This document shows, one piece after another, positions 1-31,234 of a stretch of 31,234 nt of DNA (the stretch's first letter is position 1; every line of letters begins with the position of its first letter). This DNA is from a virus (Duplodnaviria > Caudoviricetes). The notes under the pieces were generated by a model, which worked only from the letters and a program-made list of their open reading frames with translations, did not search any database and was not told where the DNA came from. The DNA lies in the IMG/VR virus record IMGVR_UViG_3300037424_000433, positions 1 to 31,234 of that record; one strand, 5' to 3'. A program made the translations under genes and the position numbers.

Positions 1-2
1 AG

Positions 3-380
3 GACAATGTGGCGTTCCAGGATGCAATCCGCAGCGTCCTGCCGGAGATCCCGGACTGCGAGATCACCATCACCGGGCCGTTCGACAACTCGGCGGCCGC
101 TACCGCGTCGGTTTCAGGCGCCGCTCCCTCCCTCTCGGGATCGCACACGGTCCTGAGTGGGATCGTCGGCGGGGTGACGCCTCTCGCGCTGTGCATCGCC
201 TTCGGCATGCGTCAATACTACACGACCGGAGAGCCGACGTTCGGGCTGACAGGGACGACCGCCAATGGGTTTCTGTGCCTGAGCTACGTCGTCGATCCCG
301 GAGAGCAAAAGTATTCGGCCAAGTTCAAGGTTGCCTCGGGATCTGCGATCCCGGCTTGGGCCGCCGCACTGTTGACCTGA
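3..380 (+). CDS. Major tail tube protein, C-terminal part (5' truncated by window)
   Basis: Frame open from window start; directly precedes tail chaperone and tape measure; beta-rich tube-like pattern (DCEITITGPFD...YSAKFKV). Confidence 0.7.
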   Translation, partial: DNVAFQDAIRSVLPEIPDCEITITGPFDNSAAATASVSGAAPSLSGSHTVLSGIVGGVTPLALCIAFGMRQYYTTGEPTFGLTGTTANGFLCLSYVVDPGEQKYSAKFKVASGSAIPAWAAALLT

Positions 381-387
381 GGCCGAC

Positions 388-708
388 ATGCCCAAGACCA
401 TAGTCTCGCCGGTCAAGCGCTGGAGCGGTAGCGTTGTCTTGCAGGACCCCCTGCTGTTCCCGGCGTACATGAAGCTCAAGGCGGCGCTGGACGATTCCGA
501 GGTGGCCACGGACCCGGCGATGAAGATGCAGATTGCTCTGCCCGGTCTGTGCGCCTGCGTGGAGAAGTGGGAACTGAAGGACCTCGGACAGATCGCGCCC
601 GAGACCTTCCCCGCGTCTCCTCTCAAGGCATCCGCGGAGCTGTTCGCCTGGCTGATGGGCGAGGTGATGGCGCTGCTCTTGGAGGCCGAAGAAGTCCCAA
701 ACGCCTGA
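388..708 (+). CDS. Tail assembly chaperone (gpG-like)
   Basis: Lies between tail tube and tape measure; ends EEVPNA with in-frame slippery C CCA AAC at 696-702. Confidence 0.8.
   Translation: MPKTIVSPVKRWSGSVVLQDPLLFPAYMKLKAALDDSEVATDPAMKMQIALPGLCACVEKWELKDLGQIAPETFPASPLKASAELFAWLMGEVMALLLEAEEVPNA
696..702 (+). promoter_or_regulatory. Programmed -1 ribosomal frameshift heptamer CCCAAAC
   Basis: X XXY YYZ pattern in the correct phase, just before the stop codon of 388..708. Confidence 0.75.
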
Positions 709-983
709 TGGCCCGCGCCTATCTGTACGCGGAGGGCGACGGGCCGGAGCCGATGGAGCTTGACGCACTCAGGACGATTCAGGTGTTCGGGGCCGAGGCT
801 GTCTGGGGTAGACCTCTTGGGGTCGGAGAGATGAGACGGATGATGGTGGCCGATGCGATCGTGAGGGCGCACATGGGCAGGGCGACGCACAAGGAAGGCT
901 GGGCGGCATGGGCCGCGGCCAATCCCGAGCAGAACGCCTTGCTGAATACCGCAATGAAGATGGCCGGAGCCGAGGATGGGTAA
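696..983 (+). CDS. Tail chaperone -1 frameshift extension (gpGT-like)
   Basis: -1 frame open from the slippery site (PKRLMARAYLY...) to TAA at 983, overlapping the tape measure start. Confidence 0.7.
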   Translation, partial: PKRLMARAYLYAEGDGPEPMELDALRTIQVFGAEAVWGRPLGVGEMRRMMVADAIVRAHMGRATHKEGWAAWAAANPEQNALLNTAMKMAGAEDG

Positions 984-2214
984 CGAAGTCCAGATCATCA
1001 TCAAGGCGATCGACAAGGCCTCGGCCGAGTTCAAGAAGGTCGGCGGAGCATCCGGCGCATTGCGGGAGAGCTTCAAGACGCTCGGGATGGCCATTGGCGG
1101 GGTGACGGCCGTTGCTGGTGCGGCCACGGTTGCCTATAAGGCCGTCATCGCCCCGATCATCAACTACAACAAGTCGATTCTGGACGCGGCCCGCTCTACC
1201 CGAATGGGAACGGAGGATCTCTCGCGGTTCATCCAGGTCGGCGACGACATGGGCGTGAGCATGGACTCCATCACCCGCGCCCTACAGATGGCAACCAAGA
1301 ACGGCTTCGCCCCGAGCATCTCGGCAATCGCGGAGCTGGCCGACAAGGCCAACGCGATGAATACGCCCACCGAGCGGGCGGCAACGCTTGCCAAGATGTT
1401 CGGGCGCAATTGGGCTGAACTCGATCCAATCCTCCAACTCGGTGGGGAGCGGATCCGAGAACTCGCCGCATCACAGGCCGACGGTCTGGTGGTGACGGAA
1501 GAGGAAATCAGGAAAACAGAAGATCTACGCCTCAAGGTCGATGCATTGACGGACACATTCACCGCGTATCGGAATGAGATTGCCCTGCAGGCGGTTGAGG
1601 TGATAGACCTCAATGTTAGGGCGACCATGCTCACGGGAACGTGGGCCGCCCAACGCCTGGCATTGACCGGGCAGAAACCAACCCTGATCGAGTACCTGCG
1701 GCAGTGGCATCTGATTGAGGAGGCCATGCGTTCTGCGGAAGGCGTAACGGAGACCGGGATCGTGAAGCTCGGCCACATGAAGGCCGCGATGGATGCTATC
1801 CGCAGCAAGGACGTGACGGTCACGGTGACGACTCTTGAGATAGGGGGCTATGGATCAGACTATCGCCCTGTTGGAGGCGGCGGGCAAGCAGGCGGATACG
1901 CTGGATATGTCACGGGAGGAACCGGCGGAGGCGGGGCGAGGTATGGCCCTCGCGTTGAGGGCGCCGGCGGGAAGTTCTACAAGATGGACTACCAGACGGG
2001 GCAATACGTCCCGGCTCGGTACGGTCTCGACATGGTTGTTCCGCCCGGCTACAACGAGAACTTCGGCGTCCGTGCGTCCTCCGGCGAGCACATTCAAGTA
2101 ACTCCCGCCGGCGAGAAGCCCAAGAGCGGGGCCAACGTGCAGATCAACGTGACGAGTTCGCCGATGGATACCCAGTACATGGTCAAGGTTATCAAGGCCG
2201 CGGTGGGGATGTAG
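976..2214 (+). CDS. Tail tape measure protein (short, 412 aa)
   Basis: N-terminus VQIIIKAIDKAS, helical Ala-rich body, C-terminal VPPGYNENF...SSGE..VTP motif, position after chaperones. Confidence 0.85.
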   Translation: MGNEVQIIIKAIDKASAEFKKVGGASGALRESFKTLGMAIGGVTAVAGAATVAYKAVIAPIINYNKSILDAARSTRMGTEDLSRFIQVGDDMGVSMDSITRALQMATKNGFAPSISAIAELADKANAMNTPTERAATLAKMFGRNWAELDPILQLGGERIRELAASQADGLVVTEEEIRKTEDLRLKVDALTDTFTAYRNEIALQAVEVIDLNVRATMLTGTWAAQRLALTGQKPTLIEYLRQWHLIEEAMRSAEGVTETGIVKLGHMKAAMDAIRSKDVTVTVTTLEIGGYGSDYRPVGGGGQAGGYAGYVTGGTGGGGARYGPRVEGAGGKFYKMDYQTGQYVPARYGLDMVVPPGYNENFGVRASSGEHIQVTPAGEKPKSGANVQINVTSSPMDTQYMVKVIKAAVGM

Positions 2215-4194
2215 ATGGCGCGCGTCTTCGATCTCATCGACTCAAGTGCGGTCCTCTCGACCATCAGCCTTATCAACACGAGCGGCATCGTCGCGCCTGT
2301 TGGAGGCTATGGCGAGGCCAGCCTAAGCGCGCCCCACCTAACCGGCGACGATCCGACCACGAGCGGCAAGGTCCTCGAGACGTACAAGCTGATGCTGCGG
2401 GCGAGCAGCCAGGACAACGCGGCAAGCCAGTATCAGGCGCTCCTCTCCATGCTCCGCAAGGCTGCCAGGTACGCCATCGATCCGCGTCAGACGGCTCCGG
2501 TGTACCTCAAGCAGCAGATGTTGAACGAGACCAGCCCACGCTATGCCCTGTGCTATGGGGCCTATGAGCTGGTCAACCCCAACTTGTTCAGGACGATCTT
2601 CGACTCGAAGGCGTGGATTGAGGAGTTTGGCCTGACGCTGATCCGAGAGCACCCGTGGCGATCGGGCATTCCGGGGACTCTCCCGACCATCCTGACGTTG
2701 ACGGCAACCGATGGGGCAGCAAGTCCAACGGCGGTGCACCTGTCGGGCTTGCGCGACAACAACGCCATCACGCACATCTACACCCACGACAACTCGGCTG
2801 GAGCTGGCGGGTTCTCGGCCAACCTTGCCGGGACTGCAACGTTCGGCCTGTTCCCGGCCTCGACCGCGGTGGATGACTGTCTTTACATCGGTTCGACAAC
2901 CGGGCCATTGCACAACATCGTCATTCCGGTGGCTACTCCGGGCGTCTACACGGCGACGATGGCGCTCGAGATCTACACCGGCGCGGCGTTCGTGGCTTTG
3001 ACGGTTGGCACCGAGTACACCATCTACCCGACCGAGACGCTGACGACCTTGTTCAAGGTGGCCGGGGACTGGGCGTTCAACGTCTTCGGCAAGTCCGGCT
3101 GGGCACTGACAACGGTCAACGGTGTCTCTGCGTGGTGGCTGAAGATTCACATCACGGCCTTCACGTCGATGGGGACCATTCCGGCGACGGGGACTCCGAT
3201 CCCCTACAACGCCAAGTCGAACTTCCTGGAGATCCCGGCGAATGGGTTGGCCGGCGACATGCCCGCCACGATCGACCTCAGACTGGCGGCTCCTTCGGGG
3301 GGAACGACGACACCGGGGCCTGGGAACACATCCCGCATCATCCTCGGGGCGAAGTCGCGCAACCTCGCGGCGAATGAGTTCACGGCGCAGCTGGACAACT
3401 CGACACTGACCGGTTGGGCCTACACCTACGGGACCGACTCTGCGACAGCGGCGTCCTATCTTGGGCCGTCACTGGCGTACACGAACATCACCTTCGCCAC
3501 CGACTCAACGCTGGTCGCACGTCTGATTATGACCGGCACCTCGAAGCTGGCGAAGTGGGCGGGGAAGTACCGGGTCTTCATCCTCGCCAACCAAGCGGCC
3601 GGCGCGGCCGGAGAAACGTCCATCCGACTGAGGACGTGGATCGGCGCTACGACAGCGGGCAACCCGAAGTTCGACACACCTACCGTTGCGCTCAAGGCAG
3701 TCTCCCCGGCGACGTGGGAAGTCGTGGACATGGGGACCTTGAGACTCCCGTTCTCGGAGGAGATGAGCGCGGACGGACTGACCGCCGACCTCATCTTCCA
3801 GGTCATGGCCTCGCGTTCTTCGGGGGCGGCAACGCTTGGGATCGGCGGGCTGATCCTGATCCCGGTCGATGAATGGTCGTGTGTGGTGGACGATCCCCTG
3901 TCGGATGCGACGACGGGCAACTCGGCCCTGAGAGGCAGCGGCATTCTGGACATTGATGGCGGAGTGCTGAAGATCCGAACGGCCAAGTTGCAGTCTGCCA
4001 TCCTTGCCGAGAACTGGACGCGGGATGGAAGACCTCCGGCTCTTGAACCCGCTCTCCTGACCCGTATCTACGCGCTCCAGACGTACTACCCAACTACTTG
4101 GGGGACGGGGCCGATGCTGCTTGCGCATGGCGGGCATCTTGTGGCTTCTGTCTACGCCCACAACCGCTACTCAGCCTTGAGGGGTGGGGGATGA
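2215..4194 (+). CDS. Distal tail / tail-tip protein with probable inserted beta-sandwich domains
   Basis: Immediately after the tape measure; 659 aa, Thr/Gly/aromatic-rich. Confidence 0.6.
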   Translation: MARVFDLIDSSAVLSTISLINTSGIVAPVGGYGEASLSAPHLTGDDPTTSGKVLETYKLMLRASSQDNAASQYQALLSMLRKAARYAIDPRQTAPVYLKQQMLNETSPRYALCYGAYELVNPNLFRTIFDSKAWIEEFGLTLIREHPWRSGIPGTLPTILTLTATDGAASPTAVHLSGLRDNNAITHIYTHDNSAGAGGFSANLAGTATFGLFPASTAVDDCLYIGSTTGPLHNIVIPVATPGVYTATMALEIYTGAAFVALTVGTEYTIYPTETLTTLFKVAGDWAFNVFGKSGWALTTVNGVSAWWLKIHITAFTSMGTIPATGTPIPYNAKSNFLEIPANGLAGDMPATIDLRLAAPSGGTTTPGPGNTSRIILGAKSRNLAANEFTAQLDNSTLTGWAYTYGTDSATAASYLGPSLAYTNITFATDSTLVARLIMTGTSKLAKWAGKYRVFILANQAAGAAGETSIRLRTWIGATTAGNPKFDTPTVALKAVSPATWEVVDMGTLRLPFSEEMSADGLTADLIFQVMASRSSGAATLGIGGLILIPVDEWSCVVDDPLSDATTGNSALRGSGILDIDGGVLKIRTAKLQSAILAENWTRDGRPPALEPALLTRIYALQTYYPTTWGTGPMLLAHGGHLVASVYAHNRYSALRGGG

Positions 4195-5834
4195 CGTTCA
4201 ACGGCAGCATCGTCATCTCGCGGTGCGTCATCTCCCTTCCTCCTAGTACGCCGACGAGCGCCTATTGCACGGGCGGAACCATCACAACGTCCGGCGGCAA
4301 GCGCATCCACACGTTCACGGGCGATGGAACGCTGGTGGTTGTCAATCCGGGGAACGTTGAAATGCTCCTGGTCGCCGGAGGCGGCGGTTCGGGAGCCGGC
4401 GAGAACACGGCGTCGGACGGTGGTGGCGGCGGTGGTGGGGCCGGTGGCGTCATCTATAACGCCGCCGAGGCGCTGACGGCGGGGAACAAGGCCATCGTCA
4501 TTGGTGCCGGTGGAGCCGTGGCAACCGTAGGGGGAAACACTACGTTCAATGGCAACACGGCGGCGGGCGGAGGTTTAGGAAGAAACGGCACTAGCGGCGC
4601 CGCAAATGTTGGCGGGACGGGAGGATCAGGCGGCGGCGGCTCACGAGGAGGAGCCGGCGGAACGGCGTCTCCGGCAGGTCAAGGAAACGCCGGTGGTGCC
4701 GGGGTCTCACCCGCCTGGACGGGCGGTGGTGGCGGAGGCAAGGGCGGTGCCGCAAGCGGAATAACAAAGGGTGCGGGGCAGTCCTATGGCATCTCTGGGG
4801 CCGCCGTTACCTACGCCGAAGGCGGTCAGGGCGGCGCTGGTACGGGGATGGCGAATGGAGTCGCGGGGGCGGCCAATACGGGCAACGGAGCAAGTGGTGG
4901 AGCGGCAGGAGCGCCCACTGGCGGGGCGGGGGCAATCGGCGGCTCTGGCATCGTCATCGTGAGCTATGACGCTTCTGGAATAACGGGCGGCGAGAGCGTA
5001 GACGCAATCACCCTCTCCCCTCGACCCTCCCTGGGCATGATCGGCTGGCGGAAGTGCTCGGCCTCCGAAAGAGCAGAAGGCGGTTACTACCGGGCGAACA
5101 TCACCATGACCGGCCCTCTCGACTACCTGGCAGACTTCATGCTGAACGGACTCATGCGCGATGTGAAGTTCTTTTCTGGATCGGGCTCTCAGGGCGTCCA
5201 ATGCTGGGAGGGGTTCATTTATGAGATGACCCTCAACCGCAAGACCGCCGAGATCAAGATCAGCATGGACCGCGTGGCGAACAACGTCTGGATGCGCTAC
5301 CGTGTGACTGGTTCAGGGACGACGGTCAGATCAGATGCACAGGCGGACGCGACCAGTCAGGCGCGCTACGGGATCAGGGACTACGTTCTCACGGGCGGGG
5401 AGCTGGAGAACTCGGTTGTTGCCGACTCGAAGTGCAAGCAGTACCTCGCCCTCAACCGGCAACCGAAGCCTACCAGATCAGGACCGGGAAGGCCGGACGA
5501 AGAGTACACGCTAGAGATCATCTGTAGAGGTTACTTCGACACGCTCAACAACCAGTGCTACAACGCGACTGGCGGGGCCTCGCAGGGTGCGTCTGCAGAA
5601 GTGACCACCATCGTTGCGGCTAAGGGGCAGTTCGTGGCGAGCACGGAAATCAGATCGAACGCCACTCCTGTATCCGAGGTCTACGACGTCGACCGCAGGA
5701 CCGGCGACATCATCCAAGACATAGCCCGCTTGGGAGACGCCAATCCGAAACGCTGGCTTGCCCGGATGACCAACAACCGCGTGTTCCAGTTCGTCCCGGC
5801 GGCCGCCGCCAGCGCGACTGTGGGGTCTGCCTAG
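4191..5834 (+). CDS. Tail-tip (hub-like) protein with glycine-rich domain
   Basis: ATGA overlap at 4191; Gly-rich block TGGTITTSGG..IHTFT..GGSGIVIVSY; C-terminal SQARYG motif typical of tail hub proteins. Confidence 0.65.
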   Translation: MTFNGSIVISRCVISLPPSTPTSAYCTGGTITTSGGKRIHTFTGDGTLVVVNPGNVEMLLVAGGGGSGAGENTASDGGGGGGGAGGVIYNAAEALTAGNKAIVIGAGGAVATVGGNTTFNGNTAAGGGLGRNGTSGAANVGGTGGSGGGGSRGGAGGTASPAGQGNAGGAGVSPAWTGGGGGGKGGAASGITKGAGQSYGISGAAVTYAEGGQGGAGTGMANGVAGAANTGNGASGGAAGAPTGGAGAIGGSGIVIVSYDASGITGGESVDAITLSPRPSLGMIGWRKCSASERAEGGYYRANITMTGPLDYLADFMLNGLMRDVKFFSGSGSQGVQCWEGFIYEMTLNRKTAEIKISMDRVANNVWMRYRVTGSGTTVRSDAQADATSQARYGIRDYVLTGGELENSVVADSKCKQYLALNRQPKPTRSGPGRPDEEYTLEIICRGYFDTLNNQCYNATGGASQGASAEVTTIVAAKGQFVASTEIRSNATPVSEVYDVDRRTGDIIQDIARLGDANPKRWLARMTNNRVFQFVPAAAASATVGSA

Positions 5835-6725
5835 ATGGCCATCGCATTCGTCCGCGCTACCACATCCACCGCGACAACATTTTCGCACATCGTCGATAGC
5901 TACAACGACCGCATCCTCATCGTCGCAATCAACAACTGGTACTCGGAAGTCACTGCTGTGACCTATGCCGGGTATCCGCTGACCAAGAAGTTCGAGCGCC
6001 AAAGCGGGGGCCGCATCTATCTGTCCTACTGGTATCTCGTCGGGCCTCCAATCGGCACAGCCAATGTGGTCATCACCGGATCGGGGACCTTCCAGGCCGT
6101 CGCCGCGCTGACGTATTCCGGCGTGGATCAGGCGACTCCGTTCGGCACATCCGCCGGAGCAGACGCGGCCACAAACCCAAGCGTTGCGGTGACTTCCGAG
6201 TCGGGTCAACTTGTAGTCGACATCGTGGGGAGTTGCCACACGGCTGCCGGCCAGGTCTTCACGGTCGGGGCCGGGCAGACGCAACGGGCGCAGATTGAGT
6301 CCGGCGGCGGGACGACATTCCCGCGGATCGGCTGTTCGGAAGAGGCTGGCGCGGCTTCGGTCACGATGAGTTGGACCATCGCCGTGGCCGCATCCATCAC
6401 CGGCATTCCTCTCAGGCCCTCCTCCGACCCGCCGAAACGGATCGTCGCCTACGTTGACGACCTCGCCTCCGACGATCGCCGCCTCCTGGACGCCGTCGGC
6501 AACAGACTAGAGCCCTGGGAGATCAGGGCCGACGCATGGGTCCGCTACGCCGGCTGGGCGCCTGTCACGTCCGTCGTCTATGACAGCCTCGTCGACGACC
6601 CGACCTGCGGGTACATCGAAGAGGTGAGTTGGGACAGCGAGAGCGACGTAGCAACCACAACGACAAGCCGGATGGACCTGGGCGAGATCATCATCGCCAG
6701 GGCGTCGGGCCAGAGCTCGGGGTAG
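5835..6725 (+). CDS. Minor tail / structural protein
   Basis: Beta-rich N-domain (MAIAFVRATT, VTYAG..LT, YSGVDQ.TP, GAGQTQR) plus acidic C-domain; in tail operon. Confidence 0.6.
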   Translation: MAIAFVRATTSTATTFSHIVDSYNDRILIVAINNWYSEVTAVTYAGYPLTKKFERQSGGRIYLSYWYLVGPPIGTANVVITGSGTFQAVAALTYSGVDQATPFGTSAGADAATNPSVAVTSESGQLVVDIVGSCHTAAGQVFTVGAGQTQRAQIESGGGTTFPRIGCSEEAGAASVTMSWTIAVAASITGIPLRPSSDPPKRIVAYVDDLASDDRRLLDAVGNRLEPWEIRADAWVRYAGWAPVTSVVYDSLVDDPTCGYIEEVSWDSESDVATTTTSRMDLGEIIIARASGQSSG

Positions 6726-6727
6726 CC

Positions 6728-6946
6728 ATGCCGGTTGACGAGACCGGGGGCATGATCGATAGCTGGACCCACAAATCCAAGGGTCTATTGAATGACCTTT
6801 CCGACATTCTTGCAAACATGTCATCGGGGGCGTCGTCTCAGGGCCAGGGGAACGGGCAACTGAGAGCACTCATCGGAGAGTTCGTCGGGCTAATGGGCCC
6901 GATGATTGGCGAATATCGAGCAGAGAGGATCATCAGGGAGTTCTAG
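6728..6946 (+). CDS. Hypothetical protein
   Basis: 72-aa ORF tightly filling the gap between tail gene and endolysin. Confidence 0.5.
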   Translation: MPVDETGGMIDSWTHKSKGLLNDLSDILANMSSGASSQGQGNGQLRALIGEFVGLMGPMIGEYRAERIIREF

Positions 6947-6948
6947 CC

Positions 6949-7719
6949 ATGTGGCAATCGACCGACAACCTCCGCTGCATCGACATCTGGGCCGGGAACC
7001 TGGACTCCAATGGGAACGTCCGGGCGGCCGAGATCATGGCAAAGCAGCCCAAGCTGGTTATTGCCCGGGCGGCTGGCGGGCAGGTCGTTCCCGATGTGGC
7101 CTATGGTCTCGCGCAGGGAGCGCTGACAGCGCGCATCGAGCCTTACTTGGTGGTCAACACGACAAAGCCTCTCGGGTCGTCCTTCGACTTGTGGTCGTCG
7201 CAGATCGGATCGGCCAGACCCAAGGCCATCTGGATGGACTGCGAACGCACGGACGGGCAGACGAAGGACAAGATCACGGGCTACCTCAAGGACGTGTTCT
7301 CTGAGGCCGCCAGACGATGGGCCTGGGCGAAGACCGGGTGCTACACGGCTTCCTGGTGGTGGAACGCCTGGGTCACTCATGGGTGGGAGGCGCACATTCC
7401 CCTATGGTGCGCACACTACCCGTTCTTCGTCCAGAACTCCGACGGGACATGGAGGCAAGCCTACGAGTTCGAGGAAGTTGACTCGCGTCTGCCAATCTCC
7501 AACAGCTTCACGCCCTCCGTTCCCGACGGGTGGAAGGGCATCGCCTCTCCGGTCATCTGGCAGTTCTCGGAGAAGGGCAGCGGCGCCCTCGACCTGAACT
7601 ACGTCTCTCGCACATGGTTCGACGGTCTCTACGGAGGCGTCGCTATCCCCGCGCCCGCGCCCATAAGGGTCGAGGTGCGGCATCCTCACAGCGTTGAAAT
7701 CGTCTCCGTGGAGGTTTGA
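6949..7719 (+). CDS. Endolysin, GH25 muramidase-like
   Basis: N-terminal CIDIW, WMDCE (DxE), GCYT..WW, LWCAHY, WQFSEKG, LDLN motifs. Confidence 0.85.
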   Translation: MWQSTDNLRCIDIWAGNLDSNGNVRAAEIMAKQPKLVIARAAGGQVVPDVAYGLAQGALTARIEPYLVVNTTKPLGSSFDLWSSQIGSARPKAIWMDCERTDGQTKDKITGYLKDVFSEAARRWAWAKTGCYTASWWWNAWVTHGWEAHIPLWCAHYPFFVQNSDGTWRQAYEFEEVDSRLPISNSFTPSVPDGWKGIASPVIWQFSEKGSGALDLNYVSRTWFDGLYGGVAIPAPAPIRVEVRHPHSVEIVSVEV

Positions 7720-8076
7720 GTGACCGAATGGGTAGCAATTGCGCAGGGAGTAGGAACAGTCGGCGTTCTGGCCGTGTTCGGATTCTTGTTCTGGACCGGG
7801 CAGATCGTGTCGAAGGGAACGGTCGATAAGATTGTGGCCGTCTATGAGGCGCAATCCAAGGTGCTATCCAACGGCTTCCTCTCGAAGCTAGAGGCGTCGA
7901 CCGCAAGACAGTGCGACGCAGTTGACGGGCTGGTGATCGCCATCAGGGAGTCCGTGTCGGAATCTCGCCAATCGCGGGACCGTATGCAGGAGGTGGTACG
8001 GCAACTCACAGGCAGTCTCTCGGCCATCGAGGCCAAGCAGAACGGAACGGCCGCACCCCGGCGGCGAAAGAAGTAG
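7720..8076 (+). CDS. Holin/antiholin-like protein (N-terminal TM helix plus coiled coil)
   Basis: Hydrophobic N-terminus, basic C-terminus, next to endolysin. Confidence 0.55.
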   Translation: MTEWVAIAQGVGTVGVLAVFGFLFWTGQIVSKGTVDKIVAVYEAQSKVLSNGFLSKLEASTARQCDAVDGLVIAIRESVSESRQSRDRMQEVVRQLTGSLSAIEAKQNGTAAPRRRKK

Positions 8077-8085
8077 GAGGTTCAG

Positions 8086-8397
8086 GTGTTCGATCCCATT
8101 CTCATCGAAGGCATTGCCCCGTCGATCCTCGTGCTGTTGCCGTTCTTGGTGGTAGCAATCACCCTGGCAATCCGCGAGGGCTTCAAGGCGGCCGGCAAGG
8201 AAGTCCCCGCGCTGGCGACCCAGATCGTCGCGTTCGTCGTGTCGGCGGGTGCGGTGGTCGGGACGTTCGTTCTCTCCGGCGCCGCTCTGCCCGTGGACTT
8301 CGGCGGCTGGAGCCAGCTCATCGTCAGCCTGTTCTCGCTGCAGATGTTGGCGTATGAGATCGTCGTGAAGCGGATCGTCGCGCTTCTCCAGAAGTAG
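8086..8397 (+). CDS. Putative holin (about 3 TM helices)
   Basis: Three hydrophobic segments; AGGAGG RBS; in lysis module. Confidence 0.65.
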   Translation: MFDPILIEGIAPSILVLLPFLVVAITLAIREGFKAAGKEVPALATQIVAFVVSAGAVVGTFVLSGAALPVDFGGWSQLIVSLFSLQMLAYEIVVKRIVALLQK

Positions 8398-8402
8398 CTC
8401 CC

Positions 8403-8478
8403 CCGTCCGCTTCGGTGGACGGCTTCGGGGTCCGTCGTGGGTTGTTCCCACGATGTGAGAATGGCTCACGACGGCCCC
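8403..8478 (+). other. Structured intergenic region (UUCG hairpin plus long hairpin)
   Basis: CCGTCCGC-TTCG-GTGGACGG at 8403-8422; GGGG-T-CCGTCGTG (8427-8439) pairs with CACGACGG-CCCC (8467-8478). Confidence 0.5.
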
Positions 8479-8499
8479 CTGTTCCCTCTTGGAGGTCGA

Positions 8500-9411
8500 A
8501 TGCCGACCGTAGGTGAGATGCTGGCACACAGCCGGCCAGAGGCGTCGCGGGTCATCCTGGCCGCAATCAGTGACACCCACGCCGGGCACAAGCTGGCGCT
8601 GATGAACCCCGAGACGATCCTCTACGACGAGGACGAGGAGGGGAACCTTACTCCGTGGAGACCGATGCCGGGCCCAAGCCAACAGGCGCTCTGGCCCTGG
8701 TGCCTAGAGGACGTACAGCGCACCGCCGATCTGGCGGACGGCTGCCCGATTGTGCTGATCCACCACGGCGACATCATGCAGGGCGGGAACGGAAGAGGGC
8801 GCGAGCTCGTCTCGTCGCGCATTGCCGACCAGGAGGAGATCGCCTGGATGAACCTCCAGCCCTGGCTCATTCTCCCCAACCTCGAGCGCATCATCCTCAT
8901 CAAGGGAACGGGGTACCACGAACTCGAGGAAGGATCCGGAGCCCTCTCCATCGCATCCAGGCTGAGAGCTGCAGGGCGCAAGGTCGATGTGCCCTACCAC
9001 TACCGGCCGGAGATCGCCGGTGTTCGGTTCAATCTCGCCCACCACGGTGCTCCTCCCGGTGTCCGCAACTGGCTCCGGGGAAACATTCTCCGGCTCTATA
9101 CACAGAGCATCATGGACGACTGCCTGATGGACGGCAAGGATCCTCCGGACGTTCTCCTGCGCGGCCACTACCACCAGTATGTCTCGGAGATCGTGACCCG
9201 GCGCGCACGTGGGAAGACCTGGCGCACCCAGTCGGTGATCCTCCCGTCCTACTCGTTCATCGACGATTACGCCCGCAAGGTCGCCAAGTCTCCCGAGAAA
9301 ATCACCGTCGGGATGGTGGCCTTCGAGATCGCGGACGGGAAAGCCTCACTACCTCACGAGTTCATGCGCACGCTCGACTACACGACGAAGGAGGTCCTCT
9401 ATGCCCGCTGA
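8500..9411 (+). CDS. Calcineurin-like metallophosphoesterase
   Basis: SDTHAGH, HHGD, KGTGYHE, AHHG, RGHYH motifs; GGAGG RBS before ATG 8500. Confidence 0.85.
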   Translation: MPTVGEMLAHSRPEASRVILAAISDTHAGHKLALMNPETILYDEDEEGNLTPWRPMPGPSQQALWPWCLEDVQRTADLADGCPIVLIHHGDIMQGGNGRGRELVSSRIADQEEIAWMNLQPWLILPNLERIILIKGTGYHELEEGSGALSIASRLRAAGRKVDVPYHYRPEIAGVRFNLAHHGAPPGVRNWLRGNILRLYTQSIMDDCLMDGKDPPDVLLRGHYHQYVSEIVTRRARGKTWRTQSVILPSYSFIDDYARKVAKSPEKITVGMVAFEIADGKASLPHEFMRTLDYTTKEVLYAR

Positions 9412-9643
9412 CATCGACGCAATGCGGGATGAGCTCGAAGCCTTCCTCAATTCGGTTGAGATCCGCGACCCCATCCGCCCGGACGAGATCTCGGTGGACG
9501 GATTCGCCCAGCTCAGGGGCTTGAGCAGGTCGGCCTCGGAGAGGGTATTGAAGGGTCTAGTAAGGGAAGGAAAGATGACGCGCCGGATGGCGTCCATCGA
9601 CGGCAAATACTGCTATGCCTACTCGGTGGCGAAAAAGACATGA
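9401..9643 (+). CDS. Small winged-helix DNA-binding protein
   Basis: ISVDGFAQLRGLSRSASERVLKGLVREGKMTRR pattern. Confidence 0.65.
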   Translation: MPADIDAMRDELEAFLNSVEIRDPIRPDEISVDGFAQLRGLSRSASERVLKGLVREGKMTRRMASIDGKYCYAYSVAKKT

Positions 9644-9885
9644 GCGTCTGGTTGCAGGCCCTCGGATTCATTGTCGGGGCCGGGACAATTTGGCAGTATT
9701 ACCTCATGGGCCACAAGCACCCGTGGTCGTTCCCCGTTGCCACCATCGGCTGGGCGCTATGGGACTACTACCTCATCGTCACGGGACAGTGGGGACTGCT
9801 CCCGTCGTCGCTGATCTGCACGGCGCTCTCTATCCGGGGCTGGGTTCTCTGGCGGCGCGATGGCAAAACTAAAGCAGCGGCATAA
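9640..9885 (+). CDS. Small 3-TM membrane protein, PnuC/SemiSWEET-like half transporter
   Basis: Three TM helices, Trp/Gly-rich, ending GWVLWRR as in PnuC-type repeats. Confidence 0.5.
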   Translation: MSVWLQALGFIVGAGTIWQYYLMGHKHPWSFPVATIGWALWDYYLIVTGQWGLLPSSLICTALSIRGWVLWRRDGKTKAAA

Positions 9886-10303
9886 GCTCTACGACTCAGA
9901 GAACGACGTGTGGCCCGAGTACGGCACGCCGACCCCTGACGCCGCCCAAGGCTGGTATGACTGGATCACCCGAACCAAGTGGTGGCGGGATAGGTCAACC
10001 GTCAAGCACATCCGACTCAAGTACCCGATCTTTGGAAAGCTCTCCGGGATCGTGCTTGAGGACAACGTGGCGGTTGTCGAGTTCAGTCCGTTCTCTCTTA
10101 CGAAAGAATGCCTGCTCCACGAGCTGGGCCACGTCCTCGATTACCACCCGGGAACGAGTGAGGCGGCGATGGAGCGGGACCACAACCCAACCTTCGCGGG
10201 GATCCTGCTGGCGCTGGTCGGGCGCTACATGTCGGCGGACGAGGCAAAGAAACTCGCCGCGGCCTACGAGGCCCGCGGCGTGAAGTGGACGCCCTACGAA
10301 TAG
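9860..10303 (+). CDS. Zincin-type metallopeptidase (SprT/YgjP-like)
   Basis: LLHELGH followed by HNPTF third-ligand motif. Confidence 0.7.
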   Translation: MAKLKQRHKLYDSENDVWPEYGTPTPDAAQGWYDWITRTKWWRDRSTVKHIRLKYPIFGKLSGIVLEDNVAVVEFSPFSLTKECLLHELGHVLDYHPGTSEAAMERDHNPTFAGILLALVGRYMSADEAKKLAAAYEARGVKWTPYE

Positions 10304-10305
10304 CC

Positions 10306-10510
10306 GCCCAACGGACCGGAGCTAAGCTGCTGGGCCGAGGGCGGCCAATGCTCTCTGCGCCCAGTCGAAGATTGTGAGCGCGACCAGTTCCACGTCCTGG
10401 CCCTCCTCGTGTTCGTGAAGCACATCTGCGCTCGCCTTGTGAATCTTCTCCACCCAAGAGCGCGCCTGCTCTGCCCGCCCGGCCCGGTCAGCTTCAGCGA
10501 CTTGTTGGGC
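10306..10510 (-). repeat. attC: attC-like recombination site 2 (205 bp)
   Basis: Minus strand: R'' GCCCAAC, 5 nt, L'' GCTGAAGC ... L' GCTTAGC, 8 nt, R' GTTGGGC; two extrahelical bases. Confidence 0.8.
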
Positions 10511-10627
10511 GGCGACTTCACAGGCGGCGTATCCCGCACGGAATGCCTTCTCCGCCAAGACATGATCCATGTGGGCATTCCATTGAGGCAAGAACCATTT
10601 ATCAAACTGATCTGTCGTTGCTGGCAT
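10322..10627 (-). CDS. Cassette 2 protein (101 aa), translated through attC
   Basis: GGAG RBS and ATG just after the preceding GTTGGGC; stop TAG inside L' box; paralogous to cassette 1 ORF. Confidence 0.7.
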   Translation of the reverse strand: MPATTDQFDKWFLPQWNAHMDHVLAEKAFRAGYAACEVAAQQVAEADRAGRAEQARSWVEKIHKASADVLHEHEEGQDVELVALTIFDWAQRALAALGPAA

Positions 10628-10651
10628 TTCACGCTCCAGTTAGTGGCGACC

Positions 10652-10826
10652 GCCCAACGGACCGGAGCTAAGCTGCCGGGCCGAGGGCGGCTTCGCACGC
10701 CAAGACGGCGGCAACGTGTGCAGGCATGTCCTCGATACCAGCAGGGCCATGCGCCGACAGATAGGCCAGCGCCAACCGCAGGGCATCCTGCCGCCCGGCC
10801 CGGTCAGCTTCAGCGACTTGTTGGGC
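10652..10826 (-). repeat. attC: attC-like recombination site 1 (175 bp)
   Basis: Arms 41/41 and 41/42 identical to those of site 2, same box architecture, different central region. Confidence 0.8.
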
Positions 10827-10943
10827 GGCGAGACCGCGGGCCAGCCAACCCAGGTTCCACCACTCTCGGGCAATGTCTTGATGATGCGCGGCGTCTAACC
10901 GTCCGGCCCATGCCTCGGCAAAAGCATTTTCCATTGCTGCCAT
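10668..10943 (-). CDS. Cassette 1 protein (91 aa), translated through attC
   Basis: AAGGAG/GAGG RBS, ATG 10943; shares AAQQVAEADRAGR and ALGPAA-stop with cassette 2 ORF. Confidence 0.7.
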   Translation of the reverse strand: MAAMENAFAEAWAGRLDAAHHQDIAREWWNLGWLARGLAAQQVAEADRAGRQDALRLALAYLSAHGPAGIEDMPAHVAAVLACEAALGPAA

Positions 10944-10966
10944 TCCCTCATCTCCTTCGGGCGACC

Positions 10967-10987
10967 GCCCAACTAGTGATTCTGCGG
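10967..10987 (-). other. attI-like simple site heading the cassette array
   Basis: CCGCAGAAT-CACTA-GTTGGGC: R core with 5-nt spacer and no attC partner arm; followed by GGTCGCC as at the next junction. Confidence 0.55.
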
Positions 10988-11050
10988 CGCCTGTTGAAAT
11001 CTGCACGCCCCGCGTTCAATTCCTGTCCACGGCCCTGCGGCGGGGGTGGC

Positions 11051-11317
11051 CTATTCCTTTGCGAATCTTCCGGATCCATCGCGGCGCACTCGCACAACAA
11101 TGGTCCCGACGTCATATGCCCTCCTGCCAATGAGCCTTGCCAGCGCCTTCGGGTTCTTGGGTAGGTAATCGCGCTTCGCGAAATGGTAGACGGTGCTCTT
11201 CGGCAGCCCAACGCTTCTGGCGATCTCGGACCACGACTCTGTTTCCGAGCGCCGACATAGGGCAAGCCGCGCCTCAAGCACTTTGCTCTCGTCAATCTGC
11301 AGCGATGACTTTTTCAT
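11051..11317 (-). CDS. HTH DNA-binding protein
   Basis: SWSEIARSVGLPKSTVYHFAK helix-turn-helix. Confidence 0.7.
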   Translation of the reverse strand: MKKSSLQIDESKVLEARLALCRRSETESWSEIARSVGLPKSTVYHFAKRDYLPKNPKALARLIGRRAYDVGTIVVRVRRDGSGRFAKE

Positions 11318-11840
11318 AGGCGTCTGCCAAGAAACTGGTTCTGCCTTTCTTGTCGCTAACTCGGAAGCCGGCCGTATGCTCTCTGAGGATTGCGTGGGCC
11401 TCCGGAAGAACGCCCGACAAGGCTAGAACGTCGAGCCATGACTTCCATGCCGGGCGCTTCGAATAGCCGGTGCCATATTCCGCATCGTAGCATTCGGCGC
11501 ACAGAATGATTGATGGCGAGTGCTCTCGGTACGCATAGGGCAGGAAGCAGTCGGGGCAAATTGCTCTCCGATGCCCCCGCTCCTTCCGCCTGTTCAGGAT
11601 GAACTGCTGCTTTTGCCGAACGTCTTCGAAGTGCTTATTTGACGCCAGGGCGTTGCACAGGGAGCAGGCCGGAACGAGATTCTCCAGACTGTCGTCCTGA
11701 TCGTATGACCAGGGAACAACGTGGTCGATCGTGGTCGCCACTTCCTCGCGGCAGTAATAGCAAAGAACTCCGTACAGAGCCGTCAGCTCGTCCCAATGGC
11801 GCCTATAACGAAAACGATTGGTCCTGATTGTCCTGGCCAT
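11292..11840 (-). CDS. HNH endonuclease with extra C-terminal Zn finger
   Basis: CYYC, TIDHVVP, NLVPACSLCN, then CPDC/CAEC; start 11840 chosen because a promoter lies just upstream. Confidence 0.85.
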   Translation of the reverse strand: MARTIRTNRFRYRRHWDELTALYGVLCYYCREEVATTIDHVVPWSYDQDDSLENLVPACSLCNALASNKHFEDVRQKQQFILNRRKERGHRRAICPDCFLPYAYREHSPSIILCAECYDAEYGTGYSKRPAWKSWLDVLALSGVLPEAHAILREHTAGFRVSDKKGRTSFLADAYEKVIAAD

Positions 11841-11850
11841 GCCTAGCCCG

Positions 11851-11879
11851 TTTATAGCCCGTTTAGGGCGATTTGTCAA
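11851..11879 (-). promoter_or_regulatory. Sigma70-type promoter TTGACA-N17-TATAAA
   Basis: Near-consensus hexamers with 17-nt spacer, 10 nt before the HNH ATG; overlapped by an 11-bp tandem repeat at 11844-11865. Confidence 0.7.
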
Positions 11880-12006
11880 TGGCTGGAATGGCCTCATTTG
11901 GGGTTCGCCTTCCTGTATCCGCCGCCCCCCGCTCAAGGCCTCGCGCACATCTCGGAGAGGCCAGCCGAACGAGTCGGTATGTCAGTCAGGGCCGGCAGCG
12001 GATCGG

Positions 12007-13167
12007 TCACTCGCCAAACAGCGTCGTCTGCCCGGCCTCGAGCAGGACGGCGCGAACAATGCCTTGCGCCTCCCGAACCGCGTCGGCATCGGGCTTGTAG
12101 GCCCCGCCAGAGTCCTTCGTCGGCTTGAGCCAATCCAGGAGGGCAAGCACCTGCGCCGGCTGGAGGTCGTTCCCGCTCGTGACTTCGCAGAGGAACTTGA
12201 GCACCGAATGGCGCAGCTTCTCGGAGTCCTTCTGACCGGCGAAGCATTCGTTGAGCATGCCCATCGCGAGGCCGCGTTGTTCGGCAGAACACGCCTTGCC
12301 CTCGTTCGCCATCGTCCGGTCGAGGATCTTGGTCCGCAAGACCTCGGGAGGATATGGGCGGCCCGCAGGGACGGCAGCTTCAGATGCAACCTCGCCAGCC
12401 GTCACGACAGATTCAATCCACTCCGGCCCGCCCTCGTCCGGCTCATCCGGCGCCTCGAGCATGGGCACGTCCTCGCCCAATCCATTGCCCGGGAGAGCCG
12501 CCGCCTTCATCGCCAGGATCTTCGCCTTGACCCACTGCGGGTCGGCCTCGATCGAGAGCAGCCACTTCTCGCGCCGGGCGCGCTTTCCGTCCGGGCCCGA
12601 TGGCGTGCTAATCATCATCGGGCGTCGGCGCAATTTCAGGGGGACGCCAGATAGCTTGCCGTTGATCTGCAGGAGCGCCTCGAGCTGGCGGTGCAAGTTC
12701 ATGATGTCATGAAGGCTGGTTGTCATGACCGTCAGGTAGGCAAGGCGGTGCAACTCGGGGACGAGGACCTTGAGGCGGCCAACCGGCTTGCATCCGGCCG
12801 TGCCATCACACTTCTTCTCCGGCCGACCGTCAACGACGGCGGGCTTGGCTCCGTGGCCGAGCTCGTACTGAATGCGATCGCCGTCGCATCGGTGGATCAG
12901 CCCGCCGGCGACATAGGCCTCGCGCCAAGCGTCGAAGTTCTCATCGACCACATTGAACGGAAGCAGGACGTTGATCTCGTCGGGTTGCTCGCCGTACTCT
13001 CCCTTGAACGTGGCGGCAGCCTCGACCTCGCGCTCATCGAACTCGACGCGGAACCACGTCAGGTCGGCGCCGGGCCGTTTCCCGTCGGCTGGCTTCGGGG
13101 CGCCCTTGCGCACCTGGCCGATCTCCGGGAAGGACGCGGCACGATCGGTAAGTCCTCGGATTGGCAT
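12007..13167 (-). CDS. Gp3-like / recombination directionality factor-like protein
   Basis: MPIRGLT..FPEIGQVRKG, RCDG, CKPVGRLKVLVPEL, TTS.HDI, GVPL.LRRRP motifs; GGAGGAG RBS. Confidence 0.7.
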   Translation of the reverse strand: MPIRGLTDRAASFPEIGQVRKGAPKPADGKRPGADLTWFRVEFDEREVEAAATFKGEYGEQPDEINVLLPFNVVDENFDAWREAYVAGGLIHRCDGDRIQYELGHGAKPAVVDGRPEKKCDGTAGCKPVGRLKVLVPELHRLAYLTVMTTSLHDIMNLHRQLEALLQINGKLSGVPLKLRRRPMMISTPSGPDGKRARREKWLLSIEADPQWVKAKILAMKAAALPGNGLGEDVPMLEAPDEPDEGGPEWIESVVTAGEVASEAAVPAGRPYPPEVLRTKILDRTMANEGKACSAEQRGLAMGMLNECFAGQKDSEKLRHSVLKFLCEVTSGNDLQPAQVLALLDWLKPTKDSGGAYKPDADAVREAQGIVRAVLLEAGQTTLFGE

Positions 13168-13176
13168 GGTCTCCTC

Positions 13177-13449
13177 CTACTCGCCGAAGAGGGCGCGCTT
13201 GTTGGCTTCGCGCTCCTCGGGCGTGAACGTGCGCGGATTGAACTCCGGGTAATTCGCCGCGACTTTGGCGGCGTCGATCGCGTCCTGCTGCTCGCGCCTC
13301 TCGACGTAGCTGGCGCTGACATGGCCCCCGGGAAGGCACCCCTTCGGGCAGACGACAGCCCACTCATCCTCAATGCACTTGAGCACCATTGGCCCGTAGC
13401 ATTGGGCACACCGGCGAGACTCGGAGAAGGCAAGCGTTGGCCGCTCCAT
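13177..13449 (-). CDS. Zn-ribbon protein
   Basis: CAQC ... CPKGC; start overlaps the upstream stop. Confidence 0.6.
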   Translation of the reverse strand: MERPTLAFSESRRCAQCYGPMVLKCIEDEWAVVCPKGCLPGGHVSASYVERREQQDAIDAAKVAANYPEFNPRTFTPEEREANKRALFGE

Positions 13450-13679
13450 CAATCGCCCTTCCATCCCATCCGCACCGGCCCGGGCAGTCGGCTAAGGGCC
13501 TCGGCTGCAGCGGCGTCGATGGCGGATTGATTCGGCGACGGCTTGCGCATCTCCTCTAGATGGGCGGAGGTGTCGCTGAGTTCCGTCCCGCAGATCTGGC
13601 ACCAGAAGCGGTAGACGGCACCGAACTGAGTCCGGCGGTGGGACGTTCGTTTGCGGCAGGTGGCACAGTAGGCGTTCAT
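13449..13679 (-). CDS. Zn-ribbon protein
   Basis: CATC ... CQIC; ATGA overlap with upstream gene, GAGG RBS. Confidence 0.6.
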   Translation of the reverse strand: MNAYCATCRKRTSHRRTQFGAVYRFWCQICGTELSDTSAHLEEMRKPSPNQSAIDAAAAEALSRLPGPVRMGWKGD

Positions 13680-14104
13680 AGCAGCCTCTCTTGGGCAAGC
13701 TGGGCAAGCACAAGGCGTTTCCAGTCCCTTGGCCTGGCATCCGATGAATTGCAGTTCCAGCACTGCACGCCGATCTGAGTGGTTTTCCCGTCTCCAAGGT
13801 CAACGCGCCGGGGCCATCCCAGGGTCTTTAGATTGCGAAGGACGGCAACGCTTCCCGTTCCCCGCCCCGTGCCTATGCTCTTGCGGTGCGCCCCTCCACC
13901 TCCGCCAATGTGGGCGATGGTTAGGTGCGATATGTCATCGTGCCCGCAGGTTTGGCATCTCGTTCCGTAGTGGACAAAGAACTCCGCCCATCGACGCGCC
14001 GCTTCCTTGAGGTGCCGACGCGTCCTTACGCTTTGTACGCGCAGTTCTGCGGCGTGCTTCTTTCTCCAGGCGCGGTTCTCTTCCTTGGTGCTATGTGCTG
14101 GCAT
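13676..14104 (-). CDS. HNH-like endonuclease (possibly degenerate)
   Basis: CQTCG..LTIAHI.GGG.AHRK ... CWNCN; the usual DH is AH here. Confidence 0.65.
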   Translation of the reverse strand: MPAHSTKEENRAWRKKHAAELRVQSVRTRRHLKEAARRWAEFFVHYGTRCQTCGHDDISHLTIAHIGGGGGAHRKSIGTGRGTGSVAVLRNLKTLGWPRRVDLGDGKTTQIGVQCWNCNSSDARPRDWKRLVLAQLAQERLL

Positions 14105-14107
14105 GTT

Positions 14108-14413
14108 CTATTCCCTTGTAACCTTGGCAATTGCGGCGCAGACCTGATCGACACAATTGAGGCCGTATCCATCCCGCCATTCGGCCATGACGGCCTTCAG
14201 CGCCTCCAGCAGTTCCGTCTCTCGGGCCTGCCATACGTCTCTATCGGCCATCAATGAGGTAATGCGCGTATCGGCATTCGACAAGTCCACCTGCCATGCG
14301 TCGGCGTGATCCTCAACGATGTCTGGATTGAGCCTGAGCGCCTGCGGCCGCGCCCTTACCTGTCTGCACGATGTTCTCAGCGTCTCGGGTGTGTAGGTCA
14401 TGTCAGAGTCCAT
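14108..14413 (-). CDS. Hypothetical phage protein
   Basis: C-terminal ELLEALKA...AAIAK module common in small phage early proteins. Confidence 0.6.
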   Translation of the reverse strand: MDSDMTYTPETLRTSCRQVRARPQALRLNPDIVEDHADAWQVDLSNADTRITSLMADRDVWQARETELLEALKAVMAEWRDGYGLNCVDQVCAAIAKVTRE

Positions 14414-14702
14414 TCTGGCCGGAGTAGTGCGGGGTCAGCCGCCCATGAGGCCGCGCCGGTTGCTTGTGGCCTTCCGGCTTCGTCTTGTCCAGCTCCCAAG
14501 GATCACTCGGCAGCGCCTTCCACCAAGGTGTCTCGGTCGGGGCCTCGGGGCTGGGAATGCCCTGGTAGTATTCGCTCTTCGACATGTTCTCGTATGGGCC
14601 GCCCGACTTGAGATTGTCCAACTTGGCGGCCACGATCAGAACGAGGACCGCCAGGGCGAGGGCCAGAACGGCGGCGAGTGCGAGCTTGTGCTTGGTGTTC
14701 AT
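14403..14702 (-). CDS. Membrane-anchored/secreted protein, first gene of leftward operon
   Basis: AAGGAGGA RBS; hydrophobic N-terminal helix. Confidence 0.65.
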   Translation of the reverse strand: MNTKHKLALAAVLALALAVLVLIVAAKLDNLKSGGPYENMSKSEYYQGIPSPEAPTETPWWKALPSDPWELDKTKPEGHKQPARPHGRLTPHYSGQNGL

Positions 14703-14722
14703 TCGTTCCTCCTTGTGCCCCA

Positions 14723-14810
14723 ATTATGAGGCCAAACCGCCCGGCTGAACCTTAAAGAATTGCCCAAAACGGAAACTTTAAGGTTCGCCCGGGGGAAGCC
14801 GTGGTAGGCT
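14723..14810. promoter_or_regulatory. Divergent promoter pair with 11-bp inverted repeat
   Basis: CTTTAAGGTTC on each strand (14776-14786 plus; 14757-14747 minus), each exactly 18 nt before a -10-like hexamer (TAGGCT; CATAAT). Confidence 0.65.
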
Positions 14811-14832
14811 AGTTCTGGAGACCAAACCACCA

Positions 14833-15036
14833 ATGAAGCCAGAACAGCCGTTCTCCCGCTACCTTCTCGACCGACTACGGGACCGCCCGCAGGAGGAGCA
14901 GGTCGTCCTCATGCGCCAGATCGAGCGCCTCAAGACCCAGACCCGATCGGGGATGCACCCGGCCGGGATTGGGCAGACCGGGGCGTTGGAGCTGCTGCTG
15001 AAAGTCGGCTCGCTGCTGAACGAGATTGACTCGTGA
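14833..15036 (+). CDS. Hypothetical protein, first gene of rightward operon
   Basis: GGAG RBS, 67 aa, helical. Confidence 0.6.
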   Translation: MKPEQPFSRYLLDRLRDRPQEEQVVLMRQIERLKTQTRSGMHPAGIGQTGALELLLKVGSLLNEIDS

Positions 15037-15040
15037 CCCG

Positions 15041-15175
15041 CCGGCGGTAGCGGAGATTGCTTGTGGTCGGTCGGCGTCCCCCTCGCCGTCCGTATCCGCT
15101 ACCGCTGGGGGCGCATGAGTCCCGCTCCTCCTTGAGGCCGGGCTGCTAGTGGCCGAGAGTCGCTGCAGCCCGGCC
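15041..15175 (+). other. Two strong hairpins (candidate structured RNA)
   Basis: 14-bp stem 15041-15054/15095-15108; perfect 11-bp stem 15136-15146/15165-15175 with an inner stem. Confidence 0.45.
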
Positions 15176-15187
15176 AAGGTGAATCCG

Positions 15188-15317
15188 TGGTAGAATGAAT
15201 CATGGCAGAGTGGGAGGCATTCCGCTTCCAGATGAAAAGTCCGTCCGTGACGCTTGCCTCGCGCTCTGCCATGAACGCGCTCCTGTGTCACGGGCGGACC
15301 TTTCATTCGGAGGGCAT
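15188..15317 (+). promoter_or_regulatory. Extended -10 promoter (TGG-TAGAAT) plus leader with two interleaved 20-bp inverted repeats
   Basis: Stems 15200-15219/15255-15274 and 15232-15251/15287-15306; the second ends next to the GGAGGG RBS. Confidence 0.55.
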
Positions 15318-16247
15318 GTGATCGACTTCGGAGAACTCAAGACCTATGAGGATCATGAGCAGGCGATGGTCAACCTCTCGCAAGCTGGGGAGGAGACCGT
15401 CTGGGAGCGCGGCGATGTGATGCTGCACGCGGTCCCGGAGGCGTCTGAGGGCAGGCCACCGAAAGAGGGAAAGAAGACCATCGCCGTTCTCTCTAGGGCC
15501 GGGACCTGGAGCCAGAGTTATGGCAATCGCGTCTATCTGACGGCTGCGTACTTCCCGAGGAAAACTAGACTTAGAAGTCTAGTTTGCGAGGCCGGGGTTC
15601 CGTTCTCGTGGGCCGACCTGGCTAGGCAACGCATTCCGGGCGGCCCCGGCAACGCGGTCGAGGAGTTGTGCGACGCCCGAGAGCGCGGCCTGTCGTGGCC
15701 CGAGTTCCGGGCCGAGATCGATGCGAAGTTCCCCCGTCAGGTCGAAGTCCCCGCGATCCCGAAAGGCCAGTATCGAGTCATCTACGCTGACCCGCCTTGG
15801 CAATTCGACAATTCCGGCCTGGAGCAGTCCGCCGAGAGTCACTACCCAACGCTGGCGACGGACGACATCTGCAAGATCGTCGTTCCTGCCGCGGCGCGCT
15901 CTGTCCTGTTCATGTGGGCAACGAATGCCATGCTGCCCGACGCCATGCGCGTCGTTGAGGCGTGGGGCTTCGAGTACAAGACGAATCTTGTCTGGGTGAA
16001 AGAGCGTGGCCCATCCATTGGATGGTTCGTCACGAGTCGGCATGAGCTTCTCCTGTTGGCGGTCCGAGGCGAGAAGATGCACCCAGCGATCAAGCCGGCC
16101 TCAGTCATAACGGCCGGCGTCACGGTTCACTCGAAGAAGCCCGATGTCGTCTACGGGACCATCGAGAGCATGTATGAGGGGCCATACCTGGAGATGTTTG
16201 CGCGGCAGACGCGTCCGGGTTGGGAGAGTTGGGGCAATGAGGTCTGA
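15318..16247 (+). CDS. MT-A70 family adenine methyltransferase with N-terminal helical domain
   Basis: YRVIYADPPW, LFMWATN, WGFEYKT, HSKKP, LEMFAR, GWESWGNE; GTG start after GGAGGG. Confidence 0.9.
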   Translation: MIDFGELKTYEDHEQAMVNLSQAGEETVWERGDVMLHAVPEASEGRPPKEGKKTIAVLSRAGTWSQSYGNRVYLTAAYFPRKTRLRSLVCEAGVPFSWADLARQRIPGGPGNAVEELCDARERGLSWPEFRAEIDAKFPRQVEVPAIPKGQYRVIYADPPWQFDNSGLEQSAESHYPTLATDDICKIVVPAAARSVLFMWATNAMLPDAMRVVEAWGFEYKTNLVWVKERGPSIGWFVTSRHELLLLAVRGEKMHPAIKPASVITAGVTVHSKKPDVVYGTIESMYEGPYLEMFARQTRPGWESWGNEV

Positions 16248-16524
16248 GGAGAAACTCGCCGTCGAGTTCTTCGACAAGGATGGCGGGCGAAGATGGGTTC
16301 GCATACTCCACAAGAAGACCGGATTTCGCATGATCCCGTCCTTCGAGGACTGTCGTCGAATGCTGGTGGCTATCGCTCTCTGCGAGGACAAGAACTATCC
16401 GCCACCGAACAAGGGCGCTGCAATGGTGGCCGAACTCCTATCGGACCCGGATTTCCTCAACCCGTTCGTGAAGTGGGAAACCCTGGCCGCCAAGTACAAG
16501 ATCCCGCTCAGGGAGGCCGCATGA
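16237..16524 (+). CDS. Hypothetical protein
   Basis: Overlaps both neighbours in the operon. Confidence 0.55.
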   Translation: MRSEEKLAVEFFDKDGGRRWVRILHKKTGFRMIPSFEDCRRMLVAIALCEDKNYPPPNKGAAMVAELLSDPDFLNPFVKWETLAAKYKIPLREAA

Positions 16525-16613
16525 CGTCGATCCTCCACCGCGTGAGGCAGCAGAGGCGGAGGGGCTTGGACGCGCTTCGTGCGCTTCCGCTGAAACAGGG
16601 AGAGTTGCTATGA
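16521..16613 (+). CDS. Small hypothetical protein (30 aa)
   Basis: GGAGG RBS; ATGA overlaps on both sides. Confidence 0.4.
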   Translation: MTSILHRVRQQRRRGLDALRALPLKQGELL

Positions 16614-16810
16614 CGACGCGGAGTCTGAACCTCTATTGCATCTGTGGCTCGGCGTGGAATACGACGACCAATAACGCCAAGGTGCTTGAAGACCTAGAGC
16701 GCCTGTGGGAGGAAATGCACTCCGGGCCAGGGCACAAGGACTGCGATGCCGCAACCGCCCGCAAGGAGCGCAATCGGCGCGACTCCTCCGACGCAGAGGA
16801 GGCTACATGA
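16610..16810 (+). CDS. Small Zn-binding protein
   Basis: CICG ... HSGPGH; GGGAG RBS. Confidence 0.55.
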   Translation: MTTRSLNLYCICGSAWNTTTNNAKVLEDLERLWEEMHSGPGHKDCDAATARKERNRRDSSDAEEAT

Positions 16811-16944
16811 CCGACCCGCTTCGCCGCTGCCTGTTCGGAATGGATCCAATCACGCCAGAGGAAGCCGACCGTCTGACGAGTTTCTTCCTGGGCGCGATGT
16901 TCACGGCCGCCGGGCTGATCTGGTGGATGTTGCTCTGTCCATGA
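16807..16944 (+). CDS. Small membrane protein
   Basis: GGAGG RBS; C-terminal hydrophobic helix; ATGA overlaps. Confidence 0.5.
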   Translation: MTDPLRRCLFGMDPITPEEADRLTSFFLGAMFTAAGLIWWMLLCP

Positions 16945-17435
16945 ACAACCTCACCCTGGGTCTTCTGATCTCCCTCGCGGCTTGGATGGCGCCGGCGCCC
17001 GAATATTCGCGTGGCGGGGCCGTCTTCTACGCGCCGGGAGTCATGACGGCCAATTGCCAGTACCGGGCGGACATGGCCGGAGTGACATACGAGGAATGGA
17101 TGGACGGCGCAATCGACGGCGTTGCCATGATGAGTCCGGCCGACCTCGGCAAGACGGTGTGGATCAATCCCGGTACGGGCTTTGAGGGTCCGTTCCGCGT
17201 ATGCGATGCCGGAGTGCGCGGGCAGGTCTACGAGATGGTCGTCTGGCGAGGCGAGGTTGTCGAGGTTGGATGGGACACCGCCGAGAGGTGGGGGATGGGG
17301 CCGTTCGATGGCGGATGGAAGCGCCCGGTCGAGGTGTTCGTCGGGGAGTGTCCGCTGTTGCGTGATCCGTTGGACAACGAACGGCTACGGGCGGTGAGCT
17401 ACGTTGAGTGGTTCAAGGAGATGGCGGAGAAGTGA
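16941..17435 (+). CDS. Secreted protein, possible double-psi beta-barrel (RlpA/3D-like) fold
   Basis: Signal peptide; FYAPGVM, VAMMSPADLGKTVWI, GPFRVCDAG, VVEVGWDTA pattern. Confidence 0.5.
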   Translation: MNNLTLGLLISLAAWMAPAPEYSRGGAVFYAPGVMTANCQYRADMAGVTYEEWMDGAIDGVAMMSPADLGKTVWINPGTGFEGPFRVCDAGVRGQVYEMVVWRGEVVEVGWDTAERWGMGPFDGGWKRPVEVFVGECPLLRDPLDNERLRAVSYVEWFKEMAEK

Positions 17436-18280
17436 GCGTCTACCGACAGATCCACACGCGCATCTGGCAGGACGCATGGTTCCTCGACCTGTTGCCCGAG
17501 GAGAAATTGCTGTTCGTATACACCTTCAGCAACGAGCACTCCACGTTGTGCGGACTCTATGAGCTGCCCCTGAAGACGATGGCTTTCGAGACCGGCCTGA
17601 GGACGGACGCGATCACGCTGACGCTGCACCGGTTCGGCGAGGCCGGGAAGGTTCTGTACGCGCCACCGTACATCTGGGTTCCCAACCTGCGCAAGTACAA
17701 CGAGAACGGTAGCCCGAAGGTGGCCGCCATGATCCAAGCCCAGCTTGCCGACATCCCCGATTGCGAGCTGAAGCGGCGGTACCTGGACGGAGACTTGAGC
17801 CCCCTAGATGTAGCCCCCGTTTCCACCCCTGAGCCTGACGCCGTCCACGGCTATACCGTATCCGAGAAATTTCCGAATCGCGCCAGTAACAGTAACAGTA
17901 CTTCAGAACAGCCGACCGACAAAGAACGTCGGTCGCGCATCCCCGCCGAGTACCCAAGTTCCCAAGCGTTCAGAGACATCGTTCACCGCTGGCCGGTCAA
18001 GAGCCTCCAAGCCGATATGCACGCCGTTGTGGGATCCGATCCGGAAGACGTTGAGTTGTGGCGGAAGGTTGTCCGGGCGTGGATCGGCCTCGGCTGGAAC
18101 CCGATGAACACGGACGGGATGCTGGAGTTCTTCAAGCGCAAGGAGATCCCACAGATCGGAAGGCCGGGGGACAACGGCAAGCCGGCCAAGATGACCGACA
18201 AGGAGTACGGGGAGCGCCTGAGAGCCGGCACGCTTCCCGTCGAGCCCGAGCCGTTTATCCCGCCGTCGATGAGGGCCTAA
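17432..18280 (+). CDS. Phage replication initiator (replisome organiser-like)
   Basis: YRQIHTRIWQD..F..L..EEKLLFVY..SN...CGLYEL N-domain, low-complexity linker, helical C-domain. Confidence 0.75.
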   Translation: MSVYRQIHTRIWQDAWFLDLLPEEKLLFVYTFSNEHSTLCGLYELPLKTMAFETGLRTDAITLTLHRFGEAGKVLYAPPYIWVPNLRKYNENGSPKVAAMIQAQLADIPDCELKRRYLDGDLSPLDVAPVSTPEPDAVHGYTVSEKFPNRASNSNSTSEQPTDKERRSRIPAEYPSSQAFRDIVHRWPVKSLQADMHAVVGSDPEDVELWRKVVRAWIGLGWNPMNTDGMLEFFKRKEIPQIGRPGDNGKPAKMTDKEYGERLRAGTLPVEPEPFIPPSMRA

Positions 18281-18283
18281 CTC

Positions 18284-18664
18284 ATGTTCATCCCGACTCT
18301 TCCCGACCTCGCTCTAGCCGAGATCAAGGCGCACATCTCATCTGGAAAGCTGGCCGTCCACCGGATCGTCGAGCCGAAGCCGCTTGCCGCCTGTCAGAAC
18401 TGCAACGATGACGGCCTCGTGTATGTGAGCCTCCTCGGTGCGGGCCCGTCGAAGCAGCCGATCGGGACGGGGAAGCCGTCCACCTATTTCGAGGGTGACG
18501 GGTTTGGCAAGAAGGGTTGGTATCTGATCGAGAGGACGGCATCTTACGGTTGCCCAAAGTGTTCGGGGCAGCGCGCGCCTCAGAGGCAGGGCACGAGGCG
18601 GCCCGAGGTTCCTGGCATGCTTCATGGCCTGGCCGATCGGGCGCGGCCGGTGGGGGAGCTGTGA
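18284..18664 (+). CDS. Zn-finger protein following the replication initiator
   Basis: CQNCNDDG ... CPKC. Confidence 0.55.
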   Translation: MFIPTLPDLALAEIKAHISSGKLAVHRIVEPKPLAACQNCNDDGLVYVSLLGAGPSKQPIGTGKPSTYFEGDGFGKKGWYLIERTASYGCPKCSGQRAPQRQGTRRPEVPGMLHGLADRARPVGEL

Positions 18665-19866
18665 TCCTTCGTGGAGACGCGCGGCATATTCCGCTGGCCG
18701 ACGAGACGGTTCAGGTTTGCGTTACAAGTCCGCCGTACTGGGGCTTGAGGGACTACGGGCTTGCGACGTGGGAGGGCGGGGATGCTGGGTGTGATCATCG
18801 GCACCCGAGTGAGCGTCGTCAACTTCCGCACGGCGATGGCAGGTCGAATGATTCGTATGCCGACGATAGGCACATCATTCCTGGCGTGGTGGCCGCCTTC
18901 AAGGAGACCTGCGGCAAGTGCGGCGCCGTTCGCCACGACGCCGGCATCGGCTTGGAGAAGACTCCGGAGGAGTACGTCGCCAACATCGTCCAGGTGTTCA
19001 GGGAGGTACGGAGGGTCCTGAGAGACGACGGGACGCTGTGGCTGAACCTGGGGGACTGCTATGCCAGAGACCCGCGCCGAGGCGTGAAGTTCCAGGCGGG
19101 CGCGTCTACTTACCTGACGAATCAACAGGCGGACGAGGGGAACCGCGGGCCAGCCATCCCCGACGGGCTGAAGGAGAAGGACCTCGTCGGCATCCCCTGG
19201 CGCGTTGCCTTCGCCCTTCAGGCCGACGGCTGGTATCTCAGGTCAGACATCATCTGGCACAAGCCCAATCCGATGCCGGAGTCGGTTAGGGACAGGCCGA
19301 CGAAGGCGCATGAGTACTTGTTCCTGCTGACGAAGCAGCCGAGGTACTACTACGACGCGGAGGCGATAGTCGAGGAGACCACCAGCGATGCGGGCAATCG
19401 GCGCGAGTTCCGTGGTGCGGGATCATACACGGGCGGAAACAGTTTTGTGAACGATGCCGTCCGCCCGAATGGTGTGCGGGGAAATGATGGCATCCCGCGC
19501 CCAACCCGCAACCGCCGCGACGTGTGGACGATCCCGACGCATCCGTACAAGGGCGCTCACTTCGCCACCTACCCCGAGAAGCTGGTGGAGCCGTGCATCC
19601 TGGCGGGGAGCAAGCCTGGCGATGTGGTCCTGGACCCGTTCTGCGGCAGCGGGACAACGGGGGCTGTGGCGATCAGGCATGGTAGAGACTTCGTCGGGAT
19701 CGACATGAGCCCTGAGTATCTTGAGTTGGCGCGCTGCAGGATTGAAGAGGCGCAAGTGCTTCTTCCGCTGTCGCCCAGCGATACGAGTGAACCGGACTCC
19801 GCTGCAAGTCCGCGGAGCGTCGAGCTCTGTCTGGGCGTCCGCAAGCTGACCGAGGGGGATCTATGA
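18661..19866 (+). CDS. Site-specific DNA methyltransferase (N4-C/N6-A, beta class)
   Basis: VTSPPY, WLNLGD, IIWHKPNPMPES, HFATYP, LDPFCGSGTT. Confidence 0.92.
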   Translation: MILRGDARHIPLADETVQVCVTSPPYWGLRDYGLATWEGGDAGCDHRHPSERRQLPHGDGRSNDSYADDRHIIPGVVAAFKETCGKCGAVRHDAGIGLEKTPEEYVANIVQVFREVRRVLRDDGTLWLNLGDCYARDPRRGVKFQAGASTYLTNQQADEGNRGPAIPDGLKEKDLVGIPWRVAFALQADGWYLRSDIIWHKPNPMPESVRDRPTKAHEYLFLLTKQPRYYYDAEAIVEETTSDAGNRREFRGAGSYTGGNSFVNDAVRPNGVRGNDGIPRPTRNRRDVWTIPTHPYKGAHFATYPEKLVEPCILAGSKPGDVVLDPFCGSGTTGAVAIRHGRDFVGIDMSPEYLELARCRIEEAQVLLPLSPSDTSEPDSAASPRSVELCLGVRKLTEGDL

Positions 19867-20183
19867 CGAGCCGCCTCAAGTTCCGCAACCAGCCGACGAC
19901 CGTGGATGGGATCAACTTCCACAGCCGGAAAGAGGCGCGGCGTTTCGTCGAGCTGCAGGCGATGGAGCGTGGCGGCTTGATCCGAGACCTGCGGCGTCAG
20001 GTGTGGTACGACCTGGACGTTGCGGGCGAGCACATCTGTCGATACGTTGCCGACTTTGTCTACTACGACAACGAGCGGCGGGCCGAAGTGGTCGAGGACC
20101 CGAAGGGTTGCTACACGGACGTCTACCGGATCAAGAAGCGCCTGATGAAGGCGTGCCACGGGATTGAGATCGAGGAGCCGTGA
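19863..20183 (+). CDS. DUF1064 family PD-(D/E)xK nuclease
   Basis: KFRNQPTTVDGINFHSRKEA, YVADFVY, VVEDPKG, YRIKKRLM. Confidence 0.88.
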   Translation: MTSRLKFRNQPTTVDGINFHSRKEARRFVELQAMERGGLIRDLRRQVWYDLDVAGEHICRYVADFVYYDNERRAEVVEDPKGCYTDVYRIKKRLMKACHGIEIEEP

Positions 20184-20485
20184 TGAGCCGCGATGACATC
20201 GCCTACGCCCGCTGCTCCTGCGGGAACAAGATGAAGTCGGGTTCGTATCTCTGCGACGCGTGTCTTGTGAGAACAACCACCAGGCGGGAGCCGATGAGGA
20301 TCATAGCCAAGGCGAGGTTCAAGAGGCTTCCGGGCAACACGAACATGCAGGCGTGCGCTCCGTGTCCGATGCTGGAGGAGTGTCGATCGTGTGCTTCGGA
20401 CGGGAGAGTACTGGCTTGTGAGAGGGCCGACATGCTTGACGCGATGGGATCTAGGACGCTCCGCGGACTTGAATGTTCGCGTTGA
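20180..20485 (+). CDS. Cys-rich hypothetical protein
   Basis: CSCG, CDAC, CAPC, CRSC motifs. Confidence 0.55.
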   Translation: MMSRDDIAYARCSCGNKMKSGSYLCDACLVRTTTRREPMRIIAKARFKRLPGNTNMQACAPCPMLEECRSCASDGRVLACERADMLDAMGSRTLRGLECSR

Positions 20486-20509
20486 CTAGTGAAGGGAGTC
20501 TGGGCGACT

Positions 20510-20752
20510 ATGGACGACCTGCTGAGAACAAGCCTGACCTACGATGGGGCCATCAAGGCAACCTCCATGCACTGGCTGAATTGCTCCGCGTGCAAGAATG
20601 GCGCAGAGTGCGATGCCCACTTCAACCTACAGATGGCCGAGGCGGACGCATGCCAGGAGTGGCGTAAAGCGCTTGGCGTTTCTACCTTCGCGCCCAACGA
20701 TACCGGGCAAGCAAGTCTAGCTGCAAGTCCCGGAGGAAACGAGAGGACATGA
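20510..20752 (+). CDS. Hypothetical protein (H..CxxC...C)
   Basis: AAGGGAG RBS; bracketed by the inverted bipartite sites. Confidence 0.55.
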   Translation: MDDLLRTSLTYDGAIKATSMHWLNCSACKNGAECDAHFNLQMAEADACQEWRKALGVSTFAPNDTGQASLAASPGGNERT

Positions 20753-20862
20753 TGGGCACCTGTGATTGCATCTTCTGTCGGTTACTCGAGGCGGCCATCG
20801 CGCTCATTGAGCGCCTCATTGGCTTTGAGGGAGTTGAGGGGAAGGAGTCGGAAGATGGATGA
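20749..20862 (+). CDS. Small hypothetical protein (37 aa)
   Basis: Read by hand: MMGTCDCIFCRLL...; GAGG RBS; overlaps both neighbours. Confidence 0.35.
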   Translation: MMGTCDCIFCRLLEAAIALIERLIGFEGVEGKESEDG

Positions 20863-21340
20863 CGCCATTGCCGTCAGTTTCAACGTGGACTGGTTCGATG
20901 CCAATGTGAGCACGCCAAAGATGCGCCAGCTTGAAGCCGACCTCTCCGAAGCCCGCCGCCAGTTGGCGGATGCGGAAGCAAGTGCCAAGAAGGCCAACGA
21001 AGACGCTGGCATGTACCTGTGGGAGGCGGGCCAGTGGAAAAGCCAATGTACCAAGGCGGAAGTGAAGCTGTCTGCCGCTCAAGGACGGGCCCTGTTGGAT
21101 AAGATTGATCGCATGGCCGCGGAGGTTGAGCGCGATGTAATCCAAGACAAGTTGTCTGCCGCTCAAAGGGATTTGGCCGAGGCGCGCGGCATTGCCAATG
21201 AACTCTTCGCGTATACGCGGGCGCTGCGCGATCCGAAGACCCTTCTCTACTTTGATGCATTCCGCCTTGGCGACTGGAGCGGGGTCGGGGCCGCGTATAT
21301 TCGTATTCGCCCCGAAGTGCGCAAGGAGATCGAGCGGTGA
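20855..21340 (+). CDS. Coiled-coil hypothetical protein
   Basis: AAGGAG RBS; heptad pattern with repeated KLSAAQ. Confidence 0.55.
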   Translation: MDDAIAVSFNVDWFDANVSTPKMRQLEADLSEARRQLADAEASAKKANEDAGMYLWEAGQWKSQCTKAEVKLSAAQGRALLDKIDRMAAEVERDVIQDKLSAAQRDLAEARGIANELFAYTRALRDPKTLLYFDAFRLGDWSGVGAAYIRIRPEVRKEIER

Positions 21341-21603
21341 TCTGCCTTTGTGGACACGCCCTGAAGCCATGCCATACCGACAACTCGGGCGCGTGCCGCG
21401 TTCAGGCATGCAAATGTCTCCAATTCGAGGAAGGAGTTCCGAATGCTCTGGATGCTGTGGTACGCGGACCAGCCGAAGTCCTTGGGGGAGAGAGTCTCGA
21501 GAGCGGCAGCCTACTACCAGACGAAGTACGGCCGGAAGCCGACGAGGTGTCTGATCCCGATGAGCGAGGAGATCGATGGAGCACCCGACGGGATCTTGCT
21601 TGA
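21337..21603 (+). CDS. Small Cys/His Zn-binding protein (3' part overlaps next gene)
   Basis: AAGGAG RBS; CLCGH...H...C...CKC.QF. Confidence 0.45.
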   Translation: MICLCGHALKPCHTDNSGACRVQACKCLQFEEGVPNALDAVVRGPAEVLGGESLESGSLLPDEVRPEADEVSDPDERGDRWSTRRDLA

Positions 21604-21652
21604 ACCGAAAGGGAATGTCCTCCGCAATCACCTGATGGTGGGGGAGGGATGA
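21443..21652 (+). CDS. Hypothetical phage protein
   Basis: AAGGAG RBS; MLW...AAAYY..KYG..P..C pattern recalled from Chloroflexota phage proteins. Confidence 0.6.
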   Translation: MLWMLWYADQPKSLGERVSRAAAYYQTKYGRKPTRCLIPMSEEIDGAPDGILLEPKGNVLRNHLMVGEG

Positions 21653-21858
21653 GCGCCGAGGGCGATGTCTTTCGGAAGGTTCGCATGAGCCCCGAGCTGA
21701 TGGAGCAGTTGTGCACGCGAGACCACCTCGGCAATCGCCTCCGAGTGGAATGGGGAGAGCCGGATGGCGAGGGCTTCTACACACCGACGATCTGTGTTGA
21801 CTACTCGGACAACCCATTCCGGGGGGCCATCCAGCGGGCTGGAGAGGAGCCGATCTGA
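21649..21858 (+). CDS. Hypothetical protein
   Basis: GGAGG RBS; ATGA overlap. Confidence 0.55.
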   Translation: MSAEGDVFRKVRMSPELMEQLCTRDHLGNRLRVEWGEPDGEGFYTPTICVDYSDNPFRGAIQRAGEEPI

Positions 21859-22025
21859 TGCGATTCATCAAGAAACTCGACCTCCGCCACCTGAGCGTCG
21901 CCATCCACCGACTTGGAGGGCAGACCTTGGGGACGGGCTGGCTGTTCGGGGATCGCCTGTTCGTCGGGTTCGTGAGGATCGGCCGGAGGATGCGGCCGGT
22001 CAGGATGAAGCATGGGAGGCGCTGA
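21858..22025 (+). CDS. Small basic hypothetical protein (55 aa)
   Basis: Read by hand: MRFIKKLDLRH...; GAGGAG RBS; TGATG overlaps on both sides. Confidence 0.45.
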   Translation: MRFIKKLDLRHLSVAIHRLGGQTLGTGWLFGDRLFVGFVRIGRRMRPVRMKHGRR

Positions 22026-22273
22026 TGGATGATCCCGCCGCCCTCGCCCTCGAGGCCGCTCAGCTCCGCACGACCGGAGAGCGCTACACCCACATCGAGG
22101 CCGCGGCCAGGGTGATGTACCACCTGGACCGTGGGGAGGTGATGACACCGGCTCTCGTCGCGGCGATGACGGGTTGGACTCGCCACGACGCCCGGAGACT
22201 TCTGATGCGCATGTCCCGGGTGGTCCCGATCTACCCGGATGGAGGCAAGTGGCAGATGTGCCGCGATCCGTAG
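22025..22273 (+). CDS. Winged-helix protein, possible late-gene regulator
   Basis: MTPALVAAMTGWTRHDARRLLMRMSR; last gene before the packaging module. Confidence 0.55.
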   Translation: MDDPAALALEAAQLRTTGERYTHIEAAARVMYHLDRGEVMTPALVAAMTGWTRHDARRLLMRMSRVVPIYPDGGKWQMCRDP

Positions 22274-22309
22274 GCCGGGGGCCTCATCTGGCACCTCCGT
22301 ATGCTAGCG

Positions 22310-22340
22310 TGGAGCCGTAGACCGGCTCCATTTCGTTTCT
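22310..22340 (+). terminator. Intrinsic terminator between early and late regions
   Basis: TGGAGCCG-TAGAC-CGGCTCCA followed by TTTCGTTTCT. Confidence 0.65.
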
Positions 22341-22457
22341 GATTGGAGCCGCGGCCGGATACCGGGACAGGGCCATGCCCAAATCAGCTCGGAACACTAA
22401 GGCCGGCCGAGGCCCGCACCCCGCGGGTTCTTGGCGTGTTACGCAGAAAAGCTGACG

Positions 22458-22940
22458 ATGCCGCGTGCGCAGATAAAGGGCAGGGGCAAACCATTCAAGA
22501 AGGGCGCGGACCCTCGCCGCAATGTTCTCGGCAGGCCCAGGACGGAAGAGAGCTGGGCACCGAACCTGCGCGAGGCTCTTTCGCTTTCGCCGAAGGAGCT
22601 TGCCACGATCTACCCGGTGCTCAAGCCGATGCTTCAGTCGGCCAATGCCGCAACCATCACCGTTCCGTCCATCAAGGCCATCTGTGCCCGCATTGTGGCG
22701 GCGCTGCTCTTCGAGCCGACTGCGAGCCTGGCCTCATTCGTTGCCGATCGCGTCGACGGCAAGGTGCCTCTCCCGGTGGACGTGTCGATGACGTGGCGGC
22801 AGGAGTTGGAACGCCTTGGTTATGACCCGGACGAGTTCAAGTCGCGGGCGGTCGAGCAGTTCTCCGCCCTCGTTGCCTCCTATTCCGCCGGCGATCATAG
22901 AGCAGGTGATGGAGGCGGCGTGGAAAGAGGCGAGGCATAG
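22458..22940 (+). CDS. terS: Terminase small subunit (DUF5681-like N-terminus)
   Basis: GKPFKKGADPRRNVLGRP and DRVDGKV motifs; precedes terL. Confidence 0.75.
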   Translation: MPRAQIKGRGKPFKKGADPRRNVLGRPRTEESWAPNLREALSLSPKELATIYPVLKPMLQSANAATITVPSIKAICARIVAALLFEPTASLASFVADRVDGKVPLPVDVSMTWRQELERLGYDPDEFKSRAVEQFSALVASYSAGDHRAGDGGGVERGEA

Positions 22941-24303
22941 GGCGGCCGTTGGCTGGCTGGCCTATCGCGACGACCCGGTAGGATTCGTCCGCGACATTCT
23001 GCGCGGCGACACGGCACCTTATCAACTCGAAGCGCTTGAGAAACTACGGGGCCGCAGGCGCGCCGCCATTCGGGGGCCTCACGGACTGGGGAAGACAACC
23101 CTTGCCGCGTGGGCCGTCCTGTGGTTCGCCTGCACGAGACCTGACGACACGAAGATCCCGACGACCGCATCGGCCTGGAGGCAACTCAAGGAGTACCTCT
23201 GGCCCGAGATCCACAAGTGGGTGCGCAAGGCCGACTGGGCAAGGTGGGAGGCTCTCGGAGGAACACGGCCGGAGATGCTGCAGGAGAAGCTCCGGGTCGG
23301 GGATGGTTGCGAAGCGTTTGCGTTGGCCTCAGACACCCCGGCTCTGATTGAGGGAGCACATGGGGCGAACCTGCTCTATGTGTTCGACGAGGCGAAAGAG
23401 ATTCCCGGAGAGACATGGGACGCGGCGGAGGGCGCGTTTGCGACCGGAGACGCCTACTGGCTGGCCATCTCAACTCCTGGACCAAGAGGGGGCAGGTTCT
23501 ACGACATCCACCGGAGGGCGCCGGGACTGGGCGACTGGTGGGTGCGGCATGTCAAGCTCGAAGAGGCAATCGCGGCCGGCCGCATCAGCGCTGAGTGGGC
23601 CGAGGCGAGACGTGAGCAGTGGGGTGAAAGCAGCCCGGTCTATCAGGCCCGCGTCTTGGGCGAGTTCCCGGAGCAGGCCGAGGACCAACTCATCAGCCTC
23701 GCGTGGGTGGAGCGGGCAAGGCAGAACGACCTCTCGGCAGAGCTTGAAACGGACGAGGGCAAGAAGTGGAAGCAGATCGCCGGCGTCGACGTGGCGAGGT
23801 TCGGGGACGATGACAGCGCCATGTTCCGCCGGGTTGGCCCGGTCGTTCTCATGGCCGAGACCTGGCACGGGAACGACCTCATGGCGACGACGGGAAGGGT
23901 AGTCGCCTCCAAGTTGCCCGCCAACGTAGACGTGATCGGCATGGGCGGCGGGGTAGTGGACAGGCTGCACGAGCTCAAGCACCCGGCCTACGGGGTGAAC
24001 GTGGCCGAGGCGGCGAAGGACTCGGAGCACTTCCAGAACCTGAGGGCGGAACTGTACTGGGAGATTCGAGAGCGCTTCAGAGACGGGAAGATCGACCTGA
24101 CGAGATTGTCCGAGGCGATGTACGACCGCCTCGTTGGGGAGTTGACGGCGATCAAGTTCCAGTACACGAGCGCCGGGAAGCTGAAGCTTGAACCTAAGGA
24201 CGAAATGCGGAAACGACTGGGACGAAGCCCCGACCTTGCTGATGCCCTTGTCCTTGCCTACGCCAGCGGCCGAGGCGGCGGGGCCTCATTGGTGAGCTTC
24301 TAA
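22816..24303 (+). CDS. terL: Terminase large subunit (start uncertain, 22816-22909)
   Basis: Walker A GPHGLGKT, Walker B YVFDEA, ISTP, GVDVARFGDD, SPDLADA. Confidence 0.95.
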   Translation: MVMTRTSSSRGRSSSSPPSLPPIPPAIIEQVMEAAWKEARHRAAVGWLAYRDDPVGFVRDILRGDTAPYQLEALEKLRGRRRAAIRGPHGLGKTTLAAWAVLWFACTRPDDTKIPTTASAWRQLKEYLWPEIHKWVRKADWARWEALGGTRPEMLQEKLRVGDGCEAFALASDTPALIEGAHGANLLYVFDEAKEIPGETWDAAEGAFATGDAYWLAISTPGPRGGRFYDIHRRAPGLGDWWVRHVKLEEAIAAGRISAEWAEARREQWGESSPVYQARVLGEFPEQAEDQLISLAWVERARQNDLSAELETDEGKKWKQIAGVDVARFGDDDSAMFRRVGPVVLMAETWHGNDLMATTGRVVASKLPANVDVIGMGGGVVDRLHELKHPAYGVNVAEAAKDSEHFQNLRAELYWEIRERFRDGKIDLTRLSEAMYDRLVGELTAIKFQYTSAGKLKLEPKDEMRKRLGRSPDLADALVLAYASGRGGGASLVSF

Positions 24304-24304
24304 C

Positions 24305-25825
24305 ATGACCTTCATCGATGAACTTGCGAGACGCATGGGCTACAGGAAGGCCGCGATGGGACCTCTCCCCGGATGGTTGAGCGCGTCCGCCGAACAGGAC
24401 AAGTTCAATCTGCCGGACCCGTCGCGGATCACCGCCCAGGCCGACCTGTTCCAGAAGCTCTCGTGGGTGCATCTGGCCGTGTCCCTCGTGGCGACCTCCT
24501 GTGCCGCGGTGGACTTCACGGTCAGGAAGGACAAGGACGACGTTCCCGATCATCCCTTCCTCGAGCTCCTACGTCATCCGAACCCTATGCAGTCCCGCCT
24601 GGAGTTCCTTGAGTCGACCTTCGCGTTCCGCGCGCTGACCGGCAACGCGTACTGGTGGCTCAACAAATCGAGCGACGGCGCGCCGCCTGACGAGTTGTGG
24701 ATCATCCCGCCGAACCAGATTGAGCCCGTCCCTGATGGGAAGCTCTACCTGAAGGGCTACCTGTACGACCCGGGCGACGGGGTGAAACGACCGCTCGAAC
24801 CGTGGGAGGTTGTCCACTTCAAGAAGTTCCACCCGCTCAATCGGTACGTTGGTCTGTCCCCGATCGAGGCTGCTTCAATGGTGGCGGCCGGCGACCTCCA
24901 GATGCAGAAGTGGAACGCCCGGTTCTTTGGCGAGTCCAACGCCAAGCTCCCGAGCGTCCTTGCATTTGCTGACTTCGTTCCCGACGACGAGTGGGAGCGC
25001 CTGAAGAAAGAGGCGCGGGACAGGTCGCAGACACGCGAGATGATGATGCTGCGCAACGTCGGAAAGGGTGGCGTTGAGTGGATCAGGGCATCGGCCTCGC
25101 AGAAGGACATGGAGTTCATGGGCGGCCGGAAGGCCAACCGCGAGGAGTTGCTGTCGATCTTCGCGCCTGGCTTGGCGTCAATGATCGACGTGAATGCCAC
25201 CGAGGCCAACGCGGTAGCCGGGAAGGAGACCTTCACCGCGTTCTCGATCTGGCCCGCATTGGTAGCGGTGGCGGAGAAGGCCACGAATGACGTTCTGCCT
25301 CTCTATGGGGACCATCTGGTTGGTGAGTTTGAGGACATCCGGATCACCAACCGCGAGGCCGAGCTGCTGGAGCAGGCCGAGTACGCCAAGACGCACACCG
25401 TGGACGAGATCCGCGAGGAGTATTACGGCGACAAGCCACTGGGAGATGAGCGCGGCCTGATGCTCCCGGCGGAGATCAACAAGCCCGTCCCGGCGCCCAC
25501 TGAGCCAGCTGCTCCCGCAGGGGTGATGTCAGAGGCGCGGGCCGAGGTCATCACAGAGGAACCCACAGAGGCGGAGCGCAAGGAGCTCGAGGCGTGGGAG
25601 AAGTTCACGGCGAAGATGCTGCGCCTCGGCAAAGAGGGGCGCGAATTCGGGTCTCATATCCTTCGGGCGGAGATACGAGAGAGGGTCTCTGCTGGTCTCA
25701 AGACCGCCAAGACGCGCGGGGAAATAAGGGCCGTGTTCGCCCGTGAGGAACCGAAAGCAGACGAACTTACCCAACTGAAGGACGCATTGCTCGAAGCTGC
25801 TAAGGCGCTTCGGGAGACGGCATGA
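24305..25825 (+). CDS. Portal protein (HK97-type)
   Basis: HPFLELLRHPNP, LTGNAYW, EVVHFK..HPL..YVGLSP, TVDEIRE..YG..PL. Confidence 0.93.
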   Translation: MTFIDELARRMGYRKAAMGPLPGWLSASAEQDKFNLPDPSRITAQADLFQKLSWVHLAVSLVATSCAAVDFTVRKDKDDVPDHPFLELLRHPNPMQSRLEFLESTFAFRALTGNAYWWLNKSSDGAPPDELWIIPPNQIEPVPDGKLYLKGYLYDPGDGVKRPLEPWEVVHFKKFHPLNRYVGLSPIEAASMVAAGDLQMQKWNARFFGESNAKLPSVLAFADFVPDDEWERLKKEARDRSQTREMMMLRNVGKGGVEWIRASASQKDMEFMGGRKANREELLSIFAPGLASMIDVNATEANAVAGKETFTAFSIWPALVAVAEKATNDVLPLYGDHLVGEFEDIRITNREAELLEQAEYAKTHTVDEIREEYYGDKPLGDERGLMLPAEINKPVPAPTEPAAPAGVMSEARAEVITEEPTEAERKELEAWEKFTAKMLRLGKEGREFGSHILRAEIRERVSAGLKTAKTRGEIRAVFAREEPKADELTQLKDALLEAAKALRETA

Positions 25826-26298
25826 AACGACTGTTGAGTTACCAGTTCAATGACGCTATCCAGGTGGCCGAGGCGTCGATCCCGCCCAAGATCATGGCGC
25901 GGCTGGCGGGCGTTGACTACTGCTGCGGCGTCGATCCCGTCTTTGTAGGACTTCATCGGTACACGGAAGCGAAAGACGGTAGGCCATACAGCGCGACGGC
26001 GCATGTGGCGTGGACGATGCACCAAAAGCATTTGCCGTTGGCGAACCGAGTCCCAACCGTCGTGCTCCCGGTCGAGGTTGAGCCGGAAACGGTTGCGCAC
26101 GAGTTGGGCCATGCTCTACATGAGCAATTGGACTTCGGTCTCAGGGCCGCGCCCGTAACGGCATACGCGCAGACGAACCGATGGGAAGCATTCGCCGAGG
26201 CATTCACGGCCTGGCTCGGCTGGTACGGAGAGGACTTCCGGGCCGCGGTGGACGAGAAGACAAGGGCTCTATTCCATCGCTTGGCGATGGGCAACTAG
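25822..26298 (+). CDS. Zincin metallopeptidase (HExxH...E)
   Basis: VAHELGH and YAQTNRWEAFAEAF. Confidence 0.7.
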   Translation: MKRLLSYQFNDAIQVAEASIPPKIMARLAGVDYCCGVDPVFVGLHRYTEAKDGRPYSATAHVAWTMHQKHLPLANRVPTVVLPVEVEPETVAHELGHALHEQLDFGLRAAPVTAYAQTNRWEAFAEAFTAWLGWYGEDFRAAVDEKTRALFHRLAMGN

Positions 26299-26307
26299 GA
26301 GGCACGC

Positions 26308-26712
26308 ATGGCAGGCAGCAAGTCAAACGCGCTCGAGAACTCGATCTTGAATCACATCCTTGGAGGCCCGGACTTCACGCGCCCGGCGACGGTCTATCTG
26401 GCTCTGTACACTACCGGGCAGAATGACTCGGGTGCTGGCACCGAGGTCTCGGCCGCGGATTATACGCGCCTGGCGATCACGAACAACGCCACCAACTTCC
26501 CAGCTGCGGCCAGCGGGGCGAAGTCGAACGGTACTGACTTCGTGTTCCCTGAGGCCGTGAATGCTTGGGGCCTTATAGTCGCGTGGACGTTGCTTGATGC
26601 GGCGACCGCCGGGAACATGCTGTACTGGGGCGACTTCACCCAGACGCAGACCATCGGGGTGGGTTCGGCGGCCAAGGTCAAAGCAGGGGACCTGGATTTC
26701 TCTGAGGACTGA
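26308..26712 (+). CDS. Small virion structural protein (fibre/decoration-associated family)
   Basis: SNALEN.ILNH, YLALYT, EVS..DY.R, FP.A...WG, DAATAGN; GGAGG RBS. Confidence 0.7.
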   Translation: MAGSKSNALENSILNHILGGPDFTRPATVYLALYTTGQNDSGAGTEVSAADYTRLAITNNATNFPAAASGAKSNGTDFVFPEAVNAWGLIVAWTLLDAATAGNMLYWGDFTQTQTIGVGSAAKVKAGDLDFSED

Positions 26713-26714
26713 CG

Positions 26715-27677
26715 ATGATCCTCCTCACCAGCACCTCCGACAAGGTTCAGGTCATCACCGGGCAGGCGGTCACGGTGTCTGTCCACGCGTCCTGGGTGGA
26801 TTACAACGGGACGGCGGTGACTCCGGGGCGCTTGAACACCGCCATCTCTACGGCCGCGACAACCGACGTTGTTCCCTCTCCTGGAGCAAGCGTTCAGCGG
26901 AACCTCAAGACGCTCTCTGTGCGGAACAAGCACGCGACCTCCAGCGTGACGGTGACGATCCAGCACACGGACGGGACCACGATTGCGGAGCTGGACAAGC
27001 GCGTTCTAGGCCCCGGCGCGTCGATCCTGTACGACGAGGGGCAGGGGTTCATCCCGCTGTCCTCGGGGCTGATTGAGACGCACCCGTGGGACGGGAAGCT
27101 CATCGCCGCGTTCAACGGCGGTGACCCGGTTCATGCCATGCGGCACATCCAGAGGGCGAGCAACATCGCCCCTACCCCGACCAACATCACGACTTCGGTG
27201 GCCCGGTGCTCGTCCTTCCGGCCTGACGCCGACATCACCGTCAACACCATCCGGTTCTATGGGGTTGGTGCGACGACCAACGTCTACCGCTGCGCCATCT
27301 ACCGATACTCCGACCTCGCAAGACTGACGGCGGAACTGCCATTCTCCACCGCGGCGGCCACATGGGGCGTTGCCGGGTCGGGTCTGGGACTTGCTCTATC
27401 CGCGGGTGTGAACTACTTCCTCGCCGTTTCCGTGAACGCGACCGGAACAACCGCGGGCATTAGCGCCTTGGGCACAACCGTCGCCGCCACTACGGGGCAG
27501 ATCGCCACGGCGCCGAATGCTCTTCCTGGAAACCTCCAGATGAGCCTCGGCTACTTCTACGGCTACCGCTTCCAGTTCGCCGTCTCGACTGGCGCGCTCC
27601 CGAATCCCGCCAATGCCCTCGTGGGCCAGGCCACTTGGACCGGGGGTATGCCGGCCTTTTTCTTGGATGCGGCATGA
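26715..27677 (+). CDS. Beta-rich structural protein (two domains)
   Basis: Thr/Ser/Gly-rich; in operon with structural genes. Confidence 0.55.
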   Translation: MILLTSTSDKVQVITGQAVTVSVHASWVDYNGTAVTPGRLNTAISTAATTDVVPSPGASVQRNLKTLSVRNKHATSSVTVTIQHTDGTTIAELDKRVLGPGASILYDEGQGFIPLSSGLIETHPWDGKLIAAFNGGDPVHAMRHIQRASNIAPTPTNITTSVARCSSFRPDADITVNTIRFYGVGATTNVYRCAIYRYSDLARLTAELPFSTAAATWGVAGSGLGLALSAGVNYFLAVSVNATGTTAGISALGTTVAATTGQIATAPNALPGNLQMSLGYFYGYRFQFAVSTGALPNPANALVGQATWTGGMPAFFLDAA

Positions 27678-28639
27678 CGCTCGGAACCTTTCACCCCGAC
27701 CTGCTCCCCAAGTCGTGGCTCGACCCAGAGCTGACGGCTTCGGCTTGGTTCTGGGAGGACCTGCTCGACGCGCAGGCCGGAAACTACCTGGAGTTGATCG
27801 GCTCATCGTCTGGAATTGCTACCACAACCGCCCTGCTCCTGGCCGTCCGGGTGCTCGTAGGGAACACCTCGGGCGTCAGTACGGCGTTGGGAATGCTCTC
27901 TGCTGTTGAGGCCCTGATCGGGGCGGCAAGCGGCATGGGAGTGGCCACCGGCGAGCTCTCTGCAAGCAAGGCCCTGGCGGGTGGTTCGGCTGGCCAGGCT
28001 CAAGCGGTGGCCATTCTCTCCGCGCTGCGGTCCCTCGTAGGAGCATCGGCTGGCCTTGCTTCTCCAACGGCCGCCCTGAGTGCCGTTCGCTCTCTCGTGG
28101 GATCCAGTTCGGGGTCGTCCATTGCGACCGCCATCCTGGAACTTGTTACAGGCGGGGCGACGTATCTGGAGTTGATCGGGGCCTCATCTGGCGAGTCGAG
28201 CACACATGGAGACCTATCACGTCTGGCGCTGATGGCGGGAGAGTCGGCCGGGCAGGCGAACACGTCTGCCTATCTCTCCATGCTCGCCATGCTCGCCGGA
28301 GCCTCAGAGGGCACATCGACCGCAACCGCCTCTCTGGCAAGCCTAATCTCCCTGCGCGGCGGGTCTGTTGGGGCGTCCCTGACCACGGCTGAGTTGTCGG
28401 CTCTCCAGCACTTCATCGGGAGCTCTGAGGGGCAGGCCACGATCGCCGCCCTGTTGGACCTGCGGGACATCGCCGGGCTGCTTGTGACGACATCGCCTGT
28501 CGAGACAACGGTGGACGTCACGAGCGCACATGCGTGGGTGGTCACGCCATCGAATGAGTTGGCCTGGATCGTGACCCCAGGTGAGGCCGCTGACTACGTT
28601 GAGGCATTGACCGAGTACATCGGCGAGATGATCGAATGA
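27674..28639 (+). CDS. Repetitive fibre-like structural protein (about 20-aa repeats)
   Basis: Repeats of L.G.S.G....A.L....; duplicated YLELIG. Confidence 0.6.
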   Translation: MTLGTFHPDLLPKSWLDPELTASAWFWEDLLDAQAGNYLELIGSSSGIATTTALLLAVRVLVGNTSGVSTALGMLSAVEALIGAASGMGVATGELSASKALAGGSAGQAQAVAILSALRSLVGASAGLASPTAALSAVRSLVGSSSGSSIATAILELVTGGATYLELIGASSGESSTHGDLSRLALMAGESAGQANTSAYLSMLAMLAGASEGTSTATASLASLISLRGGSVGASLTTAELSALQHFIGSSEGQATIAALLDLRDIAGLLVTTSPVETTVDVTSAHAWVVTPSNELAWIVTPGEAADYVEALTEYIGEMIE

Positions 28640-28926
28640 GCGCCTACGAGCAGGGCCAGGTCGTGAGAGCGACGGGGACATTCAAGGACTCGGCCGGGAA
28701 TCTGGTCGACCCGTCCGTCGTGAAGTTCCGCACGCGCACACCGGCGGCCGTCGTCACCGAATACACCTACGGGGTGAATGGCGATCTTGTGAAGGACTCG
28801 ACGGGCGTCTATCACTTCGACATTGTTCTTGAGACGGCCGGCCTGTGGAAGTACCGCTGGGTCTCCACCGGAATCGGCGCGGCGGCGAAGGTTGTGAGCC
28901 TGGACGTTGCGGAGGCAGAGTTCTGA
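28636..28926 (+). CDS. Small Ig-like structural protein
   Basis: G.LVDP, KDSTGVYH, GLWKYRW. Confidence 0.55.
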   Translation: MSAYEQGQVVRATGTFKDSAGNLVDPSVVKFRTRTPAAVVTEYTYGVNGDLVKDSTGVYHFDIVLETAGLWKYRWVSTGIGAAAKVVSLDVAEAEF

Positions 28927-29735
28927 TGGATCGTATCGAGGTCCGGCTTCAGGCGCGCGAGCTGGTCGGCCAGGCGATTGATGTCCTGGCGGCGCGCGGC
29001 GTTGCCTTGCCCGATGCGCTCAAGCGGCGGGATCCACGCGAGCCAAGGCGGCGCGAGAAGGAAGCAGCCGAGGACAGACTGACGCGCTGGGTGCTTCGCC
29101 ATTGGTCGAGACAGCGCAGGCACGTCCGGGAGGTCCTTGAGGCGCAGGCCACGAAGCAGGCCACTCTATCCGACCCGCTTGGCGACGTGGACGAGGACGA
29201 TCTGGTGTCTCTCCAGATGATCCTTCGGGATGGGGCTTCCGGGGGTGTCGAGCTATTCGCTGCGGCGACGAACCTTGGCTTCGAGTTCACATCGTCCAAG
29301 ACCAGGGCGTATGACTGGGCGCTGGATCACTCGGGGCGCTTCCTGCAGATGCTTGACGCAACCAGTCAACAGGCGGTGCGCAAGCTCGTATCGCAGTTCA
29401 TTGCCACGCCGGGAATGACGATTGCAGACGTGATGGAGCTTCTGCCATTCAACGAGGAACGCGCGTTGAGAGTGGCGGTGACGGAGATCACAGGGGCCTA
29501 CGCGCAGGGCCAGATACTTGCGGGGCAGGACCTGAGAGCGGAGTTCCCTGGCGTGAAGGTGGTCGTGTACTGGTTCACAAACAACGATGAGCGCGTGTGC
29601 GAGATCTGCTCAGAGTTGGATGGCGAGAGCGTTGAGCTTGGCAACCTGTTCCCGAGCAGCATCATCGGCGGGGTGGAGAAGCCGCCCGCGCATGTGAATT
29701 GCCGGTGCTGGTGCGAGACGACGACGGAGATCTGA
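28926..29735 (+). CDS. Minor head morphogenesis protein (MuF / SPP1 gp7)
   Basis: RALRVAVTE, W.T.ND.RVC..C, PPAHVNCRC. Confidence 0.88.
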   Translation: MDRIEVRLQARELVGQAIDVLAARGVALPDALKRRDPREPRRREKEAAEDRLTRWVLRHWSRQRRHVREVLEAQATKQATLSDPLGDVDEDDLVSLQMILRDGASGGVELFAAATNLGFEFTSSKTRAYDWALDHSGRFLQMLDATSQQAVRKLVSQFIATPGMTIADVMELLPFNEERALRVAVTEITGAYAQGQILAGQDLRAEFPGVKVVVYWFTNNDERVCEICSELDGESVELGNLFPSSIIGGVEKPPAHVNCRCWCETTTEI

Positions 29736-30199
29736 TGCCTGACCAGATGGTGTCCATCCAGATCATTGGGGCCGACCGCCTAGAGAAGGCATTCAACCGC
29801 TTCCCGAAAGAGGCGTGGCGCCACTGGAAGGCAGCGGCGAAGGAAGCGGGATCGCTGGTCATTCGGCAGAGGGGCCTCAAGGCGTACCCAAAGTCGGGGC
29901 CGGGAAACAAGCCTCCGACACCGTACTATGTAAGAGGGATTGGGACGCAATACGCCAGCTTCAATGCGGGCAACTCGGAGCGGTACGGGTCGCGCTTTGA
30001 GGTCAACGCCGAACCCTACGGGGCGAAGATCACGAACGACGCCAGCTACGCGCAGTACCTAGGCGGTGAGAAGCAGGCGTACCGGATGGCCTCGATTGGG
30101 TGGAGAAAATTGTGGGACGTGGCGCACGAGATGCGCGGGAACATCTACGTCATCTATCAAATGTGGACCGACAAGCTCCTGAAGTCTGTCGGCCTGTGA
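29735..30199 (+). CDS. HK97 gp10-like / neck-associated protein
   Basis: IQIIGADRL..AF, YP, YVR, NDASYAQYL. Confidence 0.55.
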   Translation: MPDQMVSIQIIGADRLEKAFNRFPKEAWRHWKAAAKEAGSLVIRQRGLKAYPKSGPGNKPPTPYYVRGIGTQYASFNAGNSERYGSRFEVNAEPYGAKITNDASYAQYLGGEKQAYRMASIGWRKLWDVAHEMRGNIYVIYQMWTDKLLKSVGL

Positions 30200-30207
30200 G
30201 GTGAGAA

Positions 30208-31234
30208 GTGCCATACGTCATCGTTGATCGAGGCGAGGCCGCAGGGGAAGAGCGGTTCTGCGTCTACAAGAAGGACTCCGAGGGAAAGCCGATGGGCGAT
30301 CCCTTGGGGATGCATCCGACTGAGGAAGAGGCGCAGGCGCAGGTAGCCGCGCTGTACGCCGCGGAAGAGGGCGAGGAGAAGCCGAAGGGGCCCGTGCCGG
30401 AGCAGTTCAAGGCCGTCAAGGCTCTCGGAGACTACGAGCTCGAGGTCTTGGGTGTCCCGTTTGGCGGGCCGAATGGAGGGAAAGACTCGGACGGCGAGTA
30501 TTTCGACATCTCCTCGAAGCTGCATCTCGACACGTTCAAGGCCCCTATCGTGACGTACTACCACGGCCTGGATGCCAATGGGAAGCCGCAGGGCGACCCC
30601 GAGACCATCGCCAAGGCCGAGGTCAAGAGAGTGGACAAGCGCGGCGTGTGGTACCGCGTGCTGTTGGACAAGGCGACCGACATGGCGAAGCACCTGTGGG
30701 AGGCGGCCAAGAACGGCCTGCTCTTTGCCTCTTCGGGATCGGTCGCGCACCTGGTGAGGGTGGCCAAGGACGGGCACATTGAGAACTGGCCCGTTGCGGA
30801 GCTGGCCCTCATCGACGCAGATGGCAAACGGCAGCCGGCCAATAAGTTCGCTGTGGCCCTGCCGGCCATGAAGTCAACGTATCAACGGGGTGGTCAAGAC
30901 CTCCCCGAGATCGAAGCCGAAACGACTGAGACTGCGGCAAAGGGCGCTGAGACGCCGAAGCCCGTGGTGGTCGCCAAGGCAGAGATCAAACCGATTCCAG
31001 AACGAGGTGTTGACATGGACGAGAAAGAACTCAAGGGCGTCGTGGACGGCGCCGTGAAGGCCGCCATCGACGCAGACCGCGCCACGGCCAAGGCCGAGGT
31101 TGAGGCCGAGGCCAAGCGCAAGGTCGAGTTCGACGCCGCGGTGGCTGCCGAGGCGAAGAAAATCACCGATGCCGAGGCCGCGAAGTCGCGGCGTCTGCCC
31201 GGTGGAATGCCGACCGTGCTGAAGTTCGCCGACC
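30208..31234 (+). CDS. Prohead protease fused to scaffold/major capsid protein (3' truncated; absent from the ORF track)
   Basis: Read by hand from GTG 30208 with no stop to the window end: VPFGG...KDSDGEYF, YYHG, SSGS, WPVAELAL, PAN, then a coiled coil with in-frame GAGGTG-ATG at 31015. Confidence 0.85.
   Translation, partial: MPYVIVDRGEAAGEERFCVYKKDSEGKPMGDPLGMHPTEEEAQAQVAALYAAEEGEEKPKGPVPEQFKAVKALGDYELEVLGVPFGGPNGGKDSDGEYFDISSKLHLDTFKAPIVTYYHGLDANGKPQGDPETIAKAEVKRVDKRGVWYRVLLDKATDMAKHLWEAAKNGLLFASSGSVAHLVRVAKDGHIENWPVAELALIDADGKRQPANKFAVALPAMKSTYQRGGQDLPEIEAETTETAAKGAETPKPVVVAKAEIKPIPERGVDMDEKELKGVVDGAVKAAIDADRATAKAEVEAEAKRKVEFDAAVAAEAKKITDAEAAKSRRLPGGMPTVLKFAD

Follow-up and report, generated by a model that had tools for sequence, protein, structure and literature searches.

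Phage integron-type arrays whose hairpin loops probably encode exchangeable protein halves

Two read-through cassettes in a phage record

The window analyzed here is the whole of a 31,234-nt stretch of IMG/VR record IMGVR_UViG_3300037424_000433. It contains terminase, portal, head and tape-measure genes, and represents a 31-kb phage record that is approximately 40% complete. Its minus strand carries two small ORFs, each overlapping an attC-type site (Table 1). Both have a GGAG motif ahead of the start and are open from ATG to a TAG inside the L' box, in agreement with the original prediction of genes that read through the whole attC site. Cassette ORFs typically, though not absolutely, end at or before R''; both of these end in L'.

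The core boxes are complementary at both sites (R'' GCCCAAC with R' GTTGGGC, conforming to RYYYAAC/GTTRRRY), L'' and L' pair at seven of seven positions with one extra G in L'', and the spacers measure 5 and 8 nt. The predicted bottom-strand fold of each site contains 3/3 core R pairs and 7/7 L pairs, with similar energies on both strands. The left arms (GCCCAAC R'', 5-nt spacer, L'' with extra G) are 41 nt long and identical, and the right arms (10650-10691 and 10304-10345) are 42 nt long and 98% identical. Between them lie dissimilar loops whose lengths are both multiples of three, as had been predicted. The site lengths were also given correctly, and their description as longer than typical holds to a moderate degree, the medians of related bacterial attC sites being 130 and 152 nt. 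The N-modules align at F8, A25, G32 and W/Y33, and the arms encode AAQQVAEADRAGR (left) and ALGPAA (L', with the TAG inside the box), both as first reported. The arm peptide by itself does not point to protein selection: non-coding host-type sites, where the gene stops beforehand, translate to the same AAQQLAEADPAG, and the peptide is attC DNA translated, nothing more.

A 251-aa plus-strand ORF (10409-11164) is probably a shadow frame and was disregarded; homologues back the minus-strand frames. The array end (10301-10312) abuts the stop codon of a convergent plus-strand gene (9860-10303), with no terminator between them. No sigma-70-type promoter match was found in 10200-11400, and the one terminator-like match, no better than chance, falls outside the array. 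The upstream minus-strand genes could supply its transcription. Two DNA methyltransferase genes lie elsewhere in the window (15195-16247 and 18517-19866; MT-A70 and N6/N4 types).

Table 1. Positions of the array features and of a nearby gene in the window.
Feature	Position	Strand	Remarks
PF18897 gene	12007..13167	-	Gp3-like, recombination directionality factor-like; Pfam E 4e-29
Array entry site, attI-like	10967..11008	-	…AGAATCACTAG|TT; crossover point between 10973 and 10972; putative function
Cassette 1, 315 nt	10658..10972	-	Leader with ribosome-binding motif, ORF, coding attC; missing in near-identical G004
ORF 1, 91 aa	10668..10943	-	38-aa N-module, arm peptide, loop-encoded C-module, stop in L'
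attC-type site 1, 175 nt	10652..10826	-	R'' GCCCAAC, L'' with extra G, L', R' GTTGGGC
Left arm 1 (R''-spacer-L''-inner stem), translated	10791..10831	-	Identical to 10475-10515; likely module-swap zone
Loop 1, 99 nt	10692..10790	-	In frame, stop-free
Cassette 2, 346 nt	10312..10657	-	Repeat spacing 346; unchanged in G004, directly behind entry site
ORF 2, 101 aa	10322..10627	-	MP..F.KW..AF.AG[WY]-type N-module, arm peptide, loop-encoded C-module, stop in L'
attC-type site 2, 205 nt	10306..10510	-	Core boxes and fold
Left arm 2, translated	10475..10515	-	41-nt repeat of left arm 1
Loop 2, 129 nt	10346..10474	-	In frame, stop-free

Neither an integron integrase nor a tyrosine recombinase was found in the window, an incomplete record. 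With two attC-type sites 316 nt apart and no integron integrase nearby, the locus corresponds to a CALIN as defined in the consulted part of PMC9892861. The intI gene of a complete integron is absent from the incomplete window and likewise from its relatives, including the complete phage G001: TIGR02249 matched in none of five phage records (the window and four relatives), and none passed the PF00589 cut-off.

Exact-pattern scans for the arms in IMG/VR yielded four further contigs. Phage G004 lacks exactly cassette 1 and, to either side of the gap, matches the window at 95-98% identity; the arrays of phages G001 and G002 are longer than that of the window. Phage G002 also carries a sugar-nucleotide gene cluster (L253:7826-16873; NeuB, aminotransferase, cytidylyltransferase, glycosyltransferase and methyltransferase). 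Scans for the arms in metagenomes (18 of 64 parts) and in GTDB (41 of 64 parts) gave at least 129 loci and at least 240 rows, respectively. The metagenome scan added two phage-like loci, L320 and L365, which were classed as phage after inspection; nearly all other matches are host-type arrays with the same arms, and together with those from GTDB they form the control set. Three loci were excluded from it: L301 and, as copies of G001 and G003, L344 and L356. There were no matches among 50,697 GenBank phages. A loose left-arm pattern picked up 14 extra IMG/VR contigs, which were rejected as chance since they hold no paired arms except for one spurious pairing.

Probable coding in the attC loops

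The phage sites that could be parsed number 22, from five sources, and are not independent; six have TAA in R'' (88-89 nt) and 16 do not (121-286 nt), with one loop occurring twice among the latter. Read-through sites have CAA or GAA in R'' where ordinary cassettes have the TAA stop, which is also present in 349 of 352 GTDB control sites. Their layout is an N-module of about 40 aa, the arm, and a loop of 20-100 aa, with the stop usually at the TAG of L'. The reading frame is kept and stop-free in 13 of the 16 phage sites that lack TAA, versus 11 of 92 host-type metagenome sites (Fisher p 5e-8). In one of the 13 the TAG is changed to CAG and the frame continues; in the remaining three of the 16 the frame enters the loop and stops before L'. 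Moving L320 and L365 to the host side gives 11/13 versus 14/99 (p 5e-7), a comparison in which the host side was padded by hand, with two TAA sites of L301 entered as misses.

Shuffling yields an expectation of 5.0 open loops against the 13 observed, and each of the five other frames is open in 6-7 of the 16. GC content by codon position is 0.67/0.51/0.75 in the phage loops and 0.61/0.47/0.79 in the window genes, versus 0.70 throughout in host loops. The only divergent loop pair for which DNA is available (G1a/G1g, 22 codons) has pS 0.46 and pN 0.08, from six synonymous changes per 13.2 sites and four non-synonymous changes per 52.8 sites (p 0.003); one N-module pair has pS 0.37 and pN 0.17 (p 0.045). 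Two of the checks originally proposed, for a bias of loop length to multiples of three and for dN/dS in the loops, have thus been run, and both favor coding. The read-through feature is real and statistically solid, and sequence evidence of this kind indicates that the loops likely encode the C-terminal modules of both window proteins.

One alternative holds that read-through is incidental, a product of TAA-to-CAA changes in GC-rich DNA, and that the apparent exchanges of protein halves described below are assembly chimeras formed at the 41-nt repeats. GC-rich loops are indeed often open by chance (33 of 92 host-type loops), and in phage TJE1 ORFs run about ten codons into short attC sites. 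The frame lock, the codon bias and the synonymous excess all argue against the incidental part; evidence on chimeras is given with the exchanges.

Hairpins, cassette units and probable exchange of protein halves

The six bases inside each L box form an inner stem that occurs in 12 distinct versions and pairs with its own partner at 55 of 72 positions. Permuting the stems gave a mean of 34.6 pairs, and none of 20,000 permutations reached 55. Among 14 distinct stems, G-T wobble pairs fall eight times on the bottom strand and once on the top strand (p 0.02); the bottom strand is the one preferred by IntI, according to the parts consulted of PMC8946536 and PMC2727003. This covariation, taken with the frame lock, gene-like codon composition and synonymous excess, supports the earlier proposal that selection holds both the reading frame and the hairpin.

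In six TAA cassettes the 5' end agrees with the cassette's own site at 41 of 42 positions and with the R' that follows at 22 of 42, which is the mark of units cut at G|TT; the test is weak for read-through cassettes because most of them share one R sequence. The G004 alignment to the window stops at 10658 and resumes from 10960, such that cassette 1 is missing between two G|TT points. The loss sits within a 14-nt direct repeat, and homology could therefore also explain it.

Arrays begin at a conserved site, which in the window (10967-11008) lies beyond the stretch first reported. A AATCACTAGTT core heads the arrays of the window, G004, G001 (twice), G002 and L365; the site ends AATCACTAG|TT, and different cassettes begin at G|TT. 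Its layout resembles that of the Shewanella attI quoted in the available text of PMC9892861. In the genomes searched, no full intI was seen with such a site next to it. An Anaerolineae MAG (G007; L433 and L436, that is, C233 and C252) has three copies of a conserved stretch that ends in a near match to the phage entry site; each is conserved upstream and followed by different DNA from G|TT on, and one copy precedes a tyrosine recombinase gene. The entry motif was present in 2 of 401 genomes of the class of G007 and in 1 of 301 of the class of G009, there on the phage contig only; two extra motif matches were dismissed as chance. None of five candidate host MAGs has an intI above the cut-off. 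Binning, itself weak evidence of host, places phage G001 in a Thermoleophilia-labelled MAG where host-type arrays are also present.

The arrays of G001 lie on opposite strands (L249 1956-5800 minus and 10630-12740 plus) and mix TAA cassettes with 88-89-nt sites, read-through cassettes and degenerate arms; one G001 protein (2286-2750) has two left arms and hence three modules. In G002 the cassette behind a contig-end entry site (L254:6722-6807) begins identically to the one behind an attC near a contig start (L252:815-895), which may reflect duplication or a mixed cassette order in the population.

The arms could alternatively be fossil attC sites that now serve as short homology repeats, in the manner of PeSL elements, with no integrase acting on them. 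This reading draws on the lack of IntI in five phage records, one of them complete, on several phage sites that have lost the right arm or 6 nt of spacer or L'', and on the fit of the cassette 1 deletion to the 14-nt repeat. Set against it are the compensated, loop-specific stems with their bottom-strand wobble bias, the cassette 5' ends matched to their own R'', and the conservation of the entry site across distinct phages, in which the sequences switch exactly at G|TT. We consider it unlikely that the sites are fossils.

Reassortment was followed in 35 distinct proteins, 19 of them taken from DNA and 16 known as protein only, with arms placed by peptide motifs. The profile search, whose profile favors this layout, had at least 24 matches among 8000 candidates scored. 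At a threshold of 60% identity, seven pairs share an N-module and eight share a C-module, and only P0010/P0017 share both; accordingly six of the seven same-front pairs have different back halves and seven of the eight same-back pairs have different fronts. Three joints of run X1 that enclose undetermined sequence were left out of these counts. The C-modules of both window proteins recur: that of ORF 1 (91% identical) lies behind an unrelated N-module in P0004, and that of ORF 2 (91% identical) lies behind a different N-module in P0002. A related-locus search with P0002 returned two weak 12-residue matches and nothing else. An identical N-module precedes unrelated tails in P0014 and P0016; in P0019 the N-module and spacer residue come from one L365 cassette and the loop from the cassette after it; and the complete genome G001 has one identical loop behind two unrelated N-modules. 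N- and C-modules hence assort almost independently among the 35 proteins, the outcome sought by another of the proposed checks, and the suggestion that identical arms could let modules be exchanged gains from the same halves appearing in other pairings, both window loops included. The halves have likely been swapped by recombination in the shared hairpin arm, as judged from these pairings.

Single pairings may be assembly chimeras. Contigs of run X1 break at the arms, where the N-loop pairing of ORF 1 was not confirmed, and the holes in the cover of that run (the ORF 1 N-module and 11067-11821) are uninformative; the N-loop pairing of ORF 2 is repeated in G004. Chimerism as a general account is opposed by the identical loop behind two unrelated N-modules inside a complete genome, by loops that are 85-94% identical rather than copies in four of seven discordant same-loop pairs, and by P0019, where the joined L365 arms share an exact tract of only 10 nt, presumably below the usual assembly k-mer. 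Incidental read-through combined with chimeric assembly is therefore, in our estimation, very improbable.

Among 13 read-through cassettes measured (window, L249, L252 and L365), G|TT and the AAC of R'' are separated by 130-161 nt in 12 and by 301 nt in the thirteenth, where a second, degenerate arm is present. The N-module is 38-46 aa long in 31 of 35 proteins, unrelated N-modules included, and none of 48 host cassette bodies measures 130-165 nt.

The position of the cut limits what an integrase can do here. Because G|TT follows the stop codon, ORF and loop move together, an integrase cutting there cannot swap halves, and swaps need another crossover. One candidate is IntI acting on the top strands of two attC sites and cutting in R'' at the N/C boundary, that is, site-specific domain shuffling. 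The module boundary coincides with R'', top-strand recombination at R'' is implied by the available portion of PMC2727003, and the inner stems travel with their loops. In the trio G1b, G2c and P0018, which shares an N-module, each member has a spacer of its own; a crossover at or before AA|C would account for this, and the pattern speaks against exchange farther along the arm. Cutting in R'' should also carry the spacer with the loop, but the spacer differs in four same-loop pairs (G1a/G1d, W2/P0002, W1/P0004 and M365b/P0019; three of them from protein sequence only). The wobble bias favors the bottom strand, which is approximately 1000-fold more efficient according to the part consulted of PMC8946536, and degenerate arms with in-frame 6-nt deletions, including deletions that break L'', still join modules. 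In G1d, a 6-nt arm deletion is common to G1c, which has a different loop, and not to G1a, which has the same loop. Crossover points that vary along the arm are best fitted by homology-driven exchange, and top-strand cutting by IntI appears doubtful to us.

We favor, as the probable reading of these sequence patterns, a process at two levels, in which a host integrase would move whole cassettes and homology-driven crossovers in the left arm would swap halves. Host IntI, supplied in trans and acting on the bottom-strand hairpin, would insert and excise cassettes and thereby keep the stems under selection. Against this, long loops are reported in the accessible part of PMC8946536 to reduce IntI recombination by up to 4 logs under replication. 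Half swaps would come from crossovers within 20-40 nt of the near-identical, frame-locked left arm, with a phage single-strand annealing protein as the probable agent. The PF18897 gene product is a possible recombination helper; a G002 gene that shares DNA with the PF18897 gene has a weak, sub-threshold RecT match (E 0.004).

The products of the two-level process would be small accessory proteins, many with Cys-rich tails; close cysteine pairs occur in 13 of 35 tails. Neither window protein matched a Pfam or PHROG family, and their sister read-through proteins gave weak matches at most. In the ESM Atlas no feature match exceeded 0.84 for a low-confidence model (pTM 0.29), and a PF27050 cluster at 0.83 is no more than a lead. 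The likeliest class would be small accessory proteins, metal-binding or helical, that act on the host. In the same arrays of G001, arm-free small genes (L249:3954-4622 and about 12730-13000) share an 'ARIEALEEV' linker peptide; they are reminiscent of the mosaic ea22-type genes of lambdoid phages, and the linker would be a second modular joint.

A broader interpretation, which we put forward tentatively at somewhat below even chances, is that phages have turned attC into a natural two-level device. The host integrase would reorder cassettes at G|TT, and the translated, frame-locked left arm would be a dedicated joint where N-modules of about 40 aa and loop C-domains recombine and are selected, so that small host-interaction proteins would form a combinatorial library and new cassettes could arise.

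Comparison with known systems

attC loops count as non-coding spacers, and short sites are favored by attC finders; such arrays are therefore likely under-called and their genes misread. Chromosomal attC arrays (Bacteroidota, Ignavibacteria, Anaerolineae and metagenome contigs) have the same R''/L''/L'/R' motifs and long loops, but their sites are of near-fixed length (130 or 152 nt) and have TAA in R'', and their loops are flat in codon composition and often contain stops.

CALINs are already on record in phages, with recombination reported for some of their attC sites (Qi et al. 2023, PMC9892861). As described in the consulted part of that paper, they resemble the present arrays in having at least two attC sites in the same orientation, small ORFs, G|TT junctions and no integron integrase; coding loops or module swaps are not described in that part. 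In the TJE1 array (HQ225832; L445 77-280, 318-1046) the sites are short and two annotated ORFs end about ten codons inside attC, so an ORF end inside attC is not new in itself. The arrays described here differ from the TJE1 CALIN in their reassorting loops of 20-100 aa and in opening at a conserved attI-like site.

PeSL cassettes of T4-type phages undergo modular shuffling mediated by short repeats in a variable region (Arbiol et al. 2010, PMC2839356, as far as consulted). They are intergenic promoter-terminator units, whereas here the arms are intragenic, have attC anatomy and come with no sigma-70 promoter found. A search of full-text literature, in which subscription journals were mostly not covered, retrieved no report of natural domain-coding attC loops that reassort. 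Within that coverage, what sets the present phage attC arrays apart is that their sites are probably dual-coding and their protein halves reassort.

The arrays give a testable handle on the origin of cassettes and loops, and allow one to ask whether phages borrow host integrases via their own attI-like sites. A further parallel is synthetic: attC sites embedded in proteins have been engineered and proposed for module shuffling (Nivina et al. 2020, PMC7439510). There too one sequence is both recombination hairpin and coding; according to the sections available, the lacZ-design loops are 3-21 nt and the entire site acts as a linker with its crossover at G|TT, whereas the present sites occur naturally, their loops make up the domain and G|TT comes after the stop codon. 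Provided that translation and recombination are real, phages would have a means of assembling new small proteins from parts with the frame kept safe, and what was engineered in 2020 would already exist in nature at domain scale.
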